Assembly (NCBI GenBank): GCA_045646325.1
Contig: JAZRKM010000046.1
Coordinates: forward strand, 29,405-93,404
DNA from: Akkermansia sp.
GTDB taxonomy: Bacteria > Verrucomicrobiota > Verrucomicrobiia > Verrucomicrobiales > Akkermansiaceae
Direction of reading: 5' to 3'
DNA length: 64,000 nt
Each line of letters opens with the position of its first letter. The stretch's first letter is position 1. The notes below the pieces were generated by a model that was not told where the DNA came from, did not search any database, and saw only the letters and a program-made list of their open reading frames with translations. Positions 1 to 64,000 of the stretch are shown piece by piece. The position numbers were made by a program, and so were the translations under genes.

Positions 1-929
1 CCGCTGTTGATATTGCTTTCAATCATGACGGCGCCGATGTGGTCATCTCCCGCTGCGAGTTGAGCTGCTACGGCTTCGGCTACCAGGTGCTGGTTCTGCC
101 ATTGTTTGTGGCTATTGCCGTGTGAGCAGTCAATCATAATGCGATTGCTGATACCGGATTTCTGCTGAATCTCCCAGGCGGCTGCTACATCCTCGGCGGA
201 GTAGTTCGGGCCGGAGGTTGAGCCGCGCAGGATGATGTGGCAGCTGTCGTTGCCGCTGGTGGACACGATGGCGCTCACGCCCTGTTTGGTGACGGAAAGG
301 AAGCAGTGCGGGTGCGCGGAGGATACGATGCCGTCCACCGCAATCTGCACGCAGCCCGTGGTGCCGTTCTTGAAACCGATGGGCATGGAGAGGCCGCTGG
401 CCAGCTCGCGGTGCACCTGGCTTTCCGTGGTGCGGGCTCCGATAGCCCCCCAGGCAATCAGGTCACTGATGTACTGGGGGGTAATGACATCCAGAAACTC
501 CGTAGCGGCGGGCACTCCCATTTCGGCCAGGCGCAGCAGCAGACCGCGCGACATGCGCAGGCCGCTGTTGATGTTGTAGCTGCCGTCCATGAACGGGTCG
601 TTAATCAGCCCTTTCCAGCCCACGGTGGTGCGCGGTTTTTCGAAATACACCCGCATGATGAGCAGCAGGTCTTCGCTGTATTTCTTGCGCGCCTCAGCCA
701 GTCGGCCGGCATAGTCGATGGCGGCTACCGTGTCGTGTATGGAGCAGGGGCCTACCATGACTGCCAGGCGGTCATCCTCTTTCTTGAGAATGCGGCGGAA
801 TTCCTCACGCGCATCGTAGACCACTTTGCTGGCCTCGTGGCTCGCGGGGAAATCCTGCATGAGAATGGCAGGGGAGATTAACGGACGAATGTCCGTTACG
901 CGTACGTCGTCTGTGATGAATGGATTCAT
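1..929 (-). CDS. aroG: Class I DAHP synthase (3-deoxy-7-phosphoheptulonate synthase), 3' end runs off the window
   Basis: Not in the ORF track (no stop in window). Manual translation from ATG at 929: MNPFITDDVRVTDIRPL...VGPCSIHD...MRVYFEKPRTTVGWKGLINDP...GAIGARTTESQVHRELASGLSMPIGFKNGT...IDCSHGNS, all AroF/G/H motifs. Confidence 0.95.
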   Translation of the reverse strand, partial: MNPFITDDVRVTDIRPLISPAILMQDFPASHEASKVVYDAREEFRRILKKEDDRLAVMVGPCSIHDTVAAIDYAGRLAEARKKYSEDLLLIMRVYFEKPRTTVGWKGLINDPFMDGSYNINSGLRMSRGLLLRLAEMGVPAATEFLDVITPQYISDLIAWGAIGARTTESQVHRELASGLSMPIGFKNGTTGCVQIAVDGIVSSAHPHCFLSVTKQGVSAIVSTSGNDSCHIILRGSTSGPNYSAEDVAAAWEIQQKSGISNRIMIDCSHGNSHKQWQNQHLVAEAVAAQLAAGDDHIGAVMIESNINS

Positions 930-931
930 TA

Positions 932-1636
932 TTACTTGTTGACCTTCTTCCAGGAGTAGATGTTATCGGCGATAGCCTCTTCTGCCTCCTCTTCTTCGAT
1001 GGTCATTTCCGTGTTCTTCTTGTCCTTTTTATTCTTCTTGCCGGTGGTGGGAAGTGTCTCGGGAGCCTTGCCGGTGCCGTTGACACCCAGGGAGTAGGCT
1101 ATGCAGTTCTTGCCGCGCAGTTTCTTACCGGTGAAGGGGTCGGTGCAGCCGTCATTCTCTTCGCACATGAGCACGTAGTATGGCTTGCCCCAGGGGTCGT
1201 ACAGGCCCACCAGGTCGCCTGTGGCGGGGTCTTCATAAAGACCTTCGGCCTTCTTCTCCTGCACATCGGAGCGGATGTAGTAGTCCTTGTTGGTGTTCAT
1301 GCGGTTGTCATCGTCCTCCTCGCGGTTGGTGAGGATGGCGAGCATGCCGGCATCGCTGCCGACCTCGGTGCTGAGGGAAACCTGATAGTTGTTTTCCTCG
1401 GTGGGTTCGGCTTCATCCGTACGGAAGGGAAGCACGCCGTAGTCGGTGCGGAATCTTGTAGCACCCTCCACGATGTCCAGACAGGTCTTGCGGGCTGTGG
1501 ACTCGCGGGCGGCCTCCATCTGGGACATGATGATGGGCGATGAAATGCCGGCAAGTGTTGCCAGAATGGCAATGACGACAAGGAGCTCAATGAGAGTAAA
1601 GCCCTTTTTTTGATGAGTGGTGAAAGTCATTTTCAT
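932..1636 (-). CDS. Type IV pilin / type II secretion pseudopilin-like protein with prepilin N-terminal methylation motif
   Basis: KKG|FTLIELLVVIAILATLAG (cleavage site, E5, hydrophobic helix). Start placed at ATG 1636, 8 nt after a TAGAAT -10 element. Confidence 0.85.
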   Translation of the reverse strand: MKMTFTTHQKKGFTLIELLVVIAILATLAGISSPIIMSQMEAARESTARKTCLDIVEGATRFRTDYGVLPFRTDEAEPTEENNYQVSLSTEVGSDAGMLAILTNREEDDDNRMNTNKDYYIRSDVQEKKAEGLYEDPATGDLVGLYDPWGKPYYVLMCEENDGCTDPFTGKKLRGKNCIAYSLGVNGTGKAPETLPTTGKKNKKDKKNTEMTIEEEEAEEAIADNIYSWKKVNK

Positions 1637-1680
1637 ACGCGCATATTCTAGCATATCGGCCCTGCGCAACGCAAGCAAAA

Positions 1681-2520
1681 TCAGCTACGGTGCCGTAACA
1701 AACCATATTTAGGTGATAAAAGCCAGGCCGCCAGGAAGATGCACCCCTGAAGTACAATGATGGTTGCGCCCGGGTGCCAACCCAGCGGGTACGACAGGAA
1801 AAACGCCAGCACGGAACCGCAGCAACCGATGAGCCCGCCGCCCCAGAACATGAGTGAGGCTCGGTCGGTGAGCAGGCGCATGGTGGCTGCCGGAGCTACC
1901 ATCAGCCCGAGGGTCAGGAAGGCCCCCACCGCTTGCAGGGAAGACACCAGCACCAGAATGATAAGCGCGAAGATGCCGTAGCTGAATGCACGGGTGGGTA
2001 TGCCCATGGCCGTTGCCGCGCGTGGGTCAAAAAGGCAGATAAGCAACGGTCGGTAAAGCACTGTAATGGCAAGCACGGCAATGGCACCTGTTCCCCAGGC
2101 TATCCACAGGTCGGTGTTGCTCATGCTCATGATGTTGCCGAAGAGCCAATCGTCCACCTTCTGCTGCAGGCCCAGGCGAATGAGGATGATGTAGCCGAGG
2201 GCGAAGGCCGTGGTGTGCAGGATGGAAAGCGCGGTATCGTGGTCGGCTTTCCCGCTTCGGGCAATGAATAGCGAGCCCAGCCCCACCAGCAGCCCGGCAA
2301 TGACAGCACCGATAAGGATACTCAGCTGCATGAAGCCGAAAAGCAGGATGGCCAGGGCTATACCCGGCAGCAGTGCGCAGGATATCGTGCCAATCTGCAG
2401 CGAGGAGCGCCGAAGCACCACCAGCGCACTCACGAAGCCGTTGGCAAAACCGATGACGGCGCAGGCCCACAGGCTGCGAAGGGCTATCGGTTCAGTGAGA
2501 AATTGCAGAAACTCATTCAT
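1681..2520 (-). CDS. Zn/Mn ABC transporter permease (ZnuB/MntB, ABC-3 family)
   Basis: Highly hydrophobic; WLFGNIMS, FDPRAATAMG (EAA-like) and VVSSLQAVGAFL-type motifs; in operon with ATPase and solute-binding protein. Confidence 0.9.
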   Translation of the reverse strand: MNEFLQFLTEPIALRSLWACAVIGFANGFVSALVVLRRSSLQIGTISCALLPGIALAILLFGFMQLSILIGAVIAGLLVGLGSLFIARSGKADHDTALSILHTTAFALGYIILIRLGLQQKVDDWLFGNIMSMSNTDLWIAWGTGAIAVLAITVLYRPLLICLFDPRAATAMGIPTRAFSYGIFALIILVLVSSLQAVGAFLTLGLMVAPAATMRLLTDRASLMFWGGGLIGCCGSVLAFFLSYPLGWHPGATIIVLQGCIFLAAWLLSPKYGLLRHRS

Positions 2521-3296
2521 GGCGTGACGGTGATGCGGCGTTTGCCGAAGGCGGTGTGCAGGTTTTGCTCATGGAGTACCCCGGCCGTGGGGCCGAACGC
2601 AATGGCGCGGTTGTTGAGCAGCAGGCTGTGGTCGAATATCTGTGCCGCGGTACTCAGGTCGTGGTGAGAGGCGATGATGAGCCGCCCCTCTGCTGCCAGC
2701 GAGCGCAACAGTGCCGCCAGGGACTCCATTCCCGGTACGTCCAAACCGGTGAACGGTTCATCGAGCAGCAGTATGTGCGCCTCTTGTGCGAGTGCTCGTG
2801 CCAGAAAGGCTCGCTGCTGCTGCCCGCCGGAGAGTGCCCCGATTTGGCGGTGCTGCAGTTCTGTCAGCCCGAGGGTATCGAGCGCCTTGTCGACAATTTC
2901 GATATCGTGGCGTCGCAGGCTACGCCAGATGCCGGTGGACGGATAGCGCCCCATCTCCACCAAGTCGCGCACGGTGATGGGAAATCGCCAGTCCACCTCG
3001 GTGCGTTGCGGCATGAAGGCGGTTTCGTGCCGCATGGAGTGCAGGGGAACCCCATTCCAGCTCATGGCGCCGGCAGTGGGTTGCATAAGCCCGGCCAGCA
3101 GGTTGAGCAGGGTGGATTTGCCGGCACCGTTCGGGCCGATGAGGGCCATGGTTTGTCCGCATGAGGCGCTGAAACTGATGTCGCAGAGCACCGCTGTTTT
3201 GCCGTAAGCCGCACAGAGCCCCTCAACCGCGAGCGTATGCCCGCCGCTGTGGTGGTGGCCGCCGCCCCAGCAGATGTGGTCGTGTTCGCTTACCAT
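2517..3296 (-). CDS. Zn/Mn ABC transporter ATP-binding protein with His-rich N-terminus
   Basis: Walker A GPNGAGKST, Q-loop MPQR, signature LSGGQQQR, Walker B LLLDEPFTG. Confidence 0.92.
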   Translation of the reverse strand: MVSEHDHICWGGGHHHSGGHTLAVEGLCAAYGKTAVLCDISFSASCGQTMALIGPNGAGKSTLLNLLAGLMQPTAGAMSWNGVPLHSMRHETAFMPQRTEVDWRFPITVRDLVEMGRYPSTGIWRSLRRHDIEIVDKALDTLGLTELQHRQIGALSGGQQQRAFLARALAQEAHILLLDEPFTGLDVPGMESLAALLRSLAAEGRLIIASHHDLSTAAQIFDHSLLLNNRAIAFGPTAGVLHEQNLHTAFGKRRITVTP

Positions 3297-3712
3297 GTGA
3301 AGTAGAATATATCGTGCACGGTGGAATCTTCAGGCATGGTCCACATGGACTCTGCGCGGTTTTCAAGCCCCTCGGGTTCCAGGTGCAGGGTACAGCCCTT
3401 CATACCGGGCGTGTTGTCGGGCCATTCAATCTCGTACTCGATTTCCGTGCTGTTCTCCATGGGCAGGTTCAGGGAGAAGTGGCAGCTCCCCCTCGGTGCT
3501 GTGAGGTTCAGTACTTCTTTCGCCTCGTGCCACAGGGTGATACGGCGGGGCTCCCCGCTGAAGTACAGGCTTGCGTTAATTGTTCGCAGGCCGGGAGCTG
3601 CTGCCGGGGCTGACTGTGGAGTGGTTGGCGGCGGGGCTGTGAGCCACAGTAGGGGCAGGCCGACGGCAATCACCCCGGCCAGGGTTAAAGCGGCTTTCAG
3701 AACAGGGGTCAT
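3290..3712 (-). CDS. Hypothetical single-TM-anchored protein inside the metal ABC operon
   Basis: MTPVLKAALTLAGVIAVGLPLLWLT hydrophobic anchor. ATG at 3712 overlaps the upstream stop (ATGA) and the 3' end overlaps the ATPase start. The ORF-track start at 4003 lies inside the upstream gene. Confidence 0.7.
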   Translation of the reverse strand: MTPVLKAALTLAGVIAVGLPLLWLTAPPPTTPQSAPAAAPGLRTINASLYFSGEPRRITLWHEAKEVLNLTAPRGSCHFSLNLPMENSTEIEYEIEWPDNTPGMKGCTLHLEPEGLENRAESMWTMPEDSTVHDIFYFTW

Positions 3713-4566
3713 TTGCCCAAGTGCTCGCAGATGGTGTTGAGATTGTGCAAGAATAGCTCTCGGTAGCTCGTGGCGGCCGGGTATATGCCGTCCATCACCA
3801 ATGGGGCAGTGGGTATACCCAGTTGGTCGGCTACTGCCTGCAGGGCACGCGGGGTGCTGTTTATGTCGGTGAAGATGCAGCGGGCGTTCCGGGAGCGCAG
3901 TTCTGCCAGAAGTGCAGCCAATGTGGCGGGGTCGCCCTGGCTCTCTCTGGCTACACCCTGTATCGCGATGGGGGTGAAATGATACGCCTTGCAGAAGTGG
4001 CACATGGCGGCATGACCTGTCACCAGGCAGCGGGCGTTTTGCGGTATGCGGCTGAGTTTCAGTCGGGCCGTGCGGTTGAGCTGCTCCATATCAGCAGCAT
4101 ATCGGGCTTGGCCTTTGGCAAAGAGCTCCGCATGTTCGGGGGCGGCCTGCTGCATGGCTTTCAGGAGCGTGCGGGAGGCTCGCTTCATGTTTTCCGGGGT
4201 GTTCCACCAGTGCGGGTCAGGGTGGTGTGTGCCGGGCACGCGCACATCGGGCACTTCGGCGCCGACTTCAATAATCTGCGTGGTGGCCTTTACACTGTCC
4301 CGCAAATCAGCCAGATAGGGTTCGACCCCCTTTCCGCAGGCCAGCAGCAGGCGGGCATCCGCAGCCGCGGCCAGCTCGCGACCGGTGGGGGTGAAGGCGT
4401 GCAAATCGCCGTTCTCCGGGAACAAATCAACAACCTCAACCTGCTCACCACCCAGTGTACGTGCCATTTCACTCAGCAGCGGGTGCAGGCTGGCTATTTT
4501 CAGCGGAGCTGCATGGGCAACTGACATCCCCAGCATCACCAGCAGCAGGCAGAGCATTTTTTTCAT
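3709..4566 (-). CDS. Zn/Mn ABC solute-binding protein (TroA/ZnuA/MntC family)
   Basis: Signal peptide MKKMLCLLLVMLGMSVAHA; ligand motifs DLHAF, PDPHWW, GHAAM and MDG. Confidence 0.9.
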   Translation of the reverse strand: MKKMLCLLLVMLGMSVAHAAPLKIASLHPLLSEMARTLGGEQVEVVDLFPENGDLHAFTPTGRELAAAADARLLLACGKGVEPYLADLRDSVKATTQIIEVGAEVPDVRVPGTHHPDPHWWNTPENMKRASRTLLKAMQQAAPEHAELFAKGQARYAADMEQLNRTARLKLSRIPQNARCLVTGHAAMCHFCKAYHFTPIAIQGVARESQGDPATLAALLAELRSRNARCIFTDINSTPRALQAVADQLGIPTAPLVMDGIYPAATSYRELFLHNLNTICEHLGK

Positions 4567-4573
4567 GCCCTCT

Positions 4574-4602
4574 ATTATAAAAGCCCCGATTTCCCCTGTC
4601 AA
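4574..4602 (-). promoter_or_regulatory. Consensus sigma70 promoter of the metal ABC operon (leaderless type)
   Basis: TTGACA (4597-4602), 17-nt spacer, TATAAT (4574-4579), then 7 nt to ATG 4566. Confidence 0.85.
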
Positions 4603-4634
4603 TCCTGTTGCGAGTCAGTACGGAGCGGATTTTT

Positions 4635-6398
4635 TCAGATTTTTGAGGCGCTTTCTGCCGGCGTTAACTGCTGAAGGGGAGCTCCGTCCGGCATCAAGCA
4701 CCGGCGGGCTTTTTCCATGAACACGAGCTCGCCGCTGTAGTCTGCCAGCCTGAAGAGGTGCTTGTTGTCGATGATATAGCGCACGCAGTATGCGACTTCC
4801 CGGCGGAACTGCTGCGGTAGCTGCTGCAGTTGGTGCAGGCGCCCGTGGAGGTGGCAGATGAGCGAGTTCACCAGCTTATAGTCGCCGTTGGCGTGGCCTT
4901 CGCGTATGTAGCGGTGCAACAACTTGAAATAGAACATCAGGGCGGGCAGCCCCATGCAGGGCAAATCCTCCACATAGGTAGTTGCCAGCCCACTGCCCAC
5001 GAAGGCCAGTTCATAGACTTCCGCTGCCGACTGCTCGCTGAAACAGGCGGGCAGTTCATCGGCTGGCGGAAGTTCTGCCGTCAGCGGGCGAACACTCACC
5101 AGATTGTGTAGATTCCGGATGTCGTTTTCCTGCAGGTCGCTTGCCGTGAGGTGTTCCTTGCCGCTTTGCAGCAGTTCGGCGGTATAGAGGGTGTAATCCC
5201 AGTAGTGAGGGTCATCGGACGTGGCGGCGAATGTAAGCTGAAAATGAATCACGTTGCCGTTGTCGAAGCACAGGTAGATGTCGCCATCATCCGAATAGAT
5301 ACCTGAAAGTGTTGCGCCGATGAATGAGCGGTGGAGGGCGGCGGCATTCAGCGGGTCATCCGTCACCGGGGTCAGCGGTTGAGCATCTGCCGGTACCTGC
5401 CGTGCATATTCCGCATGCCCGCTGAATGGGAGGTGGACACAGCAATCAGCAAATTCCAGCCAATACTCAGCCTGTTCATCTGCCGGACGTGGTGTTTTGG
5501 TGCGCCTCACATAGATATTGCGCAGGTCACGCCCTACCACGGGCGGTTCACCCCCGGCCAGAAAAGCTCGTACCCCCGCCAGATTCCAATAGGCTGTGGA
5601 GCGGCCGATTTCGTAGGCTTGTCGAAGTTTTTCCGGGTCTTTTTCCACGCGGCTTACCGGCAGCGGCATCCCGGGGCGCAATACCAGAACCTCGCCGCTA
5701 CGCTCCCTCTCCCTGATATATTGCAGCGTATCATTGTAGTGAAGGTGGCGCTCCTCCATGGCTTTCACGAGATTGGGGTACTTGCGGTACATGAGTCGCA
5801 CGGCCCGCAGCAGCCCGTTCTCCTTTTTCTCATACTCATCCGGCTGGGTCAGGATGATTACGTTGCGCCTGTAGCCCAGGCTCTCGAAGTGTCGCAGGGG
5901 GATGGAGTCCGATATACCGCCGTCGAGCAGCTTGCGCCCGTCGATTTCAACCGGCTGCGATACCAGCGGCATCGAGGCCGAGGCCCGCACCCATTCGAAC
6001 AGGTGGTCGCTTTGCCCGCCGTATTCGTGGTAAACCGGTTGGCCGGTTTCAATATCGGTGGCTACCACATAAAAGGGCATGGAGTTGCGCTCGTAGGCGG
6101 CAAAGTTGAACTTGTCGAACTTCAGCGGCACATCTCCATAGCAGAACCGGCGGCTGTACAGGTTGCCATCGCTCAGCAGGCTCCACAGCCCGCAGTAGCG
6201 CTTGTCTCGGCTGTAGCGCATGTTGTATCGTATGGCGCGCGATATCTGCCCGGTCTTGTAATTCAACCCGAACGCCGCACCGGCCGATACGCCGATGGCT
6301 CCATCGAAGTGAATTCCCTCCTCCATGAACACATCGAGTATGCCCGCTGTGAACATACCCCGCATGGCCCCGCCTTCCAGTACAAGTCCCGTTTTCAT
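4635..6398 (-). CDS. Patatin-like phospholipase (YjjU-type) fused to a ~306-aa C-terminal region of unknown function
   Basis: LEGGAMRG oxyanion motif, GVSAG nucleophile, LLDGG acid motif, SASMP. The patatin part ends near 5556 and the frame continues to 4635. Confidence 0.85.
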   Translation of the reverse strand: MKTGLVLEGGAMRGMFTAGILDVFMEEGIHFDGAIGVSAGAAFGLNYKTGQISRAIRYNMRYSRDKRYCGLWSLLSDGNLYSRRFCYGDVPLKFDKFNFAAYERNSMPFYVVATDIETGQPVYHEYGGQSDHLFEWVRASASMPLVSQPVEIDGRKLLDGGISDSIPLRHFESLGYRRNVIILTQPDEYEKKENGLLRAVRLMYRKYPNLVKAMEERHLHYNDTLQYIRERERSGEVLVLRPGMPLPVSRVEKDPEKLRQAYEIGRSTAYWNLAGVRAFLAGGEPPVVGRDLRNIYVRRTKTPRPADEQAEYWLEFADCCVHLPFSGHAEYARQVPADAQPLTPVTDDPLNAAALHRSFIGATLSGIYSDDGDIYLCFDNGNVIHFQLTFAATSDDPHYWDYTLYTAELLQSGKEHLTASDLQENDIRNLHNLVSVRPLTAELPPADELPACFSEQSAAEVYELAFVGSGLATTYVEDLPCMGLPALMFYFKLLHRYIREGHANGDYKLVNSLICHLHGRLHQLQQLPQQFRREVAYCVRYIIDNKHLFRLADYSGELVFMEKARRCLMPDGAPLQQLTPAESASKI

Positions 6399-6465
6399 GT
6401 GTTTACCGCGCACAGTCTAGCGATTTCTTTTTCTGCTGGCAAGTCTTTTTAACGGTTGACGGCGT

Positions 6466-6496
6466 AAAAAACGCCCCTGCTTTGTGGGCAGGGGCG
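6466..6496 (-). terminator. Intrinsic terminator downstream of the FKBP gene
   Basis: Stem CGCCCCTGC/GCAGGGGCG (9 bp), followed by a U-tract on the minus strand. Confidence 0.8.
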
Positions 6497-6524
6497 CGGT
6501 GAAAGATAGGTTGAAAACCGGAGC

Positions 6525-7355
6525 TTACTGACCAACGGGCTGCATGCCGCTCTCCTGAAGCTGCTGGAGCATCTCAGGGGTGAGCTGGATGGGGTTGCCC
6601 TGGGTGCCGCGACCGGGCTTGATGTCCACGAGCTGGAGCTTGAAGACGAGGGTGGCGTTGTTGCCGATGACACCGGGACCCTGCTCACCATAGGCCAGGT
6701 TGGCGGGGATGGTTACCTCCCACTCAGAACCGATGGGCATGAGCTTGAGGGCCTCGGAGAAGCCGGGAATCACGCCATCAAGGGGCATGTCAACGGGAGT
6801 GGTGCTGGCATCGAATACCGTGCCGTCCACCAGGCGGCCTTCGTAGGTCACGGAGGCAATGGCGGCAGAGCCGTCAGTCTTGGCGTCATATTTACGGCCG
6901 GTACCGGCGGTGAGCACTTTGTACTGCAGACCGCTCTCGGTGGTCACGACGCCCTCCTTCTTGGCGTTTTCTTCCATGTAGGCCTTGCCTTTGGCCAGGT
7001 TGGCAGCAGCGGCCTCGGCAGCGCGCTTCTGCAGGTCAAGCATGAAAGCCTGCATGCATGCGGCGATGTCTTTCTGGCGCATTTCGGGGTCGACCTTGTT
7101 GGCCAGGCCGTCGGCTACACCCTTGAAGAAGACCTCGGCGTCGAAGTCGTCAATACGCAGAGTGTTGGCCTCCATAGCCATCTGGTTGCCGTACTGCTGA
7201 CCCATGAGGTAGGAGAACACTACCTTAATCTCTTCGGGAGAGGGTGTGGCAGCGGGGGCCGGAGCGGGAGCCGGGGCGGGGGCTTCTTGTGCGAATGTAA
7301 GCGGTGCCAGGGCAAGCATGCCCAGGCTCAGTATGGTGCGTGTTGTGTGTTTCAT
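6525..7355 (-). CDS. FKBP-type peptidyl-prolyl cis-trans isomerase (FkpA/Mip-like, exported)
   Basis: Signal peptide, PAPAPA linker, GVVTTESGLQYKVL, YEGRLVDGTVFDAS, VIPGFSEAL, IPANLAYG. Confidence 0.92.
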   Translation of the reverse strand: MKHTTRTILSLGMLALAPLTFAQEAPAPAPAPAPAATPSPEEIKVVFSYLMGQQYGNQMAMEANTLRIDDFDAEVFFKGVADGLANKVDPEMRQKDIAACMQAFMLDLQKRAAEAAAANLAKGKAYMEENAKKEGVVTTESGLQYKVLTAGTGRKYDAKTDGSAAIASVTYEGRLVDGTVFDASTTPVDMPLDGVIPGFSEALKLMPIGSEWEVTIPANLAYGEQGPGVIGNNATLVFKLQLVDIKPGRGTQGNPIQLTPEMLQQLQESGMQPVGQ

Positions 7356-7379
7356 GATAAAAAAATGGGTTCGGCTATG

Positions 7380-7886
7380 TTATTTGACTTCGATAACGGC
7401 TCCTTTGTTCGAAAAAACGGCTTTTATGATGGATTCATATATCCCCTCGAGGTCTTTTACGGACTCGACCTGATATTCGATGTTGTGGCTGTAAGTGCCT
7501 TCGGGGAATTTTTTGGAGGGGTATTTGGTGGCGCCGCCGGTTTTGCTGTCGACCAGTTCGCGGGTATTTTTGACCCGGTCGGCGTAGCGGGTGACGGTGG
7601 AGTTGGTATTCAGGCAGTAAATGCGGATGCTGTTGTTGCCGGTGGTGTCGATGGTGACTTCGCGCACGGTTTGAGCGCCGATGTTATAGGTGTGCATGGC
7701 AACAGATGTGACGGTGTCCAGTCGCACGGATACAGTGGCAACCTTCACATCGTCGAAGATGCAGGTCCAGAACTTATCCGATTTCATGACGTTCTGACTG
7801 GGCGGTGGGGTGGTGCAGGCGGCTGTGGCATGCATGGCACCGAGCAGCAGACTTGCTGCAACAGCTGTGACGATGGAGTATTTCAT
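7380..7886 (-). CDS. Hypothetical exported protein
   Basis: Signal peptide, coding-like codon use, TTGACA (7918-7923) upstream. Confidence 0.75.
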   Translation of the reverse strand: MKYSIVTAVAASLLLGAMHATAACTTPPPSQNVMKSDKFWTCIFDDVKVATVSVRLDTVTSVAMHTYNIGAQTVREVTIDTTGNNSIRIYCLNTNSTVTRYADRVKNTRELVDSKTGGATKYPSKKFPEGTYSHNIEYQVESVKDLEGIYESIIKAVFSNKGAVIEVK

Positions 7887-7934
7887 TGTGTTGTTTATTT
7901 ACGCTTATGTCGTTCCAATGTCAAGCAGAAAGTT

Positions 7935-8672
7935 TTACGGCAGGCGCCAGCTGCGGCGGCGTTCTGCGTATTCCGCGCGGGGTAACAGGATGTAGACAGG
8001 GTGACGTGCCGGGTTCAGTCGCGCAATGAGGGTGCGCAGTTGCTGCTCGTTCATCGAGGTGCAGCCGGCGGTGGGGCTGGCGCCATCTCTGCGCCATATG
8101 TGGAAGAAGATGGAGGAGCCGGCACCTACTTCGGGGCTCGCGGTGTTGTGGCAGATGAGCAATTTAATGCTGTGGGCGTAGTCCGTCTGGCGCATTTGCT
8201 CCTTTTTCTCCCAGGCGGTACGGGCGGGGTGGTTCAGGCGCACATGGCGGTTGTAAAGGTGAGGGTATGCCGGGTCGCTGACCCATAAATCTGCCGGGCC
8301 CACTTTCACGTAGGGGATGGACGGGTGGTGTTGCACGGGGGTTTTATGGGTGACCCACAGTCCGCCGATGTCAAATATACCGGCCGGTGAACGGCCGTCA
8401 CCCTCACGTTTGACGGTGGCCAGCCAGGGGTTGCTGTGCAGCCCCAGCCCCCATACGAGCCCATTGCGCCCCAGTCGCCCTTTCCAGGGCCCCAGCACGC
8501 GAACCCATTGACCCTGCACGTTTTTCTCAACAAGCGAAAGGGTGACGTGCGAGTTGTTCCAGTCATCGGCTATGCCGATGATGGCCTGCGAGCAGTTCGC
8601 CGGAACTGTTGCGAGTGCCACTCCCGGGCATATCAGAAGCACGAGCAGAAGGATGTATTGCAGGGCTTTCAT
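7935..8672 (-). CDS. L,D-transpeptidase (YkuD) family protein
   Basis: Signal peptide; KREGDGRSPAGIF; GSSIFFHIW...PTAGC catalytic His/Cys motif. Confidence 0.8.
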   Translation of the reverse strand: MKALQYILLLVLLICPGVALATVPANCSQAIIGIADDWNNSHVTLSLVEKNVQGQWVRVLGPWKGRLGRNGLVWGLGLHSNPWLATVKREGDGRSPAGIFDIGGLWVTHKTPVQHHPSIPYVKVGPADLWVSDPAYPHLYNRHVRLNHPARTAWEKKEQMRQTDYAHSIKLLICHNTASPEVGAGSSIFFHIWRRDGASPTAGCTSMNEQQLRTLIARLNPARHPVYILLPRAEYAERRRSWRLP

Positions 8673-8801
8673 GAGGGGGATTCTAGCAAATCATAGACTC
8701 TGCCGCAAGCTCGCTGCGCGTCAGCCAATCCGTTTTGGCGGGGGTAAAGCGGAAAATCAGGCTTGCAAAATGAGCCAATCTGTTGGATAATGGGCGGCGA
8801 C

Positions 8802-11246
8802 ATGTCAGAGCTTGCCCCTGAGATACTGGCCCCCGCGGGGAATTGGGATTGTGTGCGTGCCGCTGTAGCCAACGGCGCGAATGCGGTGTATTTCGGTCTG
8901 GATCGTTTCAACGCCCGTATGCGGGCCGACAATTTCACGCGAGAGGACCTGGCGGCGCTGGTGCCTTTTTTGCACGGGCATGGGGTGAGGGCCTATGTGA
9001 CGATGAATGTGCTCATCTTTACGGATGAGATGGAGGAGGCTCTGGGCTACCTGGATGCCCTCGATGCCGCCGGCGTGGATGGCGTCATTGTGCAGGACCT
9101 CGGGTTAGCCGCTCTGGTGAGTCATTATCGCCGTGAGGGGCGCTGGAAGATTGAGCTGCATATCTCGACACAGATGACGGTGAGCAGCCCCGAGGCCGTG
9201 CAGTGGGTGGATGAGATGTTCGACCCGCAGCAGATTGTGCTCTCGCGCGAGCTCTCGCTCAAAGAGATTGCCGCCTGTGCCAAAGCAACCACCAAACCCA
9301 TTGAGGTGTTCTGCCATGGTGCGCTTTGTGTGGCATACTCAGGGCAGTGCCTCACCAGTGAAAGCCTGGGGCAGCGCAGCGCCAACCGTGGCGAGTGCGC
9401 ACAGGCCTGCCGCATGCCCTACAAGCTCGAAGTCGATGGCCGCCTGCGAGACTTGGGTGAGCGCCGTTATATCTTCTCCCCTCAGGATTTGTGCGCGCTG
9501 GAGCGTGTGCCTGAGCTTCTGGCTGCCGGCGTGCGCAGTTTCAAAATTGAGGGGCGCCTGAAGAGCCCGGAATATGTGGCTGCCACCACGCGGGCCTATC
9601 GCCGCGCACTTGATGCTGCGCTGGCTGAGCGCCCCCTGCCGCAGCAGAAACTCGCCGCTGACCTTTATGCCATGCAAATGGCGTTTTCGCGCGGGTTTTC
9701 CTTCGGCTGGCTGGAGGGTACAGACCACCCGCTGCTCACCCACGGGCGCTTCGGCAAAAAGCGCGGCGCACTGGCCGGGCGAATCATTCGCGTGGGCGAA
9801 GGCTGGGTCGAGCTGGCCGGGGTGCCGGCCATACCCATTGCGCCGGGAGATGGTTTCGTGATAGATGCCGGGCAGGACCGCAATGAAGAACAGGGCGGGC
9901 GTATATGGAAAGTGCAGGGGGCTCGTCTCTTTTTCCATGGCAAGGGCAGTCGAATCGATTGGCGATTCGTGCGCCCCGGGAATTTACTGTGGAAGACAGC
10001 CGACCCGGCGCTGGACAAGTTCCTGCATGCTACCTGGTGCAACTTTGCCCGCCGGGTGGAGGCCCCGGCGCATGCGCTGAATATACGTTTTGTCGGGCGC
10101 ATGGGGGCGGAGTTGACCGCAAGCTGTTGCGGCGTGACGGTGGGGAGCGGGCAACCGCTGGAGCCGGCCGAGAAGCGCCCGCTCACACCTGCCGTGATAG
10201 AGGAGCAGTTCTCCCGCCTGGGGGGTACCGGCTACAGTCTGGGCTCCTGCTCGTATGAGCTTGAGGATGGGCTGATGCTGCCGCTGAGTGTACTCAACCG
10301 CATGCGCCGTGAGCTGGTGGCAAAACTGCCGGACTCAGCCGCCCCCGCAAAGCGTCAGCCGATAGAGTGGCACGGATGGAGTGGTGATTTTGCCCCGCTG
10401 AAAGCTACTGAAAAGTACCGACTGTCTGTACTCTGCCGCGAGCCTGAGCAGGCCGTTGCCGCAGCGGCTGCCGGGGTGAAGCGTGTGTACCTCGATTTCA
10501 CCGACCTGCGTCAACTTGCTCCGGTGGCGCAAAAACTGCGTGCCGAGTACCCCGGTGTAGGCGTTTGGATTGCTACGCTGCGTATCATGAAACCGCGCGA
10601 GGCCGGTTATTTTAAGTTCATACTCGACGCTCAGCCCGATGGGGTGCTGGTGCGAAACCACGGGGCTGCCCGCTTCTTCCGTGAAAAGGGGCTGCCCATG
10701 GTGGCCGATTTCTCGCTCAACGCCGCTAACCCCGAAAGCGTGAAACTGCTGCGCCGCTATGGTATGCGCTCTGTCACCGTTTCGTACGATTTGAACGCCG
10801 ACCAGCTGGCAGACCTGCTGCGCAGTGGCTGCGGGGCGGAACTGGAGCTTACTCTCCATCAGCACATACCCATGTTCCATACTGAGCACTGCGTGTTCTG
10901 TACCTTCCTGTCACAGGGGCATAATTTCATGGACTGCGGCCGACCCTGTGAGCACCACCGCGTGCGGGTCATGGACCGCACCTACGCCATGCATTACCTG
11001 CGCAGCGATGAAGGCTGCCGCAACACGCTCTTCAATGGTCAGGCTCAGTCTGCTGCCCGTTATGTGGCCGGGGCCCGCCGACATGGCCTTACGCGTTTCC
11101 GCCTGGAGTTGCTGGATGAGAGCCCGGAGCAGACGGCCACCCTCATCTCGGCTTATCGCTTGCTCATGCGCGGTAAAATCGAACCGGCCAAGTTGCTGGA
11201 GCAGCTGGACGCCCTCGACCGAATCGGCGTCACGGAAACAAAATGA
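8802..11246 (+). CDS. rlhA: Peptidase U32 family protein, RlhA-like (probable 23S rRNA C2501 hydroxylase)
   Basis: PEILAPAG, AVANGANAVYFG, HISTQ, HGALCVAYSGQC...SANRGECAQACR (Fe-S cysteines), FKIEGRLKSPEYV; long C-terminal second U32-like region. The rlhA assignment is inferred from architecture. Confidence 0.75.
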   Translation: MSELAPEILAPAGNWDCVRAAVANGANAVYFGLDRFNARMRADNFTREDLAALVPFLHGHGVRAYVTMNVLIFTDEMEEALGYLDALDAAGVDGVIVQDLGLAALVSHYRREGRWKIELHISTQMTVSSPEAVQWVDEMFDPQQIVLSRELSLKEIAACAKATTKPIEVFCHGALCVAYSGQCLTSESLGQRSANRGECAQACRMPYKLEVDGRLRDLGERRYIFSPQDLCALERVPELLAAGVRSFKIEGRLKSPEYVAATTRAYRRALDAALAERPLPQQKLAADLYAMQMAFSRGFSFGWLEGTDHPLLTHGRFGKKRGALAGRIIRVGEGWVELAGVPAIPIAPGDGFVIDAGQDRNEEQGGRIWKVQGARLFFHGKGSRIDWRFVRPGNLLWKTADPALDKFLHATWCNFARRVEAPAHALNIRFVGRMGAELTASCCGVTVGSGQPLEPAEKRPLTPAVIEEQFSRLGGTGYSLGSCSYELEDGLMLPLSVLNRMRRELVAKLPDSAAPAKRQPIEWHGWSGDFAPLKATEKYRLSVLCREPEQAVAAAAAGVKRVYLDFTDLRQLAPVAQKLRAEYPGVGVWIATLRIMKPREAGYFKFILDAQPDGVLVRNHGAARFFREKGLPMVADFSLNAANPESVKLLRRYGMRSVTVSYDLNADQLADLLRSGCGAELELTLHQHIPMFHTEHCVFCTFLSQGHNFMDCGRPCEHHRVRVMDRTYAMHYLRSDEGCRNTLFNGQAQSAARYVAGARRHGLTRFRLELLDESPEQTATLISAYRLLMRGKIEPAKLLEQLDALDRIGVTETK

Positions 11247-11258
11247 TACCTTTCACTT

Positions 11259-12548
11259 ATGGAATTACCAATCAATAGTCACCGTCGTGGTTTGTGGGTG
11301 CTGAGCCCGCTGTTCGTCTTCTTCCTGGTCTATGTTGTGGCCTCTGTCATGGTGGGCGATTTTTACAAGATGCCTGTCACCGTGGCCTTCCTTGCGGCCT
11401 CCGCCTGGGCCTTCATCGTCAGTAAACCGCGTGTGCTCAGTCGCCTGATAGACCGTTTCTCATACGGTGCGGCCAACCCGAATATTATGATGATGGTGTG
11501 GATTTTCATCCTCGCCGGAGCTTTTGCCGGATCGGCAAAATATATCGGCTCGGTTGAAGCCACCGTGAACCTGACCCTTTCCATTCTGCCGCCCAATATG
11601 CTGCCGGCCGGCATGTTCCTGGCGGCCTGTCTGATTTCACTCTCCATCGGCACCTCGGTAGGGACGATTGTGGCACTGATGCCCGTTGCCGCTGCGTTGG
11701 CACCTTCTGCCGGACTGCCTACGGCTCTGATGGCCGGTATCGTGGTCGGCGGTGCCTTCTTCGGCGACAACCTTTCGTTTATATCGGATACAACGATTGC
11801 CTCCACCCGCACGCAGGGCTGTCTGATGAAAGATAAGTTCCGCGCCAACTTTTTCATCGTGCTGCCGGCAGCGTTGCTGGTGTTGGCGGTGTATGTGGTG
11901 TTGGGGCTGCAGTACCCGGGTGAAGTTCACGGGGTTCCCTTTTCCTGGGCTCTGGTGGTACCGTACCTGCTGGTACTGGTCATGGCTATTTGCGGGTTGA
12001 ATGTCATGATTGTGCTGCTGTTCGGTCTTTTTGCCACGGGGATAGGGGCTCTGCTGGTACCGCAGCTTTCGCTTATTGACTGGGCAGGTGCTATGGGTAA
12101 GGGGATTACAGGCATGGGTGAACTCATTATCGTGACCCTGCTTGCCGGCGGGTTGCTGGAGCTTATCCGTTACAATGGCGGGTTGAAGTATATCATTACC
12201 CACCTTACCGCAAAAATCACCTCCCGCCGCGGGGCTGAGTTTACCATCGCTCTGCTGGTGACCTTCGCTAACCTCTGCACGGCTAACAATACGGTTGCTA
12301 TTGTGGCTGTGGGTGATATAGCCCGTTGTGTGGCCGAGCGCTTCGGCGTCCCCGCACCTCGTGCAGCCAGTCTGCTTGATACGTTCTCCTGCATTGTGCA
12401 GGGGATGCTGCCCTACGGTGCCCAGTTGCTCATGGGGGCCTCTCTGGCCGGTATCGCCACGCTCGATATCATTCCCTACCTTTTCTATAACTACGTGTTG
12501 GCCCTCGCCTGCGTGATTGTCATCTTCATCAACAGCCGAGGCAAGTAA
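11259..12548 (+). CDS. NhaC-family Na+/H+ antiporter / amino-acid transporter
   Basis: Polytopic membrane protein; GTSVGTI, GGAFFGDNLSFISDTTI, ANNTVAI, ASLLDTFSC, PYGAQLL motifs. Confidence 0.85.
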   Translation: MELPINSHRRGLWVLSPLFVFFLVYVVASVMVGDFYKMPVTVAFLAASAWAFIVSKPRVLSRLIDRFSYGAANPNIMMMVWIFILAGAFAGSAKYIGSVEATVNLTLSILPPNMLPAGMFLAACLISLSIGTSVGTIVALMPVAAALAPSAGLPTALMAGIVVGGAFFGDNLSFISDTTIASTRTQGCLMKDKFRANFFIVLPAALLVLAVYVVLGLQYPGEVHGVPFSWALVVPYLLVLVMAICGLNVMIVLLFGLFATGIGALLVPQLSLIDWAGAMGKGITGMGELIIVTLLAGGLLELIRYNGGLKYIITHLTAKITSRRGAEFTIALLVTFANLCTANNTVAIVAVGDIARCVAERFGVPAPRAASLLDTFSCIVQGMLPYGAQLLMGASLAGIATLDIIPYLFYNYVLALACVIVIFINSRGK

Positions 12549-12584
12549 AAGAAAGAGGTACGAAGTTTTGCTTCGTACCTCTTT
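12549..12584. terminator. Bidirectional intrinsic terminator between NhaC and the His-rich peptide gene
   Basis: AAAGAGGTACGAAG-ttttg-CTTCGTACCTCTTT perfect inverted repeat. Confidence 0.85.
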
Positions 12585-12596
12585 GACTTACCGACT

Positions 12597-12749
12597 TTAG
12601 TGGTGCGGCCCATGGAACCCGTGATGCGGCCCATGGTGCGGCGGTCTGTGATGGAAACTGTGGTGATGGCCGTGGTGATGATGGTGGCAGGCGCTCAGTC
12701 CCAGCAGGCTCAGCGCAGCAACGAGGGCTATGGCTAATTTGTTTTTCAT
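12597..12749 (-). CDS. Small (50 aa) histidine-rich lipoprotein
   Basis: Below the ORF-track cutoff. Manual translation MKNKLAIALVAALSLLGLSA-CHHHHHGHHHSFHHRPPHHGPHHGFHGPHH*. Signal peptide II with lipobox LSA|C, own AT-rich promoter, downstream terminator. Confidence 0.85.
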   Translation of the reverse strand: MKNKLAIALVAALSLLGLSACHHHHHGHHHSFHHRPPHHGPHHGFHGPHH

Positions 12750-12794
12750 CGTGATGTGGTTTGGTTGATGGATTGATAAATAGTTGTTAAGTTT

Positions 12795-12835
12795 GATAAC
12801 GATAATTATTTAACATATAAAACAGAAAACGTCAA
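12795..12835 (-). promoter_or_regulatory. Promoter of the His-rich peptide gene with an overlapping Fur-like box
   Basis: Minus-strand TTGACG (12830-12835), 17 nt, TAAATA (12807-12812). GATAACGATAATTATTTAA (12795-12813) matches the E. coli Fur consensus GATAATGATAATCATTATC at 14/19. Confidence 0.5.
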
Positions 12836-12904
12836 GAAAAAAAGTTAAAAAATGACAACAAAATGTTAACTTTTTGCAAAAAAGGGCGAATTCTATCGTG
12901 ATAC

Positions 12905-12980
12905 AGCGGAGGCTACAGGCCAAACCCTTCAGTCGAAAGCCGAGCGGGGTATTGACCTGTAGCCTCTGCTTGTTAGTTAA
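12905..12980 (+). ncRNA. Candidate small hairpin RNA (unassigned); alternatively a 3' stem of the convergent gene
   Basis: 15-bp stem (12905-12919/12956-12970, one G.U) extended by CAA/TTG and ACCC/GGGT pairs. TATCGT at 12894-12899 lies 5 nt upstream and a U-rich tail follows. Confidence 0.35.
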
Positions 12981-12998
12981 GAAAACGGAGCGAATGCG

Positions 12999-14048
12999 TC
13001 ACTTTTTGGCTTTGAGCGGCACGACGTGGTGCGGGCCGGGCTTGGTGCCTTTGAACTTGGGGTTCATGGAGGCGATGTGATCGTTGGTGATGGTGAAGGT
13101 AAAGGTGCCACCCTCCGCTTTGTCCTGAGCGTCAATGATGTGGTCGAATACGCAGATGGGAGCATTTCCCGGTGTTTCGGGAGCAACGAAGAGGCCGATA
13201 GCCATGGAGGGGCGTTCGAGCCCTTCGCGGTCGGTAATTTTGTAGGTAATGGTATTGACGCCACGCTTGAGGCCGCCGGAAATGACATCTGCTCTGCGCT
13301 CGTCATCGAACTCGTGCATGGAGACATCGTTGATGGTCATTTCAATGTTACGGCCGGGGCAATCAACAAAAACCTTGCCGATAAGTACGGGAGAGCTGCA
13401 CGCGGGCGGCGTGGTGGGGATTCGATCGTAGGGCTGGAACCCATCTTGTTCTTGCAGCAGAGTGAGGTCTTTCTCGCGGAGTCGCTTACGCACATCGGGC
13501 AACTGGGTGAGATTGAACATGCGGGTCTGGTCGAGCTTCCAGCGACCGCCTTCAAAAACGAACTCCAGTACGAAGGCATTTTCGGCCGCTTTGCCGCTGC
13601 CCAACTGCACGTTGCCGATGTAGGTGCTGGCCATGGTATAGCCGTTGCAACCGAGCAGGGAGCCGACGTAGGCGAAGTTTTCGAGTTTGGGGGCCTCTTG
13701 CGTCTGGCGGAAGTAATCGCGCGGGAAGGTGCCACGCTGAGAGACAATCAGGTTGCGTACCTTCATCTGGCGTGAGTTGGATGTCGTGGAGCGCCAAGCC
13801 TGCTCACTACCGCGAATAAGACTGAGCCGCCAGGTATTGTACACCGTTTCAGCCGTGGTGCGCGACTTCTCTTGATCCGGCACAATGAAGCGCTGAGTTG
13901 AGGGGCGGGGCTGATTCTGCTGCTGTGCGGCCTGCTGTCGGGCTGCGCGTCGCTTCAGCTCAGCCTCGATGGCGGCGGGTGTGGCAGCCCCTGCTGCCAT
14001 GCTCAGAAGAGCACTTGCGGCAACGATGGACGAAAAATTTGCTCTCAT
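12999..14048 (-). CDS. Hypothetical exported protein
   Basis: 349-aa ORF with signal peptide and strong codon bias; promoter TTGCCA-17-TAGAGT 10 nt upstream. Confidence 0.8.
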   Translation of the reverse strand: MRANFSSIVAASALLSMAAGAATPAAIEAELKRRAARQQAAQQQNQPRPSTQRFIVPDQEKSRTTAETVYNTWRLSLIRGSEQAWRSTTSNSRQMKVRNLIVSQRGTFPRDYFRQTQEAPKLENFAYVGSLLGCNGYTMASTYIGNVQLGSGKAAENAFVLEFVFEGGRWKLDQTRMFNLTQLPDVRKRLREKDLTLLQEQDGFQPYDRIPTTPPACSSPVLIGKVFVDCPGRNIEMTINDVSMHEFDDERRADVISGGLKRGVNTITYKITDREGLERPSMAIGLFVAPETPGNAPICVFDHIIDAQDKAEGGTFTFTITNDHIASMNPKFKGTKPGPHHVVPLKAKK

Positions 14049-14112
14049 AACGGTCTATACTCTACTACATGCTTGCTTTTTTGGCAAGAAAATAGCATAC
14101 TAGTGCTACGTT

Positions 14113-14991
14113 ATGACGTCATTTTCGGAGCAAACATCAGAACTCGGTGATATCCGGCGAATTCCGGCCGGTACACCGTCTTTTGTGTGGAAACGATTTT
14201 CTGATGGCGTCGAGCTCAAAGTGCATATGTTTGCACCACCGGGGCATGTCGAGACTGCTTTCATGCCGGCGGTGATGTTTTTCCACGGTGGCATGTGGGC
14301 ACTGGAGTTCAGTGAGGAATTTGTGGCTTGGGCCGTGCACCTGTCAACACGCGGTATCGTGTGTTTGCTGCCGGAGTACAGAACCCACGCGAATTACGAT
14401 GTGTCGGCAGAGGATATCATACAGGATGGCCTCGATGCCTGGCGGTGGCTGCACGACAATGCCGGCGGTTTAGGCATTGACCAGTACGCCATCACACTGG
14501 CCGGGACGGATGCCGGTGGGCTGATGGCGCTCAATGCCGCCATGCAGCCTATGTTGCAGACTCGCCGTTGGTGGAAAATCGGCAGCCGCGACGAACTACC
14601 CCTGCAGCCGGCCGCCGTGGCGATATTCCGCGGTCTGGTGGATGTGCATTCTCCCGAAGCACGCCAGCTGAATTGTAAGGCCGAGGTGAGTTCTCCCGAT
14701 CGTTTCAACCCATGCGCACTGTTGCGACGTTATCTGCCGCCGCTTTTCTGTGCTCAGGGTATGGCAGACCCGCTGCAGGACTACGCCATGCGCGAGTGGT
14801 TCTGCGATGAGTGGCGCGCTTTGGGCAATGAGGTGGAGCTGGTGCTCTGCCCGGGGGCCGACCATACTCTTACTCATTTTTCCGTCAATCCCACTGTATT
14901 TGAGCAGGTTCTTCTCGCGTGGGAAAGCTTTATGGCGCGCCAGGGTATCTGGCCACCCGGCGTGGTTGAGGAACACGCACTGATGGTCTGA
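14113..14991 (+). CDS. Alpha/beta hydrolase (HSL-like esterase fold) with an atypical nucleophile elbow
   Basis: FFHGGMW oxyanion motif, GIDQYAITLAGTDAGG elbow, GMADPL acid, GADH histidine. Confidence 0.8.
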   Translation: MTSFSEQTSELGDIRRIPAGTPSFVWKRFSDGVELKVHMFAPPGHVETAFMPAVMFFHGGMWALEFSEEFVAWAVHLSTRGIVCLLPEYRTHANYDVSAEDIIQDGLDAWRWLHDNAGGLGIDQYAITLAGTDAGGLMALNAAMQPMLQTRRWWKIGSRDELPLQPAAVAIFRGLVDVHSPEARQLNCKAEVSSPDRFNPCALLRRYLPPLFCAQGMADPLQDYAMREWFCDEWRALGNEVELVLCPGADHTLTHFSVNPTVFEQVLLAWESFMARQGIWPPGVVEEHALMV

Positions 14992-15091
14992 GCTTCTCGC
15001 TCCGTGGGGGTGCCGTTGCTATGCCTGTCATGGTGCTTGTTTATGCTTGCCCCTGCTGTTAAACTGTGATACATTTTGCAGAAATCTTCGC

Positions 15092-15901
15092 ATGGGTTAT
15101 AAGCTGTCAGTTATGTTATGCGCTCTCACGTTCTGTATGGCGTGGGGGAATAACTGTGATGATGGTGTGCCCGAGACTCTGGAGTCCGGCCCGGCTCTCT
15201 TTGAGGAGGAAAGGCCTGAACCGCGGTATCGTAGTCCGATGGCTGCGATGGCGGAGCGCTACCGTTTGCCTGTGGAAATGGAGATTCTGCCCGAATGGCA
15301 ACTCACAGAGGAGCAGATGCACACGGCCTCTCTCCCGCCATATGGTATTGTGAAAAACGGGCGCGTGGTGCGCTATGTGTACCCGGAAGATGAAGAGCCG
15401 ACTGAAGAGCAGTTGGCTGATGGCTCGGCGCTGACCGCCAAACAGCGTAAGCTCATGCGCCGAGCTCGCCGCGCGGCCTTGAATCGGGCTGCTTTGCAGG
15501 CGAAAATCGAGGCCGAGAAGTACAATCGCGAACACGCTGAGGCTTTGGCCGCCGCAGACAAGAAAGGCCGCCATATCATTATCCGCCTCAAGGAACAACA
15601 GGGGGTTTTGATGGATGGAATGACGGAGTTGCGCACATTCCGTGTGTGCAGCGGTAAAAAAACAACCCCTACACCCAAGGGCCATTTCCGCGTGATGGAG
15701 AAAGATAAGGACCACGTTTCCAATCTCTATCACTGTGCTATGCCCTATTTCATGCGGCTTACGCTCGATGGTGTGGGGTTGCACCAGGGGCCGGTGCGTT
15801 CATACCCTGCGTCCCATGGCTGCATTCGATTGAATTGGAATGACGCCCGTTTCCTTTTTGACCACAGTGAGGTCGGAACGGCGGTCTTTGTGGTGGATTA
15901 A
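15092..15901 (+). CDS. L,D-transpeptidase (YkuD/ErfK) family protein
   Basis: Signal peptide; CSGKKTTPTPKGHF, MPYFMRL, GVGLHQG...SHGCIRL. Confidence 0.88.
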   Translation: MGYKLSVMLCALTFCMAWGNNCDDGVPETLESGPALFEEERPEPRYRSPMAAMAERYRLPVEMEILPEWQLTEEQMHTASLPPYGIVKNGRVVRYVYPEDEEPTEEQLADGSALTAKQRKLMRRARRAALNRAALQAKIEAEKYNREHAEALAAADKKGRHIIIRLKEQQGVLMDGMTELRTFRVCSGKKTTPTPKGHFRVMEKDKDHVSNLYHCAMPYFMRLTLDGVGLHQGPVRSYPASHGCIRLNWNDARFLFDHSEVGTAVFVVD

Positions 15902-16377
15902 TAATACTGCGACAGGATTTCCCGCAGGCGCTTATCGTCTGCTTCGCTCAGTAATATCTTACCACTTTCAGTCAGGCTGCCGGTTTGTGGGCTGCCGAAG
16001 TCGTAATTGCTTACGGTCATGATGTCGCTGCCATCTGCGGCCACGAAGCAGATATCAATCTGCTCTTGCCAGATGTGCACCAGGGAATACTTTTGCACCG
16101 GGGTTGCCCGGCGGAAAATATCGCACACCACAGCTTTGTCGGCAGCAGAGAGCAGGGCAGTGGCCGGGGCGCCGGGGGCGATGATTTTGATGGCGGCACA
16201 TTGAGCCGCAGCTACCCGAACCTGCTCGGTAAAGTCTCTGTTTGCTTCGGCCGCTGCTTCGGGGAGGGGGTGTGACAGCGTGGCCAAGCACGGCCCACAA
16301 GCGGCGAATGCCATGAGGCCAGCGAAGACGATATCTTTCAAGCTGCTCATGGTTCCGGTTGTTAGCTCAGAGCTCAT
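15898..16377 (-). CDS. Hypothetical exported protein downstream of queC
   Basis: Signal-like segment; start overlaps the queC stop region. No recognisable family. Confidence 0.6.
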   Translation of the reverse strand: MSSELTTGTMSSLKDIVFAGLMAFAACGPCLATLSHPLPEAAAEANRDFTEQVRVAAAQCAAIKIIAPGAPATALLSAADKAVVCDIFRRATPVQKYSLVHIWQEQIDICFVAADGSDIMTVSNYDFGSPQTGSLTESGKILLSEADDKRLREILSQYY

Positions 16378-17023
16378 AATCAGTCGGGTCGGGGAGTCCG
16401 GCTGCGGCGAATGACTCCCGGCGCTCGCGGCAAGTGGCGCACTGACCGCAGTGCTGTTCGCGCCCGCAGTAGCAGGAATAGGTGTGGGTGAAGTCCACGC
16501 CGAGCTGGGCGCCGATGGCGGTGATTTCTCCCTTGCTGTGGGTGATGAAGGGGCGCAGAATTTCCAGATGAGCGTAGGTACCCAGTGAGATAGCGGAGGC
16601 CATGGCCGTCATGAAATCCTCTCGGCAATCGGGGTAGAGCGCGTGGTCGCCGCCATGCGCGGCTATGACGATACCTGTTGCACCGTTGCTCTCGGCAATT
16701 CCGGCGGCTATGGCCAGAAAGATGCCGTTGCGGAAAGGAACAACAGTCTGCTTCAGGTTGTCTTCCGCGTAATCAGCCGTGGGGATGGCATCCGCACCGC
16801 TCAGCAGGGCGCTTTGCAGGTGCGCCGAAATGGAGCGCAGGTCAATCTCGTGGTAAGGTATACCCAGTTGCTCGGCCTGATAGCGGGCGCATGCCAGCTC
16901 GCGGGCAGCGTGATTGCTGCCGTAGTCGAAAGAAAGGGCGCACACCACTTCGTGATGGTGGTGCGCCCAATGAAGAGCGGTGGTGGAATCCAACCCGCCG
17001 GAGAGCAGAACGGCTACTTTCAT
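16367..17023 (-). CDS. queC: 7-cyano-7-deazaguanine synthase
   Basis: LLSGGLDST, FDYG, VPFRNGIFL, YPDCR, TYSCY...HCGQCATCRER. Confidence 0.96.
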   Translation of the reverse strand: MKVAVLLSGGLDSTTALHWAHHHHEVVCALSFDYGSNHAARELACARYQAEQLGIPYHEIDLRSISAHLQSALLSGADAIPTADYAEDNLKQTVVPFRNGIFLAIAAGIAESNGATGIVIAAHGGDHALYPDCREDFMTAMASAISLGTYAHLEILRPFITHSKGEITAIGAQLGVDFTHTYSCYCGREQHCGQCATCRERRESFAAAGLPDPTDYEL

Positions 17024-17433
17024 GCAGGGCGGTTCTCAGGCTTGTGCTCGGCGGTGCAGGTCAGCTGTATACCGCCGCGGGCGCCGAAACGGCCTTCCAC
17101 TTTCATCCAGGCCGGGTCAACAGCTGCTACCAAATCATCGAGTATGCGGTTGACAACCTGTTCGTTGAATGCTGCGTAGTTGCGGAAGGATACCAGGTAG
17201 TATTTCAGGCTCTTGGTTTCCACCACTTTCTCAGCCGGGGTGTAGGTGATGGTCAGTTCGCAGCTGTCCGGCTGCCCCGTCACGGGGCAGAGGGACGAGA
17301 ACTCGTGCGTGGTGAGGGTTACCACGTAGGGGCGCTGCGGGCTGCGGTTCGGGAACGCCTCCAGCTTAGCTTCTTCGGGTGTGCGGAAGAATTCGCTGTG
17401 CTTGCCGAGCAGGGAAAGGTCTTTGTTGTCCAT
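17020..17433 (-). CDS. queF: NADPH-dependent preQ0 reductase (type I)
   Basis: EFSSLCPVTGQPD, VETKSLKYYL.SFRN, GRFGARGGI. Confidence 0.95.
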   Translation of the reverse strand: MDNKDLSLLGKHSEFFRTPEEAKLEAFPNRSPQRPYVVTLTTHEFSSLCPVTGQPDSCELTITYTPAEKVVETKSLKYYLVSFRNYAAFNEQVVNRILDDLVAAVDPAWMKVEGRFGARGGIQLTCTAEHKPENRPA

Positions 17434-17439
17434 GGTCAA

Positions 17440-18855
17440 TTACGCTTTGGTGAGTTTGTAGCCGTCTTTGCCGTCTTTCATCGCCCAGCCCAGCTCGGCG
17501 AGCTTGCCTCGCAGAGCATCGGCCGTGGCCCAGTCCTTCGCCAGGCGGGCGGCCCAGCGCTCGTCGGCAATGGCTTTGATGTCGGCGGGTACTTCGATGT
17601 CGGCATCCGGGTCAGGCAGCTGCAGGCCCAGCGCCTCCATGATGAAGCGGAAAGCTCGCCATACATCGGCGGCAGCGGCGGCATCCAGCTCAGCGGGTTT
17701 GATACCTTTCATGGCACTGAACACATGGCCGAGAGCCTCCGGGCCGTTCAGGTCATCCTCCAAGCTGTCCCATGCGGGCTGGAACGCCCCGAGAGCAGGG
17801 GCCTTCTTCACGAGGTCGCGGTAGGTGGGTTCCTTGGCTCCGCTGACCTTAGCCAGTTCTTTGTCGAATCGGCCGAGCTTGTTGAGAGCGCTGGTGGCAT
17901 CTTTCATGCCGGTGAGGGTGAAGTTAAGCGGGCGGCGATAATAAGCACCGGCCAGCACATAGCGCAGGGCGGCGGGGGTGTAGCCCATCTCCTGCAGCTG
18001 GTCGAGGGTGTACATGTTGCCGAGACTCTTGCTCATCTTGGCGCCGTCCACCAACAGGTGGGTCACATGGAACCAGTGACGGGCGAACTCGCCACCGCAG
18101 GCACAGCGGCTCTGGGCAATCTCGTTCTCATGGTGCGGGAATACCAAATCCACGCCGCCGGAGTGCAGGTCGAAGGTGTCGCCCAGGTACTTGTGGCTCA
18201 TGGCGGAGCATTCCAGGTGCCAGCCGGGGCGCCCCTCACCCCAGGGCGAGGGCCAGAAGTTGGGGCCGTCTTCGGGGCGGCGGGCTTTCCACAGCACGAA
18301 GTCGGCCACGCTGTCCTTCTCGTACTCATCGGTATCTGCGCGGCTGTTGGCGGTTTTGCCGAGGTCGAGTTCCTGGCGGTCGAGGTGGGCCAGGCGACCG
18401 TAGTCGGCATAAGATGAAATGCGGAAGTAGACGGAACCGTCATCGCTCTGGTAGGCGTGCTGAGCATCGATGAGTTTCTGCACGATATCGAGCTGCTCTT
18501 TGATGTGGCCTACGGCGCTGGGTTCCACATGCGGGGTCAGGCAGTTGAGGGCCTTGCAGTCATCGTGGAACTTAGCCGTCCACTTGGCGGTGTATTCACC
18601 CAGCGGCATGCCCTGAGCCTGTGAGTTGCGGATGGTCTTGTCATCCACATCCGTCAGGTTGCGCACATGCTTGGTGCGCAGGCCGCCCAGCTCGACCACG
18701 CGGCGGAAAACATCCTGTACGACGAAGGTGCGGAAATTGCCGATATGCGCAGCAGCATACACGGTCGGGCCGCAACAGTAGAAGCGCAGCTGTTTGCCGT
18801 CTTCCGCCTGCACGGGCTTCATCGCCCCCGACTGTGTATCATATAAGTTTAACAT
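17440..18855 (-). CDS. cysS: Cysteine--tRNA ligase
   Basis: CGPTVY..AHIGNFR, GRPGWHLECSAM, HSGGVDLVFPHHENE, KMSKS. Confidence 0.98.
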   Translation of the reverse strand: MLNLYDTQSGAMKPVQAEDGKQLRFYCCGPTVYAAAHIGNFRTFVVQDVFRRVVELGGLRTKHVRNLTDVDDKTIRNSQAQGMPLGEYTAKWTAKFHDDCKALNCLTPHVEPSAVGHIKEQLDIVQKLIDAQHAYQSDDGSVYFRISSYADYGRLAHLDRQELDLGKTANSRADTDEYEKDSVADFVLWKARRPEDGPNFWPSPWGEGRPGWHLECSAMSHKYLGDTFDLHSGGVDLVFPHHENEIAQSRCACGGEFARHWFHVTHLLVDGAKMSKSLGNMYTLDQLQEMGYTPAALRYVLAGAYYRRPLNFTLTGMKDATSALNKLGRFDKELAKVSGAKEPTYRDLVKKAPALGAFQPAWDSLEDDLNGPEALGHVFSAMKGIKPAELDAAAAADVWRAFRFIMEALGLQLPDPDADIEVPADIKAIADERWAARLAKDWATADALRGKLAELGWAMKDGKDGYKLTKA

Positions 18856-18864
18856 AGCACGCAG

Positions 18865-18988
18865 ATTATGCGCTCATGCGCGCGCTGTGTCAAGGCCGCA
18901 TGTTGACAGCAGCGCACAAGTCGCCTGTTTTTTCGCCCGTTTTCCTTCAAACTTTCGGCTTGACAAAAGAAAGACAAACGTGTATATT
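18865..18988. promoter_or_regulatory. Divergent sigma70-type promoters for cysS and lepA
   Basis: cysS (-): TTGACA 18888-18893, 17 nt, CATAAT 18865-18870, 9 nt to ATG. lepA (+): TTGACA 18960-18965, 17 nt, TATATT 18983-18988, 9 nt to ATG. Confidence 0.8.
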
Positions 18989-18997
18989 CCCGCGCGC

Positions 18998-20803
18998 ATG
19001 GCTACGGATATCCGCTTCAAGAGAAACTTTTCCATCATTGCTCACATTGACCACGGCAAGACGACCCTTTCGGATCGTCTGCTGGAGTTCACTAACACCA
19101 TCGGCGAGCGCGACAAACAGGATCAGCTGCTCGATGCCATGGACCTGGAGCGCGAAAAAGGTATTACCATTAAATCGCACCCCGTGACCATGCGCTACAA
19201 GGCTAAGGATGGTAACACCTATGAGCTGAATCTGCTCGATACCCCCGGCCACGTGGACTTTTCTTACGAGGTGAGCCGCTCTCTCGCTGCCTGTGACGGT
19301 GCCGTGCTGATTGTGGATGCCGCTCAGGGTGTGGAGGCTCAGACTCTGGCCAACATGCACCTCGCCCTGGACCAGCAGCTCGAAATCGTGCCGGTGGTGA
19401 ACAAAATTGACCTGCCCAGCGCCAATCTGCCCAAGGTTTACAAGCAGCTTGAGGATGTGGTCTGCATTCCTCATGAGGAAGCGATTCTCTGCTCTGCCAA
19501 GGCCGGCATTGGTATTGAAGATGTGCTGGAGGCAATCGTGAGTCGTGTGCCTGCTCCCAAGCCGGCGGAAGATGATAAGCTGCGCGCGCTGGTGTTTGAC
19601 TCGGTGTATGACTCTTACCGCGGCGTGGTGTCCTATGTGCGCATGGTGAGCGGCACCGTATCGCGCGGCATGAAGGTCAAGCTCTTTGCTACGGATGAAA
19701 CGTACGAAGTGAAGGAAGTGGGTGTTTTCACCCCCAAGATGCAGGCGACCGACCAGCTCGAAACCGGCGATGTAGGCTATATCATCGCCAACATGAAGTC
19801 CGCCGCTGATGTGAAAATCGGTGACACCTACACCAACCTCGCTAACCCCTGCGCCGAGCCGCTGCCCGGTTTCAAGGAGATTCGCCCCATGGTGTTCTCC
19901 GGCATTTACCCGGTGGATTCCTCGGACTACGAGGCGCTGAAGGCCGCCATGGCCAAGCTGCAGATTAATGATGCGGCCTTCACCTACATGGGTGAGAGCT
20001 CCGTGGCCCTCGGTTTCGGTTTCCGCTGCGGTTTCCTCGGCCTGCTGCACATGGAGATTATCCAGGAACGCCTGCGCCGTGAGTTCAATATGGACGTCAT
20101 CTCCACCTATCCCTCCGTGATTTACGAGGTGACGAAGACTGATGGCTCGGAGATTCAGGTGGATAACCCCAGCATACTCCCCGACCCGCAGGAAATTCAG
20201 GAGATTCGTGAACCCATTGTCAAGGTGTTCGTGATGATACCTGCCGACTACATCGGCGATATCATGCGAATCGTGATGGAGAAACGCGGTGAAGTCGTGC
20301 ATACCGAGACGATTGACGACACGCGCGTGATGCTCACCTGCCGCATTCCCATGGCTGAAATCCTGGTGGACTTCAACGATAAGCTCAAATCGACCACACG
20401 CGGCTACGGCTCCATGGACTACGAGTACGATGGCTATCAGGCTGCCAAGCTCGTGAAGATGGACATGATGATTGCCGGTGAGCCGGTGGATGCGTTCTCG
20501 ATGATTGTTCACCGCGAGCGCGCTGAATCCCAGGGTCGCGAAATCGCGCTGAAGCTCAAGGATGTGATACCAAGACAGCTTTTCACCGTGGCCATTCAGG
20601 CCTGCATCGGCGGCAAGATTATTGCCCGTGAGAGCATCTCTGCCATGCGCAAGAACGTGACGGCCAAGTGTTACGGCGGTGACGTGACCCGTAAGCGCAA
20701 GCTGCTTGAAAAGCAGAAGGAGGGTAAGAAGCGCATGAAGTCCATCGGCCGTGTGAACATCCCGCAGGAGGCCTTCATCAACGTGCTCAAGACCGGCGAT
20801 TGA
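18998..20803 (+). CDS. lepA: Elongation factor 4
   Basis: NFSIIAHIDHGKTTLSDR, RGITIK-like segment, DTPGHVDF, GFRCGFLGLLH, RKNVTAKCYGGDVTRKRKLLEKQKEGKKRMK. Confidence 0.98.
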   Translation: MATDIRFKRNFSIIAHIDHGKTTLSDRLLEFTNTIGERDKQDQLLDAMDLEREKGITIKSHPVTMRYKAKDGNTYELNLLDTPGHVDFSYEVSRSLAACDGAVLIVDAAQGVEAQTLANMHLALDQQLEIVPVVNKIDLPSANLPKVYKQLEDVVCIPHEEAILCSAKAGIGIEDVLEAIVSRVPAPKPAEDDKLRALVFDSVYDSYRGVVSYVRMVSGTVSRGMKVKLFATDETYEVKEVGVFTPKMQATDQLETGDVGYIIANMKSAADVKIGDTYTNLANPCAEPLPGFKEIRPMVFSGIYPVDSSDYEALKAAMAKLQINDAAFTYMGESSVALGFGFRCGFLGLLHMEIIQERLRREFNMDVISTYPSVIYEVTKTDGSEIQVDNPSILPDPQEIQEIREPIVKVFVMIPADYIGDIMRIVMEKRGEVVHTETIDDTRVMLTCRIPMAEILVDFNDKLKSTTRGYGSMDYEYDGYQAAKLVKMDMMIAGEPVDAFSMIVHRERAESQGREIALKLKDVIPRQLFTVAIQACIGGKIIARESISAMRKNVTAKCYGGDVTRKRKLLEKQKEGKKRMKSIGRVNIPQEAFINVLKTGD

Positions 20804-20804
20804 T

Positions 20805-21284
20805 ATGCCCGCACCGGTGCGCATCGAGCTCAAAGAGCGGTACCCCTGGTACTGGCAGGGGCTGTTGCTGATGTTTGCGCTGGTATTGCTTACCGCTGCC
20901 GGGTGGTTATTTTACCATCGGGCAGCGATGGGGGCCGGGTGGTTTTTGCCGGTCATTCCCTTGATTCCGGGGGCAGGGGCTACTGTTGCTTTATTGTACC
21001 AGCGCTACGGGCAGAAATACCTGCTCATGTCGCGCGAGGTGACAAGCTATCACTTCCGTTTTTTCGGTATCAGCCGGGCTCGTGAGTTTGCTACCCACAG
21101 ATGTTCCCTGAGTGTGAAGTCGCGCCTCCTCAACCACCATGATGACTCCGGCGTTCAGACGATGTACGCCGTCTTGCTTTCGGCCGATGGCTTGCAGCAG
21201 GAACTCGCCGAATTTCATAGCGAGACGAAGGCTGTGCAGCTTTGCAAACAGATTGAGCAACAACGCGATATGTTGCTGTCCTGA
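20805..21284 (+). CDS. Hypothetical membrane protein (2 TM plus soluble domain)
   Basis: Two hydrophobic segments; starts 1 nt after the lepA stop. Confidence 0.65.
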   Translation: MPAPVRIELKERYPWYWQGLLLMFALVLLTAAGWLFYHRAAMGAGWFLPVIPLIPGAGATVALLYQRYGQKYLLMSREVTSYHFRFFGISRAREFATHRCSLSVKSRLLNHHDDSGVQTMYAVLLSADGLQQELAEFHSETKAVQLCKQIEQQRDMLLS

Positions 21285-21775
21285 TGGCGTACGACCCGCA
21301 GTTTCATGATTACAAGGCTGAATCTCCGAACTTCTGGCTCGGTGTCGTAGCGGCTCTGCTGATATTGTGTGGGTTTGCCTGGGAGTTTGCCGGTTTTCTT
21401 TTATCCGTGTATCAGGAACGGAAACTATTGGTCGAACCGGTGGCGGGAAAACTGCTCGATTATGGCCCGTCGGGGGAGGGGTATGCTACCTATATTGTCG
21501 CGGAGTTTCAATATGGGGGAAAGCTCTATACCCTTGATAGCCGAGAGCAATCCGTTACGTCTGCCAAAGGCAAAACAATCCCGTTGCGAGAGGTGTGCCA
21601 TGATGATTATTCAACCATTAGCATCTACGTCAACCCGGAGGACCCGCAGCAATCCCGTATTACCCGCCGTGTCGGGAGTGGCCTGATAGTCATCTGTGTG
21701 TCGGTGTTGCTGGTCTGGTGTGGTATGCTCGGCTGGGTCTTGCTCTGTGTGTATCGACATTTCCGCCCATGCTGA
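21284..21775 (+). CDS. Hypothetical membrane protein, DUF3592-like topology
   Basis: TM, beta-rich loop (ISIYVNPEDPQQSRI), TM; TGATG coupling to the upstream gene. Confidence 0.6.
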   Translation: MAYDPQFHDYKAESPNFWLGVVAALLILCGFAWEFAGFLLSVYQERKLLVEPVAGKLLDYGPSGEGYATYIVAEFQYGGKLYTLDSREQSVTSAKGKTIPLREVCHDDYSTISIYVNPEDPQQSRITRRVGSGLIVICVSVLLVWCGMLGWVLLCVYRHFRPC

Positions 21776-21795
21776 GGGGGGATGAGGTATAAACA

Positions 21796-21845
21796 ACTGA
21801 CGGCCCTTAACCCCGGAAACTTTCCGAAAGTCGAGAGCCGTCAGT
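21796..21845 (-). terminator. Long hairpin terminator after GH57
   Basis: ACTGACGGC/GCCGTCAGT arms, extended by G.U pairs on the minus strand and followed by UGUUUAU; lies between convergent genes. Confidence 0.65.
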
Positions 21846-21865
21846 CTGCCTGCCTTAAGCTAATG

Positions 21866-23050
21866 TCAGGCGGTGGTGGCCTTGCTGGCCTTGTGGATGA
21901 GCTCTGCCTCCTGCTTGACGCGAATCTGCAGGTCAGCCAGCGCATTCATGTAGTAAATGTACGCATCGTAGGGCGACGGATAGGGGGTAAAGCCGTTGCT
22001 CTTTTCCATGTAGTGGAAGTGGTCAGCGCTCTGCAGCTTGCGCCATACGTGAATCATATCGCGGTCCTCGCTGGCTTTCACCGGGGTCTCAAGGTCATAG
22101 ATTTTCTTGAGAGCCTCCTTCTGCATGGCGTTGCCGTTCCAGTGAGTGGTGGTGCCGAAGGTGGAGCAGCTCACGGGGGACGGAACATCAAGCGTACCGG
22201 TTGAGGGGAAGGTGCGTACGCACTCCGTCGGGGTCATGAAGTTGTTGCCGGCGAAGAGGGCGGCCATAATCATGCTGCGCCAGAACTCGAACACACCCGT
22301 GGTGTCGGGCTGGCGTTCGCCGAGTGTCTCGTAGTCCATGGAGAGGTTAACCACCTGTCCCTGCTGCTGGCTGAGCCAGTCGGCAAAGGTGTAGGGGGAG
22401 AGGGGGTACTCGCTCCAGCTGGGGTCGGTACGGCGGTTGGCCAGGTCGTTGGAGAGGTGGCGGTTACGCACCAGAGTCTTGGTCTTGGCGATGAGCGGTG
22501 CACACTGCAGCTCGTTGGGGTGCAGGTTGGACATCATGCGGCTGCTGCCATCAGCCACGATTCCCTCGAAACCCATGTCATAGGCCTGGGCGGCAATGGC
22601 GTTGCTGTAGAGCATGCCGGTGTTCCAGAGTACGGTCGGGCGCTGGCCGAAGAGCTCCCCGATGAGGTCGCAGTGTTCCTCCACCTGCTCGGCGAATTCT
22701 CCCGTGGAGTAGAGCGAGGCCAGAGAGGCATAGTACGGCATGGCCAGGAACTCCACGCAACCGGTCTCTGCCAGCTCCCGGAAGGAGGTGATGAGGTCGG
22801 GGCGGTGGTATTTGGCCTGCTCGAGTATCACGCCGGAGATAGCGAGTGAGAACTTAAACTTGCCGTCCGACAGCTCGATAAGCTGCTTCATCAGTCGATT
22901 GGCCGGCAGGTAGCAGCGCTCGGCCACCTCGCTGAGCACTCGACCGTTCATGTGGTCATCCTCATAGAAAGCGTGCTCGCCGATTTTGAAGAAGTCGTAC
23001 GGTATCAGTCGGTTCGGCTGGTGCGCGTGGAAGGTGAGTGAGATATTCAT
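21866..23050 (-). CDS. Glycoside hydrolase family 57, alpha-amylase-like (predicted nucleophile substituted)
   Basis: FHAHQP, VEFLA, MDYETLGE, WRKLQSADHF.YM, SPYDAYIYYMNAL motifs. Confidence 0.9.
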   Translation of the reverse strand: MNISLTFHAHQPNRLIPYDFFKIGEHAFYEDDHMNGRVLSEVAERCYLPANRLMKQLIELSDGKFKFSLAISGVILEQAKYHRPDLITSFRELAETGCVEFLAMPYYASLASLYSTGEFAEQVEEHCDLIGELFGQRPTVLWNTGMLYSNAIAAQAYDMGFEGIVADGSSRMMSNLHPNELQCAPLIAKTKTLVRNRHLSNDLANRRTDPSWSEYPLSPYTFADWLSQQQGQVVNLSMDYETLGERQPDTTGVFEFWRSMIMAALFAGNNFMTPTECVRTFPSTGTLDVPSPVSCSTFGTTTHWNGNAMQKEALKKIYDLETPVKASEDRDMIHVWRKLQSADHFHYMEKSNGFTPYPSPYDAYIYYMNALADLQIRVKQEAELIHKASKATTA

Positions 23051-23077
23051 GTTTTCCTTGCGGGGTAAGGGGTTCTT

Positions 23078-24376
23078 TTACCAGCCGAGCACGTGGTGAT
23101 AGACGCGCAGCATCTTGTCAGCCGCCGTCTCCCAGTTGGAGTTCTTAATGTCCTGGGCGCTCTGCTCGGCAACCTTGCGGTAGAGCTCTTCATCGGTGAT
23201 GAGGTCAACGATGTGTTTGGCCATCATGTTCACATCCCAGAAGTCGGCTTTCAGTGCACCCTTCATGACTTCAGCCACGCCGCTCTGCTTCGAGATGACG
23301 GCCGGTATGTTGAATTGGGCGGCTTCGAGGGCGGACAGGCCGAAGGGCTCAGACACCGAGGGCATGCAGTACACATCGGTCATGCTCAGCAGCTCGTTCA
23401 CCTTCTGCTTGTTGAGGAAACCCGTGAAGTGGAATCGGTCACCCACGCCGTGGAAGGCCCCCGTCTCGATGAGCTGGCGCAGTTTTTCACCCGTGCCGGC
23501 CATCACAAAGCGCACGTTGTCAGTCTGCTCAAGCACCTTGGCAGCAATTTGCAGGAAGAACTCCGGCCCCTTCTGTGCCGTCAGACGGCCCAGGAACAGT
23601 ACCAGTTTCTCCGGGAACTTCTTCTTGGTGTGGAAGACATGCACCGGGTCGGCACCGTTGTGCACGGGGAATATCTTGGCGGGGTCAATGCCGTAGTGAC
23701 CCGCTGCCACCGTGCCCGTGTATTTCGATACGGGAATCACCGCGTCTGCCTGCTCCATGCCGTATTTCTCGATGTCGTATATCCAACCGCGGGCATCAGC
23801 CCCCGCTCGGTCGAATTGAGAGGCGTGCAGGTGCACCACCAACGGTTTGCCCGTGGCTTTCTTCACCTCCACACCGGCCAGGTAGGTCATCCAGTCATGC
23901 GCATGCACCACGTCGAAATCGTAGTTGCGCGCCATGACAGCACAGATTTTAGAGAACTCAATCACCTTGCGAGCCAGGTCGCCGGCGTACAAATCCTCCT
24001 TGCCGGTGAAGAGTGCCAAATCAGCCTTGTGTACCTTCGAGAAGAGCAGTTTACCCTCTTTCGTGAAGACGATGTTACCGGGGGTGCCTTCTTCGCAGGC
24101 ATAGGGGTCGAGATTGACCGGGGCCTTGCCCACTACAGAGAAACTCTCATACGTGTACCCCTCTTCCAGGGTCTCCATTTCCTGGTATTCCAGATTGTTG
24201 ATACCCACCAGACCGAAACCGTCATACTTTGCACCGGGTTTCGCTTTGGGAACAATGACAGACAGGTCAACCTTCTGCGACAGCGCACGGGAAATTCCCA
24301 TGCAGGCAACACCCAACCCACCGTTGATGAGCGGCGGGAACTCCCAGCCTAATTTCAATACTTTTATCCTTCTCAT
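23078..24376 (-). CDS. Glycosyltransferase family 4 (glycogen synthase-like)
   Basis: GWEFPP...GGLGVAC, HAHDWMT, FLGRLTAQKGPE, MPSVSEPFGLSALEA. Confidence 0.9.
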   Translation of the reverse strand: MRRIKVLKLGWEFPPLINGGLGVACMGISRALSQKVDLSVIVPKAKPGAKYDGFGLVGINNLEYQEMETLEEGYTYESFSVVGKAPVNLDPYACEEGTPGNIVFTKEGKLLFSKVHKADLALFTGKEDLYAGDLARKVIEFSKICAVMARNYDFDVVHAHDWMTYLAGVEVKKATGKPLVVHLHASQFDRAGADARGWIYDIEKYGMEQADAVIPVSKYTGTVAAGHYGIDPAKIFPVHNGADPVHVFHTKKKFPEKLVLFLGRLTAQKGPEFFLQIAAKVLEQTDNVRFVMAGTGEKLRQLIETGAFHGVGDRFHFTGFLNKQKVNELLSMTDVYCMPSVSEPFGLSALEAAQFNIPAVISKQSGVAEVMKGALKADFWDVNMMAKHIVDLITDEELYRKVAEQSAQDIKNSNWETAADKMLRVYHHVLGW

Positions 24377-24573
24377 AACTTTCCTCATTGTTTCGTTGGT
24401 TTTCCTGCACACTGTGACTTTTGTCCCAGTGTCTGCCCTATTAAACACTTTTGTACAGCACTTGTAAAGCCTAAAGTGCGGAACTTCAGGCAAAAACCTG
24501 CCATAACACTATGTTTTTGAGGAAATTCGGGCATGACTAACAAAATTTGTCACGCAGCCGAGCAGCGGAAGCA

Positions 24574-24780
24574 TCAATTTTCCTGATTGGCACGCCGTAT
24601 GTCTTGCAGAGCTTCGATGAAGTCGTCAAGAATTTCGGCGGGCACCATAATTCGGTCGCGGTTGGAGCTCACTTTTTCCGTAATACGAACCACCCTACCT
24701 CTGGCATTGCTTTTGAGGTCGATGAAAAAGGTCTTGCGATCCGCGATGATTTTTTCTGTGCAAATGATATCGTCTTCCAC
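24574..24780 (-). CDS. Single-repeat PUR (Pur-alpha-like) nucleic-acid-binding protein
   Basis: KTFFIDLKSNARGRVVRITE...RDRIMVPAE matches the PUR repeat pattern; GTG start. Confidence 0.8.
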   Translation of the reverse strand: MEDDIICTEKIIADRKTFFIDLKSNARGRVVRITEKVSSNRDRIMVPAEILDDFIEALQDIRRANQEN

Positions 24781-24978
24781 TTTTCTGAACGGGCCGCGCG
24801 GTTGTACGCTCCCTTACTGACATACTATATCACGCGTGAGGTTGAGTCAATAAATAAATGGAAAATCGGGCAGAGTTTATGTAAAAAAAGGCTAAAAAAG
24901 CGGCTGCCCGCATGTGCTGCGCGAGATTGTACTTGATTTTTGCGCATGAAAAGGGCATACTAACCTGCACGAAGGGGT

Positions 24979-25968
24979 ATGATTCGCATCTATTCACAAT
25001 CGGAGCAGGGAATAACCCGCACGGTCGGCCTGGAGGAGCAGGGCGGACATGTTGGCGGAATTTTCTGGATTGACTTGCTGACCCCCACGGCTGAGGAGCT
25101 GCGCTATGCCGAAACTCTTTGCGCCATTGAAATGCCCACCAAGGATGAAATGCGCGAAATTGAGGCTACATCCCGACTGTACTGTGAAGACGGTGCGCGC
25201 TTCATGACCACCACCGTGCTCTCCCGTGTGGAGACGGATGAACCTATCATTGCTGAAATCACTTTCATCCTGAAGGAACGGGTGCTTATCACCATTCGTC
25301 ATACGGATTCGTACTCCTTCCGCATGTTCGCTCAGCAACTGCTGCGCCGTCAGGACACCAACCGCGACCTGGTCTTCATCGGTCTGCTGGAATCTCTGGT
25401 AGACCGCCAGGCAGACGTTCTTGAGCGTTTCGGTGCTGACCTCGACTCTCTTTCCAAGAAAGTGTTTCTGTCGCCCCGCCGCCGCCGGGAGAAAGAAGAA
25501 TCCCCCGATACGGATGACCTGCGTGATGCTCTTGAAGAACTTGGCCGAGTGGGTGACCTTATTACCCGGCAGCGAGATGCACTGGTCAACCTGCTGCGCA
25601 TGATTACCTTTGCCGGCAACGAGGATTCGTGCGGTGGCGCACATGACAGCCTGTATGTGCCGCTGCGTCCCGTTTCGCGAGACGTAAACTCGCTGTCGGA
25701 ATACGCCTCTTTCCTGTCCAATAAAATTAACTTCATGCTTGATGCCGTGCTCGGCCTCATCAATATCGAGCAGAACGACATCGTGAAGGTTTTCACCATC
25801 ATGAGCGTGGTATTTCTGCCGCCCACGCTTATCGCCAGTATATTCGGCATGAACTTCGACCACATGCCCCTGCTGCACTCACCCTGGGGGTTCTGGATTT
25901 CGATTGTCATGATGATACTGGCAGGTGCTATCCCTCTTATCATCTTCAAACTCAAACGCTATATCTGA
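24979..25968 (+). CDS. corA: CorA-family Mg2+/Co2+ transporter
   Basis: WIDL..PT, EIEATSR, PPTLIASIFGMNF (GMN signature), two C-terminal TM helices. Confidence 0.95.
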   Translation: MIRIYSQSEQGITRTVGLEEQGGHVGGIFWIDLLTPTAEELRYAETLCAIEMPTKDEMREIEATSRLYCEDGARFMTTTVLSRVETDEPIIAEITFILKERVLITIRHTDSYSFRMFAQQLLRRQDTNRDLVFIGLLESLVDRQADVLERFGADLDSLSKKVFLSPRRRREKEESPDTDDLRDALEELGRVGDLITRQRDALVNLLRMITFAGNEDSCGGAHDSLYVPLRPVSRDVNSLSEYASFLSNKINFMLDAVLGLINIEQNDIVKVFTIMSVVFLPPTLIASIFGMNFDHMPLLHSPWGFWISIVMMILAGAIPLIIFKLKRYI

Positions 25969-25978
25969 CACACTCGCC

Positions 25979-26887
25979 ATGATCAGCACACGAAAGGTCA
26001 TTAAACCCGAAGAGGAAATCCGCAAGGCCGACATTCTCATCGAGGCTTTGCCCTACATGCAGTCCTACCGCGATAAAACCATTCTCATTAAGTTCGGCGG
26101 CTCCGCTATGGATGACCCTGAGCTGGTGAAGTCGCTCATGCGTGATATTGTGGTGCTCGAAGCCATGGGCATGAACCCCGTTGTGGTACACGGCGGTGGT
26201 AAGGCCATCTCGAAGGCCATGACGGAGGCCGGCCTTGAGGCTCGTTTCGTTAACGGTCTGCGCGTCACAACGCCCGAGGCTATTGACATCGTGGAGCGTA
26301 CGCTTTCCGGCACCATCAATCCCGGTCTGGTGGAAATGATGCGCGCCGCCGGCGGCAAGGCTGTCGGTATTCCCGGTACGAATGTCTTTGTGGGCGAAAA
26401 ACTGATGGAGAAAGATGCCGAGGGCAACCCCGTCGATATCGGCATGGTGGGCCGAGTCATCGGTAGCCAGCTCAGCCGCGTTGAGGAGGCGCTCTCCCTG
26501 CAGCTTACCCCTGTGATTTCCCCGCTTGCCCGTGAGCTGGGTACACGCCAGTCGCTCAATGTGAATGCCGACCTTGCGGCTGCTGCGCTTGCCTGTGAGC
26601 TGAAACCTGTTAAACTCGTCTACATTTCCGATGTGCCCGGTCTGATGCTCGACCCGAAGGACCCCACCACCATCGTGAAGAGTATCAATCGTAAGGAGGC
26701 TTTCCAGCTGATTGATGAAGGCGTGATTTCCGGCGGCATGATACCCAAGGTGAAGAGCGCGGTGGATGCGCTGAACGCCGGCGTGCGTAAGGTACACTTT
26801 GTGGACGGCCGTTTGCCGCACACTCTGCTGCTCGAAATCTTCACGCCCGAAGGTATCGGCACCGAAATTGTGCGCGAACAGCGCTGA
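25979..26887 (+). CDS. argB: Acetylglutamate kinase
   Basis: IKFGGSAM, VVVHGGG, GLRVT, NVNAD, SDVPG, GGMIPKV. Confidence 0.96.
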   Translation: MISTRKVIKPEEEIRKADILIEALPYMQSYRDKTILIKFGGSAMDDPELVKSLMRDIVVLEAMGMNPVVVHGGGKAISKAMTEAGLEARFVNGLRVTTPEAIDIVERTLSGTINPGLVEMMRAAGGKAVGIPGTNVFVGEKLMEKDAEGNPVDIGMVGRVIGSQLSRVEEALSLQLTPVISPLARELGTRQSLNVNADLAAAALACELKPVKLVYISDVPGLMLDPKDPTTIVKSINRKEAFQLIDEGVISGGMIPKVKSAVDALNAGVRKVHFVDGRLPHTLLLEIFTPEGIGTEIVREQR

Positions 26888-26913
26888 AATCAGCAGAAAC
26901 CGCTCGCCCGGCC

Positions 26914-27738
26914 ATGTCCCCCATCAACACGGTAGCGTTACATGTCGGCATGCCCTCGCGTGCCAATGATGTGGTTGCCGAGCGTTTCTCCGCTGCCTGT
27001 CAGGCTGCCGGGTTGCAGGTCGGTGCGTATGACCCGGGTGCGGCGAGTGCGCCGGATGTTCTGGTGTGCCTGGGGGGTGATGGCACTATGCTGTCCGTGG
27101 CCGAGCAGGCCGCCCGCCGAGGCATTATTCTGGCCGGTATCAATACCGGGCACCTCGGTTTTCTGACCACTTGCAGCAATAACGAATATCAGGCCCTCAT
27201 ATCGGCTCTTGTCAATGGCTCCTATATTGTTGAGCAACGCTCCTTGTTGCAGGTTATTCAGCGCAGCGGCCAGCAGGAATATGAGCCCTGCTACGCACTC
27301 AACGAGCTTTCGCTCATGCGTGCGCAGACCGGCCGCATGATTGATGTGGACGTTGAGCTTGACGGGCGGCTGCTTAATTGCTACCACGCGGATGGTGTGC
27401 TGGTGGCTACGCCCACCGGTTCAACCGCCTATTCGCTCTCTGCCGGCGGGGCCTTGCTCTGGCCCAGTGCCGAAGTGGTGACCTTGACCCCCATCTGCCC
27501 CCACAGTCTCAACAGCCGCCCCATCGTGGTGCCTGATTCGCTTGAAATTACGCTGCGCCCTGTGGCGCGCCGCGGCCGGGCGGAGGAGTCCATCATCTAT
27601 TCCATCGATGGTCAGAGCGCTCGCCCTATCAATGTGAACGATACGCTCACCGTGCGCAAGGCTGCTGTCGGGTTGAAGCTGCTCTGCCTGCCCAACCACG
27701 ACTATGCCGAACGTCTGCGCGCCAAAATGGGGTGGTGA
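26914..27738 (+). CDS. nadK: NAD(+) kinase
   Basis: GGDGTML, GINTGHLGFL, ALNE, DGVLVATPTGSTAYSLSAGG. Confidence 0.93.
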   Translation: MSPINTVALHVGMPSRANDVVAERFSAACQAAGLQVGAYDPGAASAPDVLVCLGGDGTMLSVAEQAARRGIILAGINTGHLGFLTTCSNNEYQALISALVNGSYIVEQRSLLQVIQRSGQQEYEPCYALNELSLMRAQTGRMIDVDVELDGRLLNCYHADGVLVATPTGSTAYSLSAGGALLWPSAEVVTLTPICPHSLNSRPIVVPDSLEITLRPVARRGRAEESIIYSIDGQSARPINVNDTLTVRKAAVGLKLLCLPNHDYAERLRAKMGW

Positions 27739-27833
27739 TGGCCGTTGCGAGTCATGAGGATGGGCTGTAACTGCGTCAGCCATTGCCAAAGGTATTGCAT
27801 GCCCGGAGGGGCTGTGGTAGAATGTGCGGCGTT

Positions 27834-28415
27834 ATGGCAAATACATCTCTTACCCCTGAGCTTGTGAAGCTCACCACCGACCTGGCGAACGCTTTTGCTG
27901 CCAGCCAGAAGGTCGTTTCTGCCCGTGCCCGCATCGGCCTTTTCTACCAGAACCCTGCTGCTACCGACCTCTTCCGCAAGGTGAACGAGTACGGCGAGAA
28001 ACTGCGCAACAAGCACATGGAGGGCATGCCCCCCTCCGAAGAAGAGATTGCCACCTTCGACCGTCTGCGTCAGGATGTGGTGGAAAACCCCATCTGCAAG
28101 GGTTTCCTCGAAGCTCGTCAGGAGCTTGATGAACTGCTTTCCACGGTCAATCAGTACCTCTGCATTGCTATCGATAAGGGGGCTGCCCCCACGGATGAAG
28201 AGGTGGCTGATTCCATGTCTCAGCAGGTGAGCTGCTCCTGCGGTGGTGGTTGCTCCGGCAACTGCGATGACTGCGAGAGCGACTGCAAGAACCATGGCGA
28301 AGGCGAGCACCAGTGCAAGTGCGGCGGCCATGGCGAGTGCTGCGGCGGCCACGGCGATGGCGAGTGCTGCGGTGGCCACGGCGAAGGTCACGAGTGCAAG
28401 TGCGGTCGCCACTGA
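27834..28415 (+). CDS. YlbF/YmcA (RicAF, DUF964)-like protein with Cys/His/Gly-rich C-terminal tail
   Basis: Helical domain ending ENPICKGFLEARQELDELLSTVNQYL resembles the YlbF/YmcA family. Promoter TTGCAT-17-TAGAAT, 10 nt to ATG. Confidence 0.75.
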   Translation: MANTSLTPELVKLTTDLANAFAASQKVVSARARIGLFYQNPAATDLFRKVNEYGEKLRNKHMEGMPPSEEEIATFDRLRQDVVENPICKGFLEARQELDELLSTVNQYLCIAIDKGAAPTDEEVADSMSQQVSCSCGGGCSGNCDDCESDCKNHGEGEHQCKCGGHGECCGGHGDGECCGGHGEGHECKCGRH

Positions 28416-28448
28416 CCTGCTGCTGCGTTTTGATAAGATAGAATCCGG

Positions 28449-28480
28449 CCCCGGTTGCGTAAAGGTAACCGGGGTTGTTG
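28449..28480 (+). terminator. Intrinsic terminator after the YlbF-like gene
   Basis: CCCCGGTTGC-gtaaag-GTAACCGGGG followed by TTGTTG. Confidence 0.6.
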
Positions 28481-28571
28481 AATTTAGCCTTTTTATGCGG
28501 GCCGTGGCGGATTTTTGGCTTGCAGAACGGGGGGCGTTTTGATAGGATTTACACGATAGGAATATAATACC

Positions 28572-30311
28572 ATGCTTGAAGCTCGAAATATATGCCTGGA
28601 GGTAGATAACGGTGAGGAGAGTGTATTTCTGCTCAACGATGTGAATTTCTGTGTGCCGCGTGGGCATTTCATGGCGATTGTGGGGCCGTCCGGCTGTGGT
28701 AAGACTACGCTGCTGAAAGCCATTGCCGGTATTAAAGAAACCACTTCCGGTTCTTTCTTCTGGGAGGGCCGCGACCTGAGCGAAGATGGTGATTTTGAAC
28801 CGCATGAGATAGGTTATGTGCCGCAGTTCAGTATTGCCTATGAGGAGCTGACGGTAGATGAAAGCGTAGAGTGCTCGGCCCGCATGCGTGTGAATGCGCC
28901 GGAGGATGAGCTTAATGACATCATCGATAATGTGCTGGCTGAAACCGGCCTGGCCGAGATAGCTGACCGGCAGGTAAAGCTGCTTTCCGGTGGGCAGCGC
29001 CGCCGCCTGGCCTTGGCCATGGAGCTGGTGAGCAGCCCGCGAATCCTGCTGTGCGATGAAGTGACCAGCGGGCTTGACCCGCGCTCCGAGCGTGAGATTG
29101 TGCAGTTGCTGCATGAACTGAGCATGAAAGATGGCCGAATTGTCATCTCCGTGACCCACAGCCTTGCCCAGATGGAGCTTTACGATAGCGTGATGGTGCT
29201 GGTACGCGGCAATCTGGCTTATCATGGCTCACCCGGTGCCATGTCTCACTACTTCTCCGTATCTGATTTTGAGGAAGTCTACCCCAGACTTGCTCTGCGC
29301 GAACCGATTGAGTGGAACGCCAGCTGGCTCAAGCACCGCAAGGATTATTACGCCAAGCTGGGGGACGAACATATAGAAAAATTCGCCCTCCGTGGGGAAA
29401 CTCCGCCGCCGCCCAGCCCCCGCCATGAGGACGGCGAGGAGGAAGACGCACCCGCCACCCCCGGTTTCTTCACGCAGATGGGGGTATTGCTGCGTCGGCG
29501 CTTCTCCATTCTCATGCGCGACCGTACTCAGCTGATGTTGCAGGTGGCCATGATTCTGATTTTCCCGGTGCTGGTGGCACTTTTCTCCAGCAAGGGGCAG
29601 GACCAGCTGCTGAACCTGACCGACATGCAGGGCTCTGACCTCATGGCTGAGGCTCAGGCACAGCAGGAACAGGCCGAAGTGCGCGCCAGGGTTGGCTCGG
29701 CGGTGTCCGGCATCATCATGTTTGAGGTCATTCTGCTCGGGCTGATGGGGGCGAATAATTCTTCCCGCGAGGTTGCAGGTGAGCGCCTGATTCTGGAAAA
29801 AGAGAAGTTTGCCGGAGCCGGAGTAGGGGCATACGTAGCCTCGAAGGCCGTGTATCTGGGCACCTTGGTACTCATCCAGAGCTTGTGGATGTATTTCTTC
29901 GTGGAGTGGTTCTGGCCTTACCGCGGCGACACGATGAACCACTTGTCGTTCCTGCTGCTGGCGAATGCTGCCATGACCAGCGTGTGCCTGGGAATTTCCG
30001 CTAACTGCAAGACCCCTGACCAGGCCTCGCTGCTGAGCATTTATCTGGTGGGCTTCCAGTTGCCGCTTTCCGGGGCGGTGCTGGCTCTGCCCGGTACCAT
30101 CGAGACGATCACCCAGCCGTTCATCTCTGCCTACTGGGCATGGAGCGGTAGTATAGAGGGCGGCCTGGGGCCGGATGAGTTGAAGGCGGTCAAGAGCATC
30201 GTCCAGACAACTTTCAGCGGGGCAGATTTCTGCCGCCTGGTTCTGATTCTGCATATCATAGTAGGCCTGTTCCTGACCTGGCTGGGCGTTCGCCGTTCCC
30301 GCTGGGAGTGA
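28572..30311 (+). CDS. ABC transporter, NBD-TMD fused half-transporter (ABCG/ABC-2-like)
   Basis: GPSGCGKTT, YVPQ, LSGGQRRR, LLCDEVTSGLDP, followed by about six TM helices with REVAGERLI (EAA-like). Confidence 0.88.
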   Translation: MLEARNICLEVDNGEESVFLLNDVNFCVPRGHFMAIVGPSGCGKTTLLKAIAGIKETTSGSFFWEGRDLSEDGDFEPHEIGYVPQFSIAYEELTVDESVECSARMRVNAPEDELNDIIDNVLAETGLAEIADRQVKLLSGGQRRRLALAMELVSSPRILLCDEVTSGLDPRSEREIVQLLHELSMKDGRIVISVTHSLAQMELYDSVMVLVRGNLAYHGSPGAMSHYFSVSDFEEVYPRLALREPIEWNASWLKHRKDYYAKLGDEHIEKFALRGETPPPPSPRHEDGEEEDAPATPGFFTQMGVLLRRRFSILMRDRTQLMLQVAMILIFPVLVALFSSKGQDQLLNLTDMQGSDLMAEAQAQQEQAEVRARVGSAVSGIIMFEVILLGLMGANNSSREVAGERLILEKEKFAGAGVGAYVASKAVYLGTLVLIQSLWMYFFVEWFWPYRGDTMNHLSFLLLANAAMTSVCLGISANCKTPDQASLLSIYLVGFQLPLSGAVLALPGTIETITQPFISAYWAWSGSIEGGLGPDELKAVKSIVQTTFSGADFCRLVLILHIIVGLFLTWLGVRRSRWE

Positions 30312-30343
30312 AGTTTAACCATTTAACCTGATATCGAATTCTT

Positions 30344-30784
30344 ATGGCTAGAAGTTCGCGCCGCGGGCGCAACAGAAAAGTGAACAGCATGCCCATTATT
30401 ATCGGCGTGCTGGGTATATTGGTCGTGGTATTGGCCGGCATGCTGTTCTTTAAACCCAAGGCACGCAGCGCCGAGCCCGAACCTTTCAACATATCACGCT
30501 ATCGCGAAGACGGCTCCCGTTTCGCCTCGGTCGGCAATCGCTATGTGCTTGAAGGTAAGGTGGAGAGCATAGAAACGCACGGGAGCAACCGCATGGTGGC
30601 AGTCTCGATACGCGGCAACAGGAATGAATTGCTGCCCCTGCTGCTGCTGGGTACTCCCCCATCGGGCGTGAATATCACGCGCGGTGACAAGTTCATATTC
30701 GATGTTTCGTGCCGTACCGGGCGAGATTCCGCCGGCAACGAGGTCAAGGGTGTATTGATTGTTAACGATGTAAAGACCAAGTGA
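30344..30784 (+). CDS. Hypothetical single-TM protein with beta-rich (possibly OB-fold) domain
   Basis: Basic N-terminus, one TM helix, YVLEGKVE beta-strand pattern; the fold is inferred. Confidence 0.7.
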   Translation: MARSSRRGRNRKVNSMPIIIGVLGILVVVLAGMLFFKPKARSAEPEPFNISRYREDGSRFASVGNRYVLEGKVESIETHGSNRMVAVSIRGNRNELLPLLLLGTPPSGVNITRGDKFIFDVSCRTGRDSAGNEVKGVLIVNDVKTK

Positions 30785-32682
30785 TGAAAACGCTGCAATA
30801 CTTTTCCCTGTTGCCCCTGGTGCTGATGACAGCCACCGGGCAGATGCCCGATAGTTTCGATGCCACCGGGCGTAGTGCCCAGGCCCAGAATGGGGTGCAG
30901 AATAATGACCCTATGCGTATAGGCGAGACCCCGCCCCCGCAGGTATTCGGCATGGAACTCCCCTTGCTCGACCCGTCGACCGATACTGTTTCTTACGGCG
31001 GTGCCAAGTTTGATGTGGGCAACAATGCTCTGGTGCGCGAGCGCTTTGAGAAGTTTCTCACTCAGGAGCCTGATGATTCCGAGCAGGCCCGCCTTTACCG
31101 CAAGCAGTTGCAGCAGATTCTTGATTTCACGGAGCGCCACAGCGGCAGTGGCTCCAAAATCGGCAGCAAGACACTCGTGAAAATCGGTATGGGGCTCTAC
31201 AAACTCTCCGATTACCCCGCCGATGGCGATCAGGGTGGTGCTCTTGCCAGTGCCATTGTCAGTGCGCTGGATGCCCTGCGCGCTAACCGTCGCCGAGATA
31301 AAGCCACTGCGGAGCTTGATGCGGAGATTGACCAGCTTATCGACAAGACGAATAAGCTCAATAATCGCAATACGAGCAGAGGCAACGGTGGTGGCCAGGC
31401 TGGTGATATCAAGAACCCCAATGCCGGCAAAATCGGCATGAATAACACGTTCCTCATCGCGGCCAATTCTACCAAGATTGCCGAGAAGAAGACCCAGCAG
31501 GGGGCGAATAACGCTGCCAATCAGGCCTCTCTAGCCGTTGCCAGGCTCAATTACCAGGGCTTGGCCGTGTGGTTCTTGCTGCAGCGTCGTTATGATCACG
31601 CTGTTATCGCTGCACGCGTGTACCGCCACATCTTCCGCGATGGCGATGTCACCATGAAACTCGACAAGGACTCCGACGCCTACAAACTCTTTACCGGTAT
31701 TTCCGGCGTGCCGCCCAGCATTAACGCGGTCGATACCATGGCTTCCAACCTTCGCAGTGAAGTTGATAAGAGTATGGAGGCCGTATACGGCGCTCTTGCT
31801 CAGAATAAGCTTGGCGTGGCTACCAACCGACTTATCGCTGCTGTGGCAGTGGGCGATTACATGCAGAGTGTGGTGTCATTCCCCGCTGAGCACAGAAAGC
31901 GAATCGATGCCTACTGGCAGTTGCGTAAGCGAGCCCTCACTACGCTCAACGCTCGTGATTACGATGGTGTGGAGGCCATTGCCGCCGAGATGAAGAAGAT
32001 GGACGTGGATTTCGATGACTCTCAGCTGCTCTCCTACACCAGTGCGCGAAAGCGCCAGAGCAACTTCGCGCTGCGCTCGGCCCGAAAGGCTTTCGAGGCC
32101 GGTAATGATGAAGAGTTCCGCCGTCTGGCTACAGAGGCTGCCGTCATCTGGCCCCGCAACCCGAACCTCGACAAGGGTGAGCAGGAGATAGCACGGGTGG
32201 ACGCCTTTGAGCCGGTGATGGAGGAGTTCCGCCGCTTGATGGCGCGCAAGGAATTCCGCAACATCTACAACGAGCGCGAGCGTTTTCAGGTGGTGGCAGC
32301 CGATAATGAGTTGAAGAAACAATACACCGAAGTGGTGGAGTTTGTCGGCGCCACTGATATCATGCTGGCCTCTTTGAAGACAGGTTCTGAGACAGACCGC
32401 ACCGTTGGTCCCTGCCTGGCGTATGAACAGATGACCCTGCTCATGAAAAAGGATGAGCGCTATTCGGCAGATAAGGTGTTCACCGATGCCTATGGTCAAT
32501 ATGCGGCACTGGCACATGATTTCGTGCAGGCTCTGACCCGTGCCGAAGATTGCGAGAAGCGCGCGGAGTATGGTTCTGCTCTTTCGTGCTACTTCCGCGC
32601 GCGTTGTTTCTTCCCGAAATCGACGATGGCGCAGGATGGGATTGACCGCACGACGAAAATCATCATCAGCGCGAGCTATTAA
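30784..32682 (+). CDS. Large hypothetical exported alpha-helical protein
   Basis: 632-aa ORF with signal peptide, helical/coiled-coil character, coupled to the upstream stop. Confidence 0.8.
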   Translation: MKTLQYFSLLPLVLMTATGQMPDSFDATGRSAQAQNGVQNNDPMRIGETPPPQVFGMELPLLDPSTDTVSYGGAKFDVGNNALVRERFEKFLTQEPDDSEQARLYRKQLQQILDFTERHSGSGSKIGSKTLVKIGMGLYKLSDYPADGDQGGALASAIVSALDALRANRRRDKATAELDAEIDQLIDKTNKLNNRNTSRGNGGGQAGDIKNPNAGKIGMNNTFLIAANSTKIAEKKTQQGANNAANQASLAVARLNYQGLAVWFLLQRRYDHAVIAARVYRHIFRDGDVTMKLDKDSDAYKLFTGISGVPPSINAVDTMASNLRSEVDKSMEAVYGALAQNKLGVATNRLIAAVAVGDYMQSVVSFPAEHRKRIDAYWQLRKRALTTLNARDYDGVEAIAAEMKKMDVDFDDSQLLSYTSARKRQSNFALRSARKAFEAGNDEEFRRLATEAAVIWPRNPNLDKGEQEIARVDAFEPVMEEFRRLMARKEFRNIYNERERFQVVAADNELKKQYTEVVEFVGATDIMLASLKTGSETDRTVGPCLAYEQMTLLMKKDERYSADKVFTDAYGQYAALAHDFVQALTRAEDCEKRAEYGSALSCYFRARCFFPKSTMAQDGIDRTTKIIISASY

Positions 32683-32689
32683 CTCCACC

Positions 32690-33565
32690 ATGGCAGCCCC
32701 GGTTGTCACACGCTTTGCCCCCACGCCCAGCGGTCCGCTGCACGTGGGGCATTTGCTTGCCGCGCTGCAGGCCCGCCGCCTGGCGGATGAACAGGGTGGG
32801 CGCTGCCTCTTGCGCATAGAGGATATCGATGTGACCCGCTCTCGCAGCCGGGAGTGGGTGGAGCTGATGTACGAGGACCTGGCGTGGCTGGGGTTGCACT
32901 TTGATGGTGAGGTGATGGTGCAGAGTGAGCGTTTTGATGTGTATGGCGCCGCGCTGGAGCAACTGCGCACGGCCGGATTGCTGTACCCCTGTTTCTGCAC
33001 CCGCAGTGAAATCAAGGCTCAGATTGCCGAGATGGGCCGAGCCCCTCACAGCAGCCTGGGCTACCTGTACCCCGGTACTTGCCGTAACCTGCCGCCGGAT
33101 GTGGTCGAGGAGCGACTCGCTCGTGGAGATTCCCACGCCTGGCGAATTGACATGCAGCGCGTGCAAGACCTGATTGGCTGCCCTGAGTGGGTGGATTTGC
33201 ACCGTGGCACGCAGCGCAGTGTGCCGACTGAATACGGCGATGTGGTGCTGGCCCGCAAAGAAATGCCTGCCAGCTATCACCTCGCGGTTGTGGTGGATGA
33301 CGCTGCGCAGGGTGTCACCCACGTCACGCGCGGGGAAGACTTGTTCGACGCCACCCACATTCACCGTGCCTTGCAGGCGGTGCTGCGACTGCCCGTGCCC
33401 CTGTATGCCCACCATGGGTTGCTGCGCGACAACTCAGGCAAGCGCTTGGCCAAGCGTGACGGCGCCCGCTCTCTGGCCTCTCTGCGCGCAGCCGGTTATA
33501 CCCCACAAGCCGTGCGCGATTCCCTCACCGCAGCTCTTGCCAACGGGGGAATATGGCAGGTGTAA
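32690..33565 (+). CDS. gluQ: Glutamyl-Q tRNA(Asp) synthetase
   Basis: RFAPTPSGPLHVGHL, LRIEDID, CFCTR, YHLAVVVDDA, RGEDL, RLAKRDG; no anticodon-binding domain. Confidence 0.92.
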   Translation: MAAPVVTRFAPTPSGPLHVGHLLAALQARRLADEQGGRCLLRIEDIDVTRSRSREWVELMYEDLAWLGLHFDGEVMVQSERFDVYGAALEQLRTAGLLYPCFCTRSEIKAQIAEMGRAPHSSLGYLYPGTCRNLPPDVVEERLARGDSHAWRIDMQRVQDLIGCPEWVDLHRGTQRSVPTEYGDVVLARKEMPASYHLAVVVDDAAQGVTHVTRGEDLFDATHIHRALQAVLRLPVPLYAHHGLLRDNSGKRLAKRDGARSLASLRAAGYTPQAVRDSLTAALANGGIWQV

Positions 33566-33577
33566 GGGCGAAGGTTA

Positions 33578-34765
33578 TTATCGAACGGGGCGCTTGACCT
33601 TACGGATATGGTGCTGCAACTCCTCGACGCTGATGGGGGGCAGTTGACCATCTTTCATGAGGGGGCTTAGCCACTCCAGCAGTTTCAGAGCGGTAGTACG
33701 GCGGTAATTCGTATCGCTCAGCGGGGAGTCTTCGTGTTTGTAGGCGATGCTCAGGTGCAGTTCCGGGACGATGCCGGCTCGGGCTGTCATCAGGGTGTGG
33801 TTGAATTCCCCTTTGCCGCCGTAGCGCAGGGTAACTTTCAAGCTGTGGCGCGTGTATTCCACAGATGAGCTCTCCTTGTAGAATTCGACCTTGGCATGGG
33901 TATGCCTGCGGAACCACTCAGCGACCTCTTCACCCAGTTCAGCGGGCAGGGCAATGTGCTGCCAGTCAATCGTGTGCGTGCGGCAGGCTTCGTGAAAATG
34001 GCGGTTCAATCGCCGCTCGCTCACGGTGCTGAGCTGTGCTTGTTCTTCATCTTTAATCTCTTTGAATGCTTGCAGAAAACCACTCAGATTGCAGGCAATA
34101 TCGTTGCCGGGATTGAGCTTGAACGTGATGCAACGCTCTTTTGCTGAACAGGTTGCCTGTGCGGGGGCTCGGTGTGCGCTGAGCCGTATTTCCGTGCCCG
34201 AGGAGGCTTCGGTCCCGACCCTGACCGTACCTGCAATGAAGTTGGGTAAATGTTTGGCCAGTTCACCGGCCGCTGTTGCCAATTCCGGCGGGGCGATGAT
34301 AACGACTTCCTGCAAGGGGAGCTGCTCACACTCCAGTTCTTCACTGAGCACGGTTTCCAGTTCACTCATGTGAACCGTTCGCAAACGGCCGTTCTCCGTC
34401 AGTCTGTTCAGACCGCGCGAGAGGCGTGCCAGACATTCTTTTTCGTGATTTTCCGGTATCAGGAGCAGAAGCTCGCCGCCGGGGGTTCTATAGATGCGGG
34501 GTGGCTCGTCTTCAAAGCCTTCCAGAACCATAAAGAGACAGTCTTCCGGAAATCCGTCAGCATTTTCCCCCGCAGCTCGTACGGTGCCGCTCACGAGTGG
34601 TTGGAGCAGGTGTATGACGGCATCGCTCCCGTGCACTACGACATCACCACTCCAGTCAATAGTGGTATTTTCCGGTTCGTATTTGTTGCAATACGGGCAG
34701 GCCCATGCCGAGCATATGATGGCGGGAAGTGCAGCGAGAGTTATGAGGGTAGTTGGGGCATTCAT
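33578..34765 (-). CDS. Hypothetical exported protein with CxxC after the signal peptide
   Basis: 395-aa ORF, signal peptide then ACPYC; 6 nt downstream of the kdtA stop. Confidence 0.7.
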   Translation of the reverse strand: MNAPTTLITLAALPAIICSAWACPYCNKYEPENTTIDWSGDVVVHGSDAVIHLLQPLVSGTVRAAGENADGFPEDCLFMVLEGFEDEPPRIYRTPGGELLLLIPENHEKECLARLSRGLNRLTENGRLRTVHMSELETVLSEELECEQLPLQEVVIIAPPELATAAGELAKHLPNFIAGTVRVGTEASSGTEIRLSAHRAPAQATCSAKERCITFKLNPGNDIACNLSGFLQAFKEIKDEEQAQLSTVSERRLNRHFHEACRTHTIDWQHIALPAELGEEVAEWFRRHTHAKVEFYKESSSVEYTRHSLKVTLRYGGKGEFNHTLMTARAGIVPELHLSIAYKHEDSPLSDTNYRRTTALKLLEWLSPLMKDGQLPPISVEELQHHIRKVKRPVR

Positions 34766-34771
34766 GTGCTG

Positions 34772-36049
34772 CTATTTGTATTGAGTTTCGACCAGGCTCA
34801 CGCTCCTGGCTGTGGCGCCGGAGTGCACATGAAGGGCTTTGTATGCGCGCTCGCAGCGGGCGGTTGCTTCTGCCTTGTCAGTGAGCACTCGACTGAGGGT
34901 ATCGGCCAGTTGTTCTTTTTCACATTGCCAGACACTGTTCTCGGCATTCAGCAGGGTAACGAGGTCGGAGAAGTTGGTCATGTCGGGCCCGAAGACAACA
35001 GGTACGCGCGCCGCAATGGCTTCCACGGGGTTCTGACCGCCGCGGGCCAGGTAACTCTTGCCGATGACAGCAACATCGGCCAGTGCTGTCCAGTCGCGCA
35101 GCTCGCCGGTGGTGTCGGCTACGTAGCAGAGGTTATCGGGCAGGGGGCTCGGCAGGCTGCCGGCTGTGCGCAGCACCGGGGCGAAGCCTGCGGCCGTGAG
35201 GTCTTTCACCACATCGGCGCGGCGTTCTGCGTGGCGGGGCACGATGAGGGGGAATGCCCCGGCCCGGCGTATGGCGGTGGCAATGAGAGCCTCCTCCCCG
35301 GCATGGGTACTGGCAGCCAGTACCACGGGCTTGCCGCCGGAGATGTTGGTGAGCAGTTCGCGGAATTCGGCACGAGGTTCGGCGGGCGTATCTCCCAGCA
35401 CGTCGAACTTAATACTGCCGGTCACGGTGATGATATCCTCATTCGCACCGATACCGCCGAAACGCCCTTTATCGTTGGCATTCTGCGCACCCAGTGCGGT
35501 CAGGCGAGAGAAAAGCAGGGAGGTGATACCGCGTACCTTGCGATAGCGACCTTCGCTGCGGGGGCTCAGGCGTGCGTTGAGCATGAGCATGGGTATGCGC
35601 ATGCGGTGGCAGGCTTCCGCAAAGTTCGGCCATAACTCAGCCTCTATCAGCACCACGGCTTTGGGTTGAAAGCGCCGCAGGCAGCGCCCGGAAAGCCCGG
35701 GGACATCCAGCGGTGAATAGAGCGCACGCACGCCGGGCAGGGCGGCATCTCTCACAACCTGGTGGCCGGTGGCGGTGCTGGTGGCCAGTACGACCGGCTC
35801 ATGGTGGGTTTTCACCCACTCTCGGATGAACTTGAGGGCGATAAACACCTCACCCACGCTGACGGCATGCACATACAGCCCGCCCTTGGGCTCGGCCGAT
35901 GCCGGTACCTTGTAAAGCCCGAATCGCTCGCGCAGCCCGGTGCCGAAACCGCCGCGCTTCTTCATTTTAATGAGATAGCCCGGTATGGAGAGAATGAGGA
36001 ATACCGGAAGCAACAGATTGTAAATCAGTAGAAAAATAAAGCGTTTCAT
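34772..36049 (-). CDS. kdtA: 3-deoxy-D-manno-octulosonic acid (Kdo) transferase
   Basis: HAVSVGE, EAELWPN, NARLS, GSIKFD, ASTHAGEE, VPRHAER, GGQNPVE. Confidence 0.95.
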   Translation of the reverse strand: MKRFIFLLIYNLLLPVFLILSIPGYLIKMKKRGGFGTGLRERFGLYKVPASAEPKGGLYVHAVSVGEVFIALKFIREWVKTHHEPVVLATSTATGHQVVRDAALPGVRALYSPLDVPGLSGRCLRRFQPKAVVLIEAELWPNFAEACHRMRIPMLMLNARLSPRSEGRYRKVRGITSLLFSRLTALGAQNANDKGRFGGIGANEDIITVTGSIKFDVLGDTPAEPRAEFRELLTNISGGKPVVLAASTHAGEEALIATAIRRAGAFPLIVPRHAERRADVVKDLTAAGFAPVLRTAGSLPSPLPDNLCYVADTTGELRDWTALADVAVIGKSYLARGGQNPVEAIAARVPVVFGPDMTNFSDLVTLLNAENSVWQCEKEQLADTLSRVLTDKAEATARCERAYKALHVHSGATARSVSLVETQYK

Positions 36050-36609
36050 ACGTCTTTGCGGTAGAAGAGAATGGTGTTTTTACCGTAGGTGCGCTCATCG
36101 ATGAGCTGCCAGCCCGGGAACTCACGCGTGTGGATATCACCCACGCCGTAGCCCAGCTGAGCCTCGGCGATAAAGTAACCGTCATCTGCCAGCAGCTCGT
36201 GCAGGCGGTCTGTCATCAGCTCCGCAATCATGTCACGGTCACCTATGGCCTTCGCGTATGGAGGGTCGGCAAAGATGATGTCGTATTTACCGGCATCGCG
36301 TTTCACGAATTGCAGGCAGTCACTCTGCACCACGCTGCCGCCCACCAGTTTGCTTTTCTCCAGATTGGTGCGGGCCATGGCGCATGATTGCCGCGCGGCG
36401 TCCACCATGCGCGCAGAGGCAGCGCCGCGGCTGAGTGCCTCCAGCCCCACTGAGCCGGAGCCGCAGTAAAGGTCGAGCACGCGGGCCCCCTCGATGATAG
36501 GGCCGATAATGTTGAAGAGAGCCTCGCGCACACGGTCCTGCGTGGGGCGTACTTCTCCCTGTGGTACTTTGATGTTGTAGCCTTTGGCCTTGCCAGCTAT
36601 AATTCTCAT
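36046..36609 (-). CDS. rsmD: 16S rRNA m2G966 methyltransferase
   Basis: MRIIAGKAKG, RPTQDRVREALFN, LDLYCGSG, FADPPY. Confidence 0.93.
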   Translation of the reverse strand: MRIIAGKAKGYNIKVPQGEVRPTQDRVREALFNIIGPIIEGARVLDLYCGSGSVGLEALSRGAASARMVDAARQSCAMARTNLEKSKLVGGSVVQSDCLQFVKRDAGKYDIIFADPPYAKAIGDRDMIAELMTDRLHELLADDGYFIAEAQLGYGVGDIHTREFPGWQLIDERTYGKNTILFYRKDV

Positions 36610-36632
36610 AAATCAGTTCGTGCCGGGGTGGT

Positions 36633-37529
36633 TTAATCTCTGCGCCGGCGGCGGTTCCTGCGCTTTTTGCGGCGCGGTTCATCGCTATTCTTTGCCTTTT
36701 CCCGGGGGTGCTCAGCTTTTACCTCCTCTTTGGCGGGAGCAGGGGGCGGCGGGGCGGCGGTTTCCGCTTGCAGTGCCTGCGACTCAGGGTCGGGCGCAGG
36801 CGGCCCTATACGGAAGCGCAGCACATAGCTCCCCTGAGCCAGCATGGTGCCATCGCCCGGGGTGCGCTCGCTGAAATCGTAGGTAAGGTACAGGTATTCG
36901 CCGTTGGTGCGGCGGGTGATGGTCAGCGTCTCGCTGATGCGGGAGAGAGCATCCTCTTTTTTGAGCACCCAGGCTGTACCTTTGCGCGCGCCGTAGGCGT
37001 TGTCTGACGTGGTGGTGATTTCGGTGGGGGTGAGCTCGCCGTTTGCTGAAATCCACACATTGCTGTCGGCTCTGTAAACCAGGCTGCAGATGGTCAGCGG
37101 TGTGACTTTGCCCGTGAAGGTGTTGACCGTTACGCCGTGCAGGGACCACTCATTGTTCCCGCGGTTGTAGATGCCGACCTGTACTTTCTGCACGGGTGTA
37201 ATGGCTATTTTTTTCCACTCAGCCTTGTATTTTTCGTAGTCTGCTCGGTCAGGCCAGAAGTCGGCCGTGTAGCTTATCAGCGTGGTGGAGCTGTAGTTTT
37301 TCAAGAACTCGAGTTTCTTTTCCAACGAAAGTTGCTGCAGTTTGGTGGTCAGATTCTTCTGCATGTCGATGAACTCCGCCGTCGGGGTCAGGGTGACGGA
37401 CTCGCCGTTCAGGCGCATGCCATTACCGGGGAAATTCTGCAGAGCCGGGGGGACAATATCTGTTCCTGCAGCTGTACACACCGGTGCAACTGTTGCCAAC
37501 AAGGCTGTGATGAAGGAGAGAGGTTTCAT
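36633..37529 (-). CDS. Hypothetical exported protein with a poly-Arg C-terminal tail
   Basis: Signal peptide, Pro/Ala linker, ends EPRRKKRRNRRRRRD; promoter TTGCCA-17-TAAAAT upstream. Confidence 0.75.
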   Translation of the reverse strand: MKPLSFITALLATVAPVCTAAGTDIVPPALQNFPGNGMRLNGESVTLTPTAEFIDMQKNLTTKLQQLSLEKKLEFLKNYSSTTLISYTADFWPDRADYEKYKAEWKKIAITPVQKVQVGIYNRGNNEWSLHGVTVNTFTGKVTPLTICSLVYRADSNVWISANGELTPTEITTTSDNAYGARKGTAWVLKKEDALSRISETLTITRRTNGEYLYLTYDFSERTPGDGTMLAQGSYVLRFRIGPPAPDPESQALQAETAAPPPPAPAKEEVKAEHPREKAKNSDEPRRKKRRNRRRRRD

Positions 37530-37617
37530 GAGCTACAATCCTTATTTTATCAGGTGTTGCGTGCTTTGGCAAGCAGGAAAATATGTAAAAATAAGCTGTT
37601 CGCGGCGGCAATAAAAC

Positions 37618-38817
37618 TCAGAGTACATTGTTACTCCACTGGGGGGCGGGCTGGGGGTCAGCCAGGCCGCAAATGCGGTCAATCATGCGGTCCCAGTATT
37701 CCTGACCCTGCTCAATGTCAATCTGAATGCGCAGGAAGTAGATAGGTACCTCCATCTCGCCGGGTTTGAGGAATCGCACGGCGTCTTTTTCCGTGGTGAC
37801 AATGATATCCATCGCGCGGTCAGCGCAGCGCTCGACAAAGGTTTCGAGGTCAGCCTGGTCGAACCAGTAGTGGTCGGGGTAGCGGCGGCGGATTTCAACG
37901 TGAGCACCGAGTTCTTCCACCAGGCCTTCGAAGCTCTCAGGGCGGGCGATACCGCTCATGCAGGCCACGTATTTATCTTTCAGGAAAGAGAGAGGTTTAC
38001 GCTCGCCGGTAAAGATGTTTTCGAGGTAGGACGGCCCGTGGTTGGTGACGACGATATCGGCTGTTTTGTTGTATTTGCGGATGGTGGAGATAAGCTCGCC
38101 CTGAGGTTTGCCGCCGCTCTTGGTCAGAATGATGTAGCTGGCGCGAGCCAGGCTGGAGCGGGGCTCGCGCATCGTACCGCGCGGCAGCAGGGAGCCGGTG
38201 CCGAAGGGGAACCCGCAGTCTACGAGCACGATGTCAATCTCGTGCTTGAGCTTGAGGTACTGCATGCCGTCATCGAGTATGAGGGTGTTTCTCCCCAGCT
38301 GCTCAATGGCGAATATGCCGGATTTCACGCGGTCTTTATCTACCAGAACCGCCACCCCATCAAGGTTGCGGGCCAGCATGAAGGGTTCGTCACCGGCATA
38401 GAGGGGGCTCAGGTAACGCGTCACGCCATCGCTGGCAATTTTGGGCAGATTGTGTACGGGCTTGCCGTGAGCATCGAACCATTCCTGCGGTTCATCGAGC
38501 GGCTCGCTTTTATAGCCGCGAGTCAGAATGGCGCATTTGCGGCCACGCTCAGCCAGTGTGCGCGACAGTAGCTCCACCACGGGGGTTTTGCCGGTGCCGC
38601 CGGCCGTGATGTTACCCACGCTTACCACAAACGTACCCAGATAACGTACCGTTTTCAGGCGGCGCCGGAACAGAAACAGGCGTGCCTTAATCAGAATATA
38701 GAAGAAAAAGCTCGCAAATCGAAGAGCACACTTCATCAGCCACGCACGAAAACCATGCGCCCGCCCGAACACCACTTCGGTGCCCCATTCTGCGAACTCA
38801 TCCATGCGTGATTTCAT
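37618..38817 (-). CDS. lpxK: Tetraacyldisaccharide 4'-kinase
   Basis: SVGNITAGGTGKTP, LTRGY, GDEP, ILDDGMQ, LLPRGTMRE, SGIARPESF, VTTEKDAV. Confidence 0.95.
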   Translation of the reverse strand: MKSRMDEFAEWGTEVVFGRAHGFRAWLMKCALRFASFFFYILIKARLFLFRRRLKTVRYLGTFVVSVGNITAGGTGKTPVVELLSRTLAERGRKCAILTRGYKSEPLDEPQEWFDAHGKPVHNLPKIASDGVTRYLSPLYAGDEPFMLARNLDGVAVLVDKDRVKSGIFAIEQLGRNTLILDDGMQYLKLKHEIDIVLVDCGFPFGTGSLLPRGTMREPRSSLARASYIILTKSGGKPQGELISTIRKYNKTADIVVTNHGPSYLENIFTGERKPLSFLKDKYVACMSGIARPESFEGLVEELGAHVEIRRRYPDHYWFDQADLETFVERCADRAMDIIVTTEKDAVRFLKPGEMEVPIYFLRIQIDIEQGQEYWDRMIDRICGLADPQPAPQWSNNVL

Positions 38818-38824
38818 GTCCGTT

Positions 38825-38853
38825 ATTCTACTCCACTCACCATCACATGTCAA
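38825..38853 (-). promoter_or_regulatory. Sigma70-type promoter of lpxK (leaderless type)
   Basis: TTGACA 38848-38853, 17 nt, TAGAAT 38825-38830, 7 nt to ATG 38817. Confidence 0.85.
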
Positions 38854-38952
38854 CAGAGAAGATACGGAAAGATTAAATATTTCTGTTCTTCGTCTGCGGA
38901 AGGGGCTTTGTGCCGGTATCTTTCTTGTGTTGTTGCTACGGTGATTGCCAAA

Positions 38953-38984
38953 AAAAGCTGAGCAGCGGTGGCTGCTCAGCTTTT
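38953..38984. terminator. Intrinsic terminator after the 474-aa hypothetical gene
   Basis: AAAAGCTGAGCAGC-ggtg-GCTGCTCAGCTTTT perfect inverted repeat. Confidence 0.88.
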
Positions 38985-39007
38985 GGAAAGGAAAGACGTC
39001 TTTCGTT

Positions 39008-40432
39008 TTATCGGCGCGGGCGACGGCGTGCGGGCTGCTCGGGCTTGGTGGGGGCAGGGGCTGCCTCACCCTTGGGGTACCAGATGGAGTTGTCGCTGGT
39101 CACCACCACGAAACCTTGCTCCAGAAGCCAAATCATATCGGCTGCATAGGGGGCGTAGGCCTCGGAGGCTGCCTGGCGGCTCTCGTCATCTGTGCCGGCG
39201 GGTACGCCGGAAAGCTCGGCAAACATGGCCTCGACCTTCTCGCCGGAGTGCTCCTTGCTCCAGTTGACGATAGCCATCATGCGGTCGGCCAGTACGGTGT
39301 CTGCCGGAATGGCGCGCACGCGGCTGGGGCCGGTGAAGTGATTGCCCTGCCATTTGTAAATAGGCATGTGGTGGCGGGCCAGACCGTGGCAGAGGTTCGG
39401 AATGAGCATCTGCGGGGAACGGCGGGTCTTGTCGGACAGGATAGCCAGGTGAGCGGCCAGGCCGGGGGAGAGAACCTTGCGCGGTGTAGCCCCGTTGATG
39501 AACACCTTGTCTACAGTCTCGTATACCTTGGCATAGTGGTTGGCGATGAAGTCGGCTTCGACAGCCTTGGCGTCCTCAAGCACAATATCATCAGCGCCTT
39601 CGCGGGTGGGCTTCCACACTGTCTTCTTACCGGCGCTTGCCAGCCAGGCCTGTACGGCTTCTTCGTCTTTGTTGAGGGAAATGCGGTTCTTGAAGGTATC
39701 GAGCGCCATGTTGCTGTACTTGGAACGGTACAGGTTCATGAGAGCAGCCTGATAGCCGTGCCAGTTGACGGGGCCGATGACCTCGCCGCCCATCTGGCAG
39801 GTGGCAATGGCGGTGAAGTTGCCCTTGGGGGCCTCCGTCTCCACCTCTTCAGCGGTGTAGAGTTCGCTGAACCAGGGGGCAGACCACAGGTAGCTCACGG
39901 CCTCGGCTTCAGTCAGCCAGCAGGCGTTGTCATCCTTCAGGGAGTGGATGAGCATGGGGCCGTTCTCGAGCTTCATGAACACGAGGTCATAGCGGTCCTT
40001 GCCGGCAATGACGATGCGGGAGAGGTCGAGCAGGGGGAGGGCGCGCTTCTGTTTGGCGATTTCTTTACTGAACAGTTCCAGTATGGCGTTGGTGGGGCGC
40101 AATTCTACGCGGAAACCGTCTGCCGGCTGCGGTAACTCGCGGCGGGGCGCTTCCTCTCGCCCGGGGCGGCGGTCACGCCCGGGGCGCGGGGCGCCTCTGC
40201 GGGGGGCGCGCTCATCGCGGGCGGTGGCGTCATCCCTGCGCGGGCGGGAATCACGGCGGTCAGTACTGGGTCTGCGGGGTGCACCGCGGCGCTCGGGGCG
40301 CTCGCTGCTGTGCATCTTAGGCAGGGACGGTGCAGTATCGGCACCCGGTTTGGCCCAGGCGGGACCAAACTGGAAACCGGTCAGCTCGGAAAGGTCAAAG
40401 GGCGTGTTGCCCCCCTGTGTGCTGTCTTCCAT
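39008..40432 (-). CDS. Hypothetical cytoplasmic protein with Arg-rich disordered N-terminus
   Basis: 474-aa ORF, strong codon bias, own terminator; no family recognised. Confidence 0.8.
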   Translation of the reverse strand: MEDSTQGGNTPFDLSELTGFQFGPAWAKPGADTAPSLPKMHSSERPERRGAPRRPSTDRRDSRPRRDDATARDERAPRRGAPRPGRDRRPGREEAPRRELPQPADGFRVELRPTNAILELFSKEIAKQKRALPLLDLSRIVIAGKDRYDLVFMKLENGPMLIHSLKDDNACWLTEAEAVSYLWSAPWFSELYTAEEVETEAPKGNFTAIATCQMGGEVIGPVNWHGYQAALMNLYRSKYSNMALDTFKNRISLNKDEEAVQAWLASAGKKTVWKPTREGADDIVLEDAKAVEADFIANHYAKVYETVDKVFINGATPRKVLSPGLAAHLAILSDKTRRSPQMLIPNLCHGLARHHMPIYKWQGNHFTGPSRVRAIPADTVLADRMMAIVNWSKEHSGEKVEAMFAELSGVPAGTDDESRQAASEAYAPYAADMIWLLEQGFVVVTSDNSIWYPKGEAAPAPTKPEQPARRRPRR

Positions 40433-40565
40433 ATAAATTGATTCAGTAAAAAATCTGTAACTGTATCTAGACTACCGCTAAAATCGCCCGATTGCAATCT
40501 TTTTTTGCATTAGGGGAGAGAAAAAGCAGGCTTTTTGTCAGGTTTTCGGCTTTGCTGCGACCTGT

Positions 40566-42209
40566 TCAGAGAATTTCTTCGGTAAATTCCACGCCAACAA
40601 GGCAAATATCGTCATCCTGCTCCGGTGATTGAGTGAAGCTGTGCATGCCGGCCAGAGCAAAATCAAGCATTTCTTTTATGTTTTGCGGGGCGCTTTGTTG
40701 CAGGTAGTCCAGTATTCGCTGGGCCCCCATCTCTTCACCCTCGCGGTTGCGGGCTTCGGGGAGCCCATCAGTGAAGAGCATGAGTTTCATGCCGGGTTCG
40801 AGTGCGATGTCGCTTTCACGATAGGCGCTGTGCTCCAGTAGCCCCAGTGCCGGTGAGCGGCGCATGAGCGGCTGGAAGGCCACGCCGTCCGCCCCGAGAA
40901 TGATGGGAGCCGGGTGCCCGGCTGTGGTGATGGTCAGGCGGCGTGATTGCAGGTCGAAGTACACATAGCAGGCGGTGGTGAACATCGTCAGGTTCGCCCG
41001 GTCAAAAATACCCCAGAGCTGACGATTGAGGTTTGACAGGAAGAGTGCGGGCGTGTTGGCCAGGCTGGCAAATTGTTCCAGCAGCCCGCGCAGCATGGAG
41101 GCAATCAGCGCTGCCTGTACGCCGTGCCCCATCACATCGCATATCAGCATGCCGACCCCGCTTTCACCCACAGGGAATACCTCGAAACAATCGCCTGCTA
41201 CACCGGCGCAGGGGCTGTAGATGTGGTGGAATTGAGCCTGCCGCCGCAGGGTACCGTCTTCGCTCTGCCACTCGCGCGAGGGAATGCGCTGGGATTGCAG
41301 GGCAAACTGAATCTGGCGCGCGAGGTTGATTTCCTTTTCCAGCGCGCGGTTGCGCTGGTCAAGTTGCTCGGCCATTCGGCGGTAGCGCTGCTGGGTTTCG
41401 ACCAGTTCCGTTACATCCGATGATATGCCGACGATGCCTTTAACGGTACCATCGGTGGCGTACCAGGGGAATTTGGAGAGCTTGCACCACGAGCTGTGAC
41501 CACCTTTCCAGCTTTCTTTGTGAATGCGGTTGGTGATAGGGCGCCCGGTGCGCATGATTTCGAGTTCTTCCTGGCGCGCGATGTCGGTGGTATCGTCTGA
41601 GAAGAAGTGGGTGTCTTTGCGGCCGATGAGGTCAGAGGGGGTGCGCACGCCCATTTTGCGAGCGGTAGCCTCGTTAGCCATGACAAAGCGAGACTCGCGG
41701 TTTTTGTAGTAGATGTTGTCAGGCAGGTGGTTGATGAGGTTGCGGAAGAGGTCGCGATCTTCCATGGCGTGCATGTCTGCCATTTTGCGGCGGGTGATGT
41801 CTACCCACACGCCTACCAACTGCAGGGGCTTTTTGTCGGAGTCTTTTTCCAGCAGGCCGTTCACGCGAATCCACCGCCAGCCGCGCGAGCGCAGGTTGAG
41901 CAGGCGAACTTCCACGCGCAGCGGGGTAGTGGTCTGGCGGTCCAGATAGCGCTGTACCTCGTTGATGAAGTAGTTGCGGTCTTCCTCATGGATGGTGAGC
42001 TCCGGCTCGGTGAAGATATTGGGGGCATATTCTCGCACGGGCAGGCCCATCATCCGTATACACTGCTCGGTGTAGTAGATGTCACCGGTTTCGATATTCC
42101 AGCAATAAACCCCTTCTTCCGCAGCGCGCATGGCACGGCGTACCAGTGCCCAGTTGAACACATCCGGCACGGAACGGCGGGGAATTTTGTTGTCATTATC
42201 GCGGCGCAT
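40566..42209 (-). CDS. PAS-PAS-PP2C (SpoIIE/RsbU-type) serine phosphatase
   Basis: Two PAS/PAC repeats (IHEED...RWIRV; YYKNRESRF...SKFP), then AGDCF, ICDVMGHG, LFTDGLPE and DDDICL PP2C motifs. Confidence 0.9.
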   Translation of the reverse strand: MRRDNDNKIPRRSVPDVFNWALVRRAMRAAEEGVYCWNIETGDIYYTEQCIRMMGLPVREYAPNIFTEPELTIHEEDRNYFINEVQRYLDRQTTTPLRVEVRLLNLRSRGWRWIRVNGLLEKDSDKKPLQLVGVWVDITRRKMADMHAMEDRDLFRNLINHLPDNIYYKNRESRFVMANEATARKMGVRTPSDLIGRKDTHFFSDDTTDIARQEELEIMRTGRPITNRIHKESWKGGHSSWCKLSKFPWYATDGTVKGIVGISSDVTELVETQQRYRRMAEQLDQRNRALEKEINLARQIQFALQSQRIPSREWQSEDGTLRRQAQFHHIYSPCAGVAGDCFEVFPVGESGVGMLICDVMGHGVQAALIASMLRGLLEQFASLANTPALFLSNLNRQLWGIFDRANLTMFTTACYVYFDLQSRRLTITTAGHPAPIILGADGVAFQPLMRRSPALGLLEHSAYRESDIALEPGMKLMLFTDGLPEARNREGEEMGAQRILDYLQQSAPQNIKEMLDFALAGMHSFTQSPEQDDDICLVGVEFTEEIL

Positions 42210-42408
42210 CACTATTACTTTTACGCTTTTGTACACCGTATTTCAAGCTAAAACTTTCCCGAGAGCTGACTTTTTCATCGTTACTCGGGGTGATTTCTGC
42301 GGCTTAGCGCCTTCTTTGATAAATTTGGGTAAATTTGTGTAGCTTGTTGCTTGACACGGCGTGTGCAAGTGGTAGAATGCAGAGAGTACCCGCAATTTTT
42401 TATCAGAT

Positions 42409-43380
42409 ATGGAACAGACACCCGAAGAAATCTGGAAAAGCCTGCAAGCCACAATCAGCGACATTCGCAGGGAAACCGCCCGAGTCATCGTGGGGCAGCA
42501 GACGGTTGTGGAGCAAATGCTCGCGGCGCTGCTTTGCCGCGGCCACTGCCTGCTGGTGGGTGTGCCCGGTCTGGCCAAAACCCTGCTGGTGTCGACCCTG
42601 GGGCAGGTACTGGGGCTGAATTTCCGGCGCATACAGTTTACGCCGGACCTGATGCCCTCTGACATCGTGGGCAGTGAAATCTTACAGGGCAGTGCCGAGG
42701 GCGCTCGGCGGTTTGAGTTCGTGCCCGGCCCGGTGTTCACCAACCTGCTGCTGGCCGATGAAATCAACCGTACACCGCCCAAGACTCAGGCAGCCCTGCT
42801 TGAGGCCATGCAGGAAAAACAGGTTACGGTAGCCGGCACAACCCGCAACCTCAGCGAGCCTTTCATCGTCTATGCCACGCAGAACCCGGTTGAACACGAA
42901 GGTACTTACCCGCTGCCGGAGGCTCAGCTTGACCGCTTCTTCTTCCAAATCAACATAGATTATCCCACCCCGGCTGATGAGGAGGAGATACTGCGCCGCA
43001 CTGCCGGCCCTGACATGCCTGAGCCGCAGGTGCTGCTCTCGCCTGATAAAGTGCTGGAAATGCAGCGGGCCGTGACGTCCGTACCCGTGCCGGATGATAT
43101 TTACACCCTCATTGTGAAACTGGTACAGAGCACCCGCCCCGACAGTCCGCATGCTACTGATATGGTGCGGCGATATGTGGCGTGTGGCGCCGGTCCGCGT
43201 GCGGGGCAGTGTCTCGTGGCCGCCGCCCGCGCCATGGCCATGCTGCGTGGCAAGTTCAGCGTGAGCGAGCAGGAGGTGAAGGCCGTACTGCATCCCGTGC
43301 TGCGCCACCGCCTTATCCCCAACTATACCGCCACCGGTGAGGGGGTGAGTATGGAGAAGGTTATTGATAGCCTGATGTAA
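42409..43380 (+). CDS. MoxR-family AAA+ ATPase
   Basis: GVPGLAKT, RIQFTPDLMPSDI, LLADEINR, ALLEAMQE, ATQNPVE, LPEAQLDRF. Confidence 0.96.
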   Translation: MEQTPEEIWKSLQATISDIRRETARVIVGQQTVVEQMLAALLCRGHCLLVGVPGLAKTLLVSTLGQVLGLNFRRIQFTPDLMPSDIVGSEILQGSAEGARRFEFVPGPVFTNLLLADEINRTPPKTQAALLEAMQEKQVTVAGTTRNLSEPFIVYATQNPVEHEGTYPLPEAQLDRFFFQINIDYPTPADEEEILRRTAGPDMPEPQVLLSPDKVLEMQRAVTSVPVPDDIYTLIVKLVQSTRPDSPHATDMVRRYVACGAGPRAGQCLVAAARAMAMLRGKFSVSEQEVKAVLHPVLRHRLIPNYTATGEGVSMEKVIDSLM

Positions 43381-43394
43381 GAGCACCCCGATTT

Positions 43395-44273
43395 ATGGCG
43401 CAAGCACCCTCCATTCTGCGGCCGGAAGATATGACCCGCCTGGCGAACTATCGCTTTGCGGTGCGTATGATGGCCGAAGGGTGGCTCAGCGGCCGCCACC
43501 GGGCCCGAGGGCGTGGCAGCAGCAGCGATTTCCTCGAGTACCGCGCCTATGCCCCCGGTGATGACCCCCGGTTGATTGATTGGCGTGCGTTTGCCCGCAC
43601 GGATCGTCTGCAGCTGCGTACCTTTGAACATGAAACTCACCTGGAGTGTCACCTTTTCGTTGACAGTTCCGCTTCGATGGATTTCCGCGACCGAGGGCCT
43701 GTCAGCAAGTTGGCATACGCCTGCCATTTTGCTGCCTGTGTAGCTTGGCTGGTTGTGCGTGGGAAGGACAGGGTGTCTCTGCAACTCTTCGATGAACAAG
43801 TGCGTGATTACCTGCCGCCCGGCTCGGCAACAACTCATCTGAATCGCTGTCTGAGCCTGCTGGAGAATACCACCGCCGGCGGTCGCACCGACTTGCCGCA
43901 GGCGCTGGAGCGAGCCCGCGGGCTGGTCCGTCACCCGGTCACACTGGTGATAGTGAGCGACTTTATGTGTGACATTGCCGCTCTGCAAGCCGCGCTCAAC
44001 TCCTACCTGCACCTTGGCTGCAAGGTTGTGCTGGTGCAGGTGCTCGACCCCGGCGAACTGAGCCTGAGCGGGCAGGGGCTTGCCCGATTCGTGGATATGG
44101 AGAGCGGTGAGCGTGTGACCTGCAACCCCGATGAGTTGCGGCGCACCTACTCCGAGCGCATGGTAGCCATGCAGCAGCTCATGCACGCCATGGCTTCCGC
44201 TCGCGGTATGCTCTACCTGCCGACGACTACCGACCGTTCCTTTTACCCGCTTTTTGATGCTCTTGCCAAATGA
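43395..44273 (+). CDS. DUF58-family vWA protein
   Basis: FLEYRAYAPGDDPRLIDWRAFAR, VDSSASM MIDAS-like motif, VIVSDF. Confidence 0.9.
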   Translation: MAQAPSILRPEDMTRLANYRFAVRMMAEGWLSGRHRARGRGSSSDFLEYRAYAPGDDPRLIDWRAFARTDRLQLRTFEHETHLECHLFVDSSASMDFRDRGPVSKLAYACHFAACVAWLVVRGKDRVSLQLFDEQVRDYLPPGSATTHLNRCLSLLENTTAGGRTDLPQALERARGLVRHPVTLVIVSDFMCDIAALQAALNSYLHLGCKVVLVQVLDPGELSLSGQGLARFVDMESGERVTCNPDELRRTYSERMVAMQQLMHAMASARGMLYLPTTTDRSFYPLFDALAK

Positions 44274-46306
44274 TAATCAGCTTTGACAATCCGGCCTGGT
44301 GGCTGATGTGTGCGGCACTGGTACCCCTGCTGGTGCACCTCGTGGCGCGTACCCGCCCGGTGGTGCGGCGGTTCAGCTCCGTGGTGCTGCTGCGGGAGCT
44401 GGTGCGCTTGCAGAGCCGCCATGCGCGCCCTCGGGACTGGCTGCTGCTGGTGTTGCGTACCTTGCTTTGCGCGAGTGTGGCGGGGGCTTTTCTGTTGCCT
44501 TACCTTGGCGGTGGGGCTGATGGTGAAGGTGGACGTGCCCTGTTGCTGGTGCTTGATAATACGGCATCGATGGCAGCTGCGGATGGTCAGCAGGTGCGCA
44601 TGAACCGCGCTCTGAGTGTGGCACAGTCGGCCGTGCAGAATCTCGCGCCTCATGACCGCGTGAACCTCGTGACACTGGCCGGTTACCCGCGCTTCGTCTT
44701 TGACCGCCCGGAAAGCGCGCGCCCGCTCATTCTGCGCGAACTGTCGCGCACCGTCAGTCAACCCGCCGCTGCGGCGGATGTAGCCGCAGCGCTCGATTCT
44801 GCGCTGGCCCAGTTGCGCGACCTGCCTGACGGTGTGCAGGGGCAGGTGCTGCTGATATCTGACTTCCAGTCATCGACCATGCAACAGGCTGTGGAGAAAT
44901 GCCGTGAGCATGAGTCTTTCTGCTGCGTGAGTGTTGCGCAGACCGCTGCCGTGGAAAATACTGCCGTGACGGCTATGGCTCTTGCTCCCGCCCGCCCGCT
45001 GCCCGGGCAGACGGTCACTCTCACCGTCACCCTTCAGCACCGGCAGGGGGCTGCGCCCCGCAAGGGTAAACTCCCCCTGAGTGTGACTCTCAGCGCGGGT
45101 AATCTGCGCCTGTCTCAACCCTGCGAATTGGACTGCGGCGGGCAGGGGACGGTGCAGTTCGAGCTTACAGCCCCGCAGCAGCCCGGTGACTGGTTGCTCA
45201 CCGCACAGACGGAGTCAGATGCCTACCCGGGTGACAACACTCGCTACCTGGTTGTTCCCGTGGCTGATAAACTTGATTGTCTGGCTATAGCGGCAGACCG
45301 CGCTCAGCTGGGCTTCATGCTCCGGGCGCTGGAAAACACGCCTTTCCTGCGCACGCTGTACCTGCCGTCTGTTCCGGAGAATGCAGCTGATTTCGTGGTA
45401 TGGCATGCTCCCAAAGCGGCGGATGTACCGGCCATTCGGGAGCGTCTGGCCGCGGGAGAGAGCATACTCATCGTGCCCGACATGGTGAAAGATACGGCTC
45501 TGCTGCCCCTGCTGTGCAATCGCGAGGGAACTCTCGCCGGCGAGGTGCGTACGGATGGCGGCAACTGGCAGGTTCATATCTCCGCGCCGGATTCGCCCGC
45601 GTTTGCGCTTTTTTCGCCTGATTCTCTGCGCTCGTGGACTCAGGCCGGGGTGTATCGGCGTCTCTGCCCGGAGCCTGCCGCAGCAGATGGCGCTGTGACT
45701 CTGATGGAGTATGCGCTTGCGGAAGGTGAAACCCGCCCGGTGCCGGCCCTGTTGCGCAAAAAGGTCGGGCGCGGTCAACTGCTCGTCTGGAACATGCCCG
45801 TGACAGCCCGCGACAGCCGCCAGGGATTTTCGCCGCTCTACCTGCCCCTGCTGGCTGAGCAACTGCTCCATGCCCGTGCCTCGACGGATGACGCCGAGCC
45901 TATCGCCGGGCAGGATTTCCTGCAGCTGGACATCCCCGCGGGCGTACCTGCCGCCGATTTGCGCCTGCAGGCGGCGGATGGCACGGAATGCCCCATCGTG
46001 GTACAGGGGTGTACGGCCCGCTGCGAGCAGCCTGCCATGCCCGGTGTCTACCACTGGCTTGCCGGTGAAACCGTGTTGCGCACCGTGGCGGTCAATTTCC
46101 CGCGTCAGGAATCCGAGCTTCGCTCATTCACCCCGGAGGGCTCAACCTTCCTGCTTGATGTGCCGCACGCTGTGCAGAGCAGGGCGTTTGTCGGTCGGGT
46201 GGCGCTCTGGCCGTTCTTGCTGGGAATGGCGCTGCTGTTCTTTGTGATAGAGCTTCTCGTATGTCGCGTTCCGCGTGAGCGCAAAACCGCTAATACACCG
46301 TCATGA
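44270..46306 (+). CDS. BatA-domain + vWA membrane protein
   Basis: N-terminal FDNPAWW..LVPLLVHL..RRFSSVVLL (BatA), LDNTASM, LLISDFQ, C-terminal TM helix. Confidence 0.85.
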   Translation: MIISFDNPAWWLMCAALVPLLVHLVARTRPVVRRFSSVVLLRELVRLQSRHARPRDWLLLVLRTLLCASVAGAFLLPYLGGGADGEGGRALLLVLDNTASMAAADGQQVRMNRALSVAQSAVQNLAPHDRVNLVTLAGYPRFVFDRPESARPLILRELSRTVSQPAAAADVAAALDSALAQLRDLPDGVQGQVLLISDFQSSTMQQAVEKCREHESFCCVSVAQTAAVENTAVTAMALAPARPLPGQTVTLTVTLQHRQGAAPRKGKLPLSVTLSAGNLRLSQPCELDCGGQGTVQFELTAPQQPGDWLLTAQTESDAYPGDNTRYLVVPVADKLDCLAIAADRAQLGFMLRALENTPFLRTLYLPSVPENAADFVVWHAPKAADVPAIRERLAAGESILIVPDMVKDTALLPLLCNREGTLAGEVRTDGGNWQVHISAPDSPAFALFSPDSLRSWTQAGVYRRLCPEPAAADGAVTLMEYALAEGETRPVPALLRKKVGRGQLLVWNMPVTARDSRQGFSPLYLPLLAEQLLHARASTDDAEPIAGQDFLQLDIPAGVPAADLRLQAADGTECPIVVQGCTARCEQPAMPGVYHWLAGETVLRTVAVNFPRQESELRSFTPEGSTFLLDVPHAVQSRAFVGRVALWPFLLGMALLFFVIELLVCRVPRERKTANTPS

Positions 46307-48498
46307 TGTTTCAACCTCTCATTCCCCTGCCTGTACTGGTACCCATTGCGATAGCGGTGGTGGGGCTTGTGCTGTGGCTGAGTCTGGCCGCGAGCCGCGC
46401 GCTCGGTGTGTTGCTGCGTGTGTTGTGCTCTCTGCTCTCTCTGCTGGCTACTATAGCCGGGTTGGCTCTGCTGCTTAACCCGGGGCATGTGGAGCAGCGC
46501 CCCTCGCCGAGTGCCCCCGTGTGGCTTGTGGCGGCCGATGTTTCGGCCTCGATGGGCTCCCCCGTGGCGGATGACCCGCAGGCCGAGCCCCGTAGTGCCG
46601 TGGCCGGGCGTGTAGTACAGCGCCTGGCAGAATTCCCTGATAGGGACGTACGCTGGATAGCCCTTGCAGATTCGGCGCGTACCTGCCAATCGGCTGCCGA
46701 ACTGGCCGCTCAATCTGCCGATGGAGATGGCTCGGCACTGATGGCGGCACTTGCCGGCAGTATTGAGACCTTGCGGCGCAGCGGGCGTACCGTGGCCGGT
46801 GCTGTGCTGGTGTCTGATGGCCGCGACACCCGCCCGCGCGCTTTGCAGCAGCTTATGGCCCGAGCCGGGGCAGCGGCTTGCCCCGTGCATACCGTGGCGG
46901 TGGGCAGCACCTGGCAGGCTCCGGATATCTCCGTGACGGTCCCTCACCCCTTTGTTCACTCATATCCCGGGGTGCAGACTCACCTCACCGCTACTGTGCA
47001 GAGCACTCGCATGGGGGCGCGGCAGGTGCTGGTGGAGCTGCTGAGCGCCGCCGGTGGTCCCCCCGTGCAGCAGCTGACTCTCAACTTGGAGGACGGCACT
47101 CCGGCTACTGCCGATTTCCGGCTGGAGGCGCGTGCCGGCGAATACCTCGTGCGGGTCAACACTCAGCCCGGCGAAACCTGCGCGGATAACAACAGCGCCC
47201 GCATTACCGTGCGTGAAGTCAGTTCGCGCATTCGTGTGTTCCTGGCAGAGGGCGCCCCTTACTGGGACAGCAAGTTCCTGGCTCAGTACCTGCGTGAACA
47301 GCCGGTGTTCGATGTGCGCTCCGTACACCGCCTGAGCGACAAGCGCTTTTATCACATCAACACAGGTGACGATGATGCCGCGCCCGCTGAGACCCCTGAT
47401 ATGCCCACCACGCCCGAGGCCCTGCGGAGCTACGATATTGTGGTACTCGGCAAGGGGATGGAGCATTTGCTTGATGCCGCCGCCGCCCGCGCGCTGAGTA
47501 ACTGGGTGCGCGAGCAGGGGGGTATACTTGTGCTGGCCCGTGGTCGCTGCCACGCCGGTCAGCTCAGCGAGCTTTCGGAGCTTGAGCCCTTTGTGTGGGA
47601 TTCTTCGCAGCCGGCATCGGTTCTCAAGCTGCAACCTGCCGCCGACGGGGTGAGCAGCGGATTATTCGGGCGTCTGTTGCCCGAGCCCGGGCATGCCGTA
47701 TGGCAGGAATTGCCGGAGCTTGAGGATGTGTGCGCGGTGAAGGAATTACGCCCGCAGACGCAGGTGTTGGCCGCAGCGGGCGAGCAGAATATCCCGGTGC
47801 TGGGTGTTATGCCCTGCGGGTTGGGGGCGGTTGCCTGTTTTAACGGCGAGGGGCTTTGGAAGTGGGATTTTTACCCCGAGGCGCGTGCGCGGGGCAATAT
47901 GTACCGCGAGTTCTGGCGGCAGTTCCTGCCCTGGGTGCAGACCTCGGCTGAGTTCATGCCCGGTTATGACCTATCCCTGCATGTGGATCGTGCGACTGTA
48001 CGCGAGGGGGAGGGTGTTACTTGCTTGCTGGGCTGGCGCGGGATGTCGCAGCCTGCCGAGGTGCGGGTGCAGGCCATCAATCTGACCGACGGCAAAGTGG
48101 TAGCGCAGCAGGTGGCAGTTCCTGTTCCTTCGACGATGCTGCCCCGCCGCCAGTGCTCCTTTGCCGCACTGCCGCCCGGTGAATACCTGTTGCGCGCCGA
48201 GGTTCAGGGAACACCTACTCCCGAGTGCCGCCTGAGTGTGCGCCCCCTGCCGCGCGAGCGCGATAACCTGAACGCTGACCCCGAGCTGCTCCGGCGTGTG
48301 GCGGACTCGACAGGCGGCAAGGTGCTGCCGATTCAGCTCAGCGATGAACAGTTGGCGCATATCTTCGCCATGCCGCCGGGGGTGAGCGCAACGGAATCCG
48401 TCTATTGCCCGCTGTGGGCACGTTGGCAGGTGCTGGCCTTTATGGTCGGGTGCCTGGGTATTGTATGGTTTATTCGCAGAAGAAAGGGGTTGGCATGA
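46303..48498 (+). CDS. vWA + GATase-like membrane protein
   Basis: Two N-terminal TM helices, ADVSASM, LVSDG, YDIVVLG..GGILVL segment, C-terminal TM helix. Confidence 0.78.
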   Translation: MMFQPLIPLPVLVPIAIAVVGLVLWLSLAASRALGVLLRVLCSLLSLLATIAGLALLLNPGHVEQRPSPSAPVWLVAADVSASMGSPVADDPQAEPRSAVAGRVVQRLAEFPDRDVRWIALADSARTCQSAAELAAQSADGDGSALMAALAGSIETLRRSGRTVAGAVLVSDGRDTRPRALQQLMARAGAAACPVHTVAVGSTWQAPDISVTVPHPFVHSYPGVQTHLTATVQSTRMGARQVLVELLSAAGGPPVQQLTLNLEDGTPATADFRLEARAGEYLVRVNTQPGETCADNNSARITVREVSSRIRVFLAEGAPYWDSKFLAQYLREQPVFDVRSVHRLSDKRFYHINTGDDDAAPAETPDMPTTPEALRSYDIVVLGKGMEHLLDAAAARALSNWVREQGGILVLARGRCHAGQLSELSELEPFVWDSSQPASVLKLQPAADGVSSGLFGRLLPEPGHAVWQELPELEDVCAVKELRPQTQVLAAAGEQNIPVLGVMPCGLGAVACFNGEGLWKWDFYPEARARGNMYREFWRQFLPWVQTSAEFMPGYDLSLHVDRATVREGEGVTCLLGWRGMSQPAEVRVQAINLTDGKVVAQQVAVPVPSTMLPRRQCSFAALPPGEYLLRAEVQGTPTPECRLSVRPLPRERDNLNADPELLRRVADSTGGKVLPIQLSDEQLAHIFAMPPGVSATESVYCPLWARWQVLAFMVGCLGIVWFIRRRKGLA

Positions 48499-51173
48499 GT
48501 GATTTTCGCACGGAATTGAGGCGCGCGCGCCTGGCTTGCTTTGTCGCGCAGCTGGCTTACGGGCTGGGCTGGTGGCTGACCGCCATGGCTTTGGTGGCAG
48601 TACTGGTTGCCCTGTGTGACTGGGGTTTTGTGCTGAGTGAGGAGCTGCGCCTGCAGCTTTTGCAGCCGGCATTGTGGTTGGGTGCTGTGTTGCTGCTGCC
48701 GGTGGTGTGGCGGGCCGTGGTGGTGGCTCGGCGCCTGCCGGTGGAGCTGGACTCCCTCAACGCCGACCCCCGCTGTACCGTCAGCAGTGCCCTGCGCCTG
48801 CCGCGGCAGAATAAGGGAAGCCTGGCGGACTGGCTGACAGGCAGGGCTTTGCAACAGGCGGCAATGGCTGTGCGCAGTGCCCGCGAGCATTCACCGGCAT
48901 TGCGCCGCTGGATGTTGGCGCTGCTGGTGCCGGTTCTCGCAGCAGGGGCGCTTATCGGCCTTTACTGTGCATCGCCCGCGGCGTTCAGTACGCTGGCTGC
49001 CCGCCTGCTGATGCCGCATGAGGATGTGCCGCCTTACTCGCCCTACCAATTCACCCTCACACCTGCCGAGCCGCAGGTGCATTTCGGTGAGGATATCACG
49101 CTGGCCTGCCGCGTGGCCGGGGCTCCGGCCCCTGCAGAGCTTAACCTGTTGCTGCGAAGCGAGGGTATGCCCGTGCAGGCGTTGCCGGTATTTGTGGCGC
49201 GTGATGGCAGCTACATGCGTGTGCTTGAGCATGTGACTGCCCCCTGTGAGGTGGCATTTGCCACGCCTGATGGCCGTGCCCGCTCACATTTTGTGCCCTT
49301 GAAGGTGAACTACAGCCCGCGCATTCTTTCCGGGCGCGCTACGGTGACCCCGCTGCCTTATACCGGTGAGCCGCCGCGTGAACATGTGCTGGGGGGCAGC
49401 GAAATCATCGTGCCCGATGGTGGTACCGTTGCCTTTGAGCTGCAGTGCAGCAGTGAAATTGTGAGCGGCTACGGCCTTTTTACTCCTGCCGGTGAGTCCG
49501 AACCCCAGCGCCTGCCCGCCCGCGCAGAGGGGAAGTCGCTGCGCCTGAGTCTTCCCCTTCGTACCCCCGGTTCGCTCATGTTGCAGGTGAAAGACTCCGC
49601 CGGGCGAGAGGCGGATGCTCCCGTACACATCCGCCTGGCTGTGCAGCCGGACACTCCGCCGACTGTCGCGATAACCGCCCCTGAGGATGGCTCATACCTG
49701 GTGGTTGGCCAACCGCTGAAGATGGAGTTGAAAGCTGAGGACGACTATGCTCTCAATCGCCTGACTCTCTTTAAAGCCCTGGCTCCCTATCGTCAGCACG
49801 GCCTCAGTGAGCTGCATGGGCGCCCGCGCTCACAGACTGTTGCTCGCAGTTACGATTCCGCGGCCATGGGGCTGAACCCCGGCGATGTTCTTGAGCTGCG
49901 CGCAGAGGTGGGAGATGATAACCCCTTCCGTTTCAACATCGTATCAACCCCGACCACTCGTGTGAATGTCATTTCGGCCGAACAGTACGCTGAAATCCTG
50001 CGCATGGAGATTGCCTATGATGAGTTTTTGTCTCGCTACGAACTTCTGACTGAAGCGCTCGGTCAGTCTGTGCAGGCGTTGAAGGATGCGGATGCCGCTG
50101 CGGCGCGCGAGGCCATGGAGTCCGCCCGCGAGCTGGCTCGCACGATTGCCGCGGATTTTCCGGTGTTCGATATGGATGGCAGGCTCTCCGAACTGGCCGG
50201 TCAGATTGCCAACGAGCTCGATGCCAACCTGGCGGAGCTGAGTACACTGGGTGACGGGGGCAGCGATTCCCAACGCCGCGAGGTATTTGACCGCATGCTC
50301 AGCCGCTTGGGCGAGCAGCTCACTTCGCTGGCGCAGGAAGAACAGCAGGCCGCCGAGCTCGCTCTGGTGGCCCGCGCTCAGGATGCTCAGTACCGCTTTG
50401 CCGAGCTGGTGCAGCGGCAAGCGGAGCTGGTTGGGCTGTACCGTCGGTTCATGAATGAGTTTGGCGCGGCCTCAACGTCCGAACCCGGCCGCCTTGAAGG
50501 GCTGGGCGTAGAGCAGCTTGCCATCTTGCAGGAATATGTCGCGTGGGAAGAGTCGCTCAGCCCGCTGCTGGCTGAGCTGGGGCAGCATGAGCGCTTGGCC
50601 TCCGTGTATCAGCAGGTTTTTGCCATGCGCCATGCCTGTGAACAGGCCGGGGTCGAAGGGCTTATGGACCAGGCCGTAGCCGAGAGTTCCGCACACCACC
50701 CGGCAGAAGCTCATTCGTATGCGGCGCAGGCTCTGGCCGGCATGGAGCAGCTGCTGAAGAATGAGTGTTCCTCCGAGTCTGCCAACAATGCTGCCCAACA
50801 GTGCCGCAACTCCATGGCCTCGGCCGTAGGCAGCACCCTTCAACAGTTGCTCGATGCCATGCAGAACCGCCGACGTGAGAATTCTCCCGGCCGGGGCGAG
50901 GGGAACGGCCGGGGGCAAGCCATGCGGCCTCGCGCCGGTGGTGGGAACCGATTGATAGGGCCCGCCCGCTCCCGCATGACCCGCGGCTCCGGCAGGGGGA
51001 ATAGTGCTGCAAAGGCCGGCGACGGTCAGCCCGGCGATGCTCCCGCGCTGCATTCACCGCAACTGCGCCCCATCGGCACCCCCGGGCCGGAATCTCCCAC
51101 CTATCGCGATATCGATACTCAGATGGTGCCGCCTACCTATCGTGATGCCGTTCGCTCTTATTTCTCCCATTGA
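48495..51173 (+). CDS. Large membrane-anchored protein with Ig-like and coiled-coil regions (DUF4175-like)
   Basis: Three TM helices, beta-rich middle (PDTPPTVAI..AEDDYAL), helical region, Gly-rich tail ending VPPTYRDAVRSYF; the family call is inferred. Confidence 0.7.
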   Translation: MSDFRTELRRARLACFVAQLAYGLGWWLTAMALVAVLVALCDWGFVLSEELRLQLLQPALWLGAVLLLPVVWRAVVVARRLPVELDSLNADPRCTVSSALRLPRQNKGSLADWLTGRALQQAAMAVRSAREHSPALRRWMLALLVPVLAAGALIGLYCASPAAFSTLAARLLMPHEDVPPYSPYQFTLTPAEPQVHFGEDITLACRVAGAPAPAELNLLLRSEGMPVQALPVFVARDGSYMRVLEHVTAPCEVAFATPDGRARSHFVPLKVNYSPRILSGRATVTPLPYTGEPPREHVLGGSEIIVPDGGTVAFELQCSSEIVSGYGLFTPAGESEPQRLPARAEGKSLRLSLPLRTPGSLMLQVKDSAGREADAPVHIRLAVQPDTPPTVAITAPEDGSYLVVGQPLKMELKAEDDYALNRLTLFKALAPYRQHGLSELHGRPRSQTVARSYDSAAMGLNPGDVLELRAEVGDDNPFRFNIVSTPTTRVNVISAEQYAEILRMEIAYDEFLSRYELLTEALGQSVQALKDADAAAAREAMESARELARTIAADFPVFDMDGRLSELAGQIANELDANLAELSTLGDGGSDSQRREVFDRMLSRLGEQLTSLAQEEQQAAELALVARAQDAQYRFAELVQRQAELVGLYRRFMNEFGAASTSEPGRLEGLGVEQLAILQEYVAWEESLSPLLAELGQHERLASVYQQVFAMRHACEQAGVEGLMDQAVAESSAHHPAEAHSYAAQALAGMEQLLKNECSSESANNAAQQCRNSMASAVGSTLQQLLDAMQNRRRENSPGRGEGNGRGQAMRPRAGGGNRLIGPARSRMTRGSGRGNSAAKAGDGQPGDAPALHSPQLRPIGTPGPESPTYRDIDTQMVPPTYRDAVRSYFSH

Positions 51174-51175
51174 TT

Positions 51176-51817
51176 ATGAAACAAATCCTACTGCTGTTGC
51201 TCCTGTTCACCGCGTTTCCCCTTATGGCGAAAGAGGGCGTGGTACAGTGCGGCAATCTCATCTATGCCGGAACGAAGACTTCGCGCTGTTTCAGCGATGA
51301 ATTCCTTAGCAGTGTGCAGCAGCGCACAGGCATCAACACCGCGCGGCGTTTCCGCGCCGTGCGCATGGATAACGATGAACTCTTCCGTTTCCCCTTCGTG
51401 GTCATGACCGGTGAGGGGAATTTCTCCCTCACCGCCCGCGAGCGCGAAAACCTGAAAAAATACGTCGAAGGTGGCGGGTTTCTGCTGGCCTCTGCCGGGT
51501 GTTCCAGCAAGGAGTGGGATCGCGCCTTCCGCCGTGAGATGGCCGAACTCTTCGGGGCGGAATCATTGCAGCCCATCGCGATGTCGCACCCGATTTTTTC
51601 CACCGTGTTCCCCATTACCTCACTGCAGGCCGGGGCGCGTCCCACAGCCGGTCATCTTGAGGGGGTGACGTACAATGGTAAGCTGGTCATTATCTACTCG
51701 GCGGATGGTCTTAATGACAGCGCCAACTCTCGCAACTGCTGCTGCTGTGGCGGCAGCGAGCTGGGTAATGCTCAGCAAATCAACGCCAATATCCTGGCTT
51801 ATGCTCTGTTGCGCTGA
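51176..51817 (+). CDS. DUF4159-family exported protein
   Basis: Signal peptide; FPFVVMTGEG.FSLT..ERENLKKYVEGGGFL; HPIF; NILAYAL. Confidence 0.8.
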   Translation: MKQILLLLLLFTAFPLMAKEGVVQCGNLIYAGTKTSRCFSDEFLSSVQQRTGINTARRFRAVRMDNDELFRFPFVVMTGEGNFSLTARERENLKKYVEGGGFLLASAGCSSKEWDRAFRREMAELFGAESLQPIAMSHPIFSTVFPITSLQAGARPTAGHLEGVTYNGKLVIIYSADGLNDSANSRNCCCCGGSELGNAQQINANILAYALLR

Positions 51818-51910
51818 CGCGCGTGCTCTCAAAAAAATAGAGGCGCGCTCCTTACGTACTTGCCAAGACGGTGAGTCTGTGATATAGTGAGGGCACGACC
51901 CATAATCTTT

Positions 51911-52381
51911 ATGTCTCAGAGCTCTGAACTTTATCGGCCGAATGCAGCCATTATCTACCAGCGCAATGATGGTACCGTACTGGTGTGCGAACGTGTGAAA
52001 CCCGCCGGGGCTTGGCAGTTCCCCCAAGGCGGAATTAAGAACGGCGAGTCGCCCCTCAGCGCGGCTTGTCGCGAGGGAATGGAGGAAACAGGTTTTCGCC
52101 CGAATGAATACGATGTCGTGGCTGAGCACGGCCCCTATCGTTATGATTACCCGCCCAAGGAGCGTGAGCGCGTGTTGCGTAAGCGCGGTATTCCCTACGC
52201 GGGGCAGGAGCAGTATTACTTCCTGTGCCGTATGCACAGCGATGCCGCCGAACCTTGGCTCGATAACAAGGAATTCCGCGATTATAAGTGGGTACAGCCG
52301 CGCGATTTTGACTTCGGTGCTCTGCCGGACTTCAAGCGTGGGGTGTACGAGCAGGTCATGCACGATTTCTTCGGCGTGTGA
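51911..52381 (+). CDS. rppH: RNA pyrophosphohydrolase (Nudix)
   Basis: YRPN, WQFPQGGI, Nudix box GESPLSAACREGMEETG, GQEQYYFL, EFRDYKWV. Confidence 0.8.
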   Translation: MSQSSELYRPNAAIIYQRNDGTVLVCERVKPAGAWQFPQGGIKNGESPLSAACREGMEETGFRPNEYDVVAEHGPYRYDYPPKERERVLRKRGIPYAGQEQYYFLCRMHSDAAEPWLDNKEFRDYKWVQPRDFDFGALPDFKRGVYEQVMHDFFGV

Positions 52382-53043
52382 TGGAGCCTATCGCTCACAT
52401 TCGTTCCCCGTTTGCGGACAAGTTCGGCGTGCCGCGCCAGCCCAACCTTGCCCCGCACGTTATCAGCGAGATTGTTTTTGAACCGCCGTACTGCAATCCG
52501 GAGTGTGTGCGAGGTTTGGCTGATTTCAGCCACTTGTGGGTGATATGGCGCTTCCATTGTAATGAAGCTGCTGGTTGGCACCCCACGGTGCGCCCGCCAC
52601 GGCTGGGGGGTAATACGCGGTTGGGTGTCTTTGCTACGCGCTCTCCTTTTCGCCCGAATGGGCTGGGACTTTCGGTGGTACGGCTGGTATCCGTTGAGCC
52701 GGGGCCTGTACTGCGGGTGAGTGGGGCTGATATGGTAGATGGTACACCCATCTATGACATTAAGCCTTATGTGCCCTATGCCGACAGTCTGCCCGCTGCT
52801 ACGGGCGGCTTCACTGAAACACCGCGCCACATGCTCACGGTGCAGTTCGACTGCAAGTTGCCGCCGCATGTTCCCCCTGACTGGCAGCTTGCCGTGAGCG
52901 AAGTGTTGGCTCAGGACCCGCGCCCTGCATACCAGCAGGACCCGCAGCGTGTGTATTTCCTTATTTTCAAACCTTTTGAAGTGAGCTTCCGCGTGGAAGA
53001 CGGTGTGGCTCATGTGCTGCGTATACGTCACGAACCGTCATGA
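52381..53043 (+). CDS. tsaA: tRNA m6t6A37 methyltransferase (TsaA/TrmO)
   Basis: KFGVPRQP, VRPPRLGGN..GVFATRSPFRPN, DMVDGTPIYDIKPY, QDPRPAY. Confidence 0.93.
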   Translation: MEPIAHIRSPFADKFGVPRQPNLAPHVISEIVFEPPYCNPECVRGLADFSHLWVIWRFHCNEAAGWHPTVRPPRLGGNTRLGVFATRSPFRPNGLGLSVVRLVSVEPGPVLRVSGADMVDGTPIYDIKPYVPYADSLPAATGGFTETPRHMLTVQFDCKLPPHVPPDWQLAVSEVLAQDPRPAYQQDPQRVYFLIFKPFEVSFRVEDGVAHVLRIRHEPS

Positions 53044-54158
53044 AAACGCGATTGCAGGCGGTGTTGGCGCAGTCTGCGGCCGAGGGTGGGGCCGGGCAGG
53101 GGTGCTCCGTTTCAGTTTGGCAGCATGGGCGTGAACTCTGTACCCTGTGCAGTGGGGAAGCCCGTCCCGGTATGGACTGGCAGCCCGGCACGCCGGTTCC
53201 GGTTTTTTCGGCCACAAAACCGGCGGCAGCGGCGTGTCTGCTGCAGGCACTGTATGACTGTTGCCGGGGGCCTGAGTTGGAAGTTGGCGATTTGTGGCCG
53301 GCTTTTCCGCTGCCGCGCCTGACGGTGGGGCAGCTGCTCTCACACCAGGGTGGGCTAGCCGCATTGGCTTACCCGGCACCGATTGATGATTTGGCTGCCT
53401 GCCGATGTGCTATCGAGCAAAGTCGTCCGCAGTGGGGGCCACCGCAGCATGGCTACCATCCGCAGACATTCGGGCCGCTGGTCGACATCCTCATGCTTGA
53501 ACTCACCGGTATGCGGGTGGGGGATTACTGGGAGCAGCGGGTTCGCCGTCCCCTGGAGCTTGAATTTTATATAGGTCATTTTCCAGCGGAGCTTGAACAG
53601 ACCGTGGCTTTGCTGCAGGCGCCCAGATTGCAGCCGGGAGCGCCGCGCAGTGAGTTCCTGAATGCTTATTACCGGCAGGGTAGCAGCGTGAATCGTGCTT
53701 TCCACAGCATACAGGGTTATGAATCGCCGCGTGAGATGAATACGCCTGCTGCTCATTGTTGTGCTTCCCCGGCTAAGGGCGGGGTGGCCTCCGCCCGCGG
53801 GCTGGCCGGGTTTTACCAGGCGTTGCTCGGCTTGTTACCGGGCTCTCCCTTCGCACCGGATGTGGTCGAGTGGATGAATACCCCGCAATGCGCCGGTACG
53901 GACCTCACCCTGCTGCGCCGCACCGCGTTCACCTGCGGGGCCATGTGTGAACCGGCGGAGTTTTTCCCCGGCGGTGGTTTCGGGCATGCCGGAGCAGGGG
54001 GCTCGCATGGGTTCTGCGTGCCGACGGAGGGGCTTTCGTTCGCCTACGTCATGCGAGATATGGAACCGGGCGTGCTGCCCGGGCCGCGGGTGAGGCGTTT
54101 AATCAGCATTTTAACTACCACTGACTTTAAGCTTGCCTTTTCAGACGGCTTGTGGTAG
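53040..54158 (+). CDS. Serine hydrolase, beta-lactamase/EstB-like family
   Basis: FSATK (SxxK), LLSHQGG, GYHPQTFG, FGHAGAGGS. Confidence 0.85.
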   Translation: MKTRLQAVLAQSAAEGGAGQGCSVSVWQHGRELCTLCSGEARPGMDWQPGTPVPVFSATKPAAAACLLQALYDCCRGPELEVGDLWPAFPLPRLTVGQLLSHQGGLAALAYPAPIDDLAACRCAIEQSRPQWGPPQHGYHPQTFGPLVDILMLELTGMRVGDYWEQRVRRPLELEFYIGHFPAELEQTVALLQAPRLQPGAPRSEFLNAYYRQGSSVNRAFHSIQGYESPREMNTPAAHCCASPAKGGVASARGLAGFYQALLGLLPGSPFAPDVVEWMNTPQCAGTDLTLLRRTAFTCGAMCEPAEFFPGGGFGHAGAGGSHGFCVPTEGLSFAYVMRDMEPGVLPGPRVRRLISILTTTDFKLAFSDGLW

Positions 54159-54188
54159 AATCGCCGCGCAACAGGCGTTACATAAAAT

Positions 54189-55874
54189 ATGAACACCAAT
54201 CTTCGCATCGCAATCGGTTCAGACCACAAAGGCGTGGATCTGAAGGAAGTCGCTGTAGAAATCCTCACGAACTGGGGGTATACAGTAGAGGACGTAGGCA
54301 CCGAGACGAAGGAGTCCTGCGATTATTCCGATTACGCCAATGCTGTCTGCAAGCGCGTGGTTGAGGGGCGTGCTGACCGAGGCATTCTGATTTGTTTCTC
54401 CGGTTTGGGGATGAGCATTGCCGCTAACCGCTGGAAGGGTATCCGTGCCACGCTGACTCGCACCCCGCAGGTTGCCGCGCTCTCCCGTCAGCACAACGAT
54501 TCCAACGTCATGTGCCTGGCTTCCGCTTTCGTAACGCCTGAAGATCTTGATGACCTGCTGCACACCTGGCTCGATGCCGAGTTCGAGGGCGGCCGCCACG
54601 TGAGCCGTCTGGCCAAGGCTTCCGGCTCCCTGCTGGCTTCCACCGACCCTGAGCTTGCTGCCTATATCGAGGAGGAGCATGCCCGCCAGCGCAACAACAT
54701 TGAGCTTATCGCTTCTGAAAACTTTGCCTCTCCCTCCGTGATGGAGGCTCAGGGCTCCGTGCTCACCAACAAATACGCCGAGGGCTACCCCTCCAAGCGC
54801 TGGTACGGTGGTTGTGAGGTTGTGGACAAGGTGGAGCAGCTCGCCATCGACCGCGCCTGCGCCCTGTTCGGCTGCGACTTCGCTAACGTGCAGGCTCACT
54901 CCGGCTCTCAGGCCAACATGAGCGTGTACCACGCCTGCATCAACCCCGGCGATACCATCCTGACGATGGATCTCGCCTGCGGCGGTCACCTCTCCCACGG
55001 TTTCTTCGCCAACTTCTCCGGCAAGCAGTACAAGGTTGTGCATTACGGTGTGAACCCCGAGACGGAGTGCATTGATTATGAGGATATGGCAGCCAAGGCC
55101 CGCGAGTGCAAGCCCGCGCTCATTCTGGCCGGTGCCTCTGCCTATTCGCGCACGATTGACTTCAAGCGCATTCGCGAGATTTGCGATGAGGTTGGTGCTA
55201 TCATGTTTGTGGACATGGCTCACATTGCCGGTCTGGTAGCCGGTGGCGCTCACCCGTCCCCCGTTCCCTATGCCGACTTCGTGTCAACCACCACGCACAA
55301 GAGCCTGCGCGGGCCCCGTGGCGGTATGGTGCTCTGCAAGGAGAAATGGGCCAAAAAGCTCAACAGCGCCACCTTCCCCGGTCTGCAGGGTGGTCCGCTC
55401 ATGCACGTGATTGCAGCCAAGGCCGCCTGTCTGGGTGAGGCGCTCAAGCCCGAGTTCAAGGAGTACGCCGCTCAGGTGGTGAAGAACTCCAAGGCTATGG
55501 CTGATGAGCTGGCCTCCCGCGGTTTCCGTATCGTTGCCGGCGGTACCGACAACCACTGCTTCCTGGTCGACCTCAGCGTGAAGGGCCTCAACGGTGCCGA
55601 AGCTCAGATTGCTCTCGACAAAGTGGGCATCACGGTCAACAAGAATGCCATCCCCTACGACAAGGGTACCACCGCCAAGCCCTCCGGTATTCGCATCGGT
55701 ACCCCCGCCGTTACCACTCGCGGTATGAAGGAGCAGGATGTGCGCAAGGTCGCTGAGTACATTGCCCGCTGTCTCGCCATTCTGGCCGGCCAGAAGGTAC
55801 ACGCTACGGAGGACGCCTACGATGCTCTGCGCGCCGAGGTCAGCGCCTTCAACAAGTCTTTCCCCATGCCCTGA
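54189..55874 (+). CDS. glyA: Fused ribose-5-phosphate isomerase B / serine hydroxymethyltransferase
   Basis: N-terminal [30 protein letters not shown] (RpiB); then [29 protein letters not shown] (PLP Lys) in one frame. Confidence 0.96.
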
Positions 55875-55894
55875 GGCATAGCGATAAGTTATTG

Positions 55895-55934
55895 AAAAAT
55901 CCCGGTCAGCCATAAGGCTCGACCGGGATTTTTT
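55895..55934. terminator. Bidirectional intrinsic terminator after glyA
   Basis: AAAAATCCCGGTC...GACCGGGATTTTT inverted repeat between convergent genes. Confidence 0.85.
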
Positions 55935-55952
55935 CATGAAATGGAGCTTGTT

Positions 55953-56744
55953 TTACTTCACTCTCTTGTAGCTGAGCACCTGCGCGTCTTTCATATCAAC
56001 GACATAAGGGGTAGCATGTTTGAACCAGGCCCCTGTGTTGAGAATGTGGCGGTGGCGGAGTCGCCAGTTACCGAAGCGGTGGAAGTGGCCGAGCACTACG
56101 GTTTGAGCGTCAGGGAAATACCGGCGGGCAAAGCGCTCCGTACGGCGGGCGCAGGTAAGCCAGCTCCACACGATGTTGAAGGGCCGCTGCGGGGGCCAGA
56201 AACAGTGCATGAACCCGCGAAGGTATTTGTTGCGTATGCCTTCACGTCGCAGTATGGGGGTGGTGAGTTGGCACATGTCGCGGGAGAGCTCCAGGCGGTC
56301 GTGCAGTAGGTGGTCGCGGTGTCTGTACTCGGCGATGAGGGCCCGGCATTTCTCTTTGTTACGCAGGTATTCCCAGCTCCATGGGGCTACCTCGCGGTAA
56401 AGAGCATGACCGTGCATGGCAACCACGCGCCCACCCCAGAACCGCACCAACAGCGGTTCGACGTCAGGGTCATGATTGCCGGAGATTTCAACCAGTTGCA
56501 CCCCGCGGCTGCGGCATTCCGCGCGCAGTTCATCGCGCAGGCGTTTGCCCTCTGCCTGCCAGGGGCAGTTACGTGTCTCGGCCAGGTCGCCTACCACCAC
56601 CAGCATTCCCACCCCATCTTGCAGGAGCAGCTCTGCCAGTTCGGCAGGGGGAGGGGCCTCGCAGCGTTCATGTCCGTAGTGCAGGTCGGAAATGAAGCGC
56701 ACGAGCATGCCGGGCGGCGGCTCAACGGTCTCGATGGTGGGCAT
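55953..56744 (-). CDS. Calcineurin-like metallophosphoesterase (LpxH-like)
   Basis: ISDLHYG, VGDL, GNHD, MHGH, GHFH, NTGAW motifs. Confidence 0.85.
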   Translation of the reverse strand: MPTIETVEPPPGMLVRFISDLHYGHERCEAPPPAELAELLLQDGVGMLVVVGDLAETRNCPWQAEGKRLRDELRAECRSRGVQLVEISGNHDPDVEPLLVRFWGGRVVAMHGHALYREVAPWSWEYLRNKEKCRALIAEYRHRDHLLHDRLELSRDMCQLTTPILRREGIRNKYLRGFMHCFWPPQRPFNIVWSWLTCARRTERFARRYFPDAQTVVLGHFHRFGNWRLRHRHILNTGAWFKHATPYVVDMKDAQVLSYKRVK

Positions 56745-56750
56745 GCGGGC

Positions 56751-57371
56751 TTATGGCTGAATGTTGCGCTGGCGCACGGCCTCATACAGGCACACGCCGG
56801 TGGCGACGGATACGTTCAGGCAGGGCACGCTGCCATACATGGGAATTCGGATGAGAAAGTCGCAGTTTTCTTCCGTCAGGCGGCGCATGCCGTCGCCTTC
56901 AGCCCCCATGACCAGAGCAATACCGCCCTTGAAGTCCATGTCGTATAGGTCGCGGTCGCCGTGGTCGGAGGTGCCCACAAACCAGATTCCGGCCTCTTTC
57001 ATGGCCTTCATGGTGCGTGCCAGGTTGGTCACTTGCACGAAGGGAACTTTTTCCGCAGCGCCGACCGATACTCGCAGCACGGTTTCCGTGATACCGACGG
57101 ATTTATCTTTCGGGGTGATGACGGCCGCTACACCGGCGCCGTCTGCCGTACGGAGAATGGCCCCGAGGTTGTGGGGGTCCTGCACGCAGTCGAGCACCAG
57201 GTAGAGCCCCCGGGGTTGGGCTTCGAGTATATCTTGCAGCGCGCCCTCATCGAGCGGCTTCACCACGGTACGGGTGGGGGGCTTGTCGAAGCGGGTAGGC
57301 TGCTGGCGTGACTCGGGGCGCGTGGTGTGTTTATTGGCGCGGGCGGTGTGTTCGTTGAATTTCTTTGCCAT
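56751..57371 (-). CDS. rlmB: TrmH/SpoU-family RNA methyltransferase, RlmB-like, N-terminally short
   Basis: [42 protein letters not shown]. Confidence 0.82.
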
Positions 57372-57388
57372 GTGGGGAATAAAGTATA

Positions 57389-59407
57389 TCAGAGTTTCTG
57401 GAGTCGAGTTTTCCCGCAGTGTCTGAGCACATAGGGTTTACCGTCATGCATGCCGGGGTATTTATCATCGAATTTGACGGTATTGTTGCGGAAGATGATA
57501 CCATCTGCCGAGATAGCAAAGAGCAGGGGAACCCGGTGGGTGAGGAAGGTGTTACCCTCTATTCGGATGTTGCGGTGGTAGCGGGTTTGCTGCTTGTCGG
57601 GTTGCTTGACTTCGGGATAGATGGAGATGATACCCTCCGTAAACTGGTAACGTGCGGTGAGGTTGTGGTCGAACAGGTTGTTGGTGATGGTCACATCAAG
57701 ACAGCGCCCGCTTTCAAACCAGCCTTGGGCATCGCCGGCCAGCAGGATGGCCGAGCCGTGCGAGGCGACAAACTTGCAGTCCTTTACCAGCACCGGTTTC
57801 GGCGTGGTGAAGAGTGAGCCGCGCGCGCGATTGTGGCGCACCGTGCAGCCGATGAAGTTTACCGCCGGGTACCAGTCGGCGTTTTCAATGGCATCTCCCT
57901 CGCTCACGCCCTTGGGCAGGTCTGCTGAGAGCTGCAGGTGCAGGTGGGTTTCATCCGTTTTGCGTACGCTTGCCACCTTGCCGAGCTTCGGCAGGTTTTC
58001 CAGAGTGGGGCCTTTGATGAACTGCACGCTTTCCCCGGGGGTGAATACCTCGAACCCCACGGCCTGACCGTGCATGTAGCGCGCGATGATTTCACGCTTA
58101 CCGATGATTTTTTCGATTTGCAGACAGGTGGAGTGCACGTTGATGGCATCGTCCATCATACCCTCATAGAGGGCATTTTTCACGGTGATGGTGCCGGCAC
58201 AGTTCGAGAAGTGGGCTGCATCTGCTGAGACGGTGTACACACGCCCCGGGGCGCGCACGCAACCGCCGCCGTCGATGGTGATGTCGCGGCTGCGCTGCGC
58301 TACCAGCGCCATGCCCTGGCTGTCTTGGAAGACAACGTTGTTGAGCGTAACTCCATTGGCTCGGTAGAGCACCATGGCGGGGTGGGGGCGGCCGTAGTGG
58401 CGCTGCACGAGAATGTGCCCCTCGCTCAGCCCGTGAGCCGCAGCATCGGTGAAGAATTTCACCCGATTGGGGGCAACCTGTTGGCAGCGTGCGGGCCAGA
58501 CGATGTCACCTCCGCGGCCGGTGGGAACCATCTGCCCATCTTGCTGGAAGGCGAGCACGGCACTGGGGGCTTGCGGTTCTCCGTCGCCCATCAGGTAGTA
58601 GCGGCCATCTTTCACCTGCCAGCGGAACTGTGGTGCGTATTCCAGGGTGGTGGTGCCGTCTTTGATTTCCACGATTTTACCCTCGTTGTAGTAGGGGGCG
58701 TCGTGACGGATGGTGATGTTTTCAATCGTGACGTTCTCGCTGTCCATCAGCAGGAAGGGCTGCATGCGGCCATGGAAGACGAACGTGGCCCCATTGCCCT
58801 CGATTTTGAGGTTTTTCTGCCCGACGATGGGTATACCCACGGGCTGAATGTTCTGCTGATCGTGGTTGGAGATGTAGTAGCTCATCTGCAGAGCACCCTC
58901 CGGGTAGAAATGATATTCACCGGGAGCGATTCGCAGGGTGTTGTACTTTGTCCGGAGGGTGGCGAGGCGGTTGAGTTTCTCTCGCAGTGCCGGGCCGGCA
59001 TCCGCACCGGGGGCCGACAGGTCTTTCGGGGACAGCCCCATTATGACGTGTTTGGGAATGGCATTCTTCTGCGCGGGTTCGGCGGGTTCTTTCCAGTTGA
59101 GGTCTTGCCAGTCTGTGTTGTTGGCTGTGCTGCTGACCAGGTGGGCATATCGGGAGTGCACCTGCACCTCAAACGCTTGACCGGCGCTGCCTTCCCACAG
59201 CACTTTTGCGCCGTTGAGTATGCGGAAGGGGGCTCCGGGGCCTTCCGGTGCTCGGCCGGTGAGCACGCGTTTGGTTCCCTTGCGGGGCAGCACCAGCATG
59301 CGGCGCCCGGAGGTCAGGTTTACCATGGGGTTCCCTGTCACATCCGCCGGGGCAGCCGTGGTGGGTATAGGCGTGAGCATCAGAGCAAATAATAGAAGCC
59401 TGCGCAT
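57389..59407 (-). CDS. GH110 alpha-1,3-galactosidase (beta-helix), exported
   Basis: Signal peptide; [55 protein letters not shown]. Confidence 0.88.
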
Positions 59408-59408
59408 G

Positions 59409-59897
59409 TTACTGAACGGAATTAACGAGTTTGACAAGGGCTGCGGGCAGGTTTTCCGACCCGTAGAATTCAGCCGCGGCTATGCGGTCTGCCTGTATCT
59501 GGATACGCTCATTAAGTTTGTTGATGATGGACAGGTAGCGTTTTTCGTAGGTGCTTTGCGTCTCTTCATCAAGCGGCGGAAGGGCGGCAAAACCTTGTCC
59601 CCAGGTCTGTAATTCCTTGCTCAGGCGCATGATAGTGGGTACGGCCATTTCGGCGCTGTCGCGGTCCTGCACAGTCGCCATGGTGTCGTGCAGCTGCACC
59701 AGCAACAGAATACCGGCGCGAATGCGGCTCTCTCCCGGGCTGAGTTCGGGCTCTTGGGGCGATTCCTGTGCCTGTTGTTGCACAATCGGTTGGTTCTCGG
59801 TTGTGGCAGATGTGGGGAAATCCTGTGCGCAGAGCGGAGCAGCGCAGGTGGCTGCGAACAGCAGGCCCGTGCAGCTTATTTGTCGAGCATCATACAT
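59409..59897 (-). CDS. Hypothetical exported helical protein (paralog B)
   Basis: Signal-like N-terminus; VQDRDSAE motif shared with the neighbouring gene. Confidence 0.72.
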   Translation of the reverse strand: MYDARQISCTGLLFAATCAAPLCAQDFPTSATTENQPIVQQQAQESPQEPELSPGESRIRAGILLLVQLHDTMATVQDRDSAEMAVPTIMRLSKELQTWGQGFAALPPLDEETQSTYEKRYLSIINKLNERIQIQADRIAAAEFYGSENLPAALVKLVNSVQ

Positions 59898-60280
59898 AAG
59901 GCGTGAAATTGTTTGAAAAATGCCAGGGAGTTATAGCAGCGCTGGTTTTGCAGGCGGAATATCTGCTCATAGACTTTGCCCCAGTTGTTGCGCATGTCTT
60001 TTTCGTATTTCTGGAGCAATTCGCGCTTTACTTCGGGGCTGAGAGTTTCAATGCGGGTCATCGCCGTGCGGCTGTCATAGACGCGAGGGAGCAGGGCATT
60101 GAGCTTTTCAGCTGATTGTTCGGCGCTGTCGCGGTCGGTCACCCCCTCCAGTACCGGCAGCAATTCGAGCGGCAGGGCGGTGAAATCGGCAAATGCGCGG
60201 TCTGTTTCCGCCGGTATGGCGGCCTGAACAAGACCGGGGAGAATCAGCAGTGAGGCAAGAGTCAGTGTGTTGACGTTCAT
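59876..60280 (-). CDS. Hypothetical exported helical protein (paralog A)
   Basis: Signal peptide; VTDRDSAE motif. Confidence 0.75.
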   Translation of the reverse strand: MNVNTLTLASLLILPGLVQAAIPAETDRAFADFTALPLELLPVLEGVTDRDSAEQSAEKLNALLPRVYDSRTAMTRIETLSPEVKRELLQKYEKDMRNNWGKVYEQIFRLQNQRCYNSLAFFKQFHALCMMLDK

Positions 60281-60360
60281 ATACTTGTCTGAACACAGCA
60301 CGGCCGGGCGAGTTTTGCTGCCCGGTCGTGGAGGTTAATCATATTCGTGGAAATGGCGTT

Positions 60361-61896
60361 TTACTTTTTGGGCGCTTGTTTCGCATTATCAGCTGTGGGC
60401 TCTTTCTTTTCATCAAGCTCAATGCTGCTGGCCTGAGTATCTATCTCGCGTTCTTTGGAGATTCTCTCGAGCATGTCGTCAATCTGAGCTTCTGCGGAGG
60501 ACGTAGCCTGCTCAAGAGCTGAGATTTTGCGCTCAAGGGTAGATTCGAGCGTGCGACGTTCGCGGGCGCGCTGATTGATGGTCTGCTGCAGGTCCTGGCG
60601 CTGCTCACGCAGCGGGGTCTTGTATTCCTCGGGCAGGAGCTGCTGGTTAAGTCGCAGAATCTGCTTGTAGGCCTCATCTTGGTCGAGTACGGCCTTGGCG
60701 CCTTCAAAATCGCCGTTAATCATCAGGGCGCGGGCCTGGTCATTAGCCTCCCAATACTTTGCCAACAGAGTGGGAACCGTGCCGATTTTTGGGTCCTGCA
60801 GGCCCTTTTCGTTACGGCGCAGGGCATCTTTGACCTTGGTGGTTGCGTGGCGCAGCATGACCAGGTTGCGATTGTCGGGGTTGTACCAGACTTTGGCAAT
60901 CTGCTCATTTTCAGCGGCAAATTGCTGTTCAAGTTTATCGTAGGCCTTCTGGTCACGCTCATCCATGTCGCTCTTCTTGGCCGCATTGAGCTTGCTGCGC
61001 TTGGCTGTCTCTTTCTTGAGCAGGTTGTTCCAGCGGCGAGAGAGGTCATTGAGGGTGCTCATGTACCACTTGTAGGCCTCTTTGTACTCAGGAATACCCT
61101 GATAGCGGTCGCGCAGAATCTCAAACTTGTCAAGGCCACCGACTTTGCGGGCGTTTTTGTACTGCTTCACATCAGTGAGCATGGCCTGGTAGGCTGCCTG
61201 CCCATCACGTTCGTACTTGGTACGATCGTCAGAGCTAACGTGGGTGAACTGGTAGTCTGCACCCTTGATGGTGTTGTATTTTGTCTGCAACTCCGCGACC
61301 TCGATGGCCATCTTATCAAGCCTGGCCAGCTGGCCGGTCAGGGTGCGCTTGCGATTTTCGCAGAGGCTTGTCAGGGAGCGAGAGGGCTTGGTGAGCTCAG
61401 CCAGGCCGCTGTCCACTCGTGCCAGTTTCTCGCGCAGGCGCAGGGTGATGTCTTTCACCTTGGCGGCCTCCTCATCACTGACGGCAGGGGCGTCAGGCGC
61501 TTCCTCCGTTTTTTCTGCATCGGCAGCCGGGGTGGCTGCGGCGTCGCCTTCAGCGGGGGCGGCATCTCCGGCCGGGGCGGCGGGCTCGGTTGCAGTGTCA
61601 GTGGGTGTTTCGGTCGGTTCTACTGCCGGTTCCGGGGTGGGTTCCGGGGTGGGGTTTTCTTCCTTGGGCGCTGCAGATTCGCGTTTGTCGAGAATGCTGG
61701 AGCTCTTTACCTCCATTGTTACGGAATTCCCCTTACGGTCGCGACCGGTGAATTTGGTTACACCGCCGGCTTCATAAAGAATTCGGCACTGGGTATAGCG
61801 TTTGGCGTTGGAAAGCGTGATATCATACAAATCGGCAGCCTGCAGCAGCGAGGCGCCGCAGGTCAGCAGGGCAAGAAGGAATAGAGGGCGTTTCAT
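60361..61896 (-). CDS. Hypothetical exported coiled-coil protein
   Basis: Signal peptide, small N-terminal domain, Pro/Glu/Ala linker (PTPE repeats), long helical region. Confidence 0.8.
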   Translation of the reverse strand: MKRPLFLLALLTCGASLLQAADLYDITLSNAKRYTQCRILYEAGGVTKFTGRDRKGNSVTMEVKSSSILDKRESAAPKEENPTPEPTPEPAVEPTETPTDTATEPAAPAGDAAPAEGDAAATPAADAEKTEEAPDAPAVSDEEAAKVKDITLRLREKLARVDSGLAELTKPSRSLTSLCENRKRTLTGQLARLDKMAIEVAELQTKYNTIKGADYQFTHVSSDDRTKYERDGQAAYQAMLTDVKQYKNARKVGGLDKFEILRDRYQGIPEYKEAYKWYMSTLNDLSRRWNNLLKKETAKRSKLNAAKKSDMDERDQKAYDKLEQQFAAENEQIAKVWYNPDNRNLVMLRHATTKVKDALRRNEKGLQDPKIGTVPTLLAKYWEANDQARALMINGDFEGAKAVLDQDEAYKQILRLNQQLLPEEYKTPLREQRQDLQQTINQRARERRTLESTLERKISALEQATSSAEAQIDDMLERISKEREIDTQASSIELDEKKEPTADNAKQAPKK

Positions 61897-62004
61897 GATG
61901 ATGTGATATGATAAAAATGAATGGAAAATCTTACGTTGCGTGCATAGTAGCATATTCGTGCGGACAATGCAAACAACAAATGCACGACATGGCAGAAAAT
62001 CGTG

Positions 62005-63663
62005 TTATGCCTCGCCGCGCAGCAGGCTGCAGGCGTGCGCTCTTGCGGTTTCACCCCCTGTACCGAGCATTCGCATGAGTTCCTGCACACGCGGTTCATC
62101 ATCTATTTTACTCAGGCGTGATACGGTGCGCTCGCCGCTCTGTTGTTTGCTGATGAGGTAGTGGTGGTTGGCAAGGGCTGCTACCTGCGGGAAGTGGGTG
62201 ATGGATATTACCTGGTGGTCGCTGCCCAACTCGCGCATTTTCATGCCGACCGCGCGGGCGATTTCGCCGCCTACGTTGGCATCTATTTCGTCGAATACGA
62301 GCAACGGCGTGTCGTCTCGGCTCGCCAAAGCGCTCTTGAGCGCCAGCATCACACGCGCAAGCTCGCCGCTGGAGGCAATGAGCCGCAGCGCTTTGAGCGG
62401 TTCGCCGGGGTTGGGGCCGAAAAGGAAATCCGTTTCTTCTGCTCCGTTGGGGCCGGGCTCAGGCTGGGGATTCAGGCTGACTTCGAAGAGGGACTGCCGG
62501 AATCCCAGCTGACGGGCGTGATGCAGGAATTGCTCTGCCAGTTGCGGGGCTGCCTTGCGGCGCGTGTTGCTGAGTGCGGCCGCGGCAATCTTGAGTTCAG
62601 CGTATTTCCGGCGTTCGGTTTCAGCGAGTGCGCTGAGCATTTCCTCACGGTTATCGATGGAGGCCAGTCGGTTGCGGCAGTTTTCGAGGTGCTGTTGTAT
62701 GGCTTCGAAGTCTGCGCCATACTTGCGCTTGAGTGAATCGAGGGTGCTGATTCGCTCTTCCAGTCTGGCGAGTTCAGCTGGGTCGCCGCAGAGGGTGTCG
62801 GCGTAGTCCTGCAGGTTCGCGGCTACGTCTTCGAGCTCTTCCACGATACCGGGCAGGGGGGCAAGCCAGTCGGCGCAGGCGGCATCCAACCGCTCCAGCT
62901 CACGCGCCTGACGAACCAGCTGCCGCAGGCGGGAGAGCACGGAATCATCCCCTCCGTCTATTGATTGAGCCATCGGCATAGCCGTGTCGCGCAGGCGGCC
63001 GGCATTGCGTGCGCGCTGCCAGTTGGCTTCGAGCTCAGCGGCTTCTTCGGCGGTGAAAGCGGCGCTCTCTATTTCCTGAACCTGGTGACGCAGGAAATCC
63101 AGCTCGCGTTCATTGGCCATTTCGCTCTCCATGAGTCGGCGGTATTCGCTGCGGGCTTCAACCCAGGCACGATAGGCGGCCCGGTAATCCGCGAGGGTGG
63201 TTTCATTTTCGGCGAAGGCATCGAGCAGCTCCAACTGGCGTTCCTGCGAGGTGAGGGAGCGGTGGGCCTCCGGGTGGTGCATATCGACCAGGCCGGCGCC
63301 GACCTTGCGCAGCAGGCTGAGGGTGGCGGGGCTGCTGTTGATGAACTGGCGGTTCCCGGTGGCGGTAATCACTCTGCGGATGAGCAGGGTTCCCTCTTCG
63401 CAGGGCGGTATACCGGCCTCGGCCAGCAGGCTGTCGATGTAGTCCGGCCGGCTCAGGTGGAATACGGCCTCAATGCTGCATTGACTTTCGCCGCTGCGTA
63501 TGCGCCCCTTGTCGGCGCGCTCACCCATGACCAGCGATATACCGCCCATGATGACGGATTTACCGGCTCCGGTCTCGCCGGTAATGGCAAGAAAGCCGTT
63601 TTCGGGTTCCCAGACAAGTTCATCGACCAGTGCGAGGTTGCGTATCTTTAACAGTGAGAGCAT
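62005..63663 (-). CDS. recN: DNA repair protein RecN
   Basis: ITGETGAGKS, RQFIN, IASSGELARVMLALK, VFDEIDANVGG, ITHFPQVAA. Confidence 0.97.
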   Translation of the reverse strand: MLSLLKIRNLALVDELVWEPENGFLAITGETGAGKSVIMGGISLVMGERADKGRIRSGESQCSIEAVFHLSRPDYIDSLLAEAGIPPCEEGTLLIRRVITATGNRQFINSSPATLSLLRKVGAGLVDMHHPEAHRSLTSQERQLELLDAFAENETTLADYRAAYRAWVEARSEYRRLMESEMANERELDFLRHQVQEIESAAFTAEEAAELEANWQRARNAGRLRDTAMPMAQSIDGGDDSVLSRLRQLVRQARELERLDAACADWLAPLPGIVEELEDVAANLQDYADTLCGDPAELARLEERISTLDSLKRKYGADFEAIQQHLENCRNRLASIDNREEMLSALAETERRKYAELKIAAAALSNTRRKAAPQLAEQFLHHARQLGFRQSLFEVSLNPQPEPGPNGAEETDFLFGPNPGEPLKALRLIASSGELARVMLALKSALASRDDTPLLVFDEIDANVGGEIARAVGMKMRELGSDHQVISITHFPQVAALANHHYLISKQQSGERTVSRLSKIDDEPRVQELMRMLGTGGETARAHACSLLRGEA

Positions 63664-63728
63664 ATTTTGCTTTGCGTTGCGCGCATATTATGGCATAATG
63701 CGGTAGCGAATTAAATAAAAATCTGACG

Positions 63729-64000
63729 ATGAAAGTACTTTTTCTTGGCAGCGGCACATCAACCGGGGTTCCTGTAATCGGTTGTCAGTGTGATGTGTGC
63801 CGCTCTGATGACCCGCGCAACAAGCGCTTACGCTCTTCAGTGCTCGTGCAGACGGCCGCCACCAGCCTGCTGGTGGATTCTTGCCCCGACCTGCGCCAGC
63901 AGGCCCTGCGACACAACCTTACTGCCATAGATGCCGTCATTTACACCCATGAGCACCTGGACCACACGACCGGTTTCGATGACATGCGCGCCTTTTGCTG
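63729..64000 (+). CDS. MBL-fold metallo-hydrolase (PhnP/YycJ-like), 3' end runs off the window
   Basis: Manual translation MKVLFLGSGTSTGVPVIGCQCDVC...RLRSS...DLRQQ...THEHLDHTTG (HxHxDH). Confidence 0.92.
   Translation, partial: MKVLFLGSGTSTGVPVIGCQCDVCRSDDPRNKRLRSSVLVQTAATSLLVDSCPDLRQQALRHNLTAIDAVIYTHEHLDHTTGFDDMRAFC

Follow-up and report, generated by a model that had tools for sequence, protein, structure and literature searches.

The histidine-rich ORF and its surroundings

The window analyzed here, by which we mean the whole 64,000-nucleotide stretch of Akkermansia DNA, contains on its minus strand a small His-rich ORF of 50 codons with an ATG start (12597..12749). The full 50-aa translation is MKNKLAIALVAALSLLGLSACHHHHHGHHHSFHHRPPHHGPHHGFHGPHH. 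Retranslation of the window gave an exact match to an earlier sequence-only reading of this DNA, which had described a 50-aa ORF with a lipobox Cys and a tail of 17 His. The predicted product begins with a signal peptide (codons 1-20, MKNKLAIALVAALSLLGLSA, 12690..12749, minus strand), assigned by the PS51257 rule, which includes the lipobox residues L-S-A. It is followed by the codon for Cys21 (12687..12689, minus strand), which is the predicted lipidation site and residue 1 of the mature peptide as judged from the alignment of 17 orthologues, and then by the codons for the mature tail (22-50, HHHHHGHHHSFHHRPPHHGPHHGFHGPHH) and the stop codon (12597..12686, minus strand).

The tail after Cys21 contains 17 His among its 29 residues (approximately 60%), and the window peptide contains no Met. 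The tail has a single Arg, and tryptic workflows would overlook the peptide. When all six frames of the 64-kb window were searched, the next-highest His count per 29 amino acids was 8, and the maximum per 29 residues in 20 block shuffles of the window was 6-8. Chance falls far short of the 17 His counted in the tail. The PROSITE lipoprotein rule PS51257 was satisfied by K2 and K4, the uncharged hydrophobic core AIALVAALSLLG, and the sequence L-S-A-C21. The strict form of this pattern fits 18 of 20 family members, and the remaining two deviate by an N or T at a lipobox position. Other than the initiator Met, Cys21 is the sole invariant column in the alignment of the 17 orthologues. The small ORF had no significant sequence match in Pfam, NCBIfam or the PDB, and its weak NCBIfam matches were limited to lipoprotein signal regions, for example those of LptM and OsmB. 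An Rfam search of positions 11000..14500 at E <= 1 gave no match, and a reading of the locus as an RNA element or riboswitch was dropped.

Signals that would allow the gene to be expressed on its own, which the sequence-only reading had also claimed, were located on both sides of the ORF. The promoter consists of a -35 hexamer, TTGACG (12830..12835, minus strand), and, after a 17-nt spacer, the extended -10 element TGtTAAATA (12807..12815, minus strand). This arrangement (TTGACG-17 nt-TGt-TAAATA) is in register in 15 orthologous loci, with TTGAC[GT] as the -35 hexamer and 15 orthologous sites for the -10 element. An operator-like element, recognized by its conservation and its dyad score, lies at 12794..12817 (minus strand), and its near-palindromic core TGTTAAATAATTATCG (12815..12800) overlaps the -10 element. 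From the inferred transcription start, the 5′ leader is predicted to be approximately 50 nt long (12750..12800, minus strand); it is A/C-rich and has no Shine-Dalgarno sequence, which is normal for this genome because an SD-like motif is present in only 3 of the 25 window genes. On the other side of the ORF, 13 nt past the stop codon, the hairpin scan identified an intrinsic terminator with a 14-bp stem, a 5-nt loop and a T-rich tail (12584..12552, minus strand), which also closes the convergent nhaC-like gene (11259..12548, plus strand). GC-rich hairpins followed by T-runs are likewise found after most of the orthologous ORFs.

The neighborhood of the small ORF consists of housekeeping genes and genes of unknown function, which encode, among others, a peptidase U32, an NhaC-like antiporter, a 349-aa hypothetical protein, an esterase, L,D-transpeptidases, QueC and CysRS. 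The 349-aa neighbor is a secreted hypothetical protein whose homologues were found only in Akkermansia-type sequences and which has no Pfam domain. Its AlphaFold model (pLDDT 86) shows an NTF2-like domain and a beta-sandwich, and had no informative match in the PDB (best E 7e-3). This protein, which is encoded directly before the ORF in locus L009, was considered as a source of a functional hint and was set aside, as it is an Akkermansia-only hypothetical protein with no informative structural match.

Relatives of the gene and selection on its product

The 349-aa upstream neighbor was used as the query against one-genome-per-species bacterial assemblies, and 44 loci were recovered. Nearly all of these loci are labelled Akkermansia or Akkermansiaceae, and they are mostly metagenome-assembled genomes from ruminant, horse, rabbit and other guts. 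The closest relative of the neighbor protein (97% identity) is from a sheep-caecum metagenome-assembled genome, and the DNA runs that contain the locus are gut and bovine-gut metagenomes. In 16 of the 44 Akkermansia species loci, the neighbor gene is followed immediately by a small ORF on the same strand, and these homologues retain the signal peptide, the Cys and the His-rich tail in frame. The sequence-only reading had named a lack of frame-conserved homologues as a refutation, and the search did not bear this out. The carriers of the gene are essentially those species whose neighbor protein is at least 74% identical to that of the window. In two close relatives that do not have the gene (L006 and L042) the synteny is broken, and dnaK follows the neighbor gene instead. 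In the more distant Akkermansia species searched, A. glycaniphila among them, the gene was not detected at this position, and the protein searches returned no protein from A. muciniphila.

The ORFs at the 16 loci share a common build. They open with M(N/K)K and a hydrophobic core, continue with L/F-(S/N)-(A/S/G/T)-C, and end in a tail with abundant His, Gly, Pro, Tyr and Arg. The orthologues have a total length of 52-77 residues. Across the family the mature tail varies from 29 to 57 residues and cannot be aligned position by position over the whole set. The pooled tails are composed of 40% His, 17% Gly, 10% Pro, 8% Tyr and 7% Arg, with only 0.4% Asp plus Glu; each member has 0-1 Met, and there is almost no Cys in the His-rich members. 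The reading frame is kept in every copy, and 13-18 His are kept in 15 of the 16 orthologues. The remaining orthologue (L016) has lost its His-richness and contains 5 His, 3 Cys and 6 Tyr.

Comparisons between close species gave pN/pS values of 0.03-0.10, tail included. For the whole ORF in close species pairs of equal length, pS was 0.21-0.57 and pN was 0.02-0.03; individual pairs had a pS of 0.47 with a pN of 0.021 (L010/L012), 0.57 with 0.028 (L010/L014), and 0.28 with 0.028 (L008/L041). For the tail alone in close species pairs, pS was 0.29-0.68 and pN was 0.02-0.03, which corresponds to a tail pN/pS of 0.03-0.08, and CAC/CAT flips were observed at 2-4 of the 13-14 conserved His columns. 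The ORF was also intact in four independent metagenomes from the window's own species cluster, where the differences were limited to 9-nt in-frame insertions and three point changes (F32S, H29Y and G27S, derived by hand). By these comparative criteria, the small ORF is a protein-coding gene under strong purifying selection, and it is very probably a real lipoprotein gene. Over long distances, selection appears to keep the number of His residues and not their positions, and within sub-clades it appears to keep the exact sequence. The conservation of His number over position would fit a multivalent, low-specificity chelating or charge function.

Database searches added few relatives. A phmmer search of 1.84 billion cluster representatives returned one further relative, a 49-aa protein (P0002); its other match (P0001) is an 878-aa repeat protein and was rejected as a relative. 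A profile search of 5.8 billion proteins added P0007 and 'hypothetical proteins' that match L010 and L018 and resemble L016. Beyond small lipoproteins of the Akkermansia type, the phmmer and profile searches returned only one alphaproteobacterial protein and the repeat protein. The description of the ORF as unannotated in the sequence-only reading stands for the exact protein, which is absent from the public gene-call collection, and does not extend to a few of its orthologues, which have been deposited as 'hypothetical protein'. In the genomes of gut bacteria, proteins of less than 60 residues are systematically overlooked; this allele is absent from public gene calls, yet clearly under selection.

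A second genomic context for the gene was provided by three further metagenome contigs. In this context, the gene lies between a divergent uvrA and a convergent rsmB (P0002, P0007 and L067), and the gene architecture is alike in L045-L047, L067 and L130. The uvrA/rsmB copies have their own promoter (TTTACA-17-TAATTT), a Shine-Dalgarno sequence and a terminator. As the gene occurs at no fewer than two chromosomal sites with its own signals, it can be regarded as a self-contained module.

Searches at the DNA level were less productive. A metagenome scan with the family alignment gave 207 pattern matches, none of which was confirmed by tblastn. A DNA pattern scan for LSACHHHHH gave 78 loci, most of which are chance CAY runs; the only loci judged to be real were L067, which belongs to the small-gene family, and L072 and L120, which encode a different proteobacterial small lipoprotein. 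Unrelated small lipoproteins that start with CHHHHH or CHHWH are found in proteobacteria (P0006, L072 and L120), and have no adjacent metal genes.

Promoter, dyad and the ZnuABC-like operon

The promoter of the small gene is, as judged from the aligned upstream regions, a conserved promoter of the sigma-70 extended -10 type. When these regions were aligned on the -35 hexamer, the common sequence was TTGAC(G/T), 17 nt, TG-n-TAAA(T/C)A, (A/T)TTATCAGTT, in which the TG and the TAAAyA hexamer are the best-conserved promoter positions (1.2-1.4 bits over 15 sites) and the overall conservation exceeds the needs of a promoter. A generic promoter scan flagged nothing on the minus strand because its rule demands that the -10 hexamer end in T. 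The znuA and moxR promoters of the window are also sigma-70-like (TTGACA-17-TATAAT/TAGAAT).

The additional conservation coincides with a dyad whose clade consensus is TGwTAAAy.AwTTATCA(GTT), extending over 16 bases from the TG of the extended -10. In L013 all 16 bp are perfectly palindromic (TGATAAATATTTATCA). The dyad scored 5.25 of 8 on average, compared to 2.03 +/- 1.29 elsewhere in the same AT-rich regions, and a score of at least 6 of 8 was reached in half of the promoters and at 1.1% of background positions. With a position weight matrix built from the dyad sites, the only strong match in the 64 kb was the gene's own promoter (33 bits); the next unrelated match had 14.6 bits and lies inside a coding start. 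A weak match at position 42407 precedes the MoxR/BatA operon. The orthologue that has lost its His-richness (L016) is also without the dyad. In L009, where the ORF begins 29 nt after the neighbor gene, there is no private promoter. A dyad over the -10 element would most naturally be read as control by a dimeric repressor, and as a candidate operator it would be the first handle on a regulon in this phylum. Our literature searches returned no Fur, Zur or other operator for this phylum, nor does the paper on iron in A. muciniphila give the sequence of one.

The half-site TGATAA(A/T) is Fur-like in appearance. Compared to the E. coli Fur 19-mer, the window promoter matches at 14 of 19 positions, which is the best match in the 64 kb (P ~0.007 for the base composition). 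The orthologous promoters match at 10-12 of 19 positions, which is the chance level, and a crude regex scan of the window's ORFs found no Fur-family signature. For these two reasons, a Fur-family box is a weak lead and not a finding, and the identification of the dyad as a 'Fur box' was rejected, since the 14/19 match is peculiar to the window allele and is not kept in the orthologues.

Four gut metatranscriptomes (X29-X32) yielded contigs over the nhaC-like and 349-aa neighbors and none within 12521..12871, at low depth and with only contigs available. This absence of coverage fits a gene that is off in the ordinary gut, and argues against strong constitutive expression. As evidence against the small gene itself the gap is weak, as a repressed gene would look alike. 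The runs X25-X28 gave long contigs of flat depth from an unknown library type and were uninformative for transcription.

The sequence-only reading had further suggested that the peptide might feed a Zn/Mn ABC system encoded 8 kb away. The ABC system does exist, as genes for a ZnuA-like protein, an ABC ATPase and an ABC-3 permease are present at 1681..4602 (minus strand). Among PDB entries, the binding protein is similar to those of the AztC/ZnuA type; its third ligand is a His, at the position that separates Zn-type from Mn-type sites (GHAAM, Zn-type), and it has no His-rich loop, which makes a poly-His helper acting in trans conceivable. The proposed connection was not borne out. Approximately eight unrelated genes separate the small gene from this operon over the 8 kb, the znuA promoter (TTGACA-17-TATAAT) does not contain the dyad, and no transporter is encoded on the gene-bearing contigs of the uvrA/rsmB context (4.8-7.6 kb). 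Co-regulation with the operon was likewise rejected, as the znuA promoter is without the element and the weight matrix finds no second site in the window. Overall, the small gene and the ABC operon were not found to be linked by genomic position, regulation or co-occurrence, and no metal genes are adjacent to the small gene in any genomic context examined.

Candidate functions and comparison with known systems

Metal binding is probably the function of the small peptide, a reading drawn from its composition. That the product is a lipid-tethered, conditionally expressed poly-His peptide that captures metal at the envelope membrane is an evenly balanced proposition, in which conditional expression is read from the candidate repressor site over the promoter and the apparent silence in gut metatranscriptomes. 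According to this proposal, Sec export followed by Lgt/LspA processing would produce a 30-residue lipopeptide that is tethered to an envelope membrane by its acylated Cys, either at the periplasmic face or at the cell surface. The tail, presumed to be disordered, would present approximately 16 imidazoles and no acidic residues, and would act as a multivalent chelator of the borderline divalent metals Zn2+, Ni2+, Cu2+ and Co2+. The combination of imidazoles with no carboxylates and 0-1 thioether would suit these ions and not Cu+ or Ag+, and the low content of Met and Cys points to imidazole rather than thiolate or thioether chemistry. The lipopeptide would thereby hold a local metal pool at the membrane.

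In the same proposal, transcription would be controlled by a dimeric repressor bound to the dyad over the -10 element, and the most economical candidate would be a repressor that responds to metal and may belong to the Fur family. Production of the peptide would then coincide with metal scarcity, and the peptide would capture or concentrate metal for uptake systems, as has been proposed for the Mycoplasma lipoprotein Hrl. Induction by metal scarcity for the purpose of uptake is a tentative part of this proposal, and somewhat less likely than not. If the peptide does bind metal, a lipid anchor and a bare poly-His tail would suffice for a regulated component of envelope metal handling, and the gene would be a lineage-specific tool for the Akkermansia of herbivore guts in the competition for Zn or Ni. 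A synthetic version of the peptide would be inexpensive to test.

The proposed function is plausible, and the concept has a precedent in Hrl. By analogy, Hrl (MG_149/MPN162) of M. genitalium and M. pneumoniae is the closest described system to the Akkermansia peptide. In M. genitalium, Hrl (MG_149) is a His-rich lipoprotein whose gene, hrl, is repressed by Fur via a dyad next to the -10 element (PMC6968530; PMC8566771). Expression of hrl is derepressed by chelators, repressed by Zn, and tied to Ni accumulation (PMC6968530; PMC8566771). The protein is regarded as a candidate metal-acquisition protein, and has been proposed to assist the uptake of metal, namely Ni and possibly Zn, in the manner of a metallophore or a substrate-binding protein (PMC6968530; PMC8566771). 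Both products are His-rich, carry a lipobox and are assigned to the envelope, and both are encoded by stand-alone genes with a sigma-70 promoter and a dyad next to or over the -10 element. In contrast to Hrl, the Akkermansia product is a bare tail of 29-57 residues in a diderm envelope and is far smaller. The Akkermansia dyad also differs from the Mycoplasma Fur box, which is gcTTATTTtgAA-N3-TTcaAAATAAgc (PMC6968530), and the regulation of Hrl by Fur is experimental, whereas that of the Akkermansia gene is inferred. No Mollicutes entry that would indicate homology to MG_149/MPN162 was returned by the phmmer or profile searches, in which low-complexity filters lower the sensitivity. In the literature searched, the phrase 'histidine-rich lipoprotein' was found only for Mycoplasma, and no His-rich lipoprotein was linked to Akkermansia. 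The sequence-only reading had put the peptide forward as an undescribed component, which holds insofar as no such Akkermansia protein was found in the literature; as a type, a Fur-regulated His-rich lipoprotein had already been described in the form of Hrl (PMC6968530).

A bolder version of the metal-capture proposal, and a rather doubtful one, is that the family represents lineage-restricted 'mini-metallophore lipopeptides', which would be made only when a metal-sensing repressor releases the dyad, serve as a membrane-tethered antenna that concentrates Zn or Ni, and pass the metal to importers that do not have a His-rich loop of their own. If this were true, these peptides would be the smallest dedicated metal-handling components of the envelope known, each consisting of a lipidated Cys and approximately 30-57 disordered residues with approximately 16 His. 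The AztC/ZnuA-like binding protein of the window would be an example of a recipient importer, and the family would have arrived, by convergence, at the solution of Mycoplasma Hrl in a gut commensal with a diderm envelope.

A different role in metal handling would be that of a buffer against metal excess, in which the peptide is induced at high metal upon release of an ArsR/SmtB- or CsoR-like repressor and takes up surplus envelope Zn, Cu or Ni, as has been proposed for SilE/PcoE or SmbP. An operator over the -10 element is compatible with either direction of regulation, and both the loss of Fur-consensus similarity among the orthologues and the lack of an uptake system linked to the gene would allow this reading. 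Operators of the ArsR/SmtB type are TGAACA-type and those of CsoR are GC-rich, however, and the AT-rich TGATAA-type half-sites are closer to Fur-type boxes than to either. In none of the contexts is the gene close to efflux or resistance genes, and approximately 16 low-affinity sites per 30-residue peptide would amount to a small capacity unless the peptide were very abundant. The periplasmic protein SilE, which has been described as an intrinsically disordered 'molecular sponge' (PMC5008109), can be counted as a precedent, but the His/Met motifs typical of SilE/PcoE are absent from the Akkermansia tails, which have 0-1 Met each. Taken together, this evidence makes a metal-excess buffer unlikely.

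The peptide may also not be primarily concerned with metal, and could instead be a pH-switchable cationic tether that binds polyanions, for example LPS, DNA, or mucin glycans carrying sulfate or sialic acid, or a modulator of the outer membrane. The tail would be charged below approximately pH 6, contains Arg and Tyr, and has nearly no acidic residues (D+E 0.4%), and the GHHPH-, HGPHH- and GHGYHGG-like repeats of the family tails can be compared with vertebrate histidine-rich glycoprotein (HRG) and the histatins. The GHHPH repeats of HRG bind heparan sulfate in a pH- and Zn-dependent manner, and Akkermansia species are mucin specialists. On the other hand, nothing in the genomic context suggests the use of glycans, and tight operator control would be unusual for a structural adhesin. 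The failure to find the gene at this position in the distant Akkermansia lineages searched, and to find any A. muciniphila protein in the searches, argues against a core role in mucin colonization. A cationic tether is for these reasons quite unlikely.

The capture of haem or porphyrin under iron-responsive control, in which the His-rich tail would ligate haem iron in the manner of Plasmodium HRP2 or HRG, is very unlikely. The His-rich repeats of HRP2 and HRG bind many haems, and the window's own promoter has the 14/19 Fur-like match. Against this, the Fur-consensus similarity is not kept in the orthologues, no haem transporter or TonB-dependent receptor was found near the small gene, and the haemophores known from bacteria have a folded structure.

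The weakest alternative is that there is no functional protein, and that the ORF arose by chance on a CAY-rich repeat, is an antisense artefact, or encodes a His-codon leader peptide that acts as a histidine-sensing attenuator; the ORF is short, of low complexity, absent from gene-call databases in this allele and without RNA coverage, and an antisense ORF (12600..12737, plus strand) is also open, but the low pN/pS (0.03-0.10), the invariant Cys, the conserved signal peptide and a frame kept through many indels make this extremely unlikely, and the selection analysis can be taken to have largely refuted it. The antisense ORF is open because CAY codons read RTG on the opposite strand, and it was rejected as a by-product of these codons, as the conserved signal peptide and Cys fix the sense frame. 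A his-operon leader/attenuator was rejected as well: the ORF encodes a 20-residue signal peptide, there was no Rfam leader match, and attenuation is not possible because the ORF has no downstream gene and is followed by the terminator and then by the convergent nhaC-like gene.

Besides Hrl, the metal-capturing lipopeptide proposed here can be compared with several His-rich proteins of other bacteria. Hpn is a cytoplasmic protein without a signal peptide or lipobox that binds several Ni or Zn ions per chain. Like Hpn and Hpn-2 of Helicobacter pylori, the Akkermansia peptide is very small and roughly half His, and would have no stable fold. In contrast, Hpn contains Cys pairs and acidic residues, whereas the Akkermansia family has a conserved SPII signal peptide, and no match to Hpn was obtained in any sequence search.

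SmbP of Nitrosomonas europaea is an exported protein that binds several metal ions in the periplasm. SilE/PcoE and SmbP resemble the proposed lipopeptide in that they are exported and bind several periplasmic metal ions, and SilE/PcoE are largely disordered (PMC5008109). They differ in that they are soluble SPI-type exports of approximately 90-120 residues, whereas the Akkermansia peptide is predicted to be lipid-anchored, is nearly Met-free, and is genomically solitary. SilE/PcoE bind Ag(I) and Cu(I) through motifs of His and Met, and are encoded in resistance operons under two-component control. Neither the HxxM/MxxH motifs nor a sil/pco operon context is seen for the Akkermansia peptide, whose gene has a peptidase U32, an NhaC-like protein, a hypothetical protein and an esterase as its neighbors.

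The His-rich loop of ZnuA-type binding proteins and the periplasmic zinc chaperones ZinT and AztD are similar to the Akkermansia peptide by analogy only, in that a flexible poly-His segment or a small partner captures Zn near an ABC importer; ZinT and AztD, unlike the Akkermansia peptide, are folded proteins. The pneumococcal Pht proteins are large surface proteins built from HxxHxH triad domains (Strep_his_triad), in contrast to the small ORF, which has no Pfam match and a mature length of 29.

Variation at the Akkermansia locus

Within-species polymorphism in four metagenomes clusters in the histidine tail of the small lipoprotein and in the -10/operator region of its promoter (window positions 12655, 12665, 12671 and 12794..12817). 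The tail variants were F32S, H29Y, G27S and 9-nt insertions, and one metagenome variant abolished the TG of the extended -10. In the locus L016, from outside the window, the orthologue (7131..7307, + strand; likewise the database protein P0004) is no longer histidine-rich and carries 5 His, 3 Cys and 6 Tyr, and the conserved dyad has also been lost from its promoter. The tail and the operator have thus changed together in this single case. In another such locus, L009, the small ORF (6650..6811, + strand) is probably co-transcribed with the gene for the 349-aa neighbour, because it starts only 29 nt after that gene and lacks a separate promoter.

T-tracts and GTTAAC, GTTGTC and TTTAAC motifs, spaced about 11 nt apart, lie upstream of the -35 (window 12836..12880, - strand). 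This stretch is kept in the window and in the loci L001, L002, L004, L005 and L007, and it could be an UP-element, curved DNA or the site of a second regulator.

Neighbouring proteins and the metal ABC operon

The 349-aa neighbour (window 12999..14048, - strand) is a secreted protein with 268 relatives, all of them Akkermansia-type sequences. It has no Pfam domain. A confident structure model contains an NTF2-like domain and a beta-sandwich, and structural comparison of this model gave no informative match.

The nearest structures to the ZnuA-family binding protein of the window (3709..4569, - strand) are of the AztC/ZnuA type, and its third ligand position is a Zn-type His (GHAAM). The His-rich loop that is common in ZnuA proteins is absent. 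An ORF of about 140 aa (3297..3716, - strand; starting MTPVLKAALTLAGVIAVG), flanked by the genes for this binding protein and for the ABC ATPase, has an N-terminal membrane helix and no match in Pfam. Its product may be an accessory to the metal ABC operon that is so far uncharacterised.

Copies between uvrA and rsmB and lipoproteins outside Akkermansia

Members of the peptide family were also found in a second context on three metagenome contigs of 51-57% GC (L045, 3206..3355; L067, about 2169..2342, - strand; L130, 1264..1449), with a divergent uvrA on one side and a convergent rsmB on the other. These copies have a promoter, TTTACA-17-TAATTT, and a Shine-Dalgarno sequence.

A run of histidines directly after a predicted lipidated Cys recurs sporadically outside Akkermansia, as indicated by proteobacterial small lipoproteins that are unrelated to the Akkermansia family (L120, 778..921, + strand; L072; and P0006 on L048, 8001..8195). 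They are 45-64 aa long with a mature N-terminus of CHHHHH or CHHWH. One example (...LSACHHHHHRHGVPPGHDPHGPGNSENAPGHNKR) adjoins asmA, and another, which is alphaproteobacterial, is rich in His, Arg and Asp.
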